Assembly (NCBI GenBank): GCA_963805875.1
Contig: CAWDWE010000007.1
Coordinates: 887,013 to 951,012 of the forward strand
From: Pirellulaceae bacterium
GTDB taxonomy: Bacteria; Planctomycetota; Planctomycetia; Pirellulales; Pirellulaceae
Direction of reading: 5' to 3'
Length of the DNA stretch: 64,000 nucleotides
Numbering within the stretch: the first letter of the stretch is position 1; every line of letters begins with the position of its first letter. Shown piece after piece: positions 1-64,000 of this stretch. The position numbers and the translations under genes are program-made. A model generated the notes under the pieces. The model saw only the letters and a program-made list of their open reading frames with translations, was not told the origin of the DNA and did not search any database.

Positions 1-177
1 CGATGTTCCGACAATGCATCGACCGCAAGTCGCGCGAGTTTGTCGCCGGAGCAGTTGATTGCGCGGTCGAAATCGTCCTCGCTTCTTAGCTCGGCAAGCA
101 AACGCACCGCCAACACCTCTTGCTCGTCAGCCGACAATTTAGCGGCTTCGGCGAAGGCCTCTTCGAGTAATTTGGTC
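1..177 (-). CDS. putative addiction-module antitoxin-like component. Start at 177; the rest of the gene lies beyond the window start.
   Basis: Reverse-strand ORF MTKLLEEAFAEAAKLSADEQEVLAVRLLAELRSEDDFDRAINCSGDKLARLAVDALSEH. GGAGG 6-8 nt upstream of the ATG. Resembles the small 'putative addiction module component' family. Overlapping + strand ORF 40..582 judged spurious over this stretch. Confidence 0.45.
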
Positions 178-279
178 ATAGGAGATCCTCCACGATCAAT
201 TATAGTCCACGCGTCCCAGTCGCAAAGCTATGAGACAATCGGGTATCATTGTTTTGCGGCGAACACGCTAGGGGGAAGA

Positions 280-582
280 ATGACAGCGACCAAAATGCCG
301 GCGTTACGCATCGTTCAATCTTCGGGATTGATCATCGTCCTCTTGCTAGTCTCTGCTGGACTACTCGCGTTGGCTGCTGGCATGTACCCACGCATACGTT
401 TGGTAGTTAACGACAGGCCAACGCCGCGGATAATTTCGGAAGAGCGAGAAGTGATCGGCTGCAACCGCAAGCCGATCCGGCAGACGTACCCTCGATTCCC
501 GATAACTTGTCGCCCAGCACCACTAATATCTAAGGGACGAAAAGGGGTCGGCTACTTATTGACGGGAACGCTCCGGTTGTAA
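280..582 (+). CDS. small hypothetical membrane protein in a low-GC stretch
   Basis: ATG at ~280 preceded by AGGGGGAAGA. Product MTATKMPALRIVQSSGLIIVLLLVSAGLLALAAG... has one TM segment. Local GC is well below the window average. Weak call. Confidence 0.25.
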   Translation: MTATKMPALRIVQSSGLIIVLLLVSAGLLALAAGMYPRIRLVVNDRPTPRIISEEREVIGCNRKPIRQTYPRFPITCRPAPLISKGRKGVGYLLTGTLRL

Positions 583-1239
583 GGTTGTCGCATGCCTTGA
601 AATCTTGGTGCTTCCGCCGCCAACACGTTTTAACACGTCACCACTCATCGCAGTGCCCGCGACACTGTATTTCACAAAGACGGCGACTACGCCGCGTTTC
701 TCAAAACTGCTAGGCGGAGTGAGCGCTGATGAACAGGTGACCATATTTGGCGCCGCTGCTGAGAACAGCAGCGCCACGTGACCGCTGGGGAGGGGAAAGT
801 GTTGACAATTAAATTTTCGGAAATTTTTGGGAACCCAAGGGTTGTCCGGGGCGTCTATTGTGTATAGTATACATATGTTAAGTTACGTCCATCGGCCGCA
901 GCGCCGAAGGATGGGCGTTTGGGCGAGGCGGCTGGAATCCAAATTGATCATCTCGAAGGCCCGCGGCAAAAATGTGCCGTCGCGGCCGAGGTAGAACGTA
1001 TGCGCAAGACGACAAAACCCACATTCCAGTGCTGCCAGGGAATCGTTTTTCCCAGGCCCGAATACCCTGCTGTGGAGGGGAAGGTGGTGACAGTGAAAAA
1101 AATAGTTCACCAAAATCCGGGGGCTTTGGGGTCCTCGATTTTGGTGAACTATTGTTCGCAGTTGTCACCACATACCAGCCATCAGGGGGGGTATGGCGGC
1201 TGGCCTGTGCGTGAAACAGCCGAAGCGCCTGTCTCCACG

Positions 1240-3345
1240 TTACTCGGCGCCCTTGTCAGCGGCGGCTTCCGCCTGCGGCATTTCCCAGGCCAGGCTGACC
1301 CAGCCGTTGTCGCCGGCGGACAGGGCGGTGAGCTTCAGCGGGCCGGCGCTTTCCCAGGCGCCGCGCAGCCGCAGGCTGAGGTCGTCTAGTTGCGGCTCGA
1401 AGAGGGCGTCGAATTTCGTCTGCCAGAATTTTCGCAAGGTCAGGTAGCGAACCGACAACTTGCCTCCTTGGTCGGGGAAGGTGATGGCCACGTCGCCGTC
1501 GCGAATCAGACGCACCGCGCCATCCTTGCGGTTGACCTTATAGACGGCCGAGATGTGCATCGGCTCGTTCATCGCCCGGTTGCGGGCGGTGAAACGCACG
1601 CCGCGGAGGGTGATCGAAAGCTTGTCGTTGTTGATCGACAGCAACACCGGCCGGCGGCTGGCGAAGGTGATGTCCCACGGCTCGGAGTCTTCGGTGACTT
1701 GCAGTTCCTGGGGGACTTCGCCGCGCCAATTGTCCATTGCGTCGGCCAAGCCGATATCGGTCATCACGGCCCCGCGGAAGACAATGTCGGCCAGGTTGTT
1801 GACCCAACTCTCATGCACGCGGGCGGTGACGTCGCCTGCGGCCGGCGCGGCCGGCGGGTCGTTGGGGGCGGCCAATTGCTCCGGCGAGGCGAGAATCATC
1901 GTGTTGAACAGCTTGTCGGCGGTGCTGTGATATTTCACCAGCCGCGGCTCGACACCCCGGCGGGCCAGCGGGCCGAAGAAGTCGTCCTGCATCTGCTGAT
2001 TGGCCTCGGCCAGTTGCTCTCGCACCCGCTGATCCAAGTCTCGCCTGGTTCGCTGCTCCGTTCGCTGCGACGACCGTCGCTCGCCGGACGCTTGGCCCTG
2101 GGCGATCCGCTGGCGGGCGATGTTTTCCACTTGGGCCGATGGGGCGCGAATGTTGAACGTCTTGTTGTCGGTCGTGCAGCGAGCCGTCGCCGGGTCGGTG
2201 CCAAGACCTCGCTCGGTGAACATCACCGGCTTCGCGCCGTGAATCTGCGTCACGCCGGTCGTGTTGAACGAAACGCCGCTGCCGCCGGAGGTGCGAGTGT
2301 CGGAATTCGACACGCCCGTCATCTCCACCAGGACTTCGCCGTATCGCCCGTTGGGGACGAGCGTCGCCGCGATGTCGCCGGTGGTGTGCGACGTGCCGGA
2401 GGTCGAATTGCCATTGGTGTAATCGCTGATGGGGTCCGTTTCGTCGACTTTCTCCGCAAAGCCATGCACGACCAGACGCTCGGACGCTTGCAGCAGAAAG
2501 TTCGGGCGAGCAAAGTAGTAGCGGATCGCCTGCACCGCGTCTTCACCCTGCTTGGTGCGCTCCAGCCAGCCCAGCGCCTCGCCCAGGGCGGCGGCGTTTT
2601 GTTCGTCTGGCTTCTTCTCATAGGCGTTGAGCCGCTGGGGCAACTTCGCCAGCAGGTTCTCATCCTGATCGGCGACCATCTCCGACAGTTCCAAATAGTT
2701 TCGCAGCGCCTCGCGCAGCGCGACAAACCGCGAATTCGCCAGCCCCTTTTCGCTCCCCGCCAGGATCGCCCAAACTTGCACGAGTGTGTCGCGATGCGGC
2801 TTCTCCTCGGCGAGTTCGGCTTGCAAGTCGTCGAAGCGCGTGAACTCCGTCCAGCCCTTCGCCTTTTCTTCACCGCCGCGCTTCAGAAAGCTACCAAACG
2901 CGTTGGCCGTGTCGACGAGCCGCTGGCGGGCGGCGGCGACTTTTTCCGGCTCGACCGGCTGGATGTTTTCGACGGCGGCCTTCGCCACCTCGCCCAAGGC
3001 GTCCTGCTTGGGAAGCTCAAGTTCCGCAATCCAAGCCTCCAGCGCGCCGCGGGTGTTGGCGAAATACTTGCGGGTCAGCCCGCTCTGGCCGCTGGCGTAT
3101 TGCGCGAGTACGTCGCGGACGACTTCCACATCGGCGTCGTGTCCCTTGGCCAGTTGGGCCTGGAGCGCGTCGGTCTTGAGAAAATCCTGCCAGGCCGGGC
3201 CACGATCGCTGGTCCCCAGCCAGGCATCAAGCGCGTCGAGCGACGCCTGCACATTGCTCTGGGCCGATTGGGCCTGGGCCGAGGGCGCGGCGCTGAGCGA
3301 TAGCGCGCCAATCATAAGGAGAACTGCCGCGGGATAGAAACGCAT
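1240..3345 (-). CDS. large secreted hypothetical protein (~701 aa)
   Basis: Long minus-strand ORF. Internal start MRFYPAAVLLMIGALSLSAAPSAQAQ gives a signal peptide, with AGGA ~10 nt upstream. No recognisable catalytic motif. The 637-aa ORF on the opposite strand is antisense noise. Confidence 0.7.
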   Translation of the reverse strand: MRFYPAAVLLMIGALSLSAAPSAQAQSAQSNVQASLDALDAWLGTSDRGPAWQDFLKTDALQAQLAKGHDADVEVVRDVLAQYASGQSGLTRKYFANTRGALEAWIAELELPKQDALGEVAKAAVENIQPVEPEKVAAARQRLVDTANAFGSFLKRGGEEKAKGWTEFTRFDDLQAELAEEKPHRDTLVQVWAILAGSEKGLANSRFVALREALRNYLELSEMVADQDENLLAKLPQRLNAYEKKPDEQNAAALGEALGWLERTKQGEDAVQAIRYYFARPNFLLQASERLVVHGFAEKVDETDPISDYTNGNSTSGTSHTTGDIAATLVPNGRYGEVLVEMTGVSNSDTRTSGGSGVSFNTTGVTQIHGAKPVMFTERGLGTDPATARCTTDNKTFNIRAPSAQVENIARQRIAQGQASGERRSSQRTEQRTRRDLDQRVREQLAEANQQMQDDFFGPLARRGVEPRLVKYHSTADKLFNTMILASPEQLAAPNDPPAAPAAGDVTARVHESWVNNLADIVFRGAVMTDIGLADAMDNWRGEVPQELQVTEDSEPWDITFASRRPVLLSINNDKLSITLRGVRFTARNRAMNEPMHISAVYKVNRKDGAVRLIRDGDVAITFPDQGGKLSVRYLTLRKFWQTKFDALFEPQLDDLSLRLRGAWESAGPLKLTALSAGDNGWVSLAWEMPQAEAAADKGAE

Positions 3346-3599
3346 GGCGTGGGATCCTAATGAAAGGAGGCTGGTAGGCCGTTGTTGATGCACAAGACCG
3401 CTGACCCGGCATAAATGCCGAGCCTAATGCCGCGACGCGGACGAATGCACATCTTGCCTGATCGGCAGGCTCTACGCAAGGGTCCACGGCGACGCAACTT
3501 TCGCGGAATGCAGCCGAAAATGGGGGGCGAGGCTCCTGCCGAGCCAATACGCCGGGCTCCGCAGGAGCGTCGCCCTCCCATATCGTTGCCCTCCCATAT

Positions 3600-4391
3600 C
3601 TACGTCCCCGGAATCGGCCAGTGCCAGGCCGACGTAAAACCACCGTCGACGTAAATGATCTGACCTGTCAGAAACGCCGACGCCGCCGATGCCAGGAACA
3701 ACGCCGTACCGACCATATCCTCCGGTTGGCCCAACCGGCGGGCGGGTGTGTTGGCGATGCCCCAGTCGTGCATCGTCGGGTCGCTCCAGAGCTTTTCCGT
3801 CAGGTCGGTGAGGATGAAGCCGGGGGCCAAGGCGTTCACCCGCACGCCGCTCGGTCCCCATTCGGCCGCCAACGCCCGCGTCATCCCGGCCATGCCCGCC
3901 TTGCTGATGGCATACGGCGAAACATTGAGCAGCGGCCGGTCGGTGTTCAGTGAGGCGATGTTGATTTGCGAACCCGACCCGCGGGCGACCATCGCGCGGC
4001 CGACCTCCTGCGACATGACATACGCCCCTTTGAGATTCACGTCGAGGATGGCGTCGTAGTCGTCTTCCGTCACGTCGCCGGCCGGCTTGCGGCGATTCAC
4101 GCCGGCGCAGTTCACCAGCGTGTCGATATGCCCGCAGGCCTCGATCACCTCTTCGACGACGTGATGAATGGCGGCCGTGTCGGCCACGTCGCAGACGAAG
4201 CCGGCAGCCGTTCCGTCATGGTGCGTCTTGATCGAGCGGACGCCCTCGTTGACCGTATCCTTCCGCGTGCCGGTGATGACGACATGCGCCCTGCGCTCGG
4301 CGAAGCCTTGGGCGATGGCTCGCCCGATGCCGCGCGTGCCGCCGGAAACGAGCACGATTTGATCTTCCACGGAGAACAGGGGATCGCTCAT
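3600..4391 (-). CDS. SDR family NAD(P)-dependent oxidoreductase (FabG-like)
   Basis: N-terminal Rossmann motif VSGGTRGIGRAIA. NAG/YxxxK-type SDR layout (ASLNTDRP...YAISKAG). 263 aa. Confidence 0.9.
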   Translation of the reverse strand: MSDPLFSVEDQIVLVSGGTRGIGRAIAQGFAERRAHVVITGTRKDTVNEGVRSIKTHHDGTAAGFVCDVADTAAIHHVVEEVIEACGHIDTLVNCAGVNRRKPAGDVTEDDYDAILDVNLKGAYVMSQEVGRAMVARGSGSQINIASLNTDRPLLNVSPYAISKAGMAGMTRALAAEWGPSGVRVNALAPGFILTDLTEKLWSDPTMHDWGIANTPARRLGQPEDMVGTALFLASAASAFLTGQIIYVDGGFTSAWHWPIPGT

Positions 4392-4428
4392 CGCCGCACC
4401 TCATCGAGTGAATCTGTCGTCACGATCA

Positions 4429-4483
4429 GTAGGACGACTTTCAAAGTCGTCCTACGGGCTGGTGTCAAAGTCGTCCTACCGGG
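4429..4483. repeat. REP-like hairpin pair (GTAGGACGACTTTCAAAGTCGTCCTAC plus a partial second copy)
   Basis: Perfect 10-bp stem with a TTTCAAA loop. Same stem/loop style recurs at 63190-63340. Confidence 0.6.
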
Positions 4484-4591
4484 CGGCGTCTCGCCGAGTG
4501 AAACTTTCCGCACGACCGTTAAAACCGCCCCGCGCATCTGTTGGTAACGCCCCTGGTGCCCCGCGTCAAGCGCCGCCTGCCCGTGGGCGAC

Positions 4592-4850
4592 GCATGATTG
4601 AAAGTAGGCCGCGAGTCCTCTCGCGGGCCATAGCCTTTTATCCGCGTCAGCGGTAATAGGCCCGGCATTTATGCCGGGTTAGCGGCGCAACGCGACACAC
4701 ATTAGCCCGGTTTACCGGGCTTCTCGCTGCACGGTCGTCCGCTCCGATGAGTGAACTCCGGCGGCAAGAAGCCCCGTAAACGGGGCTCGTAGGTTCGTGC
4801 GACACCTACAAACCCGCCGTAAACGGCGGGCCTATTACCGCTGACGCGGA
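4592..4850. repeat. composite hairpin-array repeat. A GAAAGTAGGCCGCGAGTCCTCTCGCG unit is followed by a tandem series of short stem-loops. It is paralogous to 60455-60700 and 62990-63030.
   Basis: Palindromes CCCGGCATTTATGCCGGG, CCCCGTAAACGGGGC, CCCGCCGTAAACGGCGGG. The ~40-nt block ...CCCGCCGTAAACGGCGGGCCTATTACCGCTG... is nearly identical at 60636-60670. The GAAAGTAGGCCGCGAGTCCTCTCGCG block recurs at 62993-63022. Lies in the divergent region between the SDR gene and the GT4 gene. Confidence 0.6.
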
Positions 4851-4880
4851 AGAAATGAACGTCTTTGTAGATCGCCATTC

Positions 4881-6074
4881 ATGCATCAACTTGCCGAAAC
4901 AGTCGGAAATCGTTTGTCTACCGACTTGGAACAAACCTCCATCGACCAACGCCTGGAAAAAGACTCCCGACCCCCAACCCCCATCTTGCACGTCATCAAC
5001 GGCGAGCATTACTCCGGGGCGGAGCGGGTGCAGGACTTGCTGGCGCTCTGCCTGCCGCAGTTCGGCTACGAAGTCGGCTTCGCCTGCGTGAAGCCCGACA
5101 AGTTCCCCGCTCATCGCCAGTCGCAGCGGGCGGTCATTCATCCAACGCCGATGGCGGGCAAGTTCGACGTCCGCGTCGCCCGCAAGCTTGTTCGGCTCGT
5201 TCGCCAGTACGGCTACAAAATCATCCACGCCCACACGCCGCGCACGGCGATGGTGGGGCGAATCGCTTCGGCCTGGGCGGGCGTGCCGCTGGTTTATCAC
5301 GTGCATAGCCCGACCTCGCGCGACTCGACCCGCGGCTGGCACAATCGCCTCAACACTTGGATTGAAACCGCGAGCGTCCGCGGGGCGGCGCGGCTGATTC
5401 CCGTTTCGCAGAGCCTGGGCCGGCACATGCAGGCCGCCGGGTTTTCCAGCGCGCGCCTGCGCGTCGCCCCTAACGGCGTTCCCTCCCTGAAAGCCGTGCC
5501 CCATCGAAAGACACCCACCGGCACGTGGACGCTGGGAACGGTCGCCCTGTTTCGCCCCCGCAAAGGGACGGAAGTGTTGATCGACGCGGTGGCTGAGCTT
5601 CGCGAGCAGGGGAATAACGTGCGGCTGCTCTGCGTTGGCGGTTTTGAAACGGCCCAGTACGAGAAGCAATTGAAACAGCAAGTCGCCCGCCGCCATCTTG
5701 ACGCTTACGTCGAGTGGGCCGGCTTCACGACCAACGTCAATGCCGAACTGGCCCGCATGGACCTGTTCGTGCTGCCCAGCCTCTTCGGCGAGGGGCTGCC
5801 GATGGTGGTACTCGAGGCGATGGCCGCGGGCGTGCCGGTCGTGGCGACGGATGTGGAAGGCGTGCCCGAGGCGATCCGCGACGGGGTCGACGGCGTCATC
5901 GCCCCAGCCGGCAGTGCCGACGACCTGGCCGCCGGCATCCGCCGCGTACTGACAGGCCAGTTGGACTGGGAAAACCTCAGGCTCTCCGCCCTCGTTCGCC
6001 AGCACGACCATTTCTCCGACCGCAGCATGTCATCGGCCGTCGCCGCCGTCTACAACGAACTGCTCGCACACTAA
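4881..6074 (+). CDS. glycosyltransferase family 4 (GT-B, RfaG/WcaL-like)
   Basis: C-terminal GT4 signature ...LFVLPSLFGEGLPMVVLEAMAAGVPVVATDVEGVPE... (E-x7-E region). N-terminal HYSGAERV sugar-donor motif. Confidence 0.85.
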   Translation: MHQLAETVGNRLSTDLEQTSIDQRLEKDSRPPTPILHVINGEHYSGAERVQDLLALCLPQFGYEVGFACVKPDKFPAHRQSQRAVIHPTPMAGKFDVRVARKLVRLVRQYGYKIIHAHTPRTAMVGRIASAWAGVPLVYHVHSPTSRDSTRGWHNRLNTWIETASVRGAARLIPVSQSLGRHMQAAGFSSARLRVAPNGVPSLKAVPHRKTPTGTWTLGTVALFRPRKGTEVLIDAVAELREQGNNVRLLCVGGFETAQYEKQLKQQVARRHLDAYVEWAGFTTNVNAELARMDLFVLPSLFGEGLPMVVLEAMAAGVPVVATDVEGVPEAIRDGVDGVIAPAGSADDLAAGIRRVLTGQLDWENLRLSALVRQHDHFSDRSMSSAVAAVYNELLAH

Positions 6075-6185
6075 CCCGAACGCGTAAGCGAGGGAACGGC
6101 TCTCACACTACCCCGTAGCGTATGCCAGGGAAATGCGGCCGATTCCCTCCCCCAAGCGTTCGGGCTAGTGTGAAACGCGTTGCCG
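6063..6185. repeat. REP-like palindromic element, inverted paralog of 63085-63185
   Basis: Blocks ACGCGTAAGCGAGGGAACGGC and CGTTCGGGCTAGTGTG match GCCGGATTCCCTCGCTTACGCGT and CACACTAGCCCGAAC at 63100-63165 in reverse complement. Confidence 0.5.
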
Positions 6186-6242
6186 TTCGGTAGACTGTCG
6201 CAGAAGCAGAGGAAAGCGATTCATACGAACAACGGAAAAGTT

Positions 6243-8190
6243 ATGAAATGTAGTTCACTTGTCGGAGCAGTAATCGTCTGGTTGATGTGCGGTGTGGCGG
6301 CGCGCTGCGACGAGGCCAAATGTGTGATCGCCGATGATGGGGGGCCGAAGGTGAGCCTTGTCGGCGGCAGTGTGCGCGAGTCGGTGGATGAATTGAAGAG
6401 TTATCTTGATCGCATCACGGGAGCGGATTTCACCATCGCCGCCGAGCGGCAGGATTCGCCGGCTATCTACGTGGGCGTGGCGGCGGATTTTCCTTGGCAT
6501 AAAGTCGATGCGCCGCAGAAGTTGGGCGGGGAAGGATTTGTGATTCAGGTCGCTGATGGGAATTTATTCGTCATCGGCAACAAGCCGCTGGGCGTGCAGC
6601 AGGGGGTGACGACGCTTTTACATGAACTCGGCTGCCGCTGGTTTTTTCCCGGCGAGGTGTGGGAAGTTGTGCCGCGGCAAAAAAATCTATCGGTCGCGAT
6701 GAACGTCCGTCGGGCGCCGAGTTTCCCCACGCAGCGCCGCATTTGGTATGGCTTTGGGGCCTACGGGCCGTGCAAAGAGGATTGGGACGCCTGGGTGCGG
6801 CACAACCGGATGGGCGGGCCGCTGGCCGTGGGCATTGGGCACAGTTGGGCGGGGCTGAATGCTGAGAAAGATTTTCCAAAGCACCCGGAGTGGTTCGCGC
6901 TGGTTGATGGAAAACGTCAGCCGAGCAAGCCGTGCTACAGCAATCCGGACGTTTTGGCCAAGGCCAAAGAGGCGGCGCTGCGGCAAGCCGAACGAGGCGA
7001 TGCGATGATCTCGATGACGCCGCCGGACGGGCTAGGATACTGTTCGTGCGAGAAGTGCAAAGCGGTCGCCGGCGTGACGGAGGTGTTCGAGGAAAAGGGA
7101 TCGCTGTTCGGCAAGCAAGCCGACGGCACGCTCGTCAACGTCACCTCCGAGACGGTGTTCCGTTTCGCCAATGATGTCGCCGAGGCGGTGGCGGCCAAAT
7201 ATCCGGATACACTTATAGGCTGCTACGCCTACAGCGCCTATTCGCACCCGCCGTCGTTCAAGCTGCATCCGAATGTCTACCTGCAAACGACGACCGCCTA
7301 TCGCCGCACGCCGCTGTCGCTCGAAGAACAGGTCTCGGCCTTCGGCGAAAAGACCGAGCAGCTTGGCATCCGCGAGTATTACAGCGTCTATCAATGGGAT
7401 TGGGACTACCCCGACCCCGGCAAGATGACGCCCGACGTGCTCAAGCAGGATCTGTCGAATTTCCACGCCTGGGGCGTGACGGCCGTGAATGCGGAGGCCT
7501 CGAACAATTGGGCGGCGCGGGGGTTGGGTTACTTCGTGGCGTCGCAACTCTTGTGGGACATTGACGCCGACACCCGGCCGATGGTCAAGGATTTCTACGA
7601 AAAAGCCTTCGGCCCCGCCGCGCCGGCGATGGAGCGATACTTCGTCCGCTGGTACGGTCCCAGCGCCGCGGCCTTGGGCGATGCCAAAGACTTGCCGCAG
7701 CGCGCGAAGTACATGGAAAAAGGCAAGCACGACATCGAAGTCCTCCGCGCCGCCTACGCCGATTTAGATGACGCAATCACACTAGCCCGCATGCGTAAGC
7801 AAGGGATCGGGCGGCGGTGAAGCAATCCTCGCCCGCATCGATCACTTGCGGATGTACCTGCACTATCTCACGCTGCGATATCAACTCCAGCAAGCGGAAG
7901 CCACCGGCGACAACAACAAAATCCTCGCCGCCATCGGCGAAGAAACACAATTCGGCGGGCGGCTCACCTACACCAACATGATTCACACCCGCCCGCTGCT
8001 CGGCAAAGCCTTCCTCCGCCGCTTCCGCAAGCACGCGGATTTGCTGGAAGACTATCCCGCCGCCCAACAGAAGACCGGCGACTGGCGCGTCATCGGTGAG
8101 CCGCCGCGCGCGACGAGCTGGATCGCCTGTGGGAGGTGGATAAGAAGCTTTTGGCGAAATAGTTGTTCCATGTTTCGATCGATTAGTTGA
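6243..8190 (+). CDS. secreted hypothetical protein, DUF4838-like. Apparent 1-bp frame disruption near 7786-7812.
   Basis: Signal peptide MKCSSLVGAVIVWLMC. Frame 0 ends ...DAITLARMRKQGIGRR*. The frame 7846..8190 reads straight on (...GSGGGEAILARIDHLRMYLHYLTLRY...) with no independent start. Join is ...LARMRKQ/GSGGGEAIL.... Confidence 0.6.
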
Positions 8191-8240
8191 GTGGACGGGC
8201 AGGAGTGCCCGCCCTACTTGGCCGGCGATGTGAGGTATTC

Positions 8241-9107
8241 ATGTTGAGTGTCAGCGGGCGAGCGGCGATATCGAGACTGCTGGGCGGGGCGATTCTCTTC
8301 GTCATCGCAACCGGCTGCAACAATCAACCGCCGCCGACGCCGAGAAACGCGACAGTGACCATCGAGGGAAGCGAAGGCGGGCCGGTCAACTCGCACGGTT
8401 CGCCCGAGCGGTCGTCGCCGGCCGACGAGCCGGAAACGCTATCCTTCACAGCCGAGGAATTTTGGCGGATCACCCGCCTGGAAAATCCGTGGGAAGCGCG
8501 GCAGTTGCATGGGAAGATGGTCGAGATTCGCGGGCAAGTGACAACCGTTGCTCTTGTCAACGGCGTGCCACAAATGTTTGTGCGCGAGGGGGGCATCGGT
8601 CCCGAAACCGAAGGCGACATCGAGCATTTCGGCGGGCGGTTCATCTCGGCCGACCCGCAGCCGTGGGCGATCGCCCTGCCGGGTCAGCAGATTACGGCCA
8701 CCGGGCGATACAAGATGCCGGACAATGACCTGATACGTCGCCACGGCCTCGAGCCGCTACGGATTCAGATCACCTCCGCGTCGGACGACCGGCTGGTGCT
8801 GACCGCGGAGGAATTGGCCGAAGAATTCCAAGCGCAGCCTGCGGCCACCAACGACAAGTACCACCAGCGCTGGATGGAAATCCGCGGCGAAGTGGTGAGA
8901 GTCGACGCGCTGCCCGAAAGAAGCGAAACGCAAGTCAATCTGCGAGGGACGGAAGATTTTTCCATTCGCTGCGACTTCGCCCACACCGGCGAAGAAAAGT
9001 TTGCCGACGCCCTTTCGCCCGGCGACCAGGTGCGCATCGCGGCGGAATACTACAACTTTGACGAAGACGAATTGTCGCTGATGTCCTGTTTGGGGATTGA
9101 GGAGTAG
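8241..9107 (+). CDS. hypothetical lipoprotein
   Basis: MLSVSGRAAISRLLGGAILFVIATGCNNQ has a lipobox (ATGC). 289 aa. No known domain recognised. Confidence 0.6.
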   Translation: MLSVSGRAAISRLLGGAILFVIATGCNNQPPPTPRNATVTIEGSEGGPVNSHGSPERSSPADEPETLSFTAEEFWRITRLENPWEARQLHGKMVEIRGQVTTVALVNGVPQMFVREGGIGPETEGDIEHFGGRFISADPQPWAIALPGQQITATGRYKMPDNDLIRRHGLEPLRIQITSASDDRLVLTAEELAEEFQAQPAATNDKYHQRWMEIRGEVVRVDALPERSETQVNLRGTEDFSIRCDFAHTGEEKFADALSPGDQVRIAAEYYNFDEDELSLMSCLGIEE

Positions 9108-9117
9108 CGCCGTCGGC

Positions 9118-9384
9118 CTATTCTTTGACAGGAAAGTAGACTCCGCGGTCCTCTTCCTCGCGTTTGCGCTTGAGTGTCTCACTGAGGATGCGTTCAACCT
9201 CCGCGTTGTCCGCTTCAGGATGTTCGGCGCGAATCGCCACGCGCATCTGTTCACACTCCTCTTCAAACATCCGCACTCCCGCACAGAGTTTCTCTTCGGG
9301 CGACATGGCACGTGCGCGGCGAACGCGTTCGCGAAATGCGGCGACCTCTTCTGGCGTGTGTTGCATGGATGGGTCTCGGAACAA
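9118..9384 (-). CDS. small charged hypothetical protein (88 aa)
   Basis: Helical, charged ORF MFRDPSMQHTPEEVAAFRERVRRARAMSPEEK... immediately downstream of the GT2 gene on the same strand. Larger ORFs overlapping it on other frames look spurious. Confidence 0.35.
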   Translation of the reverse strand: MFRDPSMQHTPEEVAAFRERVRRARAMSPEEKLCAGVRMFEEECEQMRVAIRAEHPEADNAEVERILSETLKRKREEEDRGVYFPVKE

Positions 9385-9420
9385 TGGTGAATGGTCCTAA
9401 TCTTAATCTTCATTCTAATC

Positions 9421-10395
9421 CTAATCCATCTCCTCCAAATTCACCTTCCGCGCCACCACATACATCGGCCGGGCGCGGACCTGGTCGTAGATTCGCACGA
9501 CGTATTCGCCGAGGATGCCGATGCCCAGGGCGTTGAGCGCGCCAAAGAACGACGATGTGACCGTGATCGACGTCCAGCCTGGTATTGCCCGTCCGGTGAA
9601 CAACTTGTGGTACAAGGTGAAGGCGACCACCGCGACGCAGACGAGCATCGACAGCGCCGCGATGAAATAAAACATCGACAGCGGTATCGACGAGAAGGAA
9701 ATAACCGCGCTCTTGGCCAGGCGAAACAGACCGAGCAACGACACGCGCGGGCGATCGTCATGCCGCTCGCCGCGCTCGACCGTCACGCCCGTCTGCCGAT
9801 AGCCGACCCAGCTTCGCAGGCCGGGAAAGTAGCGGTCCCGTTCGATCATGGCGGTCACTTCGCCGGCGACGCGGGCGTCCAGCAGGCCGAAGTTCCCCGC
9901 GTCGGCGGGCATCGGCGTGCGTGATAGGCCATTTAAGACGCGATAGAACGAATAGAACAGAAACCGCTTGATCGCGTTCTCCTTGCGGCCGATGCGAATG
10001 GCGTAGACGACGTCGTACCCTTCCTGCCACTTGGCGAGAAATTCGCCGATGCAGGCCGGGTCGTCCTGCAAATCGGAATCCATCACGATCACGCAATCGC
10101 CGTGGGCATGGCACAGCCCCGCCTGCACAGCCGCTTGATGGCCGAAGTTGCGGGAGAAGTGCAGCACCTTCACGTGCGGATCGGCGGCCGCGAGTTGGTC
10201 GAGGATGGCGGCGCTGTCGTCGGTCGAGCCGTCGTTGACATAAAGGATTTCATACCGGCAACCGGCCGCGGCGAGCGCCGCAGCGACCAGCTTGTGCAGG
10301 CGCTCGAGCACCTGGGCCTCGTCATAAAGCGGCAGCACGACCGAGACGAGCGACTCGGCGAGCGGGCGGCGGGTTGTGATCGTTTCTTGATTCAT
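9421..10395 (-). CDS. GT2 polyprenol-phosphate glycosyltransferase (ArnC/GtrB/dolichol-P-mannose synthase-like)
   Basis: VVLPLYDE...YEILYVNDGSTDDS...VMDSDLQDDP (DXD) ...FSRNFGHQ, plus two C-terminal TM helices. This is the classic polyprenyl-P sugar synthase layout. Confidence 0.9.
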   Translation of the reverse strand: MNQETITTRRPLAESLVSVVLPLYDEAQVLERLHKLVAAALAAAGCRYEILYVNDGSTDDSAAILDQLAAADPHVKVLHFSRNFGHQAAVQAGLCHAHGDCVIVMDSDLQDDPACIGEFLAKWQEGYDVVYAIRIGRKENAIKRFLFYSFYRVLNGLSRTPMPADAGNFGLLDARVAGEVTAMIERDRYFPGLRSWVGYRQTGVTVERGERHDDRPRVSLLGLFRLAKSAVISFSSIPLSMFYFIAALSMLVCVAVVAFTLYHKLFTGRAIPGWTSITVTSSFFGALNALGIGILGEYVVRIYDQVRARPMYVVARKVNLEEMD

Positions 10396-10404
10396 GATGT
10401 ATTG

Positions 10405-10660
10405 GGAGGGCGAGGCTCCTGCCGAGCCAACGCGGCTTGGTCCAGATAATTCACCACGGAGTCACGGAGACACGGAGGAACCTTGATTATTAAGAGAAAC
10501 ACCATCCACCTGCACTGCCATGGCCGAAACAGTCTGCAATATCTGGCAAAGTATTTATTTCGATGTATGTCGTTATTCTCCGTGCCTCTGTGTCTCCGTG
10601 GTTGAATTTGTCATGAATAATCCGGGTGAGTCCGAATCTGGCTTGGCAGGAGCCTCGCCC
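10405..10660. repeat. MITE-like element with nested terminal inverted repeats, inserted at the 3' end of the methyltransferase gene
   Basis: Outer inverted repeat GGGAGGGCGAGGCTCCTGCC (10408-10427) pairs with GGCAGGAGCCTCGCCCTCCC (10640-10659). Inner inverted repeat CACCACGGAGTCACGGAGACACGGAGG (10453-10480) pairs with CTCCGTGCCTCTGTGTCTCCGTGG (10577-10603). AT-rich ~100-nt core. The same outer repeat occurs as a compact hairpin at 3523-3590. Confidence 0.65.
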
Positions 10661-11387
10661 TCCCGTTTGCGGAGCACGCCGACCAGCGATAGCCCCGCCG
10701 GCACGGGCAAATGCCGCAGCCAAGCCCGTTCGACGTTCGCGCAGCCCAACAGCATTGAATTGACCAGCGACGAAACGCGGGGAAACTCCGCCGGGCGATT
10801 GCGATTTCGTACGCGATCCATGAGCCGCATCACAATCGCCGGCGGCAGCGTGAAGGCGTTCCAGTGCGATAGCCGCACCACGTCCAAGCCTGCCTCTAGC
10901 GCCTGCTGCCGCAACATGCGGCCGCTGTAGCGGCGAAAGTGCCCGAGCTTCACATCCCAATCGCTCATCAGCCAGCCATACGCCGGCACGGTAAACACAA
11001 TCGCTCCGTCGGCGGCCATCGCCCGCTTGGCATGCCGCAACACGGCGACCGGGTCTTCCATGTGCTCGAGCACATCGAGCAGCACCACCGCCCGCACGCT
11101 GGCGTCGTCAAACGGCCAGGGCTGGGCCAGATCGTGCAGGCGAATGTCGTCGATGCCCCGCCGCGCGGCGTGCTCGACCGCCTCGGGCATCACATCCAGC
11201 CCGGCGACGTCGTAACCCATCTGTTGAAATTCCGCCAGATTGCGCCCGACCCAACGCCCCCTTCAACGAGCAAGCCAGCCGGCGGCGCATAGCGGCGCAG
11301 CAACTCCACGACCAGCCGCCGCTTGGCGACGTGCCACCAGTAGCTGTCTTCCAGCTCGATCAGTTCGGTCAGGTGAGCGGCTTCCAA
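10573..11387 (-). CDS. class I SAM-dependent methyltransferase. TTG start. Apparent frame disruption near 11225. The C-terminal tail is encoded by the MITE-like element.
   Basis: N-terminal frame ...LLVEGGVGSG and C-terminal frame NLAEFQQMGYDVAGLDVMPEAVEHA...VVLLDVLEHMEDP...AMAADGAIVFTVP (Methyltransf_11/23 motifs I, post-I, II). The two are joined by a 1-base slip next to a GGGGG run. The last ~30 codons (REGEAPAKPDSDSPG...) are read from the inverted repeat of the element at 10405-10660. Confidence 0.75.
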
Positions 11388-11396
11388 ACGACGGCC

Positions 11397-13159
11397 TCAA
11401 TCTGCTGTTCGGGAGGGGGGCTGAATTTCATGCACCAAATATCGCCCGGCCCGAAACACGACCGGCTGATTCCAGGGAAACGTGTCCAACTGCGAGGGCA
11501 TGCCGGTCGGCAGGGTCGGCTCGTCTCGCTGATAATCTTCGCGGGCGACGCGTGCCGAGTAGCCCGCCATCTGGACGTCGGTGACGACATAACGCGCGCC
11601 GCTGGCCTGGATTTCTTGGATGATTTCACCGCGACGCGATGGGAAAAATGTCAGCCAGACGGCCGTGTGGATGAACCGGTTGGAGGGGCTGATTTTTAGG
11701 TCCGTATACAACCACTGCGAGGAGTCGTCCCAAACGGTCACGTCGCCGTCGCCCACGCCGCGGCTGCGCAGAAACTCGGCCACTTTGTCGAGGTCTTGCC
11801 AGTGCGCTTCGCCCATCACATGCCGCGCGGCGTCGGTCGAGAGGCGGTCTTTCACCAGCGGCGAACTTCCCTGCATGAAACAGAGCGGCCAGGTGGCCAG
11901 CGCTCGCGGTTTGGCGAGCGGATGCACGGCCAACGCCCAGGCGAAGAAGCCGACCATCGCCCAGCGCAGCAGCAGACTCGGCACGGCGATGCGATCCCAG
12001 CAGCAGAGGAGCGGGATCGCCATCAGCGGCGTGACGGCCAGGACGTATTCGTGCGAGAGCTGAATGAGCGACGCTTGCAACAGCCAGGCGAAGTACAGCA
12101 CCCCCAACAGCAGGCCGCCGGCCAGGCGCGGGCGGGCGGGTTCATCGCCGGCCTCCTGAAAACTCTTCCGCCCCAGGCCGACCGCCAGCGGCAGGGCGAT
12201 GAATGTCAGCAGGCTCCACGGGCAGTAGAAGACGTACCAGGCGATGTTCGTGATGATCCGCAGACGCAGGGCGTTGCCGCTAGAACGATACTCGCCGCTC
12301 CAATGGAGCATCATGTCCCAGAAGTGGGGCCAACTGCCGCTGGTGATCAGCCATCCGCAACCCGCGCCGCCGGCGATCGCGCCCCCCACGATCAGGCCCA
12401 ATGCGTCGAGCGTTCCGGTCAGGCGGTTCAAGCTGCCGTGACGAATGCCGAAGATCAGCCCGGCCAACCAGCAGGCGATCGCCGGGATGATGACATAAGG
12501 TTTGATCCAAACGGCCGCGCCCCACAGCAGCCCTTCCCCCGCCGCAGCCGCGAATGTGCCCGCTGCTGACATCGGCGGGCCGGCGATCTTCGCTGCCGCA
12601 GCCAAACAGCGAGGGCCGCGGGGAGCAGCATCCAGACGTCGCGCTGGCAATGCACCATCGGCGAGCAGGCGAAGTAATACAGCAAGATCGCCGCGACGCC
12701 AAACAAGCGCAGTGCGCCGGCGCTCGCCCGGCCGATTGTTGCCACGCGCATCAGCGCCGCGGCAATGCCCACGACGACGAGCAGATCAAACGCCCGCAAC
12801 ACCTCACTCCGCCAACCGGCGACGGATCGCACGAGCATGTGAATCCAAACCGCGCCGGGGAAATTCGTGTCGGTCACGTCGAGATACAAAGTCCGCCCAC
12901 GCAGAACCTCCTGCGCGAGAACGTCGTAATGCGTGGCATCGGCCCACAGCGGCTGACAAAGAAACAGCGGCACGCACCACAATAGCACAGCGGCCAAGGC
13001 GCCGCCCGCGATGTAAAGCCACGTCGATTCGTGCGCGGTGTTTGAGGTTGCCGATTCCATACACGTTGTCGCTGCGGCGCCGCTGCCGGCCGTGGAGAAG
13101 ATAGGCAGCCGAAGTCGTGAGACCTGCGGAGCCAGAACTCTCACGAGTTCTGCTACCAT
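11397..13159 (-). CDS. GT-C superfamily integral-membrane glycosyltransferase (ArnT/PMT/DUF2029-like). Apparent frame disruption near 12600.
   Basis: Many TM helices. N-terminal half (ORF 12455..13237, ...TLYLDVTDTNFPGAVWIHMLV...) and C-terminal half (ORF 11397..12650, then a large soluble C-terminal domain) lie in adjacent frames. Sits between the GT2 polyprenol-P sugar synthase and a small membrane protein. Confidence 0.5.
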
Positions 13160-13187
13160 TGTAACGCCGCCAGGCCGCCAGCGACAC

Positions 13188-13771
13188 TTATCGAATTTCG
13201 ACAACGCCCGAGTGCGGCGGCGGCGTGGCCGGTGCATCGGACAGAATCCATATAGTCGTCACGCGGCAGAGCGCGAATGCGCCGATCACAGCGAGACTGC
13301 TGGCCAGCCACGGGCCCCACGACAAATCGCCGGTCGTCAACAGGGCCACCACCGCCCGGCCGTTGATCCACAGCGCCGCGATGAACGCCGCCACGGTGGT
13401 CGGTGAAACCAGCAGCAGAAACACGGCCCGCCGCAGGGACGACGTCACACCGCACTGCGACATGCGGCGTATTCCCACCCACCAGATGGCAATCGCGCCC
13501 AGGCCCAGCACCGTGGCTACGATTAACGTCCAATCGCCATCCCCGCCGCACCACCATAGTCCGCCGGCGACAGCCGCTTGAGCTTGCAACATCAGCAGCA
13601 GAAACTCGCCCACGGAGAATTGCGTCGGCAGGGGCAGGCCGGCGACGGGGCGTTCGACCGGCGCCAGCGCCACTGGCCCAGCGACGCGATCACCCAAAAC
13701 CCGCCGGCGAACAGGGCGAACGCCGAGAAAGCGGCCAGCGTCAAAGCGGTCGAGTCGTGCGCGGCTTCCAT
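13188..13771 (-). CDS. small multi-TM membrane protein. Apparent frame disruption near 13690 (CCCAAAACCC run).
   Basis: MEAAHDSTALTLAAFSAFALFAGGFWVIASLG joins ...PVERPVAGLPLPTQFSVGEFLLLMLQAQAAVAGGLWW.... First gene of the minus-strand glycosylation operon. Confidence 0.4.
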
Positions 13772-13945
13772 GCCGTGACTCCTACGTGAATGTGTTCGGG
13801 TTTCCCTTGTTAATGGATTCTCGCCGCTCAAACAACGTCGAAATTTGGCAATGCGTGCTCAGCGTCGGCCATGAAAATCAGTGAAAGTGGAGCGTGGGAT
13901 GGCCACTACGACCCATCCCCATCTACGCCACATCGCCAATCCATC

Positions 13946-16900
13946 ATGAACACTATCGCACTTTATCTTCCCATTCGCGCCGCCGTGGCGCTCTTCGCCG
14001 TGGCGTCTGTTGCCGCCTTCGCAAATTCCGCCGAGATTCTGCCGCCCGAAAAACAGCTCGACGGGTTCAAGCTCCCGCCCGGCTTTGAAATTCAACTCGT
14101 CGTCGCCGACCCCGACATCGGGCAGCCGATGAATCTGAACTTCGACGCCCGCGGGCGACTGTGGGTGACGCATTCGGTCGAGTATCCCTACCCGGTCCAG
14201 GGCGAGGGAGTGCAGGCTCGCCCGGAGCGGTTCGGCAAGCCGAGCGACCACGCGCCGCGCGATCGGCTGACGGTTCTTTCGGGCATCGACCCCGACGGCA
14301 AGCCGGCGAAGATCACGCACTTCGCCGAAGGGCTGAATATCCCCATCGGCGTCACCCCCATCGGCGACGGCAGCGTGGCGCTGGCCTACAGCATCCCGGC
14401 GATTCATCGCTTCACCGATACCAACGCCGACGGAAAGGCGGACCAGCGGAAAGAACTCTACGGCCGCTTCGGCAACGTCGACACGCACGGCATGTCCAAC
14501 GCCTACACCCGCTGGATCGACGGTTGGATCTACGGCTGCCACGGCTTCTCGAACCACAGCGAAATCAAAGACGCCGCCGGCCGCGTCACCATCATGGACT
14601 CCGGCAATGTCTACCGCTTCCAGGAAGACGGCTCGCACTTTGAGCAGTTCACCTGGGGGCAAGTGAACCCGTTCGGGTTGACGTTCGACCCGCTGGGCAA
14701 TTTGTTCAGCGCCGACTGCCACACGATGCCGCTGTATTTGCTGCTCCGCGGGGCGAGGTATCCGCACTTCGGCAACCAGCCGGACGGCCTGGGGTTTGGC
14801 CCAACGATGATGCGGCACAACCACGGTTCGACCGGCATCTGCGGTCCGGCCTACTACGCGGCCGACCATTTCCCGGCCGATTTCCGCGACAACCTGTTCG
14901 TTTGCAACCCGGTCACCGGGCGAATCAATCGCGACAAGCTCAAGGCGGTTGGTTCGACGTACGAGTGCATCGAGCAGCCCGATTTCGTCGCCTGCGAAGG
15001 CAACCTCTTCCGCCCCGTCGATTGCATCGTCGGGCCGGACGGGGCGCTGTACATCGCCGATTTCTGCAACCCAGTGATCGGGCATTACGAAGCCCCGCTC
15101 AACCACCCCGACCGCGACCGCAACCACGGCCGTGTGTGGCGGGTGATCTACCGCGGCGAAAGCGGCGAAGGCCCGCCGCCGAAGATGATGCCCGATCTGA
15201 CGAAGCTGTCCGCGAAAGAATTGTTCGCTCTACTGGCCGATCCGAATCTGCAAGTGCGAACCTTGGTGACGAATTATCTCGTCGATGCCCACGCCGACGC
15301 ATCACCGGCCCTGGCGAAGCGGGCGTCGATGAGAGCGATGATCCACACGTGCGGGCGCACTGTCTTTGGATCTTGGAGCGACTCGGCGCGCTCGACGACG
15401 CCACGCTCGACAAGTTCGCCGAGGACGACGACCGCCTAGTGCGTGTTCACGCCACGCGGATTCTCGCCGAGCGCGAAAAATGGAGCGAGTTGAACGCGCA
15501 TTCGGCGCGGCGCAATCTATTTGACGGCGACGCCTTCGTCCGCCGCGTGGCCGCCGATGCCTTAGGTCAACATCCTGCGGCCGCGTATGTGCCGGAGTTG
15601 CTTGCGGCCTGGGAGAAGGCGCCGGCCGACGATACGCACTTGATTCACACCATTCGCCTGGCCCTGCGGAGTCATCTTCGCGATGAAGCGGTCGTCGCCG
15701 AACTGGCGAAGCGGGAGTTCACCGGCGAGGCGGCTCGCCGGCTGGTGGAAATCGCCGCCGCCGCGGATAGCGAAGTCCCCGCGCCGATCTTCCTGGCCCT
15801 CGCCCAGCCCGGCTCGGTATCCACCGAAGTATTTCGACAGGCGGCCACGCAAATCGCTCGCCGCGGCTCGCCCGAGCAGTTGCATCAGTTGCTGGCGCGC
15901 TCGCCCGATTGGTTTCCCGATGACGACGTGCAGCAATTCCGCATCCTCGCGGCGGTCGCCGACGGCTTGCAGCAAAAGGGCGTGGCCGCGGGCGAGCAGA
16001 CGGGCGTGAAGGAGGAACTGGCACGTTTGGCTCCTTCGTTGATGAAATCGCTCACCGACGCCCGGCCGCAGTGGACGAATCACCCCATACCCGATTTGCC
16101 GGAGTCGGCCAGCCCCTGGGGCGTGCGGCAGCGCAGTTCGAACGACGGCAATACGGACGCCCCGTTTTGGGACAGTATTTCGCACGGCGAACAACTCACC
16201 GGCATCCTCCGCAGCGAACCCTTCGCCTTGCCCGAGCAGCTTTCCTTCTGGATGTGCGGGCACAACGGCCAACCCAACGCCAACGACTCGCCAGTCAATC
16301 ACATTCGCCTCAAGAACGCCGAGACGGGCGAAGTGTTGGCGAAAGAAATTCCGCCACGCAACGACACAGCGAAAAAGTACACATGGAAACTGGACAAGCA
16401 CATCGGCGAGCAAGTCGTCATCGAAATCGTCGACGCCCATCGCGGCGGGGCGTATGCGTGGATCGGCGTGGGGCGGTTTGAGCCGGCGGTGCTGCGCGTG
16501 CAATCGGCCAGTGCGGATGACTTTGCGCCGCGGTTGGTGGAACTGATCGGACAGTTTGGCCTGGCCGAGATGGCGGACGATGTGCAGTCTTTGGCGATGG
16601 CGACGAAGCAACCGCTGGCGCTGCGCACGGCGGCGTTGGTCAGTCTCGAACAACTTAGCGGCCGCGAGAAATCGCTCGCGCCGCTGAAGAAGATACTTCG
16701 CGAAGTCGACGAGTCGAACGACATGCGCTGCCGCGCCGCTACGATGCTCGGCACGATGGATGTCGCCGCGGCGCAGGAAGCGTTGCAACAAGCACTTGTG
16801 GCATCGCCTGCCGGTTTGCAACGAGCGATTGCAACCGCCCTCATCCAGACTGCCGCTGGCAGATCGGCATTGCTCGACGCCATCGCCGCCGGCAAGGCCT

Positions 16901-17475
16901 CGCCGCGGCTCTTGCAGTCACCGCAAATTGCCGAACAATTGAACGCGCACGCGGGCGAAGCCGACAAGCGGCGTGTCGCTGCGCTCACGAAGGATTTGCC
17001 GCCGGCCAATGAGGAGATTGCAGCGCGGATTGAACATTACCGTCAAACTTTTGAATCCAGCGACGACTCCGCCGAGCGCGGCCGCGAGTTGTTCAAGAAA
17101 ACTTGCGCCGCCTGTCATCGCATCGGCGAAGAAGGGGGCATGGTTGGCCCGCAGCTCGACGGCGTCGGCAACCGCGGGCTAGACCGTCTGTTGGAAGATA
17201 TCCTCGACCCCAACCGCAACGTCGATGTGGCCTTCCGCACCACCATCATCGAAACCGTCAACGGAAAGCTCATCTCCGGCCTGGAGCGCCGCCGCGAGGG
17301 AGAGATCGTCGTCATCGCCGATCAAGAAGGCAAAGAATGGCGCATCCCGCTCGCCGATATCGCCGGCAGCCGCAAGACTAACCTCTCCCTCATGCCATCG
17401 AACCTGGGCGAAACACTCAAGGAAGATGAACTGCGAGACGTCCTCGCCTGGCTCCTGGCGCAGAAAAAACAGTAG
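13946..17475 (+). CDS. PVC-type heme-binding CxxCH protein (membrane-bound dehydrogenase/beta-propeller domain + HEAT repeats + cytochrome c domain). Apparent frame disruption near 15325.
   Basis: Signal peptide. N-terminal glucose/sorbosone-dehydrogenase-like propeller region (GFEIQLVVADPDIGQPMNL...). Central HEAT/ARM-like repeats. C-terminal FKKTCAACHRIG heme motif followed by ...SLMPSNLGETL.... The ORFs 13871..15439 and 14902..17475 are continuous after a 1-base slip at a CGGG run. Confidence 0.85.
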
Positions 17476-17510
17476 TGGAACCGGCGTCTCGCCGGTGACA
17501 CCCATTCCCC

Positions 17511-18854
17511 CTACTTCTTGAAAAACGACAGGTCAATCTTCGCCCGGCCGGGATTTTCGCTCGTATGCGGGTGCGGGTCGTCGTACAGCTTCTGCTGCGC
17601 CGCCAGCAGCTCCATCATCTGGGCGACCTTGTCAGCATGTTTTCCATCGGCGGCCAGGTTGTTGAGTTCGAGCGGGTCGTCCTTCAGATTGAACAGCAGC
17701 GAATAGTTCACCAGCGGGAAGCGGTACAGCTTCCACTCGCCGCGGCGGACGGCCCGTTGGCCTTTCTCGAAGGCCAGGAAGATCGTGTCGCGGACGGCCG
17801 CTTCCTTGCCCGCGATGATGGGGGCGAGACTCTTGCCGTCCAGTCCTTTGGGCGCGTCAACGCCGGCCAAATCGCAGACGGTCGGGAAGATGTCGTACAG
17901 ATAGGCGAAGGCGTCGCTCGCCCCGTGCCCAATGCCCGGGCCAGCGAAGACCAGCGGGGCACGCATCGAGTGCTCGTACAGATTCTGCTTGCCGAATAGC
18001 CCGTGGCTCCCCATCGCCAGGCCGTGATCGGCCGAGAAGATGATGATCGTGTTGTCGTACTCGCCAAGCTGCTTCAGCTTGGCGATGATGCGGCCGATGT
18101 TGTGATCGATCGACGAGATGCAGGCGTAGTAGTCGTGCAGTTGTTGGCGGGTGTTCTCCTCCGTCCGCGGCCAAGGGGCGAGCCGTTCATCGCGGCCGCT
18201 CATCCAGCCGTTGTCGATCGGGTGAAACGGCTGGAAATTCTTCGGCAGCGGAATCTCTTCGCGCTGATAGAGGTCCATCCACTCCTTGGCCGCCACCCGC
18301 GGGTCGTGCGGGCCGGCGAAGCCGATGTACATGAACACCGGCTTTTTGCGGTCCCATTTTTTATCGAGAAATGCAATGGCGCTATTCGCCGCCGCCCGCC
18401 CATGATGCCCGCTGCGGCGCACCTCGTTGTCGTTCAAGTAGCTACTGAACTCAAACTCCTTGTGCCACGCTCGGGCCGTATTGCCCCGTTTCGACTGATG
18501 ATACGTCACATACCCGGCCCGCCGCATCACCGCCCCGAAGCCATCGGTCGGCTTGGCGCTTTTATACCGATACAACGACATCCCGCTATGCATCATATGC
18601 CGAGAAGGATTGCAAACCGCCCCCACCGTCGACCCCATACAGTAGGCGTTGTTGAACGTAAACCCGCGATTGACCAGCGCATCCAAATTCGGCGTCTTGA
18701 TCGCCGGATTGCCGAGCGCGGCGATGGTGTCGGGACGCTGGTCGTCGGCGAAGAGGAACAGGATGTTGGGCTGCCTTTCGGCGGCGCAAGCATGTTCGTA
18801 CATGCATACAGCCACTGCGGTTGCGAAGATCAAGAACGTAATACGGCGTTGCAT
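17511..18854 (-). CDS. arylsulfatase family protein (formylglycine-dependent)
   Basis: Signal peptide MQRRITFLIFATAVAV. ...LFLFADDQRPD.... Sulfatase signature CNPSRHMMHSG (C-x-P-S-R). ...FSADHGLAMGSHG.... Confidence 0.9.
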   Translation of the reverse strand: MQRRITFLIFATAVAVCMYEHACAAERQPNILFLFADDQRPDTIAALGNPAIKTPNLDALVNRGFTFNNAYCMGSTVGAVCNPSRHMMHSGMSLYRYKSAKPTDGFGAVMRRAGYVTYHQSKRGNTARAWHKEFEFSSYLNDNEVRRSGHHGRAAANSAIAFLDKKWDRKKPVFMYIGFAGPHDPRVAAKEWMDLYQREEIPLPKNFQPFHPIDNGWMSGRDERLAPWPRTEENTRQQLHDYYACISSIDHNIGRIIAKLKQLGEYDNTIIIFSADHGLAMGSHGLFGKQNLYEHSMRAPLVFAGPGIGHGASDAFAYLYDIFPTVCDLAGVDAPKGLDGKSLAPIIAGKEAAVRDTIFLAFEKGQRAVRRGEWKLYRFPLVNYSLLFNLKDDPLELNNLAADGKHADKVAQMMELLAAQQKLYDDPHPHTSENPGRAKIDLSFFKK

Positions 18855-18969
18855 AGTCGTCTCCGCATTTGAATCAAGTATATTCGACGTAGGAGAGATT
18901 GTATCTGCGCGGCGCCTGCGCAGCAAATTCGCGTGTGTGCCCGGGCCGCGAGAGGACTCGCGTCCTACG

Positions 18970-20006
18970 TTATCTGTGTGCATCTGTGTGCATCTGTGGC
19001 TCAATAATGTCAGCAAGTCGCGCAGCAAGTCTCACGGCGCAAAACATGCTCGTCGCGTCGGCCGTGCCTTGCCAGGCAATGTCTAAAGCGGTGCCGTGGT
19101 CGACGGAGGTGCGGATGATCGGCAGGCCCAGCGTGATGTTGACCGCCGTGTCGAAGGCCAACGCCTTGAGCGGGATCAAACCTTGATCGTGATACATGCA
19201 GATGTAACAGTCGGTTTGCTGGCGTACAGTCGGGACAAAGGCCGTATCCGGCGGGAGTGGGCCGGCGACGTCGAAGCCGCGCCGCTGTGCCTCGTCAACG
19301 GCCGGCACGATCAGGCGCTCTTCCTCACGATTGCCGAACAGGCCGTGCTCGCCGGCGTGGGGGTTCAGGCCGCAGACGATCATCCGCGGCCTTCTTCCGC
19401 GCAGTCGCTCCATCGCTTCGTGACTCAGTTCGATGACTTCGACGATCCGCTCGGTCGTGATCAAACCGGGCACATCGGCGAGACCGACGTGCGAGGTGAC
19501 GAAGCTGCAGGTGATTTCGTCGGACGTGAGCATCATGCAATGCCGCGCGCGCCGGTGGCTGCGGCGAAAATCTCGGTATGCCCGGGATGCTCAATGCCGA
19601 CGGCGCTGAGGGCTTCTTTGTGAATGGGGGCCGTGACGACTCCGTCCACTTCCCCGGCCAGCGCGGCGGCGATGGCCGCTTCGATGTAGCGATAGGCCGC
19701 CCGGCCGGTGGCGGCGCTGACCTGGCCGGGGGTCACCGCGGCGGGGTCGGTCGCTTGCAGGTCGATGACGGCGGCGTCATCTAAGTGCCGGCATTTTGGC
19801 GGGTGCTCTTGGCCGCAGGAGGTCGATCTCGCCGCCGGCAAGCCGGCGGCTTGGGCGACGCGCTCGAGGATCGACGCGTCGCCGAAGATAAGCGGTGTGC
19901 ATACTTCTAACAGCGACGTATTAGCCAGCACACGTAGGCACAGCTCCGGACCCACTCCGGCCGGATCGCCCATCGTGATCGCCAGGCGTGGTTTGATGGC
20001 GGGCAT
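18970..20006 (-). CDS. pdxA: 4-hydroxythreonine-4-phosphate dehydrogenase PdxA. Apparent frame disruption near 19536.
   Basis: [22 protein letters not shown]...[11 protein letters not shown]...GHTEIFAA in one frame, MMLTSDEI...LNPHAGEHG...TSVDHGTA in the next. Strong PdxA family similarity along the whole length. Confidence 0.8.
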
Positions 20007-20007
20007 G

Positions 20008-20286
20008 CTACGGTTTTTCGATCCGAAACCCCATCGCCACGATCGCCTTGAGCACCTCCATCGCCGTTTGACGATCGTAGACTTTTTCCGACTCGGGCAA
20101 CTCGTCGTACGGAACCAGGCACGGATTGGTCTTCTCCTCGTCGTTCCGCGGGCCAAGCCGCCAGCCATCGGCGATGCGCTGCCTGGCCCAGACGTCGTGG
20201 TTATGCTCGGCGAGCCGCTCGACCAGTTCGTCCACCTCGGCGGGGAGTTTTACTTGGGTCGTGTCGATCGGTGCGGGGTTGTACAT
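20008..20286 (-). CDS. RyR (ryanodine-receptor-type) domain protein, 92 aa
   Basis: ...VERLAEHNHDVWARQRIADGWRLGPRNDEEKTNPCLVPYDELPESEKVYDRQTAMEVLK matches the bacterial RyR domain consensus (E..HE.W...r...GW.yG......k..p.l.PyeeLpe..K..dR). Stop is 1 nt from the pdxA start. Confidence 0.6.
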   Translation of the reverse strand: MYNPAPIDTTQVKLPAEVDELVERLAEHNHDVWARQRIADGWRLGPRNDEEKTNPCLVPYDELPESEKVYDRQTAMEVLKAIVAMGFRIEKP

Positions 20287-20347
20287 GAGAGAGGTTAGAG
20301 GTCAGAGGTCAGAAATCAGGCGGCTTCGCGCAGGGACTGGATTATAC

Positions 20348-22001
20348 TCATTCGCGGTCGGAGGCAACCGGCCGCTTGTCGGCCAGTCGCGGGTTCGCGG
20401 CGATCACACCGGCGCGAACTCCCAACCAATAGATGCCGCCGACGACGAGAATCACGGCCGTTCCGGCCACGCCGACGATGTAACCGTGCAGTGGACATTC
20501 GAGCCATCGCCAGGCGGGGCTTTCGAGGCCGCGGGCGAACGTCCCCCAGGCCAGCACGGGAATGCTCAACAGCACCCCCAGCGCCGCCCCGCGGGCGGGG
20601 ATGCTCGGCATCAGCCAGGCTGAGCAGGAATAGCCCAAACATGCCGCCGCCCGCCGTGCCGGCATATTGCCACCACAGGTCCATCAGCACCTTCGACCCG
20701 CTTTGCCCTTTGATCACCAGCAGCCCGGCCGCCATCGCCGTGCCGAAAATGCCGAACATCACCGTGCAGAGCCGGAGGGTCACAATCTCCGGCAGGCGCT
20801 TGGGCACGAGCCGCAATGGACGCAAGATGTCCACGAACAAGATCGTCGAGCAGGAGTTGAGGCTCGAGTCGACGGTGCTCATCGCCGCCGCTAGAATGGC
20901 CGCAATCACTAGCCCGGAAATCGCCGGCGGCAGACGATGGCGGATGAAGTACGGAAACGCCTGATCCGGTTCGATGCCAGCCGGGAGGATCGACGCCTCG
21001 GGAGCATGGGCCTCCATCCACAGGGCCGTGCCAATCAGGCAGAAGATGACCGAGACCGGCACGTAGGTGAGGGCGCCGATCCAAATGCTCTTCTGTGCTT
21101 CGCCGTCGCTGCGGGCGGCCAGCATCCGCTGCACATAGTTTTGATCGCTGCCGTAGTTGCGAAGATTTTCGGTGATCCCGTAGAGCAGCACGACGGCGAC
21201 GCTTGGCAAGGTCCAAATCCAGGCCTGGGCCGCCGGGTCGTAATTGGTCAGCGGGCCAAGCGACACTTTCTCCGCGGGGATGGCTTGGAAGAAACTGCCA
21301 ATGCCCCCGTCCCAGGCAAGCACGACCGCCGCCAGACACCATATCGCGCCGACCATCAGCACGAACACCTGCAACACGTCGGTCCAAATCACCGCACGAA
21401 TACCGCCGAGCGTGTCGTAGACAATCACCAGCGCGCCGAGAACGATGAGAATGCCGACCATGCGGCCGATGTCGCTAGAACCGGCGTTGGTCGCTGACGC
21501 GGAGGCTGCATTCAGGGGACTTACGTCCCCCGCTCGCCAGTCGGTCGCGTGCAGCATCGGCTCGACCGCGAACGCGACGAGCAACAGCACCGTGCCGATA
21601 CGGATCAGTTGCAAGAGCAGATAGCAGACATCCGAATAGACGCGGGCCCACGCGCCGAAACGCTGCTCGAGCAGTTCATACGCGCTAAGCCGCGACCGCG
21701 TGCGATACAGCGGCACGAAAAACAGCGTCGCGATCAGCGCCGCCGGCGGCAGGGCCAGGCCAAAGACGAAGGCGTTCCAGTCCCCTTGAAACGTCTTCGC
21801 CGGCAGGCCGAGAAAGGTAATACTGCTGAGGAATGTCCCCAGCACCGACAGCCCCAACACCCAGCCTCCCATCTTGCGATTGCCGACAATGTAGCCTTCC
21901 ACGTCGCGGGCGCCGGACGAAACGCACAACGCCACGGCCAGCATCGCCAGCAGATAGATCACGACGATCCACAGGTCAAGGCGGTATATTAAATCGCTCA
22001 T
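20348..22001 (-). CDS. sodium:solute symporter family (SSF) transporter. Apparent frame disruption near 20610.
   Basis: 13-14 TM helices. SSF-like segments (...GGWVLGLSVLGTFLSSITFLGLP..., ...AAMSTVDSSLNS...). C-terminal ~100 aa continue in ORF 20348..20665 after a slip. The 20316..22094 tail is out-of-frame junk. Confidence 0.8.
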
Positions 22002-22066
22002 AGGTCTATCCGCAGGGCTTGAACCTGCGGATGGCAGTGCCGGACTGCGGATGAAAGGAGGGTGAC

Positions 22067-22708
22067 ATGCTTCACGAGGAATACACTTTTGCACTGCGTG
22101 AGGGGTTCTACGCGGCGCATAATGAAGTCGGGCTGGGACGGCAGGAAGAGGCTTATCATCAGGCGTGTAAGTTGTGGTTTGCGGAAAATCAAGTTCCCGT
22201 CGTCAGTCGGCCGCCGCATCCGTTGTACCTCGATGGCGAAGAAGCGTATGTATTGTTCCCCGATTTCGTTGGCTGGGATGCGATCCCCGTGGAGATCAAA
22301 GCCCTGCCGCATAAATTGACGCTATCGAATTGGGTGCAAATCAGAGACTACATGAAGTGTCGTCAGGCGCCGCTCGGATTGCTCGTAAACTTCGGGTTGG
22401 ATCACGTTCATGTGGAACGCGTAGTGCATACTCCGGGCCAGACGACGCTGGTCGAGAACTGGGACTATTGGCACAGCGCCGTCGCTGGCCGTGATCGCGA
22501 GATCGGCGTCGCGCTGCGCGAGGCACTTTACTCGATATACCAACAGCACTCAACGGGCTACAGCGACACAGTGATATCGCGATTGATTCTCTTCGCGCTG
22601 ACGCGTCGCGGGCTGTCGTTCATGAAGACGCTAGGGCTGCAATGGGGCGTGGCCGCCAACTTCGGAAAAAAGCAGGTGGACTTCAAAGGATTACGACTCG
22701 CACCATAA
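22067..22708 (+). CDS. GxxExxY family protein (PD-(D/E)XK fold), carrying a second partial copy of the C-terminal motif
   Basis: EGFYAAHNEVGLG...PDFV...IPVEIKA...GLLVNFGLDHVHVERVV fits the GxxExxY/NFG...KR[IV] family. A second ANFGKKQVDFKGL motif lies near the C-terminus. 213 aa is long for the family. Confidence 0.55.
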   Translation: MLHEEYTFALREGFYAAHNEVGLGRQEEAYHQACKLWFAENQVPVVSRPPHPLYLDGEEAYVLFPDFVGWDAIPVEIKALPHKLTLSNWVQIRDYMKCRQAPLGLLVNFGLDHVHVERVVHTPGQTTLVENWDYWHSAVAGRDREIGVALREALYSIYQQHSTGYSDTVISRLILFALTRRGLSFMKTLGLQWGVAANFGKKQVDFKGLRLAP

Positions 22709-22793
22709 ATCCATCCGCAGTCCGGCTTTGCCATCCGCAGGTGAAAAGTCTGCGGATCGCAATCCCGGACTGCGGATAAAGTAAGGGAATGCG

Positions 22794-23144
22794 TTATGCG
22801 TCGCTGTCCGGCTGACTGGGAGGCGTCGGTGCAAATTCGGCCGCCATCTCTTTCATCCAGGCGGCGTCTTCGCGGAGTTCTTCGAGCGTTTCGCGCAGGC
22901 CGGCGAACTCGCGGCGGAAGGTTCGGTAGCTCAGCCACAAGACGGTCAGCCCAATCAATAGAAAGCCGAACCCGAATCCCAGTTGCCACCAAATCGCGTC
23001 GATTACAGTCGCCCTGCCCAGTGCCTCGCCGAGCACCATCACCAGTACGGGCAGGCCGGTCAGGGCCATCACCGCCCCGATGCCGCCGACGATGCCCAAG
23101 CGACGTGAGGCGTCGATGTCGCCGCGGATTTCCAACTGGGCCAA
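22794..23144 (-). CDS. small 2-TM membrane protein
   Basis: Two hydrophobic helices (LGIVGGIGAVMALTGLPVLVMVLG and WWQLGFGFGFLLIGLTVLWL). Last gene of a three-gene minus-strand cluster with a DUF883-like protein. Confidence 0.4.
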   Translation of the reverse strand: MAQLEIRGDIDASRRLGIVGGIGAVMALTGLPVLVMVLGEALGRATVIDAIWWQLGFGFGFLLIGLTVLWLSYRTFRREFAGLRETLEELREDAAWMKEMAAEFAPTPPSQPDSDA

Positions 23145-23245
23145 TTCGTACCGCGATACAAACAGCTCGCGCAGTTGCGACCACCAGGCGCGTGGTCGCT
23201 GCTGGCGGTCTGGGGCGGTGTGTCGGTTGTTGCGGGCATGGTTGG

Positions 23246-23584
23246 TTAATCTTCGCTGTCGTCGTCGATCTCTTCTTCATCGACTTCCGATTCATCGCCG
23301 CCGCCGGTTGCCATTGCGACGACTTCCTTCCACAAACTTGACGCGGCTCCGGCGGACAGCCACTGCGGCCAAGTACGCGACCGCCTCATCCAAGCCGACG
23401 CCGCCAGGCCAACGCCGACCGCGCCCAACAGCAGCATCGCCGGCCGCCGTGTAACAAGCGACCGCCAATCGAAGGCCATCTGTGCCCGTGCCGCCATGCG
23501 GGCCGCGTCGCGATCGACGCCTCGCCGGCTGCGGGCGACGCGGGCGTGGGCGTGTTGTAGTCGTTGGTGGTAGCGTGGGTTCAT
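23246..23584 (-). CDS. hypothetical protein with one TM segment and an acidic C-terminus
   Basis: ORF with ...MLLLGAVGVGLAASAWM... and a C-terminal EVDEEEIDDDSED. Between the DUF883-like gene and the 2-TM gene. Confidence 0.35.
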   Translation of the reverse strand: MNPRYHQRLQHAHARVARSRRGVDRDAARMAARAQMAFDWRSLVTRRPAMLLLGAVGVGLAASAWMRRSRTWPQWLSAGAASSLWKEVVAMATGGGDESEVDEEEIDDDSED

Positions 23585-23599
23585 GGCCGGGAATGTCGA

Positions 23600-23896
23600 T
23601 TACTTTCTTCGCAGCCAATGATCGAGCATGATACCGAAGGCGACGGCGGCCAGCAGGCTCGGCCCCGGATGCTGCCGAACGATTTCCAGCGCTCCGTCAA
23701 GCATGTCGCCAACGGTCGTGTCGCGGACCTGTTCAATTTTCTCGGCCGCCTGCTGGCGGACCTTTTGATACTGCTCTTCGACGCGCCGCAACTCCTCGCG
23801 GGCGGCACGCAGGGCGTCGGCGGCCGATTGCACCTGCGGGTCGGCGTCGGCCGGGCGGGGCGGTGATACCTTGCGGACGGTTTTCTTTTTGGCCAT
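23600..23896 (-). CDS. DUF883/ElaB/YqjD-like membrane-anchored protein
   Basis: N-terminal coiled-coil. C-terminal VRQHPGPSLLAAVAFGIMLDHWLRRK matches the ElaB/YqjD C-terminal anchor consensus (..NPW..vG.aAg.G.llG.Ll.RR). Confidence 0.5.
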   Translation of the reverse strand: MAKKKTVRKVSPPRPADADPQVQSAADALRAAREELRRVEEQYQKVRQQAAEKIEQVRDTTVGDMLDGALEIVRQHPGPSLLAAVAFGIMLDHWLRRK

Positions 23897-24059
23897 GGGG
23901 TTTTCTCACGAAAATCGGCGAAGGATAGCGGCGCAGTTCGCCTATTTGAGTCTACTTGCTCAATGGCGCCCTTACCCGCCGGCGAACTACCGAATCTCAT
24001 CGTGATAGGCTATTCTAATCCCTACGATCCATTCGACCGCCAACAGCGGCAAACGAAGA

Positions 24060-24392
24060 GTGAAACTCATGGCCGAAGCAACACCCCAGGCCACGCATCA
24101 GCACGATTCCAACAACCTCACGGCCACGCTGGATTTCCTCAAGCGAACGCGGAGCGAACTGCGCGAGCTGCGGCGGGTGCAGGTCGCCGTCGATTGGCTG
24201 CGGGTGTTCGATGTGAACAGCGAATGTTTCGAGGTGACCGGATTGGGATATCCCGACGCCGACATTATCCCGGTGCTCGATGCGATCAACGCCGTCTTCA
24301 AGCACGAGTCGATTCACACGCCGATTGAGCGGCCGTTCAAGGAGTTCAAAACCGGCAAACGCCGGCCGTGGGCGGAAGATCGGGTGATGTAG
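24060..24392 (+). CDS. hypothetical protein (110 aa)
   Basis: ORF only. No recognisable motif. Confidence 0.3.
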   Translation: MKLMAEATPQATHQHDSNNLTATLDFLKRTRSELRELRRVQVAVDWLRVFDVNSECFEVTGLGYPDADIIPVLDAINAVFKHESIHTPIERPFKEFKTGKRRPWAEDRVM

Positions 24393-24931
24393 CTCCTTTC
24401 GCAACCGCAACAGCGGGGCGATGCACCACCCTCTTTACGTATACGCAAAAAATAAACTCTTCCGAATGAGCAAAAACTACTTGCCAGCATTGCCAGGACA
24501 CCATAAGATGTTCGTGCCTCGTGTAACTCATCTATGCCATTGACGGCAGTATCGCGAATACGGCCCTGTTTGGGGTCGTGCTTCGCAAATTCAGGTCGGT
24601 CATTCGAAAGTTAGGAAAACTTTCGGGCAATACGGACACCGACCTGCACAACCGGAGGGCAACCTCCGCGGACTCAATATTCGTATCTTGCTTGCGGCTG
24701 CGCGCACTGTTGCGCGGGTTTTCGTCGATGCAACTTGGCAAAGTTGAGAAAGGATCTCCGACCCACAGCACTCTACGGTCGCATCGCGGGAGCGCGGATC
24801 CGGCTTGCGACTCACAACTGGTTCATGGTCACCCGGCGAATTTTGCCCGAATCGCCGGGTGTGCAATGGCTCTCCTCAATTCATCATTCCTATTATCAGT
24901 TCGCCATGTGCGAACAAGGAGGGTGCCTGCG

Positions 24932-25468
24932 ATGACCACAAACTTACGTGGTTCAACCCCATACGGCTCCGCGCCTGAGTCGTCCCCGCTTGCGGGGAAG
25001 GCTGCCGAACAACCGCTGCATCGCATCAGTGAAGTTCGTCAGCAACAAGGCGTATCGCTGCGTTCCGCCGCCCGTCGTATGGGCACGGAGGTTTCGCGGC
25101 TGAAGGCCCAGGAAAAGGAGAACGCGGACCTTCAATTGAGTGATTTGTATCAATGGCAGCAGGTGCTGGAAGTGCCGGTGGCCGACTTGTTGGTAGAGCA
25201 AGACGCGCCGCTGTCGCGACCGATTATGGAGCGGGCCAAAATGGTTCGCCTCATGAAAACGGCCGCTGCCATGCACGATCAGGCGACTTCCCCCGCAATG
25301 CGCCGCATGGCGCAGATGATGGTGGATCAACTGGTTGAACTCATGCCCGAGTTGGCCGAAGTCAGCGCCTGGCATACCGTGGGACAACGCCGCAGCTTGG
25401 ATGAGTACGGTCGAGCGTTCGACCGCCGCATCAGCGACGATATGTTCCACACCTGCCTGAGCGACTAG
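24932..25468 (+). CDS. XRE-family helix-turn-helix transcriptional regulator
   Basis: Strong RBS AAGGAGGG 8 nt upstream of the ATG at 24932. HTH LHRISEVRQQQGVSLRSAARRMGTEVSRLKAQE. The longer upstream extension of ORF 24578 lacks coding character. Confidence 0.6.
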   Translation: MTTNLRGSTPYGSAPESSPLAGKAAEQPLHRISEVRQQQGVSLRSAARRMGTEVSRLKAQEKENADLQLSDLYQWQQVLEVPVADLLVEQDAPLSRPIMERAKMVRLMKTAAAMHDQATSPAMRRMAQMMVDQLVELMPELAEVSAWHTVGQRRSLDEYGRAFDRRISDDMFHTCLSD

Positions 25469-25493
25469 GCCGGCGACGCTATTCATTTACTGC

Positions 25494-25530
25494 CCCGCAT
25501 CGCCGCCCCCGGCGATGCGGGGTTTTTTCG
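25494..25530 (+). terminator. rho-independent terminator
   Basis: CCCCGCATCGCCG-CCCCC-GGCGATGCGGGG followed by TTTTTT, immediately after the HTH gene stop. Confidence 0.65.
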
Positions 25531-25544
25531 TGCGCGAAGTGGAA

Positions 25545-25900
25545 GACTTGATTAGAATGATGGCCAATTGGTTGGTACGCCCCGGCCGAGCTTGCCTCGG
25601 TCGAGCGATGATTCTGCACTATGTCGACCGATCGACCCACGCATTTCCGTCCCGGCCGGGCTTGCCCCGGTGAAACGAATGATTCGGAGTGCAACGCCGC
25701 ACGTTCAATCATGGCTTCCACCGGGACAAGCCCGGTGGGGAGCAGGAAATTATTTGCAAGTGTAGGGTTTGCATGTGTAGGCTTAGTGCAAAATCATGGC
25801 TCCACTGAGGCAAGCTCAGTGGGGGCCAACACCAGTCACGTCTAGCCGGTCAACCCTCTTCACCCACGAGCAAGCTCGTGGGGGTCGATTGCCACTAACC
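25545..25900. repeat. array of ~6 related small hairpins with GCAAGC loops (REP-like)
   Basis: CCGAGCTTGCCTCGG, CCGGGCTTGCCCCGG, CCGGGACAAGCCCGG, CCACTGAGGCAAGCTCAGTGG, CCACGAGCAAGCTCGTGG; stems vary but the loop core GCAAGC/GCTTGC is conserved. Fills the 450-bp gap before the sulfatase gene. Confidence 0.55.
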
Positions 25901-25918
25901 ACCTTGGAAATCCAGCCA

Positions 25919-27230
25919 ATGCGATACAACCTTCTCCATGCCGCGTTCACATCCGCGATAGCGATGATCCTTATTAGCTCCACTGCAGATTCGCCTGCCG
26001 CCGAGCAACCGAATGTCTTGCTAATTGTGGCCGACGATGTCGGCTGTGAGACGTTGGGCTGCTATGGCGGGTCGTCGTATGCCACGCCGAATATCGACAA
26101 GCTGGCTTCATCCGGACTGCGGGTGACGCATTGTTACAGTATGCCCGTTTGCCATCCCACGCGAATCACGCTGCTCACCGGGCGGTATCCGTTTCGCCTG
26201 GGCAACCCCGACTGGGGGTCGTTTCCCAAGACCGAAGAGAAAAACACCATCGCATGGGCAATGAAAAACGCCGGCTACGCCACGGCCATCGCCGGCAAGT
26301 GGCAACTGACCCTGTTGAAAAAGGATCCCCAACACCCGCATCGCTTGGGCTTCGATGAATACTCGATGTTCGGCTGGCACGAAGGGGCCCGGTATCACGA
26401 TCCGCTCATCTGGCAGAACGGCAAACTTCGCGACGATACAGAGGGTAAGTATGGCCCCGATCTGTACGTCGACTTCCTGATCGACTTCATCCGCAAGAAC
26501 AAACAGAAGCCGTGGTTCGCTGTCTATTCGATGGCCCTCTGCCACGACGTGACCGACGACATCAAGACGCCCGTGCCGCACGCGGCGGGGAAGGATCGGT
26601 ACTTGAATTACGCGGAGATGATGCAGTCGATGGACGAGCAAGTGGGGCGGCTGGTTGATGCGGTGGACGGCCTGGGCTTGGGCGAAAAGACGGTCGTTAT
26701 TTTCACCACCGATAACGGCACGGCCAGCCAGTCGAAGATTCGCGCCATCGACGGCAAGAACAAGTTCGAGTACGAGAAGGTGTCGTCCAAGTTGGGCGAC
26801 AAAATGATTCGCGGCGGCAAGGGCAAGCTGACCGACGACGGCACGAATGTCCCGCTGATTGTCCGCTGGCCTGCGAAGGTAAAGGCCGGGGAAGGTGGCC
26901 GGGCAGCTTGTGGATTTCAGCGACTTCTACGCGACGTGCGTCGAACTGGCCGGCGGCAAAGTGCCCGAAGGAGCGCCGCTTGACGGCCATAGTTTCGCCC
27001 CGCTGCTAACGGGCGGCGACTTCGAGCCGCGCGAATTCGCCTTCGCCGAACACGGCGGCAGGAAGTGGCTGCGGACGAAAGATTACAAGCTCTACAGCGA
27101 CGGAAAACTGTATCACGTTGTCGCCGACCCGCGGGAGAAGAACGTCATCGACCCCAACAAACAGTCGCCCGCAGCCGCCGCGGCGCGGAAGCGATTGCAA
27201 GCGCGCATGAATGAACTGACTGGTAGATAG
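25919..27230 (+). CDS. arylsulfatase family protein. Apparent frame disruption near 26885.
   Basis: Signal peptide. ...LLIVADDVGCETLGCYGG.... Signature CHPTRITLLTGRYP (C-x-P-x-R). C-terminal LVDFSDFYATCVELAGG continues in ORF 26895..27230 after a 1-base slip inside GGGGAAGG. Confidence 0.85.
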
Positions 27231-27295
27231 GCAGATAGGTTGTCGACGGTTTAGACTACAATGAGGACTTTCATCCCTTAGCAAACAGCGCAGCC

Positions 27296-27862
27296 ATGAT
27301 TCAAATCCTGGAAAAACCGGAGGTCCGCGAGCTGGCCATGCCGATGTCGATCGAGCAGTACCATCGACTCTCCGAAGCGGGTATCATTCCCCAGCAGACG
27401 GAACTCTTGCGCGGAGTAATCCTTGAAAAGATGACACGATCTCCACGCCACGTCATCATCGCCCGGCGTCTCCACCGGTGGCTGATGCAGCGAAATTGGC
27501 AAGGCTTTCATGTCCGCAAGGAAGAGCCCCTTACGCTGGCGGATTCCGAGCCTGAGCCAGACTTGGCGGTCGTCGCCGGCAGCGACGAAGACTACCAAGC
27601 CGCGCACCCGCAGTCCGCCGAGTTCGTGATTGAAGTGGCCATGTCGTCGCTGGCCATCGACCGCGAAAAGGGGGCCGTTTATGCCGCGGCGGACGTGGCA
27701 GAGTTTTGGATCGTGATTCCCGAAGAGCAGGCGATCGAAGTTTATACCTTGCCGGCAGCCGAGGGATACCAGGATCGACGCCGGCACGATGATGTCGACG
27801 CGCCGCTCGCGCCGACGAGGTTTCCTGAGTTGACTCTCACGCCGCGCGAATTGTTTGCGTAG
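27296..27862 (+). CDS. Uma2 family endonuclease (DUF820, PD-(D/E)XK)
   Basis: ...PDLAVVAGSDEDY...AEFVIEVAMSS...EFWIVIPEEQAIEVY matches the Uma2/DUF820 pattern (PDLaV...........P.lviEV.S). Confidence 0.85.
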   Translation: MIQILEKPEVRELAMPMSIEQYHRLSEAGIIPQQTELLRGVILEKMTRSPRHVIIARRLHRWLMQRNWQGFHVRKEEPLTLADSEPEPDLAVVAGSDEDYQAAHPQSAEFVIEVAMSSLAIDREKGAVYAAADVAEFWIVIPEEQAIEVYTLPAAEGYQDRRRHDDVDAPLAPTRFPELTLTPRELFA

Positions 27863-27987
27863 ACCCACCAGCGGCGAGGGGTGCGCAACTCGTGCGTCGG
27901 CGCTCGATTTTCCCCGCTACGGCGTTTTTCAGCCGGAATATCGCGTTTGGCGGTGCGGTCGTCATCCGACAGAACTTCGCGCAGCAA

Positions 27988-28024
27988 AACGGCCGGGCGG
28001 CAAATGCCGTCCGGCCGTTGAAAT
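27988..28024 (-). terminator. candidate terminator hairpin downstream of the repetitive lipoprotein gene
   Basis: AACGGCCGGGCGGCAAATGCCGTCCGGCCGTT stem-loop. On the minus strand it is followed by TTTTG. Confidence 0.4.
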
Positions 28025-28042
28025 GTAGTCCGCCCCGAGGGC

Positions 28043-28462
28043 TTACTCTGGCGAGTCGGTCGCCTTTTTCAGTTCGTCGGCTGTGTCTTTGGCCGCGCCG
28101 TCGATGGCGTCTTTCGTGTCGCTGGCTGCGCCTTCGATGGCGTCCGTGGTGTCTTTCGCACCCTCTTCAACGGCGTCCGTCGTGCCTTCCACAGCGTCGC
28201 CCGTCTTTTCGCCGGCGTCTTGAGCGCCTTCCTTCAATGCGTCGCCGCCTTTCTCAATCGCGTCGCCCGTTTCCTTCACAGCGCCTTCAACGGCGTCGCC
28301 GGTCTTTTCAGCGGCGCCTTTGACCGCGTCGCCGGCTTCTTTCATTGCGTCGCCGGTTTTTTCCGCGGCGCCCTTGGTCGCGTCTTCGACGGCGGCCGGT
28401 TCACAACCCACAAAGCCCAAGGTCATGGCCAACAACGCGCCACACAGTGCAAATCGCTTCAT
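28043..28462 (-). CDS. repetitive lipoprotein with ~11-residue TGDAVEGAxK repeats (LEA/apolipoprotein-like)
   Basis: Start MKRFALCGALLAMTLGFVGC with AGGAGAG RBS. At least 8 degenerate repeats of [KE]-[KE]-T-G-D-A-[VIM]-[EK]-G-A-[AVT]. Confidence 0.55.
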   Translation of the reverse strand: MKRFALCGALLAMTLGFVGCEPAAVEDATKGAAEKTGDAMKEAGDAVKGAAEKTGDAVEGAVKETGDAIEKGGDALKEGAQDAGEKTGDAVEGTTDAVEEGAKDTTDAIEGAASDTKDAIDGAAKDTADELKKATDSPE

Positions 28463-29147
28463 CGCTCTCTCCTGGTAAATAAACAGAAACAAATGTGTAC
28501 GGAAGCCCCTACTACTGGAGAGCCTTATTGCCCGCCTGATATTCCCGTCGTGCTGAGAAATTCTCGCTTGTGCAGCCACTGCCTCAATCGGCCACACGCC
28601 AATTTCGCCGTTTTCCCCAGGGGCGTGTGCCAATACCTCCACAGAGCGGGCCAAGCTGGCATTCAGCACGATGACACGCAATTTCTTGATAAACGTCGCC
28701 CATTGAAGTGGCGGATAGGAGGCGTTCGAGTGAAACCTAATGAAGTTTGTGTTATTTCTAGCTCTTGTGGCTTGACCGTCGCGGCGACTTGCTTAGCATA
28801 GAGACACACGTTGCCAACCCGCCCGATCCTCTCCCGCCTGGGCTATAGAAAAAAACAAACCAACCACCGTTTGCAGCATTGAATTCGCTGTGCCGCATTG
28901 CTGCGGACGGGGAGTGCTATGCACCGGCGCGAATATTTTCCCCACCCAGCTTCGAATCTTTCCAATAAGCTCTCGATACTTCCATTTTTTTCTTTGATTT
29001 AGTGAGACCAAATTCCCTGTTGGGGGACTTATATATCATGGGCGGGCCAGCGCCCAAATAGTGTGAGCCGATTTCGCCGAAATCGGCTTCGGAATTAGCG
29101 AATGACCAATGAAGAACGGGGCAGTTTCCAATTCGGGGGAGAACAAA

Positions 29148-30212
29148 ATGACCAAGCCCGCTTCCGTGGAAGACTATAAACTCACCTCCAGCTACGAGAC
29201 GGTGCGACGCCGCCTGCTGGGGTTGGATGGCGACCAGCGATTGGAAAAGCCGCTGGCCTACTGGGCTTTGCCGAGCGACCGGCGGTTGCCGCTGGCCCTG
29301 CTTGACCGCACCCTCGCCGAACTGCTCACGCACGGCTTCGACGATCTCTCCTCCACGCCCGGCATCGGGCAAAAGAAGATGGGGGCGATGATCAAGTTGC
29401 TGTTGCGGGCGGCCAAGGACGCCACGCCGCCGGTTCCTTTCGGCATCAGCGAGTTGGCCGAGGACGAAGAGTTCGAAGCCGGGGAGAGCGGCGCTCGCCA
29501 CGGCCATTTCGACCCGGAGGTTGTCTCCGAATCGCAATTCGCGCGTTGGAAGGAAACGGTGCAGCGTCATCAACTGCAAGACCAAATGCTCGGCCGACTG
29601 GCCCCGGCGCTGGTGCATTTGCCGACGGTCATTTGGCGAACGCCGTTGAGCTTTTATCTGGAAAAGGAACTGGCGGAGATTCGAGCGCTCAAGACGCACG
29701 GGGCGAAGCGCGTGGCGGTGGTGCTGGAAGTGTTTTATACGATCCACCGCATGATGGAGCAGGTGCCCCGCGGCGGTTCGCTGGCGATTCGCCCCGCGCC
29801 GCGGATCATTCAGTCAGTGGAGGATTGGATGTTTCGCTTGTGTGCCGGCGAGTCGCCCGTCGACGAAGCGGAAATTCGCTCGCATTTGGTGCTGCCGCTG
29901 TTGAGGCAGACTAAGCTCGATGTCGGCCCGACCGTTCACGGCCTGGCCGAAGGGCGATTGGGAATTCGCGGCGCTGTGCAAAACGTCCGTTCGCAGTCGC
30001 AGCGGATGGGGATCACGCGGGCGAGGGTTTATCAACTGTTGGACGAAGCGGCCGACGCGATGGCCGTCCGCTGGCCGCAGGGGGGCTGCCTGTTGCGTGG
30101 GTTGAGCGAGAAACTCGCCGCCGCCGGCGTCGGGCCGGCCGATCGCCGACTGCTGGACGCCGCCCGCAATCTGTATTTCCCCGAACGGCAGCAGCAGCGC
30201 GACGAGACATAG
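29148..30212 (+). CDS. hypothetical protein with C-terminal sigma-70 region-4-like HTH
   Basis: GGGGGAG RBS. C-terminal ...SQRMGITRARVYQLLDEAADAM resembles the sigma-70 r4.2/LuxR-type recognition helix ([IV]TRER[IV]RQ[IL]). The rest is unassigned. Confidence 0.45.
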   Translation: MTKPASVEDYKLTSSYETVRRRLLGLDGDQRLEKPLAYWALPSDRRLPLALLDRTLAELLTHGFDDLSSTPGIGQKKMGAMIKLLLRAAKDATPPVPFGISELAEDEEFEAGESGARHGHFDPEVVSESQFARWKETVQRHQLQDQMLGRLAPALVHLPTVIWRTPLSFYLEKELAEIRALKTHGAKRVAVVLEVFYTIHRMMEQVPRGGSLAIRPAPRIIQSVEDWMFRLCAGESPVDEAEIRSHLVLPLLRQTKLDVGPTVHGLAEGRLGIRGAVQNVRSQSQRMGITRARVYQLLDEAADAMAVRWPQGGCLLRGLSEKLAAAGVGPADRRLLDAARNLYFPERQQQRDET

Positions 30213-30413
30213 GCCGTGGGGCAGGTCTCCAGAACTGCCCGATCCCCAATACGACGACGGGCGGACCAGGAGGTCCGCCCGACGTAGAATTTGACATTCC
30301 CTCCCCCGCGCCCCATGATATGGGGGGGTTTTCCGCCCAAGATTCGTCCCGTCTGGGCGAATATCTTGTCGAGGTCGGTCAGCGGCACTTTTCTCTTATC
30401 GGGAGCGAGGACG

Positions 30414-31094
30414 ATGTTCTGGTTGTTCCTTTACTGCGCGGTAATCGCTGGAACGGTCTTTTTGTTCCAATTCGTGATGCTGCTGGTCGGCTTTGGGCTG
30501 GACGGCGCCGATGGCGACCTGCCGCACGACATCGGCGGCGATGTCGATATGCCGCATGACGTGCATCTGGATGACGGTCATGCCGGTGATATCGATCATG
30601 AGACGGGCAATCTGGACCACCATTCCACCTGGCTGTTCGGCGTCATTTCCATCCGCACGGTGGTAGCGGCGGTGACGATGTTCGGGCTTGTCGGCATGGC
30701 GGCGCTGAGCGCGATGGAACCGGCCAAGGGGGCCGTTTTGCCCTACCTCTATGCCATCGTTTTGGCCGTCGGCGGCGGCGCTGCGGCGATGTTCGGCGTA
30801 CATTTCGTCATGCGGTCGCTGTACAAGTTGGGGGCCGACGGCAAAGTGCGCACGCAAAATGCCCTCGGAAGAACCGCCACCGTGTATCTTCCCATTCCCG
30901 CCAGCGGGGACGGAAGCGGCAAGATTCAGATTCGCATGCAAGGACGGCTCGTGGAATTGGCGGCGACGACCGATGTCGCGCAAACATTGCCCACCGGCAG
31001 CACGGTGCGGGTGGTGGGTGTGATCGGGGGAGCCACGGTCAGGGTCGAACCGGTTCGCACTGACGCCAAAGCGTCCGAGCCGGTCAGTTCATAA
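30414..31094 (+). CDS. NfeD/YqiJ-like membrane protein (flotillin partner)
   Basis: N-terminal TM helices. Acidic/His-rich linker. C-terminal OB-fold-like beta region (..VRVVGVIGGATVRVEPV). Immediately upstream of the flotillin gene, which is the typical operon order. Confidence 0.7.
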   Translation: MFWLFLYCAVIAGTVFLFQFVMLLVGFGLDGADGDLPHDIGGDVDMPHDVHLDDGHAGDIDHETGNLDHHSTWLFGVISIRTVVAAVTMFGLVGMAALSAMEPAKGAVLPYLYAIVLAVGGGAAAMFGVHFVMRSLYKLGADGKVRTQNALGRTATVYLPIPASGDGSGKIQIRMQGRLVELAATTDVAQTLPTGSTVRVVGVIGGATVRVEPVRTDAKASEPVSS

Positions 31095-31192
31095 ACGATT
31101 CGTGTCGCCGCGTGAGCGCACGACAACATATTCAATGACGCCAGCGTATTTGTGCGGTTGCTCCGCGCGAATGCCAACGCGAGGGGGAAATT

Positions 31193-32809
31193 ATGGGTGA
31201 CATGTCAACGTTCCAGATCGTAATGCTTGTGATCATCGTCGTGGGTCTGTTGTTCGTATTGTCGATCGGCATCCTGCTGCTGAAGAACTATCGCCGCTGC
31301 CCGAGCAACCGGCTGTTGGTGATTTACGGTAAGGGGACGGGGCAGGCGAAGGCGGCGAAGGTCGTCCACGGCGGAGCGGCGTTTGTGATTCCGCTGTTTC
31401 AGGACTACGCCTACCTCAGTCTCGATCCGATGCAGATCGAAGTCCCTTTGCGCGGGGCGTTGTCGATTGAGAACATCCGCGTCAACGTCCCCAGCGTGTT
31501 CACCGTAGCGGTCAGCACCGACGCCGACGTGATGCAGAACGCGGCCATTCGCCTGCTCGGCTTGCCCCGGCAGGAAATTGAAAAGCAGGCGTCGGAAATC
31601 ATCTTCGGCCAGTTGCGGCAGGTGATCGCCTCGATGAAGATCGAGGAAATCAACCGCGACCGTGATAAGTTCCTGCAGCACATCACCTCGTCGCTCGAGC
31701 CGGAATTGAGCAAGGTCGGCTTGCAGCTTATCAACGTCAACATCACCGACATCACTGACGAGTCGGGCTACATCGACGCCATCGGCCAAAAGGCGGCCTC
31801 CGGGGCGATCCAACTCGCTCGCGGCGACGTGGCCGACAACGAGAAGATGGGCGAAGTTCGCGTCGCCGACGCCGAACGCGAGAAGTCGATCCGCGTCGCC
31901 GAGGCCCGCCGCGATCAGTCCATCGGTACTCGCGAAGCCGAGCGTGAGCGGGCGGTCAAAGTGGCCGATCTGGAAAAAGAGCAAACCATCGGCGAGCAAG
32001 GCGCCGCCTTCCTGCGGGAATCGGAAGTCAAAGAGCGCGAGCGCGAGATGCGTGTCCGCGTGGCCGACGCCGACGCCGCTGCTATCGACGGCGAAAACCA
32101 GGCCCAAGCCGCCATCGCCGCCTCGCGAGCCGAACTGGCCGTCAAAGAAGCCGAAGCCTACGAACGGGGCCAAAGCCGACAGAAGCAGGCCAAGGCGAAG
32201 GTCATCGAGGTCGAGAACCAAGCGATGGCAACTGCCGCCCTCGCCGAAGCGACCCGCATCGAGGCCGAGCAACGGGCCGCGCTGGAAGCCCCGGCCAAAG
32301 CCCAAAAGGCCCGCATCATCGTCGACGCCGAAGCCGAAGCCGAACGCAAACGGATCGACGCCCGTGCCGAAGCCGACGCCATCTTCGCCAAACTCGACGC
32401 CGAAGCCCGCGGTCAGTATGAAATCCTGGCCAAGAAGGGTGAAGGTCTGCGGGTCATCGTCGAAGCCTGCGGCGGCGGCAAAGAGGCCTTCCAAATGCTC
32501 ATGCTGGAGCACCTCGACAGCCTGGCCGAAGCCTCCGCCAAGGCGATCAGCAACATCAAGTTCGACAAGGTGGTGGTCTGGGAAAACGGCGGCGAAAACG
32601 GCCGCAGCAGCACGGCCGGCTTCCTCAACGGCATGGCCAAAACCCTCCCGCCGATGCTGCAAGTGATGCGCGACATCGGCGGCGTGGAATTGCCCGAGGC
32701 GCTGGTGAAGTTGCAAGGCGATGGCCCGACGGACGTTGGCGCCACCGGTAGCAACGGCGAATCCGGCGACCGCGGCAAGCCCTCCGGCCCCACCTCGCCG
32801 AAGAAGTAG
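31193..32809 (+). CDS. flotillin family protein (SPFH/band-7 domain, FloT/YqiK-like)
   Basis: N-terminal TM. SPFH domain (...RLLVIYGKGTG...GGAAFVIPLFQDYAYLSLDPMQIEV...). Long EA-rich coiled-coil flotillin domain. 538 aa. Confidence 0.9.
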   Translation: MGDMSTFQIVMLVIIVVGLLFVLSIGILLLKNYRRCPSNRLLVIYGKGTGQAKAAKVVHGGAAFVIPLFQDYAYLSLDPMQIEVPLRGALSIENIRVNVPSVFTVAVSTDADVMQNAAIRLLGLPRQEIEKQASEIIFGQLRQVIASMKIEEINRDRDKFLQHITSSLEPELSKVGLQLINVNITDITDESGYIDAIGQKAASGAIQLARGDVADNEKMGEVRVADAEREKSIRVAEARRDQSIGTREAERERAVKVADLEKEQTIGEQGAAFLRESEVKEREREMRVRVADADAAAIDGENQAQAAIAASRAELAVKEAEAYERGQSRQKQAKAKVIEVENQAMATAALAEATRIEAEQRAALEAPAKAQKARIIVDAEAEAERKRIDARAEADAIFAKLDAEARGQYEILAKKGEGLRVIVEACGGGKEAFQMLMLEHLDSLAEASAKAISNIKFDKVVVWENGGENGRSSTAGFLNGMAKTLPPMLQVMRDIGGVELPEALVKLQGDGPTDVGATGSNGESGDRGKPSGPTSPKK

Positions 32810-32845
32810 GACGGACGTCCTCGTCCGTCCGACCGTGCACCTCGC

Positions 32846-32968
32846 GGGTGCCACGGACAGCGGAGGTGAGCGAAGCGAACCGAAGTGGTCCGTGCGGCGG
32901 CGGTGTCTCGCGCCGCCGCACGGACGACTTCGGCCTCGTTGCACTCGGCCTGCGCTGTCCGTGGCACC
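32846..32968. repeat. MITE-like element copy A (~123 bp, 16-bp terminal inverted repeats GGGTGCCACGGACAGCG)
   Basis: GGGTGCCACGGACAGCG...central palindrome GTCCGTGCGGCGGCG/CGCCGCCGCACGGAC...CGCTGTCCGTGGCACCC. Reverse-complement orientation relative to copies B and C. Confidence 0.7.
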
Positions 32969-33259
32969 CTTTCCAATCGGACGGACCAGGAGGTCCGTCC
33001 TACCTTCTTTGTTTGCACATATGACATGCACCCCTTGCATGATCGACGTGCGTCGCTATGATTCTCCCTTTCCCGCCTGCACAAAGTCAAATTGTGCAAC
33101 TTATTTCATAGTACGCACATACGGCCTTCATCTTGCACCCGTACAATCGGCCTCTCCCGCCGCTGGCACGGCAATTGCATTTGCCCAATGCATGTCTCCT
33201 GTGCCAGGCGGCCACGGGCTTTTCGATTCAACCCCTTTTTGTAAATGGAGTGACGACGG

Positions 33260-33532
33260 ATGATCGCCAGACAGGAATGTTTTCAACAAAGCCAAACGGC
33301 CGACGACGACTTGGACCTTGTCCGCCGGGTGCAAATTTTTCTGCACAGCAAGCAGGTCCGTTCGCTCCGCGGCGTGTCCGTCCGGGCGGATCGCGGAACG
33401 GTGGTGCTCCGCGGCGAGGTGAACTCGTTCTACGAGAAGCAGCTCTGCATTAGCTGCGCCAAGCGCGTCGCCGGCGTGCTGGAGCTAGTCGACGAGATTC
33501 AGGTTCCCCACATGACCGCCGTCAGCGCTTGA
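33260..33532 (+). CDS. BON domain protein (OsmY-like)
   Basis: ...GVSVRADRGTVVLRGEVNSFYEKQLCISCAKRVAGVLELVDEIQV matches the BON consensus (v.V.v.nG.VtLsG.V.s...k..a...a..v.GV..V.N.l.V). Confidence 0.6.
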   Translation: MIARQECFQQSQTADDDLDLVRRVQIFLHSKQVRSLRGVSVRADRGTVVLRGEVNSFYEKQLCISCAKRVAGVLELVDEIQVPHMTAVSA

Positions 33533-33556
33533 TTCACCTGCGATGCGATGACGCAT

Positions 33557-33688
33557 CAACATTAAAGGGTGCCACGGACAGCGCAGGCCGAGTGCAACGA
33601 GGCCGGAGTCGTCCGTGCGGCGGCGCGAGACACCGCCGCCGCACGGACCACTTCGGTTCGCTTCGCTCACCTCCGCTGTCCGTGGCAC
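33557..33688. repeat. MITE-like element copy B
   Basis: Same terminal and central palindromes as copy A, >85% identical. Between the BON and FHA genes. Confidence 0.7.
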
Positions 33689-33756
33689 ACGGCCGCTCGT
33701 CCGACCAATCGGCCAAGAAAAAACGCAAAACTTTGTGCTCAGCAGCAAAATTAGTT

Positions 33757-33792
33757 CTTGACGTTGACAGCAAGCACGGATATCTTTTCATC
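33757..33792 (+). promoter_or_regulatory. candidate sigma-70-like promoter for the FHA gene
   Basis: TTGACG-17 nt-TATCTT. A second overlapping TTGACA lies ~125 nt upstream of the FHA start codon. Not verified. Confidence 0.3.
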
Positions 33793-33916
33793 CTGCGTAA
33801 GCAAGGGTGACTGCGGAAACTATAGAACACCGCTCCCCGCTCCCCCCAACATATCCCACCTCGGCCCCCATCTTTCCCGCCCGGCTGTGCGACCTTACGG
33901 CTGAAAGTATTGCTCC

Positions 33917-34276
33917 ATGCAAGTCAAGTTGACGATTCTCGGTGGACCGTCCGACGGTCTGGAAGTTACGCTCTCTCGTTGGCCCGTCACCTTCGGCCGC
34001 GAAGGCGATTCGTCGGTGCCGATGCGCGACCGCTGGGCCAGCCGGCATCATTGCGAACTGTTCGAGAGCAGCGGACGGCTGATGATTCGCGATCTGGCCT
34101 CCAAGCATGGCACGTACGTTAACGGCGAGGTGGTTGATGAGCATGAATTGCTCCCCGGCGACAAGCTGATGGTCGGGCTAACCGTCGTTTCAATCGAAAG
34201 CATCTTGCTCGGCGACGGCGAGGCCCACGCATCCACCGAGGCCAGCAGCGACCGCCCCTCCGGCGTCGGCGCGTAG
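33917..34276 (+). CDS. FHA domain protein
   Basis: ...VTFGREGDSSVPMRDRWASRHHCELFESSGRLMIRDLASKHGTYVNGEVV... carries the canonical FHA motifs (G-R, S-x-x-H, N-G). Confidence 0.7.
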   Translation: MQVKLTILGGPSDGLEVTLSRWPVTFGREGDSSVPMRDRWASRHHCELFESSGRLMIRDLASKHGTYVNGEVVDEHELLPGDKLMVGLTVVSIESILLGDGEAHASTEASSDRPSGVGA

Positions 34277-34364
34277 CACCGTCAACACTAACCCAAAGCG
34301 CGAGCGAGGCGTCCAATGCGGCCGCTCCTCGCTCGCGCTTCGGGTTAGTCGATAGGGTGCCACG

Positions 34365-34478
34365 GACAGCGGAGGCCAAGTGCAACGAGGCCGGAGTCGT
34401 CCGTGCGGCGGCGGACTCTCGCGCCGCCGCACGGACGACTTCGGTTCGCTTCGCTCACCTGCGCTGTCCGTGGCACCC
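34365..34478. repeat. MITE-like element copy C
   Basis: Same architecture as copies A and B. Directly downstream of the FHA gene and overlapping the 3' flank of the M48 peptidase gene. Confidence 0.7.
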
Positions 34479-34490
34479 CCTCTCACCATG

Positions 34491-35714
34491 TCATCCAGTT
34501 ACCCCATCAAAATCGTCGGCCATCGCCAGCCGCTGGGCGATCGGCGGGTGGTCGTCAAACAGAAAGACCTCCAGCCAGGGCGGGTTGGGGTCGGCTTTGT
34601 TCAGTCGGGCGAGTTTCGTGAAGGCGCCGCGGTAGGCTGCGGTCAGGCCGGTGCGCTGTAGGGCGTAGCGGTCGCATTGGCGCTCGAAGTGCCGCATCAG
34701 GCCGTTTTGCAGCGGGCCGGTGATCGTGCCGAGCACGAAGACCAGCAGCATCAGGCCGGCGACCGCGTAAACCGGCAGCGCCGCCGGGTCGTAGGCCGTG
34801 CCGAGCCACCAGCCCAAGACGACATGACAGATGAAAAACGCGATGAGCGTATATGGCAGACTGAGCAGCAGCATCTTGTAGATGTGCCCGAAAACGTGGT
34901 GGCCGATTTCGTGGGCCATCACCACCTTGATTTCGTCGGTGGTGAAATTCTCCAAGAGCGTATCCCCCAGCAGCACCCGCCGCGTTCGCCCCAACCCGGC
35001 CAGCATAGCGTTGGCCTTCTTGGTGTCGGCGGACAATAGCAGGCGATAGGTTCCTTCGATCGTTAGCCCGGTTCCCTCGGCGAGTTTCGATAACTCACTT
35101 TGCAATTCGTCATCATCGAGCGGCTCGTACTTCACGAACAGCGGCAAAATCAGTATCGGCGCGATGTAACCGATCAACACCGCAAACGCAAACGCCGCCC
35201 CGGCCGCGGCCACCCACCACCAGTCGCCGCAGAGCCACATGATGACATACAGTCCGGCGATCATGACCACGTTGGCCGCCGTAGCCAGGGCGATGCCTTT
35301 GGCGTATTGCGTCAGCCAGCGCGTGAACGTCTGGTTGCTCAGGCCGTAGCGATGCTCGATCACATAGCCGCGGTAATAGGATAGCCCAATCGACACGCCC
35401 ACATGCACGAGCGTAAACAGCAGCAAGAATACGCCCAGCCGCAGCAACCGCGGCAGCAGATCGTCGCCGCCGATCCAGGCGAAACCCCGCAGCCAATCAT
35501 CCAACGGCTGCGCGAAGAACCAGGCGAAGACGCTCAAGAAGACAAGGTCAAGTGCCGTGTCAGCCAGGGCCAATTGCAAAGTGCGATGGCCGTACTCTTG
35601 GCCTTCGGCAATTTGCTCGGGCGTAAGTGACAGCTGGGACTCGCCGTCGATTACTTCTGTATCCGCAAACTGAGTCGCCTGATCGTCAGGCGAACGGTCG
35701 TCGTGTTGATCCAT
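34491..35714 (-). CDS. M48 family zinc metallopeptidase (Ste24/HtpX-like)
   Basis: Multi-TM N-terminal half. HEIGHH zinc motif (VMAHEIGHHVFGH). Downstream ...ERQCDRYA third-ligand region. 407 aa. Confidence 0.85.
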   Translation of the reverse strand: MDQHDDRSPDDQATQFADTEVIDGESQLSLTPEQIAEGQEYGHRTLQLALADTALDLVFLSVFAWFFAQPLDDWLRGFAWIGGDDLLPRLLRLGVFLLLFTLVHVGVSIGLSYYRGYVIEHRYGLSNQTFTRWLTQYAKGIALATAANVVMIAGLYVIMWLCGDWWWVAAAGAAFAFAVLIGYIAPILILPLFVKYEPLDDDELQSELSKLAEGTGLTIEGTYRLLLSADTKKANAMLAGLGRTRRVLLGDTLLENFTTDEIKVVMAHEIGHHVFGHIYKMLLLSLPYTLIAFFICHVVLGWWLGTAYDPAALPVYAVAGLMLLVFVLGTITGPLQNGLMRHFERQCDRYALQRTGLTAAYRGAFTKLARLNKADPNPPWLEVFLFDDHPPIAQRLAMADDFDGVTG

Positions 35715-35719
35715 CCCGT

Positions 35720-36394
35720 CTAGTCCTGAAACGTCCTTCGCGGCTTGACCAACTTGACCGAGCGGGCGGCCTCGTGGCGGAGGGTTTCGTTGAGCTGGGG
35801 ATTGTTTTGCATGGCGATGAGTTTGTCGGCCGAGCCGCCGGCGGGGATGCCGATGTTGCCCAGCGCGCGGACGGCCGCCAGTTGCGCTCGCTCGTTCGTG
35901 CCGTCGAGCAATTCAACAAGCCGCTGCACGATCGCCTTCTGCGGCGGGTCGATCGACGGCATCGACTCGATCGCTTTGAGTTGCAACAGCGGCTCGTCGT
36001 CGTGTGATATTTCGATCAACACCGGCGCGGCCGCCGGCCCCAACTTGCCCAGCGCACCGCAGGCCAGACGGCGGGTCTCCAGATGCAGACTGGCATCCTT
36101 CACCGCGGCGGTCAGCGCCGGCACGGCCCCTGCGCCTTGCCGGCACAACCAATTGTAAGCGGCGATTTGCTGCTTGCGATTGGCGTCGTTCGTGGCGGTT
36201 GATAAGGAGCCGAGGGCTTCGTCAATGTTGGCGAATTCGGTCTGCGGCGGCGGCGCCGCCGGCTTGTCCACCACCGCGCCGCCGACCGGCGGGTCGAACG
36301 AATTCGCCGGGCCTTGGGCGCCGCTGTCGGCATCCGACGCTTCGCAACCGGCCAGCCCCACCGCCAACGCCAATACGAGCAGCAGTCGTGTCAT
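35720..36394 (-). CDS. HEAT-repeat lipoprotein
   Basis: MTRLLLVLALAVGLAGC lipobox. Repeated ...AAVRALGNIG.../...LACGALGKLG... HEAT/PBS-type motifs. Confidence 0.6.
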   Translation of the reverse strand: MTRLLLVLALAVGLAGCEASDADSGAQGPANSFDPPVGGAVVDKPAAPPPQTEFANIDEALGSLSTATNDANRKQQIAAYNWLCRQGAGAVPALTAAVKDASLHLETRRLACGALGKLGPAAAPVLIEISHDDEPLLQLKAIESMPSIDPPQKAIVQRLVELLDGTNERAQLAAVRALGNIGIPAGGSADKLIAMQNNPQLNETLRHEAARSVKLVKPRRTFQD

Positions 36395-36777
36395 AACTTA
36401 CAGTCCCGTAGAATTTCTAAGGAGATAAGAGGCGTGCAGCGTTTGCACCCAAATAGTGTCGCCCCGACGCGACTTTCACGCAACCGGCCCGCAACCGGCC
36501 CGCAAGGAGTCCGCAAGGATACCAGTCGTAAGTCGTTATATAGCAATACCTTCCGCAAGAATCACAGGTACACGCGCGCAGGCAACTGGCCGGCTGCCGC
36601 AGGGAACGAATTTTCCCCCAAGAGCGTCTAAGCGTCTAATTGTGTTACAAATGCCCATCCACCGATCGCAAAGCCGAACTGCGGATGGATCGGGCGAGGC
36701 TTGTCCCATTTGTTGAAACGGCCAATCTCACTGATTTGCGTTGGCAGATCGCTACTCCACTCAAAGAGGCTACAATC

Positions 36778-38202
36778 ATGCGTCCCGCCGGCCGAAACTC
36801 GCTGCCAGTCTTCGCCATCACCCTACTCTGCGCCATCAGCCCAGTTTTCGCCCAAATCAACAAGCCCGCGGCACCGGAGGATCCGAGCATTGTGACGTCC
36901 GAGTTGGACAAGCTCGACTTGGCCGTGAAGATGCGGCCGATTCTGCCGGAGATCACCACCGGCGACCCGCTGCGGATTGCCTTGCATTTTGAGAAGAAAG
37001 ATGGGCCGATTAACCATGGGGATCAGGAACTTGCGCCGCAAATGGTCGACCAAATTGCGACGTTGAGTTCGCTCGAAGTCGCCGTCAAAGCGCCGGGCGG
37101 TGAGTGGGCGCTGCTCAAGCCGGACGCCAGCGCCTTGCCGAAGGATCGAGCATCGGCGCGATCGCTGCTCAGCGATGGGACTTTTTTGTTGGAGTTAGGT
37201 GATGAGAGTTTGAAACTCCTAAATATCAACGGGCAGGAGGAGCTGTCGATGCCGTGGAAGCTGGGCATGTTAAAACCGGGCGAGTATCAGGTCGCCCTGC
37301 GCGGGACGCTCAAGCTCAGCACACAACAGCGCGCAAGGTGCAGCAGCGCGGCCAGCCGCCGATGGAATTCCCGGCCACCGAAACGGCCGTGCCGTTCAAG
37401 ACCAAGCCGATCAGCATCGCCGTCGTGCGGGCCGATATGAGGAGCCAAACGCTCCAGGAACTGGCCAAGGCGGCGGTCGAGGAAGTGAAGAAGTTGCCTG
37501 AGGTGAAAGAGGAAGAGTTGACCGTCGGCGGCGTCGAGAGCCTCCCCATCGCCGACGCCGAGGGGAATCGCGTGATTCGTGTCAAAGCAACCGTCCCGCA
37601 GCCCAAGCCCCGCCCCGGCCCCGGCGGCGGCTTGATCATCGGCCCGGTCATCGCCGGCGGCACGGGCTATTGGCAGTACGAAGTCGTCATGTCGCCGACC
37701 GGCAAGGCGGTCAGCGTCGCCCGCGCGAAAAGGCTTCTGCGTTGCCCGCGGCACGAAGATTTCCACGCCGGACGGAGAGGTCGCCGTCGAAGAGTTGCAC
37801 AGCGGCGCGCAAGTCTGGGCGTGCGACTTGGACGAGAAAACGCTCGTGCCGGCGACCGTCCTGGCTGTGTTCCCGTCGAGAACGGATGAAACGATCCTCG
37901 TCAACGGCCGCTTGCGAGTTAGCAGCGATCACCCCGTTTTCGTCCGCAGCGACGAAGCCGGCGGGTGGAAGCGTGCCGCGGAACTTCGCGTGTACGACGT
38001 GATGTTGAATCAAGACCGTGAGCCGGTTTGCGTTGTATCCATCGAAACCATCGGTGGCGAAATCGACATCTTCGACGTGGCCGTTGATGGCCCGCACAAT
38101 TTCTTCGCCGCTGGGCTGCTGGTTCACAATAAGAGCATCGCCTGGTCGCCGCAATATTTCGTGCCGTGGTACGCCCTCTGGAACCGCGTGCCGGTCAAGT
38201 AA
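36778..38202 (+). CDS. secreted protein with C-terminal Hint (Hedgehog/intein-like) domain. Two apparent frame disruptions (~37330 and ~37735).
   Basis: Signal peptide MRPAGRNSLPVFAITLLCAISPVFAQ. C-terminal CVARGTKISTPDGEVAVEELHSGAQVWACD...SSDHPVFV...GGWKRAAELRVYDVML...FFAAGLLVHN fits the bacterial Hint consensus (C[FL]..GT.I.T..G...IE.L..GD.V......HP.....G.W..A..L..GD.L.........VYN..V.......F.A.G..VHN). Three consecutive ORF fragments in frames 1/0/1 join without independent starts. Confidence 0.55.
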
Positions 38203-38271
38203 CGCGGGGTAGGTCTGGCGACCTGCCCGTCGTACGTAAGTAACTGCTATAATACTGCCGGCTCGCGAAAG

Positions 38272-41156
38272 ATGCGTCGTCGCGGGCCGTTGGCCCCCGG
38301 CTATTTGGCTATTGCGAGTCCCCGCCTATGCGCGTTGCTGCGCGTAACGTCGCTTGTCTTGTTGCTGTTGACGACATCGGTGCGCGCGGACGACGCTTTG
38401 CCACAAGACGATTCGGGCAGGTCTGGAGACCTACCCCACGAGTTCTTTGAGAAGCGGGTGCGGCCGATTCTTGTCGAGCGCTGCCAATCTTGCCACGGGG
38501 CGAAGAAGCAGGAATACGGCTTGCGGCTGGATTCGCGAGCGAGTGTCTTGGCCGGCAGCGACGACGGGGCGGTCGTGCTGTCAGGCAAGCCGGACGAGAG
38601 CAAGCTGGTGCAGGCGATTCGCTACGGCGGCGATATTGAGATGCCGCCGAAGGGGAAGATGTCCGATGAAGAAGTCGCCGTTCTGACGCGCTGGGTGGAG
38701 CTTGGTTTGCCGTGGCCGGGGGAAGGGAGCGGTTCGGATGTCGCGAAGCCGGCCAGCGGCGAGGAGCTTTATCGCGATGCGCGCGAGCATCTCTGGTCGC
38801 TGCAACCGATTGTGCGGCCGCCGCTTCCGCAAGTGAAGGATGCCGCCTGGCCGCGCAAGGCCATCGACTACTACGTGCTCGCAAAGCTCGAAGCCGCCGG
38901 CTTGACGCCCTCGCCGGAGGCCGACCGCCGCACGCTCATTCGCCGGGCGACGTTCGATTTACTCGGCCTACCGCCGACGCCGGAGGAGGTTGAAAGCTTC
39001 ATCGCCGACGAGTCGCCCGACGCTTATGAGAAATTGATCGACCGCCTGCTCGCCTCGCCGGCCTACGGCGAGCGCTGGGGACGGCATTGGCTGGACGTGG
39101 CCCGCTATGCGGACACGAAGGGCTACGCCTTCGGCAAAGAGCGGAAGTTTCCGTATGCGTTCACGTATCGTGATTGGGTGATCCAGTCGCTCAACGCCGA
39201 CATGCCGTACGACGAGTTCGTCGTGCAGCAACTCGCCGCCGATCGCCTGCCGGACAATCCGCCCCGGCAGCATGCCGCGCTCGGCTTGTTGACCGTCGGC
39301 CGCAAGTTCAACAACGATCACGACGACATCGACGATCAGATCGACGTCGTGACCCGCGGATTCTCGGGGCTGACCGTCGCCTGTGCTCGTTGTCACGATC
39401 ACAAGTACGACGCGATTCCAACCGCGGATTATTATTCGCTGTACGGCGTCTTCGCCAGCAGCACCGAGCCGGACGAACGCCCGCTGATCGGCTCGCCGGA
39501 AGAAACGGCCGGGTACGATCAATACAAGGCCGAACTCGACAAGCGGCAGCGGGCGTTCGATGAGTTCATTAACGCCAAACACGCTCAGTTGCTCGAAGAC
39601 GGTCGCGCGAATGTGACGGAGTACCTCGTCCGTGCGACTACCACAAAGCCCGAGGAGTTGCTGGCAAAACTGCCGTTCCTGTCGCTCAACCCCGACGAAC
39701 TCAAGCCGGGGCTATTGACGCGCTGGCGGCAATATCTAGGGGATAATGTTCGGGAGGATCACCCGGTCTGGCGGGCGCTGACGCTGCGCGGCGTGGCGGA
39801 TGATAAGTTTGCCGAGCAGGCGGCATCGCGAATCGCCGCGTGGAAGGAATTGCCAGACGAATCGTTCAATCCGCTGGTCCGGCAAGCCCTGGCCGATCAC
39901 CCGCCGAGGACGAAGGAAGAGCTGGCTCGCGACTACGGTGATTTGCTCCGCGGCGCCTACGACGCCTGGAAAGCGGCGGGCGGCGATGACGCGGTGCGCG
40001 ATAAACTTCCGCCCGCCCAACGCCAATTGCTCGACGAGTTGTTGGGGGCGGGAACTCCCACGAATGTGCCGCGCGAAGAGCTTAAGAGCTACTTGATACG
40101 CGCCGATCGCAATCGCTTTTCGGAATTGGAAAAGAGTGTGCAATCGCACGTCGCCAACTCGCCCGGGTGCCGGCGCGGGCGATGTCGCTGGTTGACAAGC
40201 CGCAGCTTTTCGACCCGCGGGTCTTCATCCGCGGCAATCATCAGCGGCGGGGCGACCGCGTGCCGCGGCAATTCTTGCGGGTGTTGGCCGGCGACTCGCG
40301 AAAGCCTTTCACCGACGGCAGCGGGCGATTGGATTTGGCGCGGGCAATTGTCGCGGCGGACAATCCGCTTACGCCGCGGGTGATCGTCAATCGCGTCTGG
40401 ATGCACCACTTCGGCCAACCGCTGGTCGCCACGCCGAGCGATTTCGGCATGCGCAGCGAGTCGCCGGTGCAGTTGGATGTGCTGGATTATCTGGCGTTTC
40501 GCTTGCAAAGCGGCGGTTGGTCGCTCAAAGACTTGCATCGTGAGATCATGCTGTCCGCAACGTACCGGCAAGCCTCCGTCATTCCGCAATCCGCAATCCG
40601 CAATCCGCAATCCACCGACCCGGAAAACACCCTGCTTTGGCGCATGAATCGCCGGCGGCTGGAATTCGAGCCGATGCGCGACGCCCTGTTGGCGGTGGCG
40701 GGAAATCTCGATCGCACGATGTACGGCCGTCCCGACGAACTGTTCACCAACGCCGCCCTGCGCCGCCGCAGCGTGTACGGATTCATCGACCGGCAAGACC
40801 TGCCGAACCTGCTGCGGGCGTTCGATTTCGCCAGCCCCGACCAATCCGCCGCACGCCGCCCCAACACGAGCGTGCCGCAGCAGTCGCTGTTCTTGATGAA
40901 CTCGCCGTTTGTGATCGAACAGGCAATGGCTTTCGTCGCTCGCCCTGAAATCCAATCGCCGGCGGACCCGCGCCAGCGCATCACAGCAATCTACCACCTG
41001 CTCTTCACCCGCCCGCCCAGCGACAACGAACTGACCGCCGGCGTAGATTTCATCGCCGCCGCCGAAGCCAATAAGACAGACGCCGACAAGCTCACGCCGT
41101 GGCAACAGTACGCCCAGCTTTTGATGCTGACGAATGAGTTTATGTTTGTGGATTGA
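38272..41156 (+). CDS. PSCyt1/PSCyt2/PSD1 (DUF1549/DUF1553) planctomycete cytochrome-c-domain protein. Apparent frame disruption near 40165.
   Basis: Signal peptide. CQSCHGAKKQEYGLRLDS (PSCyt1). WLDVARYADTKGY (DUF1549). C-terminal ...VNRVWMHHFGQPLVATPSDFG... (DUF1553). ORFs 38272..40383 and 40167..41156 are continuous after a slip. Contains an in-frame (CCGCAAT)x4 microsatellite at 40578-40612. Confidence 0.85.
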
Positions 41157-41199
41157 TAACAGAGGCACTATTTCGTATCAAATCTCGATTGCCACGACA

Positions 41200-41667
41200 A
41201 TGAACTCGTCTAAATGGAAGCAATTCGTTGCGGATGGTGGTCTAGAAGCGACATCGTGTTGGTGTTCGTTGGTTGTCGGATCGTTTGTCGGTGCTGCAAT
41301 TCCCGTGATTGAATTTGCGCCAAACCTCGATTACTTTCGTGATTGGCGATTCAATGTCGCTTTCATGGTCGCGATGTTGGCAAGCACTTTCCTTGGATTA
41401 ATCTTAATTCCCTTTTTTGTTGGAGGGCTGATCCGGGATGTTGTTCTGGTGAAGCAAGGCGAGTTCAACGGCGCTCCCGACCGGAAAGGCGACAAAGTGC
41501 AATTGCTGACAAAGGCGCACCGTGACGAGATTGCAGTCGTACTTGCCTACTTCGACGAGTTGCAGTTTCGGGGGCCTTCAGTACAAGTTGAATTTGGGCA
41601 TCAAACACTTTTCCTGAAAACATGGAAGGTGACGCGTGCCCAAAAACCGAAAGAGATCAACGCATGA
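41200..41667 (+). CDS. small 2-TM membrane protein in a low-GC insert. Overlaps the DUF1501 start by 4 nt (ATGA).
   Basis: ATG at 41200. Product MNSSKWKQFVADGG...IPVIEFAPN...FMVAMLASTFLGLILIPFFVGGLI.... Local GC is visibly lower than the flanks. No homolog recognised. Confidence 0.4.
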   Translation: MNSSKWKQFVADGGLEATSCWCSLVVGSFVGAAIPVIEFAPNLDYFRDWRFNVAFMVAMLASTFLGLILIPFFVGGLIRDVVLVKQGEFNGAPDRKGDKVQLLTKAHRDEIAVVLAYFDELQFRGPSVQVEFGHQTLFLKTWKVTRAQKPKEINA

Positions 41668-43070
41668 CCATTCCCGTCTCCCGCCGCGAAGCACTCTACC
41701 GCATCGGCACGGGCATGGGCATGCTCGGCCTGGCTGGTTTGTTGGCGGACGATGCCCGCGGCGGGGAGAATCCGCTGGCGCCGAAGGCCCCGCACTTTCC
41801 GGCCAAGGCGAAGCATGTCATTCACCTGTTTATGAACGGCGGGCCGAGCCATGTGGATACGTTTGATCCCAAGCCGGAGTTGACCAGGCAGCATGGAAAG
41901 GCGCTGCCGATGGAGAATTTGCGGACCGAACGCAAGACGGGCACCGCATTCAAGTCGCCGTATGCGTTTAAGAAGTACGGCCAAAGCGGGCTGGAGGTTA
42001 GCGAGATTTTTCAGCACACGGCCCAGCATATCGACGACATCGCGGTCATCCGTTCGATGCAGGCGGACGTGCCGAATCACGAGCCGTCGCTTTCGCTGAT
42101 GAACTGCGGACAATCGCAGGTCGTGCGGCCGAGCATGGGGTCGTGGGTCACGTATGGCCTGGGGACGGAGAACCAGAACTTGCCCGGCTTCGTCGCCATG
42201 TGTCCGGGCGGGTATCCGATCAAGGAGACGCAAAATTGGCAGTGTGCGTTCTTGCCCGGCGTGTTTCAGGGGACGTATGTCAATTCGCAGCATACCGAGG
42301 TCGACAAGCTGCTGGAGAACATCACCAATCATCACCTCTCCCGCGACGCCCAGCGGCGGCAGCTTGATATGCTCGCCCGGCTTAACGCCGCCCATTTCGA
42401 CCAGCGGCAAGGCGATCCGGCGCTCGAGGCCCGTATTCAGTCGTTCGAGCTGGCGTACCGCATGCAGATGGACGCGGCCGACGCGTTTGACGCCTCGAAG
42501 GAGCCGAAGAACGTCCTCGACGCCTACGGTCCCGGCACGCAAGCCCGGCAGATTCTCATCGCCCGGCGGCTGGTCGAGCGGGGCGTGCGGTTCGTGCAGG
42601 TTTGGCACGGGGCGGGGCAGCCGTGGGACAACCACGACGACATCGAAGCCAACCACCGCCGCCTGGCCGGGCAGTGCGATCAGGCGATAGCGGCGCTGAT
42701 CAGCGATTTGAAACGCCTAGGGCTCTTCGAGGAAACGCTCATCCTCTGGGGCGGAGAGTTCGGCCGCACGCCGACCGTCGAACTGCCGCAAGCGGGGGCC
42801 AACGCCGGCAAAATCAACGGCCGCGACCACAACCACTGGGGTTTCACCTGCTGGCTGGCCGGCGGCGGGGTGAAAGGAGGGCAAGCCTACGGGGCGACGG
42901 ACGATTTCGGCTTCAAGGCGGTCGAGAACCCCGTCCACGTCCACGACCTGCACGCCACCATGTTGCACCTCTTGGGCTTCGACCACACCAAGCTCACCTA
43001 CCGCTACGCCGGGCGAGACTTTCGCCTGACGGACGTGCATGGTGAGGTGGTGCGGGAGTTGATTGCATAA
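41664..43070 (+). CDS. DUF1501 domain protein (sulfatase-fold, Tat-secreted), usual partner of PSD1 proteins
   Basis: Tat-like MTIPVSRREALYRIGTGMGMLGLAGL. ...HVIHLFMNGGPSHVDTFDPK...GGEFGRTP...GRDHN. 468 aa. Confidence 0.9.
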   Translation: MTIPVSRREALYRIGTGMGMLGLAGLLADDARGGENPLAPKAPHFPAKAKHVIHLFMNGGPSHVDTFDPKPELTRQHGKALPMENLRTERKTGTAFKSPYAFKKYGQSGLEVSEIFQHTAQHIDDIAVIRSMQADVPNHEPSLSLMNCGQSQVVRPSMGSWVTYGLGTENQNLPGFVAMCPGGYPIKETQNWQCAFLPGVFQGTYVNSQHTEVDKLLENITNHHLSRDAQRRQLDMLARLNAAHFDQRQGDPALEARIQSFELAYRMQMDAADAFDASKEPKNVLDAYGPGTQARQILIARRLVERGVRFVQVWHGAGQPWDNHDDIEANHRRLAGQCDQAIAALISDLKRLGLFEETLILWGGEFGRTPTVELPQAGANAGKINGRDHNHWGFTCWLAGGGVKGGQAYGATDDFGFKAVENPVHVHDLHATMLHLLGFDHTKLTYRYAGRDFRLTDVHGEVVRELIA

Positions 43071-43090
43071 TAGTAAGTGGGGCGCTGAGA

Positions 43091-43360
43091 ATGGTCGAGT
43101 CGAATCCCTACGATCCGCCGCACACGGAAGTCACAGCACGGTCGCATAAGCGGTATGAAAAACCGCGCGACCTGTGGTTGGGGCTGAGTGGGGTCGCGGC
43201 TGGAGTCCTGGCGCTGGCATTTCAGGTGATGCTGTGGGGCATGCTCGGTGCCGTTTTTTGGTTTCTTTTGGGAGGCGGAGTGGGGTTATTGGCGGTCGGG
43301 GCGATGCGATTGTGGGCGTATCTTTCCGACCGAAGTTATTCGCAGCAAGTGGCGGAGTAG
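43091..43360 (+). CDS. small membrane protein (89 aa)
   Basis: Two hydrophobic helices (LGLSGVAAGVLALAFQVMLWGML, FWFLLGGGVGLLAVGAM). ORF only. Confidence 0.35.
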   Translation: MVESNPYDPPHTEVTARSHKRYEKPRDLWLGLSGVAAGVLALAFQVMLWGMLGAVFWFLLGGGVGLLAVGAMRLWAYLSDRSYSQQVAE

Positions 43361-43444
43361 ATTTCCGCATGGCCGCATACTGCTTGATTGCGGGCTTTCA
43401 GTTGTGGTGAGTCATCATTTACCGCGAAGCGGTTTCACAGCGCA

Positions 43445-43650
43445 GCCCAGGGTCGCGGCGCAGCCGCGCACCCTGGGTTTCTGCACAATCGAGAAGCGTT
43501 ACGCCAAAGGCGTTAAACAAGCGTGCCGCGATATGTGTAACGCCTTCGGCGTAACGGGATTCTCTCCATCGCGTACCCAGGGTGCGCGGCTGCGCCGCGA
43601 CCCTGGGCTATGTTGTGTAACGCCTTCGGCGTATGTACGGCTGCGCCGAC
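43445..43650. repeat. MITE-like palindromic element (inverted repeats CCCAGGGTCGCGGCGCAGCCGCGCACCCTGGG plus internal GTAACGCCTTCGGCGTAACG hairpins)
   Basis: Left inverted repeat 43449-43480. Right inverted repeat 43575-43606 (CCCAGGGTGCGCGGCTGCGCCGCGACCCTGGG). TGTGTAACGCCTTCGGCGTA present three times. The overlapping ORF 43248..43664 is spurious. Confidence 0.55.
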
Positions 43651-43714
43651 ACGATGCGTGCTAACGGTACGCGCGAACGAAACATGAAAGAGCTGACAAG
43701 CTGGCGGCTTGTCG

Positions 43715-44572
43715 CTACGCGGTCGCGGCGAGCATGACGGCGACGACGAGGATGGCTAGGGGCAGGATTCCGTGCGCCAGCCAGCGGCGCCAGCCAGTGA
43801 GTTTCGCCAGCGGGCCGATGGCGCCGATCCCCAGGGCCAGCGGGGCGAAGGGGACCAGGGCGTAGCTGGCTGTGGGCACGTCGGCGAAGGTTTCGGTTTT
43901 GCCGATCAGCATCAGGCCGGCGGTTAGCACGGCGTAGGTGAGAGCGATGCCATCAAGGGACAGTCGCCGACAGGAGTCGCCTCCCACAGTCTTCGTCAAG
44001 AAGCAGGAGACGATGGTGATGCCGAGCATGGCGCCGGCGGCTGCGCCTGCGGTTTGGGCGAAGCTGGCGATTTTGCCGAGGAAAATTATCACCGCACACG
44101 TGGCCAGCGTGAGTCCCAACACGACCGGCAACAGCAGTCCGCGGGATTTGTTCGTCAGCGGATGCAACAAACTCGCCAGGATCACGACCGCTGGCGTCCA
44201 GACGGCGAAGTAGATCCAGCGTGCAGGCTCAAGATTGGGGCGACTGGGAATCAACAGCCAAGCGGCGACCAGCGCGGCCAGCGAGAACAACACCACCCGC
44301 TCGATCCACGAAACACCCCGGACGCTGGCGACCGGGCCAACAGCCATGGTCATCAAGACCGCATACGGCAGGCACTGCCAAGAGGACTTTGGCTGCCAGG
44401 GTCCGATCTCCAGCAGCCAATAACCGACGAGCGTTCCGCCGACCAGCGCCAGGCTCGCGGCAAAGCGCTTCGCCAACTCGCCGGGCACCGTCTGCAAAAT
44501 GAACGTAGCAATACCGGCCACGGCAGCCGGTATCGCTAAGGTCTTGAGAAAGACGAGTGCCTCGGGCGGCAT
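43715..44572 (-). CDS. polytopic membrane protein (8-9 TM), function unknown
   Basis: Hydrophobic throughout (...IPAAVAGIATFILQTV..., ...LLLPVVLGLTLATCAVIIFLG...). 3 nt downstream-adjacent to the YceI gene. Confidence 0.5.
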   Translation of the reverse strand: MPPEALVFLKTLAIPAAVAGIATFILQTVPGELAKRFAASLALVGGTLVGYWLLEIGPWQPKSSWQCLPYAVLMTMAVGPVASVRGVSWIERVVLFSLAALVAAWLLIPSRPNLEPARWIYFAVWTPAVVILASLLHPLTNKSRGLLLPVVLGLTLATCAVIIFLGKIASFAQTAGAAAGAMLGITIVSCFLTKTVGGDSCRRLSLDGIALTYAVLTAGLMLIGKTETFADVPTASYALVPFAPLALGIGAIGPLAKLTGWRRWLAHGILPLAILVVAVMLAATA

Positions 44573-44577
44573 GAGAC

Positions 44578-45243
44578 CTACTTGCCGACGGTGACGGTCA
44601 TTTTGACTTCCTTCTCAACATTTTCCACGCCGAAGTTCATGCCGAACTCGGTGCGGTCGATGGTGAAGTCAGACCCGAGCGTCAGGCCGCCGTCGGTCGA
44701 GACGGTCGCGGGAAAGGTGATCGACTTCGTCTCGCCGAGCATCGTCAGGTCGCCCGTGATGTTGACTTTCCCGTCGCCGGCGTCTTCGATGGCGGTCGAC
44801 TTGAATGTCGCTATGGGGTGGGTGTTGACGTCAAAGAAATCGGCCGTCTTAAGGTGCTTGGTGAGATCCTCGTGCTCCGTGTTGATCGACGTGGTGTCAA
44901 TTTCCACCTCGACGGATTGCAGCTTGTCGCCATCGACCTTGGCCGTCCCCTTCAGCCCTTCGAACCAGCCGTTGTTGTCGGGTTTCGTCTTGTCGACATG
45001 TGCTCCGACAAACTTGATCTTCGTATTCTCCGGCGTGAGGGCGACGTCGCTGCCGGCGGCGGCCGCCGTATCGCTGCCGCTGCCTCCGCCCGATTGTTCA
45101 TCGCCGGCGGAGGCTGCCGCGTCGGTGCCGCCCTTTGCGCCGCCGGCTGCCGGCGTGGTTGTGCCGCTGCCGGAATCTATCGTGTTGGAACAACCGGCCA
45201 GGGCAAGGCTGAACAAGACCAATGCAAAACAGACGCGTTTCAT
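44578..45243 (-). CDS. YceI family lipoprotein
   Basis: MKRVCFALVLFSLALAGC lipobox with AGGAG RBS. C-terminal YceI-like domain ...KFVGAHVDKTK...SVEVEIDTTSINTEHEDLTKHLKTADFFDVNTHPIATFKS...GDLTMLGETKSITF.... Confidence 0.8.
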   Translation of the reverse strand: MKRVCFALVLFSLALAGCSNTIDSGSGTTTPAAGGAKGGTDAAASAGDEQSGGGSGSDTAAAAGSDVALTPENTKIKFVGAHVDKTKPDNNGWFEGLKGTAKVDGDKLQSVEVEIDTTSINTEHEDLTKHLKTADFFDVNTHPIATFKSTAIEDAGDGKVNITGDLTMLGETKSITFPATVSTDGGLTLGSDFTIDRTEFGMNFGVENVEKEVKMTVTVGK

Positions 45244-45401
45244 GACGGACTCCTGGGAGAATGTGTTTTCGGTCAAATAATTAGTCGCTGGCAACGGGCC
45301 AACGGGCTAACGACTGATTATCCGCATATTCGCGGCGGCGACAATGACCGCGCGGCAGGGGCGGCTCAGGTACAGGCTGGCGGGCTAGGGAGCGCCTCGG
45401 T

Positions 45402-46589
45402 CTACTTTTCCAGCCGGCGGTGTTTCTTCAATATCTCTAGCAGGCGGTCGTGCGGGAGGGCGTGGACGGTGTGTCCGTCGACGCCGGTCATCGTTTCGGC
45501 GGCGACCAGGGCGTTGATGATCGCCTCTTCGGTCGCCTCGACGGTCGCGGCGAAGATCGGATTCAGGCTGGCGTTGCCGAGCATGTTGAGCGGAATCAGC
45601 CCGCCTTGTTCGGTGCCGATATTGCGATGGGCGGTCGAGAAAGCGATGAAGATGTCGCCCGAGCCGTTGTTGGCGGTCGCCCCCATTCGCCCAATGCCCA
45701 AGCTGGCCCGCTTGGCGATTCGTTTGAGTTGATGCGGCAGCACCGGCGCGTCGGTGGCGATGACGACGATGATCGAACCGTCTTCGTCCTGCGGCTTGAC
45801 CTCCTCTTCCGGCAACTCGGGCATCAAGTCGGCGATCTCCTGCCCGACCGGCACGCCGGCGATCCGCAATTGCTCGCGGTCGCCGAAGTTCGCCTGCACC
45901 AGCACGCCGACGGTATACTCACCGTGATCCGTCTCGATCATGCGCGACGCGGTGCCGATGCCCGCCTTAAAGTCAAACGCGCGCATCCCCGTGCCGCTGC
46001 CGACGTTGCCTTCTTCGACTGGGCCGGAGTGGGCGTCGTCGATGGCTTCAAATACGTGCTTGCGCTTGACATGAAAACCGTTAATGTCGTTGAGCAATCC
46101 GTCCCAAGTCTCAGCCACGACCGGCAGGCTCCAATCGAGATCGTCCACGTGCTTAGTGGACCACTGGATGATCGCCTGATGCACCGTCCCCACGCTGTGC
46201 GTGTTGGTGATGGCGATCGGGCCTTCCATAATGCCCGACTCTTCGATCCACGTCGTGCCGGTCATCTCGCCGTCGGCGTTGAGGGTGAACCACCCCGCGA
46301 AGACCTGGTTCTTGGCGTGCTTGTCTTCGGGAAAGACGACCGTCACACCGGTGCGAACCGGGCCTTTGCCTTCCTCCAGCGGACCGTCCCCCGAGATCAG
46401 CGTACAGTGCCCGACGCTCACGCCGGCGACATCCGTGATAGCATTCCACTCGCCGGGCGTTCCGTCCAGCGGCACGCCGAGATCTCGTGCCCGCGGCCGC
46501 TCGGGGGCATCCGCGGCGTGGGCCGATCCGTGCCAGCACGAAACGAGCGCCATGCAAGCAACTCTGGCGTATATTCTCACCAAGTACAT
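45402..46589 (-). CDS. P1/S58 family peptidase (DmpA/L-aminopeptidase-like, Ntn-hydrolase)
   Basis: Signal peptide. ...GPLDGTPGEWNAITDVAGVSVGHCTL...GSGTGMRAFDFKAGIGTASR...IVVIATDAPL... follows the DmpA/S58 pattern, including the G-S/T autoprocessing region. GGAG RBS before the ATG at 46589. Confidence 0.75.
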   Translation of the reverse strand: MYLVRIYARVACMALVSCWHGSAHAADAPERPRARDLGVPLDGTPGEWNAITDVAGVSVGHCTLISGDGPLEEGKGPVRTGVTVVFPEDKHAKNQVFAGWFTLNADGEMTGTTWIEESGIMEGPIAITNTHSVGTVHQAIIQWSTKHVDDLDWSLPVVAETWDGLLNDINGFHVKRKHVFEAIDDAHSGPVEEGNVGSGTGMRAFDFKAGIGTASRMIETDHGEYTVGVLVQANFGDREQLRIAGVPVGQEIADLMPELPEEEVKPQDEDGSIIVVIATDAPVLPHQLKRIAKRASLGIGRMGATANNGSGDIFIAFSTAHRNIGTEQGGLIPLNMLGNASLNPIFAATVEATEEAIINALVAAETMTGVDGHTVHALPHDRLLEILKKHRRLEK

Positions 46590-46899
46590 CGTATTTCTCC
46601 GCAGCTTTGACATCGCATCGGGTGCTATCGCCGGCGGGCGCTGTGGTCGGCGGCAAATTGAGAAAAGTTTCGTCAACCGGCACAATTTGCCTGACCGTTA
46701 CTACCGACATATGCCGATCACATTCACGAATATGCCGCAATTTTCCCCCAGAAAACCGCTTCGCCCCGCAAAAATACGCACCAAACCATTGCCGTCTGCT
46801 CGATAGGTAAACAGACGTAATAGGCGTGCGGGGCTGGCGGGATTCTCCCCACGCTGCTGCATATCCAAAACACTAGCCCATAGTTCATGGAGGGGCGTT

Positions 46900-48231
46900 G
46901 TGAGATCGAATAATCAAACACTCGCTAGTCTGCTGTTGGCCGCGTTGGCCACGGTTATGCTGCCGGGCCTCGTAGGGGCACAAGAGGCTGCTGACCAACC
47001 CACCGGTCCGTTTGCCGTCGAATACGTTCAGCCGCAAATCGGCGCGCAACCTCAGCCTTCGCAAGGCTTCTCGATCGAATACGTGCAACCGTCCGAAGCC
47101 GACGGCGACGCACATTTTAACCCGACCGAAGGTGCGGTTCGCACCGACGACGAGGACGAAGACGATTTCGATGCGGACGATTACGATGAAGACGATTACT
47201 ACGACCCGTGGGGTGGTTGGCTCCAGGCCGGTTTCACGGCCAATCCCTACGGCCCCAGCGACGGCCGCAACGGCACGGTCGGCTTGAACGACTTCGCCAA
47301 CCAAATCCAGGGCAACCAGTTCTGGCTGTTCGCCCAGCGCGTGCCGGTCTATGAGCCGTGCGTGTTTGATTACGGCTACCGGGTCGACGCCATCTACGGG
47401 ACCGACGGCCGGTTCTTCCAGATGCCGGATATCGAAGGGGGCTGGAACCAGACCAGCGACTACCAACTTTCGCTGCTGCGTTTCTATGTCGACTTGGCCT
47501 ACGACAAGTGGAACCTCCGCGTGGGCCGATTCGACTCGCTGGTCGGTTACGAATCGTTCGAGGCGCCGCAGAACTTCTTCTACTCGCACTCGTATGCGTT
47601 CAACTTCGGTACGCCCACCTCCTACATCGGCGGCATGCTATCTTACCAAGCGACCGAACAGCTTGAATTTAACCTCGTCTACGGCCGAGGATCCAATCAA
47701 TTGCTCAGCTCCCCGGCGAATACAGATGGCAACGCCATCTCCGGCGGTTTCTCGTGGAAAAGCATCGACGAGCAATCGTGGTCGGATTGCTATTTCCACA
47801 CGGATGATCTGAATGACAGCATCATCTACACCCTGGCCGCCGGAACCAAGCTCAACTGCAACACCGACGGCATGGTGCAAATCCTCCGCGGTAATCAGCG
47901 CGGCCAAACGTGGTACGGGGCCTACACCCAAATCTACCACTACATCAACGACTGCTGGTCGGCCGGAGTGCGGGCGGAGTGGTTCCGCGATGACGACGGC
48001 GGCGTCGTCACCGGCTTCGACAATATCAGCTCGACGACCGGGCCGTACGTTGGCAACTTCTACGCTTTGACCTTCGCGGTCAACTACGAACCGTGCCAAA
48101 ACTTCTCGATTCGCCCGGAAGTGCGGTACGACTGGTACGCCCAAGACAACGCGGGCGGCCCGCTGCCGTTCGACGATGGCACCAAGGCCGAACAGTTCCT
48201 GATGAGCCTGGACTTCATCTACACGTTCTAA
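46900..48231 (+). CDS. putative outer-membrane beta-barrel protein (porin-like)
   Basis: Signal peptide MRSNNQTLASLLLAALATVMLPGLVGAQEA. Highly acidic DE-rich N-terminal region. Alternating amphipathic beta-strand pattern rich in Y/W/G. C-terminal ...LDFIYTF terminal-aromatic OMP signature. Confidence 0.55.
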   Translation: MRSNNQTLASLLLAALATVMLPGLVGAQEAADQPTGPFAVEYVQPQIGAQPQPSQGFSIEYVQPSEADGDAHFNPTEGAVRTDDEDEDDFDADDYDEDDYYDPWGGWLQAGFTANPYGPSDGRNGTVGLNDFANQIQGNQFWLFAQRVPVYEPCVFDYGYRVDAIYGTDGRFFQMPDIEGGWNQTSDYQLSLLRFYVDLAYDKWNLRVGRFDSLVGYESFEAPQNFFYSHSYAFNFGTPTSYIGGMLSYQATEQLEFNLVYGRGSNQLLSSPANTDGNAISGGFSWKSIDEQSWSDCYFHTDDLNDSIIYTLAAGTKLNCNTDGMVQILRGNQRGQTWYGAYTQIYHYINDCWSAGVRAEWFRDDDGGVVTGFDNISSTTGPYVGNFYALTFAVNYEPCQNFSIRPEVRYDWYAQDNAGGPLPFDDGTKAEQFLMSLDFIYTF

Positions 48232-48282
48232 CGCCTCACGGCAAAACGAACCCTCGGGCCATCGGCCGGAGGCGAAAACACC

Positions 48283-48316
48283 AGGGCGACGTCGAATTCG
48301 ACGTCGCCCTTTTTTC
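48283..48316 (+). terminator. rho-independent terminator
   Basis: AGGGCGACGTCGAATTCGACGTCGCCCT perfect palindrome followed by TTTTTT, 50 nt after the OMP stop. Confidence 0.65.
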
Positions 48317-48691
48317 GTTACCCCATTTGTTCAATCCAACCGGTCATGCCATTACCACCAAACCACCCATAACTGTTAAATTCTAGATTTCTTGCCTCGG
48401 GAGGCTTGATACCCCTCAAAAGCACGCTAACCTAGGGAAGCTAGGGGGAACTTAGTGGAGGCACTATGGGAAGAGGTAGGGGTAGGGTGCGTCGAGCAAA
48501 GCCTTACCGTTGGTGGGTCGGCGCTCGCTGGCCAGTTTGCCGAGGAGTACAAGGTGTGAACGGCCGCTTTGCGCTGACGCACCAGTTACTCGGACAAGCT
48601 TGACCCACCCTACTTGAACCGCACGGATGGCTGGCGAATTGTGGATTGCACCATCGACGAGCACCTTCACTAGCGGGAGCGAGGTTCTAGG

Positions 48692-49430
48692 ATGAATGGG
48701 GAGCTGACTCGGGCGGCGGCCAATGCCGAACCGTCGGCGTTTTCGGATAGCCTTGTGGACGACTCGCCTGCGATGCGCGTCGGGCTGCGGCTGCTGCAAC
48801 AGGCTTACGACTACAGCCGCGACTTGCAACGCGTCGTCTGGGACTTCGCCGTGGAGATCGACGTCCTCCGCCGGGCGGGGCTGAACAATAACGATCTGCG
48901 CTGGTTGCATTATAAGGGTTATATCGAGCACGGCCGGGAGATCACCGAGCCGGGCGACATCGACCGCAACTTCCAACGCCGTGACGACCTCACGCTCTCC
49001 GCCGAATCATGCTTCGTCCTGACCGAGGACGGCGCCCGCGTCTTGGGGATGGCCGGCCGCTGCCAAGCGACGGTGACGGCTGGTCAAACGAACGGTCATT
49101 TTCCGGTTGTCAGGGCGGTTGAAACTGACGAACCCGACGCGCTGGTTCCCTGCTGGGACTCCGATCTGCGCGAGTTTCAGTTCAATGGTTCACTCGTCAA
49201 GCGTTATCGCACGCCGTCTCCCAATCAAGAGACGATCCTCGCGGCCTTTGAAGAAGAGGATTGGCCCACGCGGATCGACGACCCGCTCCCCGGTGCCGGA
49301 CATTGATCCGAAGCAGCGCCTGCACGACACGATCAAGAGCTTGAATCGCAATCAGCTCAACCGCTTAGTGCGCTTCCGCGGCGACGGCACGGGCGAAGGG
49401 GTGCGCTGGGAGCCAATCAGCGGGGAGTAG
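48692..49430 (+). CDS. hypothetical protein. Apparent frame disruption near 49300.
   Basis: ORF 48692..49306 continues as ORF 49107..49430 (...PISGE*) in the adjacent frame. No recognised domain. Confidence 0.4.
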
Positions 49431-49479
49431 AGTGGTGGCCGGAATTAATCTCCAGCGCTCGACCGCATCCTATGCGGGC

Positions 49480-49700
49480 GTTGTCGCCACCAGCTTTAGC
49501 TGGTGGTCAGTAGCGGGTGTGCGAACCTGACAGCCGGCTTTAGCCGGGCTTCTCGATTCGACTTCAGTCCCGGGAGTCGGCCTGCGTCTGAAGCCCTGCC
49601 GGGAAGTCCGGCTAAAGCCGGCTGTGGCGATCGTCGTGTTTCTGCCATCCACCGGCTGAAGCCGGTGGCAGGCACCAATAGCGTTCAATCACGCCTAATC
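49480..49700. repeat. hairpin-array repeat (CCAGCTTTAGCTGG, CCGGCTTTAGCCGG, CCGGCTAAAGCCGG, CCGGCTGAAGCCGG). Shares the GGGCTTCTCG motif with the 4592-4850 and 60455-60700 arrays.
   Basis: Four stem-loops built on the CCGGCT-[TA]3-AGCCGG theme, plus GGGCTTCTCGATTCGACTTC. Confidence 0.5.
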
Positions 49701-49848
49701 TACTTCGCCGATCTCATTCGGGCGGCTGCGCTGCCCCAGACTACCCCTAGGTCTGCCATTGTAGTTTGCTGCGGCGACTGGTCTGATTGGCATCCATCTA
49801 CCTTGGCGCTTCCGCCTTTTGCCACTCGTTCGACACCGCCGACCGCCC

Positions 49849-50703
49849 ATGTCTGACTTTACGCCGCTTGGTATGGGCTGGCACCCGGACGTGCCGGACA
49901 TGCGGGATTTTACAATCGACAGCCCGGCCGTGCGGAGCCTGCTGGACCGCTTGCCGGCGCGACCCGGCGCAGCCGGATCAATCGCCGCAGGCAGACCTGC
50001 GAGAGTACTTCCCGGCGACCCGCGATCAACAGCGGCTGCGGGCGTCGTGCGCGCACGCTTGCCTGGGCATGTACCAGTATTTCGAGCGCCGGGCCTTGGG
50101 GCGCATCGACCATCCGTCGCATCTGTTTCTCCATCGGATGATCCGCAAGCTGATGCGCGTCCGCGGCAATGTGGATACGAACCTCCGCACCGCGCTGAAG
50201 GCGCTGGCCCGCTTCGGCGCGCCGCCAGAGGACTATTGGCCCTACGAATGCGACAACCTGGACGCCGAACCTGACCCGTTCCTCTACGCCTTTAGCAGCG
50301 ATTGCCGGGCGATGGTTTACCTGCGGTTGGACCGCCCCGGCCGCAAAGGGGCGGCTGTGCTGGGCCGCGTCAAAGCATTCTTGCAGGCCGGTTTTCCCGT
50401 GGCCTTCGGCTTCGCCGTGCCGAGTTCGCTCACCGCCGAGGGCGAAATCCCCTATCGCCCGCGCTACGACGCCGTGCAGGGCGGACAGGCGGTGGTGGCG
50501 GTCGGCTACGACGACGACCCGCGCGGAAGCCAAGCGGCGCACTGCTGGTGCGCAGCTCTTGGGGCCAGCAGTGGGGCGAAGCAGGCTACGGTTGGCTGCC
50601 TTACGCTTACGTCGAAAAGCGAATGGCCCTGGACTTCTGGGTCATGTTGCGACCCGACTGGCTCGAGTCGGGTGAATTCTTCAGACCAGAGGACGTGGGA
50701 TAG
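49849..50703 (+). CDS. papain-like cysteine peptidase (C1A family). Two apparent frame disruptions (~49975, ~50535).
   Basis: Frame 2 DLREYFPATRDQQRLRASCAHAC (Gln/Cys active-site region). ...VVAVGYDDD.... Frame 1 ...LLVRSSWGQQWGEAGYGWLPYAYV (Asn-Ser-Trp region). N-terminal MSDFTPLGMGWHPD in frame 1. Confidence 0.6.
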
Positions 50704-50729
50704 GCGTCCAGCCTGTCAGGCACGCCAAG

Positions 50730-50811
50730 GGGTCGGGAGTCTTTTTCGCGGAACACGCGATCGAGCGCTGAGTCGCTGGAAGCGAAAAAGACTCCCGACC
50801 CCCTCCGCGTC
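50730..50811. repeat. long perfect inverted repeat (21-bp stem, ~36-nt loop)
   Basis: GGGGTCGGGAGTCTTTTTCGC ... GCGAAAAAGACTCCCGACCCC, 30 nt after the peptidase stop. Confidence 0.55.
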
Positions 50812-51101
50812 ACCGGCGCACTCATCACATCGCGCACATTCGTCCGCGCCGCGCGCCGACCGTAGTCCCCCAGCGCTTCCCCAACCTTCCCGTAGTGATC
50901 GGCGAAACCTCGGACATACTGAGGCTCGTTGTCGATTGCCTCAATCTCGTGGTTTCGATCGGCAGACAAGTCCGGGGGGACACAAGCACGCTTAGGCTCA
51001 TGGGAACACTGATGTAATTCCAGACTCGCGCCGCCTATCGCGCTTCTACTCCTTTTCCTTTCTCCCTTACCAACACGGACGGCGGCTAGTAGGAATCTTC
51101 C

Positions 51102-52649
51102 GTGAGCATGCACAACGACGCCTATCAATCCGAGTTGCAAGTTTCCGCCGTCCACACCAACGGCAACGGCGATGGCCGCGCCAATGGCAATGGTCACAGT
51201 AATGGCCACAGCAATGGCAACGGCCAGACAGCCGTAGTCGACGGCCGCGCCAATCCCATCCTCGACAAACTCGTCGGTTGGGACACCATCTCGACCACGC
51301 CGCTGAAAGATCCCGTCGCCCCCGAGGCGATCTCGCATCGCGACCTGCTCGAAGGCGAGTTCTGGCAGCGGCTACCGGGCTATGCGGATGTCGACACCGA
51401 GACATTTCTCGACCACAAGTGGCAGGCCCGCCAATCGGTCACGAACTTGAAGCGGCTGCAAGAGACGGTAGGCGAATTGGCCCCGCAGTCGTTTTACGAC
51501 GACGTCGAGGCGGGCCGCAAGGCCGCGCCGATGGCGATGCGAATCTCGCCTTACCTGATGGCCCTGATGAATTGGGAAGACCCGTACAACTGCCCCCTGC
51601 GGACGCAGTTCATGCCGGTGCGAAAGAACCTGATGCAGGATCATCCCAAGATGCATCTCGACTCGCTGCACGAGCAAGACGACTCGCCCGTGCCCGGGCT
51701 GACGCATCGCTACATCGACAAGGCCCTCTTCCTGCCGCTGAACACCTGCCCCGTCTACTGCCGCTTCTGCACCCGCAGCTACTCGATCGGCGCCGACACC
51801 GAAGAGGTGACGAAGGTCGCCCTGCGGGTGGACTACGACCGCTGGCGAGCGGCGTTCGCCTACGTGCAGTCGCGTCCGGAGCTGGAAGATATCGTCATCA
51901 GCGGCGGCGACGCCTTCAACCTGCGGGCCGATCAACTGGAAGCAATCGGCACGACGCTTCTGAACATGCCGAACATCCGCCGGCTGCGGATCGCCACCAA
52001 GGGGCTGGCGATCATGCCGCAGAAGATTCTCTCCGACGACGCTTGGCTTGACGCGGTCACCCGCCTGGTGAAGATGGCCCGCGGCCTGCAAAAGGAAGTC
52101 GTGATTCACACGCACTTCAATCACCCGTCGGAAATCACCTGGATTTCCCGCGAGGCGCTGGCCATTTTGCACGAGCGGGGCGTCATCGTTCGCAATCAGG
52201 CGGTGATGCAGCGGGGCGTGAACGATAGCATCGAGACGATGATTACGCTCGTGCGGCGGCTGGCCTATATCAACGTCCAGCCGTATTACGTCTACGTCTG
52301 CGACATGGTCCCCGGCGTGGAAGACCTGCGAACCAGCATCGCCACCGCCGAGCGGATCGAAAAGCACGTCCGCGGCACCACCGCCGGCTTCAACACCCCG
52401 ATGTTCGTCTGCGACGCACCCGGCGGCGGCGGCAAGCGAGACTTGCACTCTTACGAATATTACAATCGCGACTCAGGCATCGCGGTATATACGGCCCCGT
52501 CGATCAAGCCGGGGAAATTCTTCCTCTACTTCGACCCGCTTCACAGCCTCAGCGAGGAGTATCAACAGCGCTGGCAAGTCGAAAGCGAACAACAGCGGAT
52601 GGTCGAGCAGGCCACCAGCGAAGCCAAGCGAAATCTCGCGATGTGCTGA
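51102..52649 (+). CDS. kamA: lysine 2,3-aminomutase (KamA family radical SAM)
   Basis: CPVYCRFCTR radical-SAM CxxxCxxC. KamA-family blocks ...PGLTHRYIDKALFLPLNTC..., ...ISGGDAF..., ...IHTHFNHPSEIT..., ...GFNTPMFVCDAPGGGGK. Unusual NG-rich N-terminal insertion (NGNGDGRANGNGHSNGHSNGNGQ). Confidence 0.9.
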   Translation: MSMHNDAYQSELQVSAVHTNGNGDGRANGNGHSNGHSNGNGQTAVVDGRANPILDKLVGWDTISTTPLKDPVAPEAISHRDLLEGEFWQRLPGYADVDTETFLDHKWQARQSVTNLKRLQETVGELAPQSFYDDVEAGRKAAPMAMRISPYLMALMNWEDPYNCPLRTQFMPVRKNLMQDHPKMHLDSLHEQDDSPVPGLTHRYIDKALFLPLNTCPVYCRFCTRSYSIGADTEEVTKVALRVDYDRWRAAFAYVQSRPELEDIVISGGDAFNLRADQLEAIGTTLLNMPNIRRLRIATKGLAIMPQKILSDDAWLDAVTRLVKMARGLQKEVVIHTHFNHPSEITWISREALAILHERGVIVRNQAVMQRGVNDSIETMITLVRRLAYINVQPYYVYVCDMVPGVEDLRTSIATAERIEKHVRGTTAGFNTPMFVCDAPGGGGKRDLHSYEYYNRDSGIAVYTAPSIKPGKFFLYFDPLHSLSEEYQQRWQVESEQQRMVEQATSEAKRNLAMC

Positions 52650-52787
52650 TCGTTGACCCGCGGCCGAGTCTCGTCATCACCCTTCGTAGCAGAACTCGTG
52701 AGAGTTTTGGCGCCGAAGTCTCACGACTTCGGCTACATGAATTGTCGACTCATCCTCCACTCCCGCTGTTACCTCACATAAACACCT

Positions 52788-55700
52788 ATGAGCACACTCA
52801 CCAAAGAATTCGCTGCCTTGGAGACCGGAACCGCCACTGTCCACGGCCTGTTCGAAGAGCAAGCCGACCAGCGTCCTACAGCGACGGCGCTGGTCTTCGG
52901 CGATGAGCAAATCTCCTATCAGGAACTCGACGAGCGGGCCAACCAACTGGCGCATTACCTCCGCTCGCTGGGCGTGGGGCCGGGCGAGTTGGTGGGTCTG
53001 TATTTGGAGCGATCCGAGAAGGCGATCATCGCCATCCTGGCGATTCTCAAGGCGGGCGGCGGCTACATCCCCATCGACCCCACGCACCCTTGGGAACGGG
53101 TCAAGCACATTCTGGACGAAGCCAAGGTGTCGGTGATGATCACCGCCTCCGAGTTGCCCGAAGAGTCCGAAGCGTTCTTCCATGGCACGGTCGTCGATTG
53201 GGACAATGACCGAAAGAAGATCGCTCGGCAATCGACCGAGCGGATTTCCGCCGACGAATCAGGCGTCTCGCCGGGCGACATCTGCTACGTGCTCTACACA
53301 TCCGGTTCGACCGGTCGCCCCAAGGGCGTGATGACCGAACATCGCAACGTGGTGCGGTTCGTGCGGTCGTTCAACGAAATTGTGCAGCTCGATTCGGACG
53401 ACCGCGTGTACCAGGGTTTTGCACTCGGCTTTGACGGCTCGGTTGAAGAGATGTGGATGGCCTTCTCCAACGGGGCGCGGTTGGTCGTCGGCCCGCCGGA
53501 GGCCGCCCGCGTGGGGAGCGAGGTCGCCCGGGTGTTCCGCGAGCAACAAATCACCGTGTTTTCGACCGTGCCGACGTTCCTCTCGCTAATTCAAGAAGAA
53601 CTCCCCAGCGTGCGGTTGATCATCGTCAGCGGCGAAGCCTGCCCGCCCGAGGCGGTGCAGCGTTGGGCCATTCCGAGCCGGCGAATGCTGAACGTCTACG
53701 GACCCACCGAAACAACCGTCAACTCCACAGCAAAACTTTGTACCCCGGGCGAGCCGGTCACGATTGGCAGACCGCTTCGCGGCTACACGATGCACATCCT
53801 TGACGAACAGCAACGCCCCGTCCCGCGGGGCGAAGCGGGCGAGCTGTACATCGGCGGCGTCGGGCTCGCCCGCGGGTACTTGAATCAACCGGAACTGACG
53901 CAGAAGCAATTCGTCCCCAATTGTCTAGGCGACAAGGCCAGCGGCCCCCGGCTGTACAAGACGGGCGACCTGGTGAAGTGGGACGAGGACGGCGAGCTGC
54001 TGTTTTTGGGCCGCATCGACCGGCAGGTGAAAGTCCGCGGCTTCCGCATTGAACTTTCCGAAATCGAATCGGTGCTCCGCGAACACGACATGATTCATCA
54101 GGCCGTGGTCACAGTCGTCGAACGCGACGGGCTAAAGCATCTGGCCGCCCACGTCACCTCGCCCTGCAACGGTTCGTTCGACCGCGACGACGTGCGCGAC
54201 AGCCTCCGCGAACGCCTGCCCGTTTACATGGTGCCCAGCTTCCTGGATGTTCTGCCCGAACTGCCGATGCTCGACAGCGGCAAGGTCGACCGCAAGAAGC
54301 TGCCCGAACCGGCGCTGCCGCTGGTGGCTTCCAAACGCACGATCGTCGAAGCAGAGAGCGAAACCGAACGCCGCATCGTCGAGGTCTGGAAGGATCTCTG
54401 CAAAACGCCGACCGTCTCGGTCGAAGACGACTTCTTCATGGACCTGGGCGGCTATTCGCTGCTGGCAGGGCAAACGATTACGGCCCTGCGAAACGACCAC
54501 GGCTTCGACGTGGCGATTCGCGATCTGTACAAACACACCACCGCCCGCCGCCTCGCCCGTTACATCGAAGACCACGCCCAAGCGTGCCCGGCCGTAGAAA
54601 CCACCGCCGGCGATACCGAGCGACGCTCCGCCCGCGAGGTTTTTCATAGCGTGCCGCGTCTGACCCGCTGGAGCGTCTATGTCCTGCAATTGATCAGTCT
54701 GATCGCCATCAACGGGCTGCAAATGCTGCCGCTGTTGATCGTGGCGCTGTTGGGCGTCGAGGTCTATTACGGCGGGCTGGCGTTTGGGCAGTTCCTCACC
54801 ATCGTGTTCGTGATGGTCTTCGCCGCCCCGCCGCTGGGCATCCTGCTGACGATTGCCACGAAATGGCTGCTGATCGGGCGATTCAAAGCGGGCGAGTATC
54901 CACTCTGGACGTTTTACTATTTTCGCTGGTGGCTGGTGACGCGGATGCAGGAAATGAGCTGGATCGAGCTGTACACCGGCACACCCATCGTCAGCCTCTA
55001 CTTCCGCCTGATGGGGGCGCGGGTCGGCAAGAACTGCTTGCTCGATACCACCGAGGCCCTGGCGTTCGACCTACTCACCATCGGCGACGACACCTGCATT
55101 GGCACGCAAACGCAGCTTACCGGTTATCGCGTGGAAGACGGACTGTTGAAGATCGGCACGATCGAAGTCGGCTCGCGATGCTTCATCGGCACACATTGCT
55201 GCTTGGACATCAACAGCAAGATGGGCGACGATACCTGCCTGGACGATCTCTCGCTGCTGCCGACGGGCGAGGCCGTTCCCGACGGCGAATCGCGGCGCGG
55301 CTCGCCGGCGGCGGCGGCCGTGGTCAGCGTTCCGCGGGTGAATGAAGAGAGAGCGGCCCAGCGGCATCCCTTCTGGTGGGGGCTGGCGTTTTTCATTGCC
55401 GGCGAAATTGTGGGCGAAATGGTGCTGCTCACCACCCTGCCGCCGCTGGCGATCATCTACGGCTGCTTCCTGTGGGGCGGCATTTCGGGCGCGGTCGCGG
55501 GCGTGTTCCTATCCATCCCCATCGGCCTCGTCGCCTTCTGTCTGATGATCGCCACCTACAAGGCCATCATCATGCGGAAAGCCAAGCCGGGCGTCTATTC
55601 GACCGAAAGCTGGTTCTACCTCCGCAAATGGTCGGCTGATTTGCTGCTGACGATCGCCGGCCGAGCGTTAAAAGGGGTCTACACCACGATCTTCCTGCCG

Positions 55701-56759
55701 ACCTGGCTCAGAATGCTGGGAGCGAAGATCGGCAAATGGGCGGAGATTGCGACCGTTTCGGAAGTTTCGCCGGACCTGATCACCATCGGCGAGGGAAGCT
55801 TCTTCGCCGACGGCAGCATGGTCGGCGGCCGCCGGTTGTTCCGCGGGCATGTGCAACTGGCGCGCAATAAAGTCGGTAATCACAGCTTTGTCGGTAATAA
55901 CGCCCTGCTGCCGATGGGCGCCTCGTTGGGCGACAACTGCCTGCTAGGCGTGATTTCCACCCCGCCCGGCGGCGTCGGCGCCACCACGCCCGACACCACC
56001 GAATGGCTCGGTTCGCCGGCGTTCCAACTTCCCAACCGCAAAAAGGTCGGCGGCTTCGCCGATGAAGAGACCTTCAACCCAACCTTAAAGCTTTGCCTCA
56101 TCAGGACTTGCATCGACACGCTGCGAATCCTGATTCCTTACTTCATCTGGGCAAGCGGCATGCTACTGTTCATTACTGCCGCGGTGGCGGGGTATTTTTA
56201 CCTGCCGCTGTGGGCCGTGTTCGCGCTGTTGCCGCTGGTGTCGTCAGCCGTTGCAGTCGGCTCCGCCCTGTCGGTCGTCCTCCTCAAATGGGTCGTCATG
56301 GGCACCTTCAAGCCCGTGATCAAACCGCTGTGGTGCGTCTGGATTTGGACCAACGAGATGATGATGGGATCGTTTGAAACGGTCGTGCAGGGAGTCGTCG
56401 AATCGTGGCAGGGGACACCCTACGCCTGCTGGTTCATGCGGCTGATGGGCTGCAAGATCGGCAAGCACGTTTACTTGGAATCGATTTTGTTCTCCGAATT
56501 CGACTTGGTGGAAATCGGCGACTACGCCGCGCTCAACCTGGGATCGATCGGCCAAACGCACTTGTTTGAGGATCGCATTTTTAAGTCGTCTTACGTGAAG
56601 ATCGGGGCCGAGTGCTCCGTGGGGAATATGACAGTCGTGCTGTACGACACGGAAATGAAAGACGGATCGTCCATCGGATCGCTGTCGCTGCTGATGAAGG
56701 GAGAAACCCTCGCCGCCGACACGCGGTGCATCGGCATCCCGATGCGGGAGATTAAGTAA
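52788..56759 (+). CDS. Pls/PosA-type iterative NRPS-like synthetase: A domain + T domain + six TM helices interleaved with three tandem C-terminal soluble repeats. No condensation or thioesterase domain.
   Basis: A-domain cores YTSGSTGRPKGV (A3), FDGSVEEMW (A4), NVYGPTETT (A5), GELYIGGVGLARGY (A6), YKTGDL (A7), GRIDRQVKVRGFRIELSEIE (A8), LPMLDSGKVDRKKL (A10). Carrier motif FFMDLGGYSLLAG (Ser at ~54455). Then TM pair / soluble ~140-aa domain, three times. Each soluble domain opens with W.FY.R.W...RM(L)G..(I/V)GK and contains hexapeptide-like [LIV]G stretches. This is the diagnostic epsilon-poly-L-lysine synthetase architecture. Confidence 0.85.
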   Translation: MSTLTKEFAALETGTATVHGLFEEQADQRPTATALVFGDEQISYQELDERANQLAHYLRSLGVGPGELVGLYLERSEKAIIAILAILKAGGGYIPIDPTHPWERVKHILDEAKVSVMITASELPEESEAFFHGTVVDWDNDRKKIARQSTERISADESGVSPGDICYVLYTSGSTGRPKGVMTEHRNVVRFVRSFNEIVQLDSDDRVYQGFALGFDGSVEEMWMAFSNGARLVVGPPEAARVGSEVARVFREQQITVFSTVPTFLSLIQEELPSVRLIIVSGEACPPEAVQRWAIPSRRMLNVYGPTETTVNSTAKLCTPGEPVTIGRPLRGYTMHILDEQQRPVPRGEAGELYIGGVGLARGYLNQPELTQKQFVPNCLGDKASGPRLYKTGDLVKWDEDGELLFLGRIDRQVKVRGFRIELSEIESVLREHDMIHQAVVTVVERDGLKHLAAHVTSPCNGSFDRDDVRDSLRERLPVYMVPSFLDVLPELPMLDSGKVDRKKLPEPALPLVASKRTIVEAESETERRIVEVWKDLCKTPTVSVEDDFFMDLGGYSLLAGQTITALRNDHGFDVAIRDLYKHTTARRLARYIEDHAQACPAVETTAGDTERRSAREVFHSVPRLTRWSVYVLQLISLIAINGLQMLPLLIVALLGVEVYYGGLAFGQFLTIVFVMVFAAPPLGILLTIATKWLLIGRFKAGEYPLWTFYYFRWWLVTRMQEMSWIELYTGTPIVSLYFRLMGARVGKNCLLDTTEALAFDLLTIGDDTCIGTQTQLTGYRVEDGLLKIGTIEVGSRCFIGTHCCLDINSKMGDDTCLDDLSLLPTGEAVPDGESRRGSPAAAAVVSVPRVNEERAAQRHPFWWGLAFFIAGEIVGEMVLLTTLPPLAIIYGCFLWGGISGAVAGVFLSIPIGLVAFCLMIATYKAIIMRKAKPGVYSTESWFYLRKWSADLLLTIAGRALKGVYTTIFLPTWLRMLGAKIGKWAEIATVSEVSPDLITIGEGSFFADGSMVGGRRLFRGHVQLARNKVGNHSFVGNNALLPMGASLGDNCLLGVISTPPGGVGATTPDTTEWLGSPAFQLPNRKKVGGFADEETFNPTLKLCLIRTCIDTLRILIPYFIWASGMLLFITAAVAGYFYLPLWAVFALLPLVSSAVAVGSALSVVLLKWVVMGTFKPVIKPLWCVWIWTNEMMMGSFETVVQGVVESWQGTPYACWFMRLMGCKIGKHVYLESILFSEFDLVEIGDYAALNLGSIGQTHLFEDRIFKSSYVKIGAECSVGNMTVVLYDTEMKDGSSIGSLSLLMKGETLAADTRCIGIPMREIK

Positions 56760-56770
56760 GGCCGACGGAT

Positions 56771-57775
56771 ATGACGCACAAGAATTACTTCGAGATCAAA
56801 GCGGACACCTACCGCGAGTTGGGCGCGAGCCAGGGAAAGCTGTTTCGCGCGTACGTGCAGGCGGCATTGGTGGAGAAGAAGGCGCTGACGACCGTCCCGT
56901 GGAACGACATCGTCGTCCAGGCCAAGCCGTACCTGGAAGCCACGTCGGCCGTTTTCCCCAAACTGATCGAAGAAGCGCAAGGCTATGCCGAAGGGGCGCA
57001 AGTTCCCTTTAGCGACTTGTGGCTGTTGCTCTGCGAAGACGAACTGGAAGACGACGACGCGGAGAAATGCACCACGATCGTCACCAATGAAGGGGCACTG
57101 CTCTCGCACAACGAGGACTGGACCCCCGCGGCCGAAGACTACATTTGCCTGCTCCGCAAGACGGTGGCGGGCTTCACGATTTTGGAACTGCATTACATCG
57201 GCACGTTGGGCGGCAACGCCGTGTCGATCAATTCGCACGGCGTCGTTCAATCGATCAACTCACTCACACACGCCGACGGGCGAGTCGGCGTGCCGCGGAA
57301 CATGATCGCCCGTTGGATGTCGCAAACCAGCGACCCCGACCGCGACTTCGCCCGCATGAAGACCATTCGCCGGGCGGCTGGCTACCACCACGGACTGTTG
57401 AACACGAAGAGACAACTATGGAGCATCGAATGCTCCGCTAAGCGGCAGAAACTCCGCCGCCCGAAGTTTCCGTTCGTGCATACGAATCACTATCAGACGG
57501 AACTGGAAGTGTTGGAGCATGACGACGGACAGCAAGGAACGTACTCCCGTTGTGAGCGGGCGCAGAAACAAGTCGAGCCGACAATGACCGGCGCGGCCCT
57601 GAAAACACTAACTCGGGACGTCGCCGACGGCGCCGTGCTAAGCATTTTTAATGAGCGAACCATCGGGCAAATGATTTTCGATTTGAAAGCGATGACCGCC
57701 AGCGTTTGGCTGAAGCGCGAAGCGTCCGCCGGGTGGATTGACTACAGCCTCGCCGATTTTAGGGGAGGCGATTGA
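56771..57775 (+). CDS. C45 family Ntn-hydrolase (acyl-CoA:6-APA acyltransferase/peptidase-like)
   Basis: Starts 12 nt after the synthetase stop. Candidate autoprocessing/nucleophile site ...AEKCTTIVTNEGALLSHNEDW.... Overall C45/choloylglycine-hydrolase-like length and pattern. Confidence 0.55.
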   Translation: MTHKNYFEIKADTYRELGASQGKLFRAYVQAALVEKKALTTVPWNDIVVQAKPYLEATSAVFPKLIEEAQGYAEGAQVPFSDLWLLLCEDELEDDDAEKCTTIVTNEGALLSHNEDWTPAAEDYICLLRKTVAGFTILELHYIGTLGGNAVSINSHGVVQSINSLTHADGRVGVPRNMIARWMSQTSDPDRDFARMKTIRRAAGYHHGLLNTKRQLWSIECSAKRQKLRRPKFPFVHTNHYQTELEVLEHDDGQQGTYSRCERAQKQVEPTMTGAALKTLTRDVADGAVLSIFNERTIGQMIFDLKAMTASVWLKREASAGWIDYSLADFRGGD

Positions 57776-57841
57776 AATAGCAACGTACAGTTTTACCACG
57801 AACCCTTTCTTCACACGTTTTTGCAACTGAGGAGCACAAAG

Positions 57842-58291
57842 ATGAACTTGCGACAAAGCTGTTTGAGTCTGGCCCTGTTGACGATGATCGGCGCCTATGC
57901 GGCCGCCCAAGCGCCGGACTTGCCGGCGCCCACCGTATCGCGCGCCGATGCGCCGCGCTACCAGGTCGACACCCATGAGTTTAGCTACAACGGCTACGAC
58001 TACGAAGTCTTCATGAAGCTCGACCGCCACACGGGTCAGACCTGGCGATTCCACGCCTCGAAGGCGACCTGGACCCCCATCGCCGAACCGAAAGACGCCG
58101 GCCCCGAGCCGACCGATCACAACCGCTACGAGTTCTTCGTCCACGACTACCGCAAGGCCAGCGGCGGCGACGAAGAAATGTTCCTGCGGATGGACATGGA
58201 AGCGGGCAAGACCTGGTACTACCGCGGCGTTTTCGCCGGATGGAAAGAACTGCCCGAGGGAACGACCCCCGAGGCGGCCGCCGCGGAGTAG
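57842..58291 (+). CDS. secreted protein with two copies of a novel ~45-aa repeat (..[KR]hD..TG.TW.[FY]...)
   Basis: GAGGAG RBS. Signal peptide MNLRQSCLSLALLTMIGAYAAAQA. Repeats FMKLDRHTGQTWRFHA...WTPIAE and FLRMDMEAGKTWYYRG...WKELPE. Confidence 0.55.
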   Translation: MNLRQSCLSLALLTMIGAYAAAQAPDLPAPTVSRADAPRYQVDTHEFSYNGYDYEVFMKLDRHTGQTWRFHASKATWTPIAEPKDAGPEPTDHNRYEFFVHDYRKASGGDEEMFLRMDMEAGKTWYYRGVFAGWKELPEGTTPEAAAAE

Positions 58292-58312
58292 TCAAGGGTA
58301 GAGAATGCAACA

Positions 58313-58351
58313 TCCATCCGGCTGCGGTCTTCGCAGCCGGATGGTGGTTTT
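58313..58351 (+). terminator. rho-independent terminator
   Basis: CCATCCGGCTGCGGTCTTCGCAGCCGGATGG + TGGTTTTTG, 22 nt after the stop. Followed by the GGTGACAGGGTGAGGGGGTGACAATCACCCTGTCACCCCCTCACCCTGTCACC palindrome at 58365-58430. Confidence 0.65.
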
Positions 58352-58444
58352 TGACAGAGTGACAAGGTGACAGGGTGAGGGGGTGACAATCACCCTGTCA
58401 CCCCCTCACCCTGTCACCCCTTCACCCCCTCACTGCCCGTCACC

Positions 58445-59062
58445 ATGAACTACCGCATATCAACGTTCTCCGCACTCGCCTGCCTCGCGGCACTCGCCGC
58501 CGGCTGCGCCACGAGCAACGACAATTCCCCCATCGTCCCGCCGCCGGAAGTCGCCGCCGCCGCCGACGTGGAGGTGGATGTCGACCGGGGCGCGATCGAG
58601 TCCCCGCCGTGGGCTTTGCCCGCAACGGGCGACCTGCCGCCGGACCCGGCTGTGGCGGACAGCCCGAGCGAAGTCGTTGTCGTCAAAGCGGCGCCCGAAA
58701 CCGACGCATCCGAACTGTTCGACGGCATACCTCCGCGGGCCAAGCAAAAAGAATCACAGTTCCAAATGCTCTCGCATACCTTCGATACGAGCGGTGGTAG
58801 TGATCGGGTGTCGATCAAGATTGACCGCTTCAGCGGGAAGACGTGGCGGCTCGATCCCGCTTCGGTGTCGTGGCTGCCCATCGCCGAAGCCGATGCCGCG
58901 GCCGCCCCCGAAGCCGCCGCCAATGCCCGCTACGCGCTGCAGGTGCAAGCGGGCGAGGCCTCCAAGTCGCCGACCGCAACCTTCCTGCGGATGGACCTAA
59001 TCACCGGCGACGCCTGGCTGTATACGCAGCAGCAAGGCGCCTGGAAATCGCTCGCCCCGTAG
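58445..59062 (+). CDS. lipoprotein paralog of 57842..58291 (same two-repeat motif)
   Basis: MNYRISTFSALACLAALAAGC lipobox. Pro/Ala-rich linker. Repeats IKIDRFSGKTWRLDP...SWLPIAE and FLRMDLITGDAWLYTQQQGAWKSL. Confidence 0.55.
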   Translation: MNYRISTFSALACLAALAAGCATSNDNSPIVPPPEVAAAADVEVDVDRGAIESPPWALPATGDLPPDPAVADSPSEVVVVKAAPETDASELFDGIPPRAKQKESQFQMLSHTFDTSGGSDRVSIKIDRFSGKTWRLDPASVSWLPIAEADAAAAPEAAANARYALQVQAGEASKSPTATFLRMDLITGDAWLYTQQQGAWKSLAP

Positions 59063-59320
59063 CACCACTCATTTCGGCGAGCTTGACCCACCCTACGGGG
59101 CAGGTGGGGCTCCCAGCCCGCATTGGGGGCGCTGCCCCACTTTCCGGCAAAACCTCGCCAACCGGTCTCGACTGAATGAATTTTTCTTCAGTATCGGGGC
59201 ATTTCGCGAACGATCCAATTTATGGATGCGATGATTGTATGTGGACAGAGAAAGCCCAGCTTCCGCCTATCGTATAGGTGGATGTGATGCGGCTGAATTT
59301 CTACGGGGGTGCCAAGCTTT

Positions 59321-60442
59321 ATGAATTTCCTCAAGCGTGAAACTGCTTTGGCCGAGCGTCTGACGCCGGGATTGCTGGCCCAGTTGGAAGCAGTTCCCTT
59401 CGAGAAGAAAGAGTCGCGCGGCAACCCGACAATCGAGATGTTTCGCGCCGCCAAGGGGCCGGCGCTGATCGTTTCCAAAGAGCTGGGCGGAATCGGCGCT
59501 TCGCCGGTCGAGGCGATTCGCTACCAACGCGCGATGGGGGCGGCGGCGCCTTCCATGGCCCTGGCGACCAACATGCACCACTTCACGGTGGCCCTGCTGA
59601 ATGACTATGCGGAAAGCTCCGCCGCAATACGCTACCTCCTCAAGGCAGCGGTGGAAAACAGTTGGTATCTCGCCTCCGGTTTCGCCGAAGGGGCCACGGC
59701 CCAAAGCACCCTCACTCCGAACATGATCGCCCATCCCAACGGGCCAAACTACGTCGTCAGCGGACGGAAGAAACCATGCAGCTTGTGTGAAAGCATGGAT
59801 GTCTTGACCGCTTCGGTCGGCGTGCCCAATGAGACGGGCGGTGAACGCTTCGGCGTGGCGATCATTCCCGCCAACTCGGTCGGTATGACAATTAAGCCCT
59901 TTTGGACCAGCACCATCTTGGCGGGGGCCGAGTCCGAAGAGGTGATCCTCGAAGATGTCGTCGTCACCGAGCAGAACATGTTCCTGCCGGGCGAGGAGCT
60001 GGACCCGGCCGCCATGCAAGCCGGCAGCTTCGTCTGGTTTCAATTGCTCACCTCAAGCTGCTACCTGGGCGTCGGCAGCGCCCTGATGACTCAACTCATC
60101 AAGAGCCAAAAGGGCTCGGCCGAGGGGCGAATCGATGTCGCCTGCGACTTGGAAGGGGCAATGGCCATGCTGGAAGGGGTCGCCCACGACTTCCAAACCG
60201 GCCCGCTCGACGACGCCCTGATCACGCGGGCCTTGTTCGCCCGTTACACCGTGGCGCAAGCCCTGATTCGCACGACCAGCCGCGCCGCGGAAATGCTCGG
60301 GGGCATGGCCTTCATGAGCAGCGAACGGGTCAGCTACCTGATGGCCGCTGTCCGCTGCCTGGCCTTTCACCCGCCGTCCAAATCGTCCGTCAGCGACAGC
60401 CTGGACGGATATCTCAGCGGCCAGCCGTTTCATTTTGTGTAG
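59321..60442 (+). CDS. acyl-CoA dehydrogenase-like family protein
   Basis: Length and ...SKELGGIGASPVEAIRYQRAMGAA... / ...LGGMAFMSSERVSYLMAAVRCLAFH... resemble the ACAD N- and C-terminal helical domains. Catalytic residue not verified. Confidence 0.45.
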   Translation: MNFLKRETALAERLTPGLLAQLEAVPFEKKESRGNPTIEMFRAAKGPALIVSKELGGIGASPVEAIRYQRAMGAAAPSMALATNMHHFTVALLNDYAESSAAIRYLLKAAVENSWYLASGFAEGATAQSTLTPNMIAHPNGPNYVVSGRKKPCSLCESMDVLTASVGVPNETGGERFGVAIIPANSVGMTIKPFWTSTILAGAESEEVILEDVVVTEQNMFLPGEELDPAAMQAGSFVWFQLLTSSCYLGVGSALMTQLIKSQKGSAEGRIDVACDLEGAMAMLEGVAHDFQTGPLDDALITRALFARYTVAQALIRTTSRAAEMLGGMAFMSSERVSYLMAAVRCLAFHPPSKSSVSDSLDGYLSGQPFHFV

Positions 60443-60454
60443 GGCGGCTCCGCG

Positions 60455-60700
60455 CAGCGGTACTAGGCCCGGCATTCATGCCGGGTCCACTGACGCCGAA
60501 AACGTGGTCTGAGCCCCGTTTACGGGGCTTCTCGCTGGGAAGCTTGAGCGAGCACGAGCGATCCGACGGCTAAAGCCAACGATATCGAGAAGCCTCGTGA
60601 ACGAGGCTCAGATGACAACGCGGCGCACATCGCAGTCCCGCCGTAAACGGCGGGCCTAATACCGCTGCGCGGCGAAAGCCCCGTCAGACGGGGCTGGGGG
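60455..60700. repeat. hairpin-array repeat paralogous to 4650-4850
   Basis: CCCGGCATTCATGCCGGG, CCCCGTTTACGGGGCTTCTCGCTG, GAAGCCTCGTGAACGAGGCTC, CCCGCCGTAAACGGCGGGCCTAATACCGCTG, CCCCGTCAGACGGGG. Confidence 0.55.
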
Positions 60701-60839
60701 CGAAAACGAAACATGTGAAAAGCGCCAGCCTCGGCGGGCCGTCGTACTTGATTTGTCGCCTTGGATAGTAGTGAATGATGCTGGCCCGACCTTCGCGGCG
60801 GGCAGCAGGCGTTTCCCCTTCTATTCCAGGAGCCTCGCA

Positions 60840-61280
60840 ATGTCCCAGCAAAGCGTGCAAGTCAGCACCACGATCAGCAAGTCCCCCGCCGAGGTCATCG
60901 CCTTCATTGCCGATGTCCGCAACCGGGCCAGCTATCAGCAGGCGCTCAAGTCCGTCACCAACATCCAAGGCGAGCCGGGCCAGGTGGGCACGACGTGGAA
61001 TTGGAAGTGGGACGCCTTCGGACACGAACTCGAAGGAACCGGCCGCTGCACCGAGTACGAGGCGGGCAAGCGCTACGCCTTCGTCACCGCAGGCGGCATC
61101 GTCAGCCAGTTCACCTACGACGCCCAGGCGGCCGGGGACGGCACGAAGCTGACCATCGAAGTGCAATTCGAAATCCCCGCCCCCTTGGCCCAGGGAAAAG
61201 ACCCCGGCGAGTTGCTCGCCGCCGCCCAGCAGAAGGGCGAGGAGGCGGTGGCGCGGCTTAAGGCGGAGTTGGAGAAGTAG
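60840..61280 (+). CDS. SRPBCC family protein (polyketide cyclase/dehydrase-like fold)
   Basis: AGGAG RBS. ...VSTTISKSPAEVIAFIADVRNRASY...GTTWNWKWDAFGHELEGTGRCTEYEAGKRYAFVTAGG... has the typical Polyketide_cyc2/SRPBCC pattern. Confidence 0.6.
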   Translation: MSQQSVQVSTTISKSPAEVIAFIADVRNRASYQQALKSVTNIQGEPGQVGTTWNWKWDAFGHELEGTGRCTEYEAGKRYAFVTAGGIVSQFTYDAQAAGDGTKLTIEVQFEIPAPLAQGKDPGELLAAAQQKGEEAVARLKAELEK

Positions 61281-62995
61281 TGGGAACTTCTGCGAACACA
61301 TATTCGTGTTGCAACCATTGCGGCTTAAGCGTCGCCGACCAGAGCAACTCGTGCGTGGGCCGCTGCATCCCTGTTTCCACCGGCAGACTGCCCCAGGGGA
61401 ACTGCGGCGCCGGGCCGTTGAGATTTACGAAGTAGCCCAGCACCGAATCCAATTGCACCCCGGCGACCTCTCCGCCGGCGGCGACGAAGTAGCCTTGTTC
61501 AGCCGTGCGGCGGGCAAGCGCGGCGGCGGGCGTGAGCGGTGGGAAGGTGGCGGTGACCAGCAAATCCTCGTCCAGCGAGGTCAGCGCGGCCGCGGGCAAT
61601 CTTCCGCTGGTCTGGGCAAACAGGCGATCGGCGTAGCGGCTGGCTGACGCTCCATCCGCGCCGGGGGCGATGTTGTCGATGGTCGCGGGTTTGCCCAGCA
61701 TGGCCGCGCTCATTTGCTCAACCAAGGCCGGCGCCGCCGTGTCCATCTCGCCCCATTTCTTGGTCGGGTCGCTTTCGGCCGCCTGCATTTGCCCCAGCAA
61801 CGCCGGCGACGACTGCCGGCGAACCTCGGCGTAACGGGCGGCCACGCGCCGCCGCCAGCGGAGCATGTCGCCGGTGGCCAGCGCGTAGTTGTTTACTTGC
61901 AGAGCCAACTCGGGCGACTTGCCGCGCAGGTCGACAAACGCCGATTCGACTGGTTCCAGCAGCCCGTCGTCGGCCAATTTCGGCTGCAATTCGGCCAGCA
62001 CCTCCAGATATCGCAAATACACGGCCCGCGCCGTGTCCGGCGTTGCTCGGGCGGCGTCGGCGCGAATCACTTGGGCGACCGCGGCGATCATCTGGTCTTG
62101 GAACTGAGCATACTCGTCGGCCAACGGGTCGATCTTGGCGCCGCCGGCCCAGTCGATCGCCCGAGCGCGAAGCGTCATCAGGTAGGCCGCTTGCCAACCG
62201 ATGGCCCAGGCGGCGATAAGATCGGGGCCGTCGAGCTCTTTCCCGCCCCAGGGAGCGACGCCGGCGGCGGCGATGGCATCGGCCGAAGCGGTGACGTTTT
62301 TCACAAAGCGATCCAGCGGCGGCGTCTGCTTGTTGCGCAATTCGGTCAGGATGGCAGCCGCCTGCTCGCTGCGCAGCTCGGTCATCTTGGCCGTCGATCT
62401 GCTTTTCAGTGTCTTGGAACGGCTGGTACAGCGCGGCGGCATAACGGCTCTCGAGCCAGATCGCGCCGGGCGTCAGCTCGTCGTAGATGGCATAGATTCG
62501 ATCTTCAGCCACTTCGGGCTTGCCGTCGGTCAAAAATTTGCCGATGGTCGGAAGCTGCTTTTCCAGTGCCGCGGAGCGGGCCTTGAGCACGTTGTAGCTG
62601 TTGCCGATCACCTGGCCGAACTGCGGCAGCTTTTTATACTGCTGCACGACGCCCCCTAGCCGCCGATCCAAATCGTCCGCGCGAAAGACAAGGTCCGCGC
62701 CTGCCGGCTCCACCAGCAACGCCAACCGCTGGGCCAGGCGCCACAAGCGGTCGATCGTCACCGCTGTGCCGCCGATGTTTTTCACTTCCCGAGCGCTGGC
62801 CGCTTTGTATTTTCCCTCGCTCAGGTTCTCCTCATAACGGGCGACTTCTTCGCTGGCCTCGCGATACAAAGCGTCCGCTTGTGTGAGTAATTCCTGGCTG
62901 GCTGGTTGACCGCGCACGGGCAATAGCGCCTGTGGGTCTTGATTGCTCGGCTGGGCCAGCAGGGCGGTAATCAGTAATAGTTGGTGTGTCATCAT
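61258..62995 (-). CDS. secreted hypothetical protein. Apparent frame disruption near 62405.
   Basis: Signal peptide MMTHQLLLITALLAQPSNQ. ORF 61718..62995 (N-terminal) and ORF 61258..62442 (C-terminal) are in adjacent frames with a continuous reading after a 1-base slip. Confidence 0.5.
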
Positions 62996-63030
62996 GGAAA
63001 GTAGGCCGCGAGTCCTCTCGCGTGCCGGGA
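62990..63030. repeat. third copy of the ATGGAAAGTAGGCCGCGAGTCCTCTCGCG hairpin repeat unit
   Basis: Near-identical to 4598-4626. Contains the CGCGAGTCCTCTCGCG stem-loop. Confidence 0.55.
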
Positions 63031-63084
63031 TTCAGGTGAAACGAGTTGCTTATTGTAGACGCTCCATCATACTCGCTGCCGCGC

Positions 63085-63345
63085 TCTGCGTGGCAGCGAG
63101 GTTCACACTAGCCCGAACTGCGCGGGGCGAGGGATGGAAGGCCGGATTCCCTCGCTTACGCGTCGGGCTAGTGGGGTGGCTGGACGCCGCTGCTACGAAA
63201 GCAAAAAGCCGCTGCTGAGGAAGTCCCCAGCAGCGGCTGAACATTCAACACCGTAGGACGATTTTGTAAATCGTCCTCCCTATAGGTTGGGTTTGTAACC
63301 CGACCTGGACGGATTGTGCTGACGCACAAATCCGTCCTACGGCAA
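63085..63345. repeat. REP-like hairpin cluster (partner of 6063-6185 plus TTT-loop hairpins as at 4429-4483)
   Basis: CGCTGCCGCGCTCTGCGTGGCAGCG. CACACTAGCCCGAAC...GTCGGGCTAGTG. GGACGATTTTGTAAATCGTCC. GGGTTTGTAACCC. GGACGGATTGTGCTGACGCACAAATCCGTCC. Confidence 0.55.
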
Positions 63346-63350
63346 CACGA

Positions 63351-64000
63351 TTACAGCTTGTCCGACTCGGACGGGTCGCCGTCACGACGGGTGATCAGGC
63401 GGAGGTAGACAGCCTGATCGACATTCGGCGAGATCGTCTGCGCATGCGCGTCGGCGTAGGCGTGCAGCACGACGCTGCCGGAATGCTCGCTGCTGGGGCC
63501 AAACGAACGGCTGCCCGTGCCGCCCCAATAGCCGCCCCCTGTCTTCAAATACTTAGCAGGCGCGGGCGTTGATGTTGACGGCGCGTCGCTGCCGAATTGC
63601 AAGGCCAATTGACCGGCAGCGGCGGTGTTCCAGGAGATTTGATTGAGTGAGTTCGCGATCGGGTTGGTCCCGATGGCTGCCGATTGCGGCGAGACGGCGA
63701 CCGCCCAAGTGGAACCGCCGCTGTACCAAGAGCCATAGCCCGGCTCTTTCGATTCGCAGCAGATGATGGTATTGGAAACGCCGTCCTTCAGTTCGCGCAG
63801 GTTCACACCCTTGTAATTACACGGACTCGACCCATCCGCACAGTCGGAAATGATCGTGCCATTTTCAAACGAGTTGGCGTTATAACGCCCGGTCTTCCAG
63901 GCTGTGGCCGAGGCGAGGCCCACGTCCGTGGCGACCATCGCACAGTAGTTGCCAATCGCGGGCGTCAAATTAGCTGCTACCATTTCCATCCGGAAGCGTT
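63351..64000 (-). CDS. DUF1559 domain protein (prepilin-type N-terminal cleavage family, planctomycete H-X9-DG protein). C-terminal portion only; the start lies beyond the window end.
   Basis: ...NSFENGTIISDCADGSSPCNYKGVNLRELKDGVSNTIICCE... and ...SEHSGSVVLHAYADAHAQTISPNVD... match the DUF1559 C-terminal region (H-x9-DG-type HxxxxxxxxxDG: HAYADAHAQ...). Confidence 0.75.
   Translation of the reverse strand, partial: RFRMEMVAANLTPAIGNYCAMVATDVGLASATAWKTGRYNANSFENGTIISDCADGSSPCNYKGVNLRELKDGVSNTIICCESKEPGYGSWYSGGSTWAVAVSPQSAAIGTNPIANSLNQISWNTAAAGQLALQFGSDAPSTSTPAPAKYLKTGGGYWGGTGSRSFGPSSEHSGSVVLHAYADAHAQTISPNVDQAVYLRLITRRDGDPSESDKL

Follow-up and report, generated by a model that had tools for sequence, protein, structure and literature searches.

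We found that three hairpin-forming repeats surrounding a BON-domain gene and an FHA-domain gene in a 64,000-nt stretch of Pirellulaceae DNA (the window) are probably members of a REP-dimer- or REPIN-type family, made up of non-autonomous palindromic repeats, a reading to which we assign a probability of about 0.6. Each element would be built of two REP-like units that meet at their tails across a spacer of ~24 nt. A unit would comprise a GGTGC foot and, on either side of a loop, the half-stem CACGGAC and its complement GTCCGTG; the loop measures 8 nt in the simplest relatives and is enlarged to ~29 nt in the window. Whole copies may be made in trans by an enzyme that reads the invariant foot and stem.

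The preliminary description of this DNA had reported three copies of a repeat, and all three were confirmed, each with a length of 124 nt. Copy A (32846-32969, minus strand) lies 37 nt past the stop codon of the flotillin-like (Band_7) gene, copy B (33567-33690, plus strand) lies 34 nt past the BON stop and upstream of a promoter-like site of the FHA gene, and copy C (34355-34478, plus strand) is a mosaic located 78 nt past the FHA stop in a convergent gap, with the opposite-strand M48 stop as its nearest stop codon, at 12 nt. The start previously given for A and the end given for C are right, and the starts given for B (33557) and C (34365) are each 10 nt off. Similarly, the inverted-repeat termini exist but are 17 nt long instead of the 16 bp proposed (GGGTGCCACGGACAGCG / CGCTGTCCGTGGCACCC). 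In copy B the left terminus, GGGTGCCACGGACAGCG (33567-33583, plus strand), consists of the GGTGC foot and the 5′ half-stem CACGGAC and is conserved in all families found; the right terminus, CGCTGTCCGTGGCACAC (33674-33690, plus strand), ends in CACAC. The window contains 6 occurrences of the terminal 16-mer compared to 0.15 expected, and the central motif of the GC-rich palindrome described earlier likewise has 6 exact matches. This palindrome corresponds in copy B to an inner inverted repeat, GTCGTCCGTG (33608-33617, plus strand), whose partner at 33642-33651, CACGGACCAC, carries one mismatch to it, and the two enclose a 24-nt centre, CGGCGGCG-CGAGACAC-CGCCGCCG (33618-33641, plus strand), that is common to A and B.

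Copy A is indeed inverted: its complementarity to B is 98% across 128 nt, and the two are probably very recent copies of one another. Copy C has the same centre with the loop flipped: its mismatch at position 18 and its central loop are oriented as in A (plus strand), whereas its arm middles are oriented as in B, a mosaic that may have been patched by recombination between oppositely oriented copies. Each copy had been described as a long perfect hairpin; a single long hairpin is what we found, but it is imperfect: a terminal stem of 17 bp is followed by one mismatch, and beyond arm middles that pair only in part, an inner stem of 23 bp closes on a loop of 8 nt. The RNA fold of the copies reaches -95 to -108 kcal/mol (z of -10 to -13 relative to shuffled sequences, on both strands), and the DNA fold has z of -8 to -11 relative to shuffles.

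A search of the 64 kb with an HMM of the arm (nhmmer --max) recovered the six arms of A, B and C and no further copy or solo arm. That only three copies are visible, all within 1.6 kb of the source DNA and none in the other 62 kb of the window, counts against the REPIN reading and, together with the shared centre of A, B and C, is what a purely local triplication without a mobile family in the source genome would produce. Nevertheless, homology among the three stops exactly at the termini and the flanking DNA is unrelated, which argues against segmental duplication, one copy is inverted, and the same termini and inner repeats form large families elsewhere, so that we regard triplication as very improbable.

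Next, we examined the family in other genomes. The earlier idea of a dispersed repeat family was borne out, as other Planctomycetota carry scattered families recognisable by these termini. The paired-termini pattern was found at 87 loci among species-representative genomes, ~70 of them in one Phycisphaerales metagenome-assembled genome (MAG) and the remainder including Phycisphaeraceae and Planctomycetota MAGs, and the pattern of terminus plus inner repeat was found at 89 metagenome loci, mostly from one organism (~60 copies). The termini are conserved between two classes of Planctomycetota. The flanks differ at every family copy and the copy ends are sharp (more than 100 copies overall); inverted pairs outnumber solo arms (71 versus 18) and decayed copies are few. 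These searches of the collections demanded exact arm cores, and the apparent invariance of the arm-core bases is therefore inflated. Twenty single matches in viral contigs were all chance matches inside coding DNA and no element was among them, plasmids gave no match to the element, and we discarded two loci (L041, from Ectothiorhodospiraceae, and L017) as chance or coding matches and a third (L127) as a fold-back assembly artefact.

The foot (G)GGTGC is present in every copy, and element types differ in what follows it. In the type of SS_bin_71 the unit reads GGTGC-CACGGAC-AGCGAAGC-GTCCGTG, with a 7-bp stem and an 8-nt loop, and in a second family it reads GGTGC-CACGGGTC-GGCTCGGC-GACCCGTG, with an 8-bp stem and an 8-nt loop; in both, the units stand tail to tail with variable spacers. 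The window type keeps the foot and the stem halves around a unit loop of ~29 nt, and its single arm is a weak hairpin (7-bp stem), a point against the REPIN reading. The unit is a palindrome with an unpaired 5′ foot, as in REPs, which are imperfect palindromes of 20-40 nt, and all element types fold as one long hairpin. Furthermore, the two arms are always mismatched: no homodimer was found among 44 elements, and the variable arm positions are paired in 0-17% of cases compared to about 50% expected, an anti-correlation indicating that these positions are kept unpaired.

The ends are invariant, and conservation declines towards a centre with weak homology. In the other genomes this centre is little conserved; 24 nt is its modal length, and its sequences are highly diverse. 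This invites the reading that the elements are small-RNA or guide-like hairpins, whose conserved arms would display a copy-specific loop of ~24 nt for pairing with targets. The narrow range of loop lengths and the diversity of loop sequences are in line with it. However, the centres match nothing else in 1.6 Mb, their own neighbourhoods included, they retain residual homology to one another, and there is no strand or orientation bias of the copies and no Rfam match; we therefore find the guide reading hardly credible. The idea that centres were copied from the flanks or from other DNA was rejected for the same lack of matches in 1.6 Mb, and the idea that they are random or acquired 'spacers' was rejected because of the residual homology and a consensus at their edges, the former being expected from decay rather than acquisition. 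For the REPIN reading, the near-identity of the arms set against the strongly diverged centres counts as an objection, and it requires selection or gene conversion in addition to simple recent copying.

Next, we examined what could have moved the elements. The preliminary description had called them MITE-like. A classical MITE would be an internally deleted IS derivative, moved by a DDE transposase that binds the 17-nt terminal inverted repeats (TIRs). A length of ~100-125 nt, sharp TIRs, many dispersed copies and nested insertions would fit this, but in the strict sense the term is not supported. Target-site duplications are absent from 84 copies, their counts being equal to the expectation from shuffled partners (offsets 0-7, lengths 2-8), and a search of the window and of the sampled 1.6 Mb of loci, which cover part of each genome, yielded no parent IS: it turned up neither a longer element with identical termini nor a transposase lying within a TIR pair. 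In addition, obligatory heterodimer arms and footed units of REP size are foreign to MITEs, and we consider a MITE origin improbable.

For the REPIN reading, the enzyme would most likely be a RAYT-type HUH/Y1 transposase acting on single-stranded DNA, which fits both the lack of target duplication on insertion and the requirement that the two arms differ. In the window and in ~1.6 Mb of loci, which cover part of each genome, we found no homologue or motif of a Y1/HUH transposase, using tblastn with E. coli YafM and IS608 TnpA and scans for the HUH...Y motif in its class 2 (Y..NP) and class 3 (YV..EQ) forms, which counts against the REPIN reading. The class 3 motif NHVH ... YV..EQ is absent from the window and the sampled loci, and no repeat-flanked RAYT gene was seen in the window or in the 1.6 Mb. 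All matches were chance ones, among them 1079-1219 of the window (E 0.16), which contains stop codons, and open reading frames between close element pairs at three loci (L075, L009, L140) turned out to encode ordinary enzymes. As no Y1 (RAYT) transposase was found in the sampled 1.6 Mb, the mobilising enzyme is one that we infer.

Among two sets of copies, with gene context and distances called by a crude GC3 gene finder, convergent, tandem and divergent gaps were counted 36/29/2 and 14/13/1, and the median distance past a stop codon was 38 and 21 nt (more than 100 copies). Copies may persist where they are least harmful or where they are useful, namely directly past stop codons in convergent and tandem gaps, where the stable hairpin could serve as a transcript end, an exonuclease barrier or an insulator. 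In the window, the flanking genes carry the Pfam domains Band_7/SPFH, BON, FHA and Peptidase_M48, and the elements take 124 nt each of gaps of 450, 384 and 214 nt. The BON gene (33260-33532, plus strand) encodes 90 aa and the FHA gene (33917-34276, plus strand) 119 aa; both were identified by Pfam. A sigma-70-like promoter match for the FHA gene, TTGACG-17-TATCTT (33758-33786, plus strand), lies downstream of B and is conserved in one relative (L091) and similar in another (L088).

The gaps contain other hairpins. Copy A is enclosed by an inverted pair of small GTAG-footed hairpins, both flagged as terminator-like: GTAGGACGGAC-GTCCTC-GTCCGTCC at 32806-32830 (plus strand) and a minus-strand partner at 32979-33003 (plus-strand sequence GGACGGACCAGGAGGTCCGTCCTAC), which is followed by a T-rich tail. 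An unrelated hairpin repeat, CTAACCCAAAGCGCGAGCGAGG ... CCTCGCTCGCGCTTCGGGTTAG (34288-34348), lies between the FHA stop and copy C. It has a related copy at 63150-63171, and the same sequence is found at the same place in L091.

A possible though doubtful explanation is that the elements are host-functional cis elements selected locus by locus, with mobility being secondary; they would act through arms that bind a host protein or, in a phylum poor in canonical terminators, as a terminator without a U-tract or an mRNA 3′ stabiliser. For the arms, a model is provided by BIMEs, which bind gyrase or IHF. Several observations speak for a cis element: the copies keep very close to stop codons and avoid divergent gaps, their arms are near-invariant with diverged centres, decayed copies are few, two classes share the termini, and B is located past the BON stop but ahead of the FHA promoter. 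Against it, A and B follow same-strand genes in opposite orientations, and both a U-tract and covariation are absent. This reading is compatible with the REPIN reading and does not exclude it.

A more specific form of host maintenance, which we judge unlikely, is that GGTGC-footed hairpins constitute a Planctomycetota-wide 3′-end module of fixed design, read by a dedicated protein and acting as a terminator substitute or a topological barrier. The design would be a 17-bp stem, a mismatch, a 5-bp helix, an obligatory internal loop, a 5-bp helix, a mismatch, an 11-bp stem and a free loop of ~24 nt; its reader might have arisen by domestication of a Y1 enzyme from class 3, the atypical planctomycete class, and a topological barrier would act at convergent gene ends.

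The earlier proposal that the elements act as transcriptional insulators or terminators holds in part. A 3′-end role is plausible from placement, with more than 100 members lying a median of 21-38 nt past stop codons, but an intrinsic terminator is not supported, as a terminator scan called none of the three elements and no T-run follows any of them. A structured-RNA family with compensatory changes, also suggested before, is not supported: the stems are invariant with 0 compensatory pairs, the variable arm positions are kept unpaired, and A and B are oriented differently with respect to their upstream genes; none of the three copies matched Rfam at the gathering threshold, and the sub-threshold hits were generic long-hairpin models of miRNA precursors, far below it. 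The open reading frames across the element are artefacts, as had been stated: every frame is open, and no such protein or candidate for an element-encoded peptide was found among 5.8 billion predicted proteins. The sole literature match by sequence, the mammalian RE1/NRSE site, shares CCACGGACAGCGC by coincidence.

To examine the history of the locus, we compared it with two relatives. In L091, the nearest relative (88% identical), the DNA is about 90% identical to the window all along except just past the BON stop, where copy B in the window is replaced by an unrelated palindrome; the more distant L088 has no element at this site, and yet it retains the BON-FHA order and upstream regions in conserved synteny. 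These comparisons suggest that copy B inserted recently and indicate that the specific sequence of the element is dispensable, which weighs against the cis-element reading. The synteny being ancestral and a different palindrome being present in L091, the suggestion of element-mediated capture or duplication of the two genes is unsupported; instead, all three elements would have entered an older BON-FHA gene pair. An integron, in which an array next to intI has an attC site in one orientation behind each promoterless ORF, was rejected as well, because the termini are unrelated to attC (GTTRRRY R′/R″ cores), A is inverted, and the BON and FHA genes retain their own conserved upstream regions in relatives that are free of the element; an analogy to pdif modules failed on sequence, orientation and synteny.

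Among the closest known systems are the REPs. Published REPs follow genes, in gaps whose ORFs are convergent or unidirectional, and prefer heterodimers, and the spacers of their tail-to-tail dimers vary but are similar in length to ours (Di Nocera et al. 2013, PMC3733652). REP dimers, BIMEs (as in E. coli) and the GTAG- or CGTC-tagged REP superfamilies share with our elements the footed hairpin units, the inverted pairs forming one larger hairpin, the heterodimer preference, the variable tail-to-tail spacers, the sites downstream of genes and the lack of target duplication (PMC3733652). The foot differs, being GGTGC instead of the canonical GT[AG]G, which counts against the REPIN reading, or CGTC; the unit loop of the window type is expanded, and the termini are shared by two classes of one phylum, in contrast to the genus-level range of typical REPs. 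REPINs mobilised by RAYTs are likewise ~100-125 nt, composed of two inverted REPs and a spacer copied together, with ends more conserved than the middle and tens to hundreds of copies per genome, but the spacer described here shows far greater divergence than that of Pseudomonas REPINs as reported (Bertels & Rainey 2011, PMC3116915). Correia/NEMIS elements of Neisseria, ERIC, RUP and other MITEs are also intergenic palindromes of ~100-150 nt with TIRs; Correia elements differ in their TA duplication and 26-bp TIRs of unrelated sequence, our elements having no duplication and no sequence similarity. Once transcribed, Correia-type elements can be terminators or processing sites. Planctomycetes are reported to be rich in RAYT/TIRYT genes, with an atypical class 3 Y1 transposase, and most class 3 TnpA_Y1 'REPtron-like' loci come from Planctomycetes and Acidobacteria (Quentin et al. 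2018, PMC6006769). These share with our elements the phylum and atypical high-copy structures without a GT[AG]G foot, while their foot, compared by description only, is reported as CnGA versus GGTGC here (PMC6006769).

Taken together, these results describe what is apparently a family of small, selfish palindromic repeats in planctomycete bacteria, fairly ordinary in kind though not catalogued before, and add a well-defined, apparently undescribed REP/REPIN-type superfamily with a GGTGC foot to a phylum whose repeats of this kind are barely catalogued. The BON and FHA genes of the window are ordinary conserved neighbours and not the cargo of a mobile element. The repeats account for broken contigs and spurious ORF calls in such genomes and supply a concrete recognition sequence for seeking the cognate enzyme. 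Finally, the enforced arm mismatches and the strict placement 10-50 nt past stop codons are constraints on how REP hairpins are recognised or tolerated.

We found three 124-nt copies of a repeat in the window, A at 32846-32969, B at 33567-33690 and C at 34355-34478, with A inverted relative to B. The preliminary description had correctly counted three copies, with the starts of B and C each 10 nt off, and had recognised their terminal inverted repeats, which measure 17 nt (GGGTGCCACGGACAGCG). The 16-mer core of these termini, expected 0.15 times by chance, occurs 6 times in the window, and an unfiltered search of the 64 kb with a profile HMM of the arm (one half of the repeat) retrieved the six arms of A, B and C and no more. 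A and B are 98% complementary across 128 nt. The similarity among the copies ends exactly at their termini and the flanks are unrelated, indicating three separate insertions and not the local (segmental) triplication that had been offered as an alternative. Furthermore, copy C is a mosaic, with arm middles oriented as in B but a position-18 mismatch and a central loop in the opposite orientation, which suggests that copies lying in both orientations have recombined or undergone gene conversion. The termini also contain CCACGGACAGCGC (32851-32863 and at the other termini), which coincidentally reads the same as the core of the REST-binding consensus of mammals (RE1/NRSE); because of this match, a literature search by element sequence returned mammalian RE1/NRSE papers from neuroscience alone and nothing on the repeat family.

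Each copy folds as a single long hairpin on both strands, far more stable than shuffled sequences (z of -10 to -13 for RNA and -8 to -11 for DNA). A 17-bp stem at the termini is followed by a single mismatch (C.C for A on the minus strand and for B, G.G for C) and then by arm middles that are partly paired; an inner stem of 23 bp closes the 8-nt loop. The hairpin is long, as had been proposed, but not perfect.

Pfam confirmed the gene identities read earlier from the sequence (flotillin, BON, FHA and M48 peptidase), the neighbours being a YqiJ_N protein, a Band_7/SPFH (flotillin-like) protein, BON, FHA and, on the opposite strand, the M48 peptidase. Stop codons adjoin all three copies: A lies 37 nt 3′ of the flotillin-like stop, B 34 nt 3′ of the BON stop, and C 12 nt past the M48 stop and 78 nt past the FHA stop. 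A sigma-70-like promoter match for FHA is found downstream of B (33758-33786). Small GTAG-footed hairpins of canonical REP-like type occur at 32806-32830, 32979-33003 and 63253-63340, the first two forming an inverted pair that encloses copy A and was flagged by the scan as terminator-like on both strands.

The BON and FHA genes had been suggested to result from element-mediated capture or duplication. We found that the BON-FHA order is a conserved synteny. In a relative whose FHA is 51% identical (L088), the two genes are separated by 237 nt that contain no element; the genes as element cargo are thus not supported. The closest relative among 5.8 billion proteins (L091, 88% identity) is ~90% identical to the window DNA over BON, FHA and both upstream regions, with the sole exception of the stretch right after the BON stop, which holds B in the window and, in L091, an unrelated palindrome of ~150 nt whose termini read GTAGGGTGTGTG... 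Accordingly, the elements postdate the divergence of these genomes, and the position immediately past the stop codon has been occupied repeatedly. The non-coding regions upstream of BON (33005-33259) and FHA (33700-33916) are as conserved between the window and L091 as coding DNA and contain inverted repeats rich in TGCA (such as TTGCACAAAGTCAAATTGTGCAA at 33077-33099) that may be operators or a leader RNA.

The source genome is rich in palindromic intergenic repeats. The corresponding place in L091 also carries a GTAG-footed hairpin, whose stem differs from the window's. Another hairpin repeat unrelated to the element, CTAACCC(R)AAGCG(Y)(R)AGCGAGG, is present at 34288-34348 (before C), 6067-6172 and 63150-63171 and at L091:1296-1321; it follows the FHA stop in the window and also in L091, whose contig breaks within it. 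Other unrelated palindromic elements, including a 150-nt one with CACGGAG-repeat termini and a GTGACA-repeat hairpin, are located at 10453-10602, 22713-22777, 25650-25741, 43420-43633, 49530-49625, 50729-50802, 58352-58432 and 60508-60612.

Next, we examined one-genome-per-species contigs for paired termini (CCACGGACAGCG-N(75-105)-CGCTGTCCGTGG) and found 87 loci, ~70 of them from SS_bin_71, a Phycisphaerales MAG, and the rest including Phycisphaeraceae and Planctomycetota MAGs. The organisms named as sources of FHA homologues suggest that the window comes from a planctomycete of a different class. The terminus with the inner repeat (GTCGTCCGTG) gave 89 metagenome loci, most supplied by one organism with contigs of up to 143 kb. 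The viral contigs and plasmids searched held no copies, and the element had no match in Rfam. SS_bin_71 also holds partial and nested copies, as well as tandem 22-nt duplications of the terminal half unit (GGTGCCACGGACAGCGAAGCCC) immediately before full elements (L011:3785-3850, L010:6045-6090, L060:3997-4040, L084:5306-5350), and many of its contigs terminate inside the repeat. A ~205-nt member with a long, AT-richer centre occurs at 516-721 and 5689-5895 of L127 (Ga0137405_1384735); the two copies and their flanks are exact inverted repeats, and the contig appears to have arisen by fold-back during assembly.

Family members end sharply at ...GGCACC(C), beyond which conservation stops. The target-site duplications whose presence was to be checked are absent from 84 copies at boundary offsets of 0-7 and lengths of 2-8, so the label MITE does not hold in the strict sense. 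Few copies are decayed. Collectively, these results demonstrate a dispersed family with recent and independent insertions, made without duplication.

The SS_bin_71 arm, GGTGC-CACGGAC-AGCGAAGC-GTCCGTG, is a REP-sized unit with a 5′ foot, a 7-bp stem and an 8-nt loop. A second family, in the metagenomic organism Ga0163150, consists of GGTGC-CACGGGTC-GGCTCGGC-GACCCGTG units placed tail to tail around a variable 8-30-nt spacer (L134:1671-1738, L192:2454-2521, L181:620-700 and 9 more loci); it has its first 10 nt (GGTGCCACGG) in common with the window element, and one copy is nested within the centre of a window-type element. The window type retains the foot and half-stems, with the unit loop enlarged to ~29 nt and two units flanking a ~24-nt centre. 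The arms of an element are never of one type (0 of 44 elements in one organism), partners at variable arm positions pair in 0-17% of cases against ~50% expected, and two single mismatches border conserved 5-bp helices. Imperfection of the hairpin is thus enforced, in the window copies too. The terminal 28 bp are invariant in 66 SS-type copies, among which the proposed search for compensatory changes found none.

The centres are most often 24 nt long and match neither one another by BLAST nor their own flanks or other DNA sampled. A first impression that they are unique to each copy was overturned once they were oriented by arm type, which revealed an edge consensus and clear residual similarity (mean pairwise score -3.26, against -5.36 ± 0.19 for shuffles). 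This indicates that whole units are copied and that the centre is under relaxed constraint.

Genes around the elements were called with a crude GC3-based finder, which recovers the window's genes. The elements lie at gene 3′ ends, 36 between convergent, 29 between tandem and 2 between divergent genes in SS_bin_71 (median 38 nt to a stop codon), and 14, 13 and 1, respectively, in the metagenomic organism (median 21 nt). The elements showed no evident preference for one orientation with respect to the gene they follow. A and B are opposite in orientation, although each follows a plus-strand gene. Eight members fall within long GC3-supported ORFs (L040:3249-3353, L042:69-178, L086:7823-7932, L130, L137, L153, L157 and L162) and could represent either insertions into genes, which have been reported for REPs, or artefacts of the gene finder.

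The repeat is a genuinely new family within an already known type of element. It agrees with REPs (Di Nocera et al., PMC3733652) and with the REPIN concept (PMC3116915) in several respects. Its units consist of a foot and a small hairpin, and inverted dimers of them fold into one large hairpin; the dimers are joined tail to tail by spacers that are variable but similar in length. It also shows an unexplained preference for heterodimers, lies 3′ of genes where the neighbouring ORFs are convergent or unidirectional, and inserts without target duplication. Its foot is GGTGC, however, whereas that of REPs is GT[AG]G (PMC6006769). Intrinsic terminators, Rfam families and attC sites were also considered, and the elements belong to none of these.

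We hypothesize that copying is carried out by a trans-acting single-stranded DNA enzyme of HUH/Y1 type that would read the foot and stem. Neither the window nor the ~1.6 Mb of fetched loci, a sample covering part of each genome, yielded a Y1 transposase gene flanked by the repeats. Planctomycetes are reported to have many RAYT/TIRYT genes (R. baltica), as well as an atypical Y1 enzyme (class 3) linked to non-canonical structures (PMC6006769). Copies would be kept after stop codons because they are harmless there, or possibly useful as a 3′-end hairpin. The arms have stayed near-identical while the centres have diverged, perhaps through selection acting on individual copies or through gene conversion, and this contrast leaves room for a function in the host.

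What the first reader, a model, noticed from the sequence alone, without database searches (positions are those of the whole stretch)
51102..57775. KamA + epsilon-poly-lysine-synthetase-like NRPS + C45 hydrolase: predicted homopoly(beta-lysine/lysine) pathway in a planctomycete
Three co-directional, tightly spaced genes (gaps of 138 nt and 12 nt).
- Lysine 2,3-aminomutase (CPVYCRFCTR radical SAM) makes L-beta-lysine.
- The 1323-aa synthetase has a complete adenylation domain (A3, A4-A8, A10 cores), one thiolation domain (GGYS instead of the usual GG[HD]S), then three pairs of TM helices interleaved with three paralogous ~140-aa soluble domains.
- There is no condensation or TE domain.
- That A-T-(TM2-C)x3 layout is specific to iterative, template-independent polyamino-acid synthetases (Pls/PosA type). 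A C45/Ntn hydrolase follows, a candidate polymer-processing or self-resistance enzyme.
- A beta-lysine-forming enzyme directly upstream suggests the monomer is beta-lysine. An epsilon-poly-L-lysine-like cationic homopolymer is also possible.
- I know of no such locus reported from Planctomycetota.
- A second oddity is the NG-rich low-complexity N-terminal insertion in KamA.
Basis: partly seen in the sequence, partly recalled or inferred. Interest (0 to 1): 0.85.

Follow-up and report, generated by a model that had tools for sequence, protein, structure and literature searches.

The report
Predicted poly-beta-lysine synthesis gene cluster
Three adjacent genes in a planctomycete genome most likely make beta-lysine and link it into a positively charged, antibiotic-type polymer; this pathway was proven in an actinomycete in 2022, so it is a new host and a slightly different gene set, not a new kind of system.

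Summary
Three co-directional genes encode a KamA-family radical-SAM aminomutase (51102-52649), a 1323-aa Pls/PosA-family single-module synthetase (52788-56759) and a C45 Ntn hydrolase (56771-57775). The synthetase has an A domain, a PCP, six TM helices in three pairs and three paralogous soluble domains. It has no C or TE domain.

The beta-lysine reading is well supported.
- The A-domain specificity code is DGESISVVNK. That is the code published for the one characterised epsilon-poly-L-beta-lysine synthetase (Streptoalloteichus hindustanus, Yamanaka 2022), which was itself found through an adjacent lysine 2,3-aminomutase.
- 108 of the 120 best homologs carry this code.
- A KamA gene lies within 8 kb in 20 of 33 genome loci with this code, across several phyla. 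It is absent from 5 of 5 close homologs with other codes.

The architecture and chemistry are therefore already known, and Pls-like genes in Planctomycetota are already annotated or listed. No planctomycete product has been shown.

Two points are modestly new. The C45 hydrolase recurs with the beta-lysine-type synthetase. In this lineage a porin and a small acidic secreted protein frame the synthetase whichever code it has, whereas kamA and C45 appear only with the beta-lysine code.

Interest is moderate, about 0.4.

The parts
51102..52649 (+). kamA-like gene: a KamA-family radical-SAM/PLP 2,3-aminomutase, the predicted lysine-to-beta-lysine step. ATG 51108 is an alternative start.
   Evidence: TIGR00238 scores 240 bits against a cut-off of 199. 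Match to 2A5H at E 2e-62, with the CxxxCxxC motif (residues 216-225) and the equivalents of Asp293 (residue 401), Asp330 (residue 439) and the PLP-binding Lys337 (residue 445) all conserved.
51159..51224 (+). NG-rich low-complexity segment (residues 20-41) in the variable N-terminal tail of KamA.
   Evidence: Translation. Short 12-nt tandem repeat at 51187-51218. The segment is absent from the orthologs in L036, L001 and L038, whose conserved region starts at our residue 46-53.
52650..52787 (+). 138-nt kamA-synthetase spacer with two hairpins (52690-52709 and 52712-52733) and no T-tract.
   Evidence: Sequence. Fold energy -38 kcal/mol, z = -2.3. No terminator-like site was called here. The spacer is not conserved in the closest relative L038. 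No Rfam family reaches threshold.
52788..56759 (+). Pls/PosA-family single-module synthetase, the predicted epsilon-poly-beta-lysine synthetase.
   Evidence: TIGR02353 scores 559 bits against a cut-off of 423. Aligns end to end with PosA at about 32% identity. Specificity code DGESISVVNK.
52851..54302 (+). Adenylation domain (residues 22-505). Code residues: D216, G217, E220, S259, I279, S281, V303, V311, N312, K499.
   Evidence: Pfam AMP-binding and AMP-binding_C. TIGR01733. Code positions derived, and consistent with the published PosA residues D217, M218, E221, H260, N280, T304, V312 and S313.
54369..54566 (+). Carrier (PCP) domain, residues 528-593. The phosphopantetheine-attachment serine is Ser557, in the motif DLGGYSLL.
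   Evidence: PF00550, E 1.3e-10. Motif statistics in the homologs. Coordinates.
54672..56756 (+). C-terminal membrane polymerisation domain: TM1-2 (629-696), C1 (697-865), TM3-4 (866-930), C2 (931-1110), TM5-6 (1111-1178), C3 (1179-1323).
   Evidence: Hydropathy profile. Paralogy of the three units. Hexapeptide-repeat hits. TIGR02353 matched over its full length.
56771..57775 (+). C45-family autoproteolytic Ntn (Cys) hydrolase/acyltransferase with no signal peptide. The predicted nucleophile is Cys100 (nt 57068-57070).
   Evidence: NF040521 scores 155 bits against a cut-off of 85, and PF03417 also matches. Cys100 aligns with Cys103 of isopenicillin N acyltransferase 2X1D. Cys100 and the motif H113-N-E-D-W117 are at least 95% conserved in 120 homologs. 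Linkage to the synthetase is shown.
57842..58291 (+). Small acidic secreted protein (149 aa, signal peptide, two internal repeats). Possibly a fourth gene of the transcription unit.
   Evidence: Sequence and GAGGAG ribosome-binding site. Orthologs lie immediately downstream of the synthetase or C45 gene in L038 and L042 at 40-45% identity. pI of the mature part about 5.1.
58314..58344 (+). Strong intrinsic-terminator-like hairpin (14 pairs, 10 of them GC, followed by TGGTTTTTGA). Probably the end of the transcription unit.
46900..48231 (+). OmpL-like beta-barrel porin (BBP2). It is a recurrent upstream neighbour of the synthetase in this lineage. Membership of the system is tentative.
   Evidence: PF07642, E 6e-51. 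Orthologs upstream of the synthetase in L038 (49% identity) and L042 (45%), and a more distant one in L035 (31%).

Best explanation
This is a compact biosynthetic cassette for a cationic isopeptide homopolymer of beta-lysine, of the epsilon-poly-beta-lysine type.

Step 1 (inferred from family membership and active-site residues). The KamA-family radical-SAM/PLP enzyme converts L-lysine to beta-lysine (3,6-diaminohexanoate).

Step 2 (domains shown, chemistry inferred).
- The single adenylation domain of the 1323-aa synthetase selects beta-lysine, makes the adenylate and loads it as a thioester on Ser557 of the carrier domain.
- The C-terminal domain has six TM helices and three tandem acetyltransferase-like soluble domains, all on the cytoplasmic face because the helices come in pairs.
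- It repeatedly lets the epsilon-amino group of a free monomer or growing chain attack the thioester. No template, condensation domain or thioesterase is involved.

Step 3 (inferred, weakest). The cytoplasmic C45 Cys-Ntn hydrolase cleaves beta-lysyl isopeptide bonds. This would protect the producer from intracellular polycation, or trim or recycle the polymer. It would be the counterpart of the polymer-degrading enzyme encoded beside pls in Streptomyces.
For: Family and architecture:
- The family thresholds are passed and no C or TE domain is found.
- There are six TM helices in three pairs, and the three units are paralogous.
- The protein aligns end to end with the biochemically characterised PosA.

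Specificity code:
- The code is DGESISVVNK.
- It equals or nearly equals (9-10 of 10) the code given for the characterised epsilon-poly-beta-lysine synthetase of S. hindustanus (PMC10522769 main text and Supplementary Table 2).
- Asp and Glu at code positions 1 and 3 are the residues conserved for diamino substrates. Gly at position 2 fits the rule that a smaller residue there admits a longer substrate.
- 108 of the 120 best homologs share the code.

KamA linkage:
- A KamA gene lies within 8 kb in 20 of 33 genome loci with this code. The loci come from Planctomycetota, Alphaproteobacteria and Actinomycetota.
- The two genes overlap by 1 nt in L035 and 4 nt in L036.
- KamA is absent in 5 of 5 close homologs with other codes: L025, L042, L043, the P0030 locus and L044. 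By my own arithmetic the hypergeometric p is about 0.017.
- The partner KamAs keep the Fe-S motif, both lysine-epsilon-amine-binding Asp residues and the PLP-binding Lys, even where they share only 35-37% identity with ours.
- In Pseudonocardia (L011), aspartate kinase and DapA precede kamA, so lysine-supply genes are part of the cluster.

C45 linkage:
- C45 is present in 9 of 33 beta-code genome loci, in variable position and orientation.
- 5 of 7 sampled C45 homologs lie within 3 kb of such a synthetase.
- It is absent from all five non-beta-code controls.
- The nucleophile Cys is invariant.
Against: - No experiment exists on this gene or on any planctomycete homolog.
- The code match rests on one characterised enzyme. 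I could not read its primary paper, and the secondary source gives I in its text and V in its table at position 5.
- KamA falls below NCBIfam's equivalog cut-off for lysine 2,3-aminomutase (256 bits against 525). It matches only the first 29 of the 127 positions of the LAM C-terminal domain. Substrate and stereochemistry are therefore inferred, not assigned.
- 13 of 33 beta-code loci show no KamA within 8 kb, though some of those contigs are short.
- No phosphopantetheinyl transferase was seen next to the three genes here, unlike in L035, L040 and L043.
- A 138-nt spacer with hairpins separates kamA from the synthetase, so co-transcription is not shown.
- Two C45 homologs (L037, L039) lie in unrelated contexts.
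- Nothing in the C45 sequence indicates its substrate.
Confidence: 0.75

Rival explanations
1. The synthetase polymerises ordinary L-alpha-lysine (classical epsilon-poly-L-lysine), and kamA is a neighbour with a separate job.
For: It belongs to the same family as Pls. Close homologs at 52-55% identity carry a lysine-like code, DAESIGTVDK or DAESVGSVDK.
Against: The code differs from the Pls code DAESIGTVVK at positions 2, 6, 7 and 9 and matches the beta-lysine enzyme instead. The lysine-like-coded homologs are exactly the ones that lack kamA. kamA overlaps the synthetase gene in relatives.
Confidence: 0.05
2. The same machinery uses a different basic beta-amino acid (for example beta-arginine or beta-ornithine), or makes only short oligomers or a capped or esterified derivative instead of a long free polymer.
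For: KamA fails the equivalog cut-offs for the lysine, arginine and glutamate aminomutases alike. Chain length and end groups cannot be read from sequence. A related enzyme with an unknown code responded to arginine.
Against: Both Asp residues that bind the lysine epsilon-ammonium in 2A5H are conserved. The code is identical to that of the beta-lysine enzyme. Lysine-supply genes (ask, dapA) sit in the Pseudonocardia cluster.
Confidence: 0.12
3. kamA serves catabolism (lysine fermentation), osmolyte synthesis (N-epsilon-acetyl-beta-lysine) or EF-P modification, is transcribed separately, and lies next to the synthetase by chance.
For: A 138-nt spacer with two hairpins separates the genes. KamA-family enzymes do have these other roles. 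The EpmB and AblA models both give partial scores.
Against: No beta-lysine 5,6-aminomutase, AblB-type acetyltransferase or EpmA was found among the neighbours. The adjacency recurs in 20 of 33 loci across phyla and tracks the A-domain code. The hairpins lack a T-tract and no terminator was called there.
Confidence: 0.03
4. The C45 protein is not a polymer amidase. It could instead be an acyltransferase that caps or modifies the monomer or polymer, or a hydrolase that clears a dead-end by-product such as the beta-lysine lactam formed from the activated monomer.
For: The founding C45 member, isopenicillin N acyltransferase, is a transferase. The protein is cytoplasmic, whereas the polymer is expected outside the cell. 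Homologs occur without a synthetase in L037 and L039.
Against: No acyl-CoA-supplying gene recurs in the clusters. Other beta-code clusters carry non-homologous hydrolases in the same place: a PF00144 serine hydrolase in L011 and a DLH hydrolase in L040. That fits a hydrolytic role better.
Confidence: 0.3

Closest known systems
Epsilon-poly-L-beta-lysine synthetase with adjacent lysine 2,3-aminomutase, Streptoalloteichus hindustanus NBRC 15115 (Yamanaka et al., ACS Chem Biol 2022, as cited in PMC10522769 and PMC9606270)
   Same: The same two-gene logic of KamA next to a Pls-type A-PCP-membrane-domain synthetase. The same specificity code, DGES(I/V)SVVNK.
   Different: - The host here is a diderm planctomycete, not an actinomycete.
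- Against the nearest actinomycete locus I could read (Pseudonocardia L011), the synthetase is about 47% identical and KamA about 35%.
- A C45 hydrolase is attached here. L011 instead has ask and dapA upstream and a PF00144 hydrolase downstream.
- I could not read the primary paper, so I do not know the full gene content of the type cluster.
Pls, epsilon-poly-L-lysine synthetase of Streptomyces albulus (A domain in PDB 7WEW)
   Same: The same family (TIGR02353) and architecture, and the same iterative template-free mechanism. The A domain matches 7WEW at E 1e-87.
   Different: The Pls code is DAESIGTVVK and its substrate is alpha-lysine. It has no aminomutase partner. To my own knowledge, its neighbouring degrading enzyme PldII is a membrane metalloprotease, not a C45 enzyme (the paper is cited in PMC9606270, ref. 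53).
PosA, delta-poly-L-ornithine synthetase of Acinetobacter baumannii (PMC10522769; PDB 8G95)
   Same: Aligns end to end at about 32% identity over about 1300 residues. Asp and Glu are conserved at code positions 1 and 3. It is the first characterised member from a Gram-negative bacterium.
   Different: The PosA code is DMEHNGTVSK and its substrate is ornithine. Met at position 2 restricts chain length, where ours has Gly. It has no KamA or C45 partner.
Lysine 2,3-aminomutase of Clostridium subterminale (PDB 2A5H)
   Same: The radical-SAM CxxxCxxC motif, the PLP-binding lysine, and Asp293 and Asp330 are all conserved.
   Different: Ours has an extra N-terminal region of about 90 residues, including an NG-rich tail. 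Nearly all of the LAM C-terminal domain is missing. It scores below the AblA equivalog cut-off.
Isopenicillin N acyltransferase, peptidase family C45 (PDB 2X1D)
   Same: The same family model and the same aligned nucleophile within a Cys-Thr-Thr motif.
   Different: The similarity is weak (E 3e-5). The residue before the Cys is Lys/Arg/His, not Gly. The genomic context is a polyamino-acid synthetase, not beta-lactam synthesis.

Membership tests
Pls/PosA family (cationic homopoly-amino-acid synthetases) | A single adenylation domain followed by one carrier domain | tested here: met
   TIGR01733 at 454 bits. PF00501, PF13193 and PF00550 all match.
Pls/PosA family (cationic homopoly-amino-acid synthetases) | No canonical condensation or thioesterase domain | tested here: met
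   A Pfam scan of the whole protein returns only AMP-binding, AMP-binding_C, PP-binding and Hexapep.
Pls/PosA family (cationic homopoly-amino-acid synthetases) | A C-terminal domain of about 700 aa (TIGR02353) scoring above the curated cut-off | tested here: met
   559 bits against 423. Residues 632-1318 cover model positions 1-694 of 695.
Pls/PosA family (cationic homopoly-amino-acid synthetases) | Six TM helices in three pairs, interleaved with three tandem related soluble domains | tested here: met
   Hydropathy profile. Pairwise BLASTP of the three units gives E 4e-20, 6e-20 and 1e-9.
Pls/PosA family (cationic homopoly-amino-acid synthetases) | Asp at code position 1 and Glu at position 3, for diamino-acid substrates | tested here: met
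   D216 and E220. The criterion comes from PMC10522769.
Pls/PosA family (cationic homopoly-amino-acid synthetases) | Iterative synthesis of an isopeptide-linked homopolymer | not testable with these tools
   Needs an enzyme assay or product analysis.
Epsilon-poly-beta-lysine synthetase subgroup | A-domain specificity code DGES(I/V)SVVNK | tested here: met
   DGESISVVNK, obtained by MAFFT against a GrsA anchor and by tblastn mapping.
Epsilon-poly-beta-lysine synthetase subgroup | A lysine 2,3-aminomutase gene adjacent to the synthetase | tested here: met
   kamA lies 138 nt upstream on the same strand. The pairing is conserved in 20 of 33 related loci.
Epsilon-poly-beta-lysine synthetase subgroup | The product is epsilon-linked L-beta-lysine polymer | not testable with these tools
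   Needs LC-MS or NMR of the product.
Lysine 2,3-aminomutase (KamA/AblA) | Radical-SAM CxxxCxxC motif, PLP-binding Lys, and the two Asp residues that bind the lysine epsilon-ammonium (Asp293 and Asp330 of 2A5H) | tested here: met
   Alignment to 2A5H. Residue numbers. Conserved in the partner KamAs.
Lysine 2,3-aminomutase (KamA/AblA) | NCBIfam equivalog score (TIGR03820, cut-off 525.4 bits) | tested here: not met
   255.8 bits. Only the KamA-family subfamily model TIGR00238 is passed. I therefore file it as a KamA-family enzyme that most likely works as a lysine 2,3-aminomutase, not as an assigned equivalog.
Lysine 2,3-aminomutase (KamA/AblA) | The complete LAM C-terminal domain (PF12544) | tested here: not met
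   Only model positions 3-29 of 127 match.
Peptidase C45 (autoproteolytic Ntn acyltransferase/hydrolase) | Family model scoring above the cut-off | tested here: met
   NF040521 at 155 bits against 85. PF03417 at 69 bits against 23.
Peptidase C45 (autoproteolytic Ntn acyltransferase/hydrolase) | A nucleophilic Cys at the self-cleavage site | tested here: met
   Cys100 aligns with Cys103 of 2X1D and is at least 95% conserved in 120 homologs. Self-cleavage itself is not testable here.

The most novel reading that the evidence does not exclude
In this planctomycete lineage the synthetase sits in a fixed frame. An OmpL-like BBP2 porin lies upstream and a small acidic, two-repeat secreted protein lies downstream. 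The frame is kept whether the A-domain code is lysine-like (L042) or beta-lysine (the window and L038). kamA and the C45 gene appear together only with the beta-lysine code.

The most novel reading has two parts:
1. The C45 enzyme is a dedicated beta-lysyl-isopeptide amidase. That would be a new activity for the family, needed because ordinary peptidases do not cut beta-aminoacyl amides.
2. The porin and the acidic periplasmic protein form a handling and export route for a polycation across a diderm envelope. No such route has been described for any producer of these polymers.
Probability: 0.2. Interest if true: 0.6.

Novelty: new member of a known kind. Interest (0 to 1): 0.4.

Why it matters
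Cationic isopeptide polymers are used as food preservatives (epsilon-poly-lysine), and are being explored as antimicrobials and as cell-penetrating carriers. Only one beta-lysine polymer producer has been characterised.

The same code-plus-KamA signature occurs in Planctomycetota, Alphaproteobacteria, Bdellovibrionota, Myxococcota and others. This suggests the polymer is far more widespread than the literature implies, and it offers a cultivable-phylum target for natural-product work. The recurrent C45 hydrolase is a concrete candidate for an enzyme that cuts beta-lysine isopeptide bonds, which would be useful for polymer tailoring and for understanding self-resistance.

None of this changes how the system is thought to work.

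Tried and rejected
- Source contig: an exact-sequence look-up of the synthetase found nothing, and the window's genome is not in the genome collection. The organism is therefore identified only as a planctomycete, from PSCyt1/PSCyt2, DUF1501, sulfatase and BBP2 genes and from its nearest relatives.
- Primary paper: the Yamanaka 2022 paper on epsilon-poly-beta-lysine is not held. I relied on two papers that cite it.
- Literature: a search for C45 together with poly-lysine synthetases gave only irrelevant hits.
- RNA elements: I looked for a riboswitch or other known RNA upstream of kamA or in the kamA-synthetase spacer. Nothing reaches an Rfam gathering score, and the spacer is not conserved in the closest relative.
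- Other window neighbours: apart from the BBP2 porin (46900-48231), the two small secreted paralogs (57842-58291, 58445-59062) and the ACAD-like ORF (59309-60442, conserved only in L038), none of the tested ORFs (S58 peptidase, 48692-49306, 49787-50995 and further ORFs downstream to 63989) has a counterpart beside related synthetases. I leave them out of the system.
- C45 charge: I asked whether an unusually acidic C45 might hint at polycation binding. Its pI of 6.0 is ordinary (median 5.8 among homologs), so this gives no support.
- L018 is labelled Leptospira interrogans but mirrors a Proteobacteria MAG locus (L019). I treat the label as doubtful and do not count it as a separate phylum.

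Full report
**What is there.** The three ORFs exist exactly as described (translations).
- Gene 1 (51102-52649) is a KamA-family radical-SAM enzyme. It scores 240 bits on TIGR00238 against a cut-off of 199. It stays below the equivalog cut-offs of the lysine, arginine and glutamate 2,3-aminomutase models and of EpmB.
- Against the Clostridium lysine 2,3-aminomutase structure 2A5H (E 2e-62), gene 1 keeps the CxxxCxxC cluster motif and the PLP-binding lysine. It also keeps both aspartates (Asp293 and Asp330 in 2A5H) that hold the epsilon-ammonium group of lysine.
- Gene 2 (52788-56759) passes the curated 'Pls/PosA family non-ribosomal peptide synthetase' model over its whole length (559 bits against 423) and the adenylation-domain model.
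- Pfam sees AMP-binding, AMP-binding_C, PP-binding and hexapeptide repeats in gene 2, with no condensation or thioesterase domain.
- A hydropathy scan of gene 2 gives three hydrophobic blocks, each two helices long (629-696, 866-930, 1111-1178). The three TM-pair-plus-soluble-domain units are clearly paralogous (E 4e-20, 6e-20, 1e-9).
- Gene 3 (56771-57775) passes the C45 proenzyme model. Its Cys100 aligns with the nucleophile Cys103 of isopenicillin N acyltransferase and is invariant in 120 homologs.
- The intergenic gaps are 138 nt and 11 nt.
- The window is planctomycete DNA. It carries PSCyt1/PSCyt2, DUF1501, sulfatase and BBP2 genes, and the nearest relatives are Pirellulales or Planctomycetaceae MAGs.

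**Which monomer.** I extracted the ten specificity-code residues by aligning the A domain and its 120 best homologs to a GrsA-PheA anchor. The mapping was cross-checked against the published PosA residues D217, M218, E221, H260, N280, T304, V312 and S313.
- Our code is DGESISVVNK.
- PMC10522769 gives the code of the only characterised epsilon-poly-L-beta-lysine synthetase (Streptoalloteichus hindustanus) as DGESISVVNK in its text and DGESVSVVNK in Supplementary Table 2.
- The alpha-lysine, ornithine, DAB and DAP enzymes have clearly different codes: DAESIGTVVK, DMEHNGTVSK, DFECLSAVTK and DFEYVGTVTK.
- The same paper shows that code position 2 sets substrate length (Phe for DAP/DAB, Met for Orn, Ala for Lys). 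Gly here fits a still bulkier or longer substrate.
- Of the 120 best homologs, 108 have DGES(I/V)SVVNK.

**Context elsewhere.**
- A scan of one genome per species returned 34 loci. 33 of them have the beta-lysine code.
- A KamA homolog lies within 8 kb in 20 of those 33. The hosts are Planctomycetota, Xanthobacteraceae and Hyphomicrobiales, other Proteobacteria, and the actinomycete Pseudonocardia xinjiangensis.
- In two planctomycete-type relatives the kamA stop overlaps the synthetase start by 1 nt or 4 nt.
- The partner KamAs are not all orthologous. The one in L035 is 35% identical to ours, although its synthetase is 54% identical. All keep the catalytic and lysine-binding residues. This argues that the supply of beta-lysine is what is selected.
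- In Pseudonocardia the cluster starts with aspartate kinase and dihydrodipicolinate synthase, which are lysine-supply genes.
- As negative controls I looked at five close homologs (39-55% identity) with other codes: L025, L042, L043, the P0030 locus and L044. None has a KamA or C45 gene within 8 kb.
- By my own arithmetic, 20 of 33 against 0 of 5 has a hypergeometric probability of about 0.017.

**The hydrolase.**
- C45 homologs occur in 9 of the 33 beta-code genome loci, in different positions and orientations.
- Eleven contig lengths are shared between the synthetase hit list and the C45 hit list. I take this as an inference that the two genes share those contigs.
- Of seven C45 homologs whose contigs I fetched, five lie within 3 kb of such a synthetase (L035, L036, L038, L040, L041). 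Two do not (L037, L039).
- The protein has no signal peptide.
- Other beta-code clusters carry unrelated hydrolases at the same place: a PF00144 serine hydrolase in L011 and a DLH-family hydrolase in L040.
- I therefore favour a hydrolytic role on beta-lysyl isopeptide bonds, either self-protection or turnover. This would be analogous to the degrading enzyme encoded beside pls in Streptomyces. It remains an inference, and a transferase or by-product-clearing role is not excluded.

**A lineage-specific frame.**
- The closest relative (L038; synthetase 57% identical, KamA 69%) shares this order: BBP2 porin, kamA, synthetase, C45, a small secreted protein, and an ACAD-like gene.
- L042 has a synthetase 55% identical to ours with the lysine-like code DAESIGTVDK. 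It keeps the porin (45% identity) and the small secreted protein (45%) but has neither kamA nor C45.
- The small protein is acidic (mature pI 4.4-5.1) and has two internal repeats. It is duplicated in the window (57842-58291 and 58445-59062).
- With only three loci this may be inherited synteny. It does suggest that kamA and C45 travel as a beta-lysine module, and that the porin and small protein belong to polymer handling in a diderm cell.

**Transcription.**
- No promoter-like site was called on the + strand.
- The kamA-synthetase spacer folds into two hairpins without a T-tract. It is not conserved in L038 and matches no Rfam family.
- A strong terminator-like hairpin follows the small secreted gene at 58314-58344. 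The unit may therefore be kamA, synthetase, C45 and the small secreted gene.

**Comparison and novelty.**
- The architecture, the mechanism and the KamA pairing are those of the published epsilon-poly-beta-lysine system. The family is named in NCBI annotation, including in the planctomycete Bythopirellula goksoeyrii.
- A planctomycete Pls homolog with a DAP code is listed in PMC10522769. antiSMASH reports a NAPAA cluster in Singulisphaera.
- I found no report of the beta-lysine type, or of any such polymer, from a planctomycete, and none of the C45 association.
- The gene is a new member of a known kind.
- The two 'oddities' are minor. GGYS is the majority carrier motif of the clade. The NG-rich stretch is species-specific low-complexity sequence in a variable N-terminal tail.

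Noticed in passing
window 45402-46685 (-): A secreted peptidase of family S58 (the DmpA/BapA beta-aminopeptidase and NylC family; E 8e-119, with a signal peptide) lies 4.4 kb upstream of kamA. Enzymes of this family cleave N-terminal beta-amino acids and nylon-6 oligomers, and epsilon-poly-beta-lysine is chemically a 3-amino-substituted nylon-6. The gene is not conserved beside related synthetases, so the proximity may be chance.
   Followed up: partly
window 46900-48231 (+); L038 1346-2779; L042 5449-6744; L035 15669-17210: An OmpL-like BBP2 beta-barrel porin recurs near the synthetase in four planctomycete-type loci, including one that has neither kamA nor C45.
   Followed up: partly
window 57842-58291 (+) and 58445-59062 (+): Two tandem paralogs of a small acidic protein with two internal repeats. 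The first has a signal peptide and the second a lipoprotein-type signal. Orthologs sit directly downstream of the synthetase or C45 gene in L038 and L042. There is no Pfam match.
   Followed up: partly
window 58350-58435: A long, near-perfect palindrome built from GGTGACA/TGTCACC-like units lies just after the terminator-like hairpin. It gives only sub-threshold microRNA-like Rfam hits on both strands.
   Followed up: no
window 59309-60442 (+): A 377-aa protein with weak acyl-CoA dehydrogenase-like matches. It is 66% identical to a gene at the same position in L038 and is absent from the other related loci.
   Followed up: no
L011 3854-13796 (Pseudonocardia xinjiangensis): An actinomycete version of the cluster: aspartate kinase, DapA, a KamA-like gene, the synthetase (code DGESVSVVNK), a 231-aa protein of unknown function, and a PF00144 beta-lactamase-family serine hydrolase.
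   Followed up: partly
L035 11021-11824; L040 7055-7852; L043 11977-12759: A phosphopantetheinyl transferase (ACPS) gene is part of, or next to, several related clusters. None was seen beside the three genes in the window.
   Followed up: no
L018 (labelled Leptospira interrogans) compared with L019 (Proteobacteria MAG): The two loci have the same gene order and nearly the same coordinates for KamA, synthetase and C45. This suggests that the Leptospira assembly contig is contamination or a recent transfer.
   Followed up: no
L040 7994-8800; L041 11309-12109: A CBP_BcsS-family gene (PF17036) lies close to the C45 gene in two proteobacterial-type clusters.
   Followed up: no
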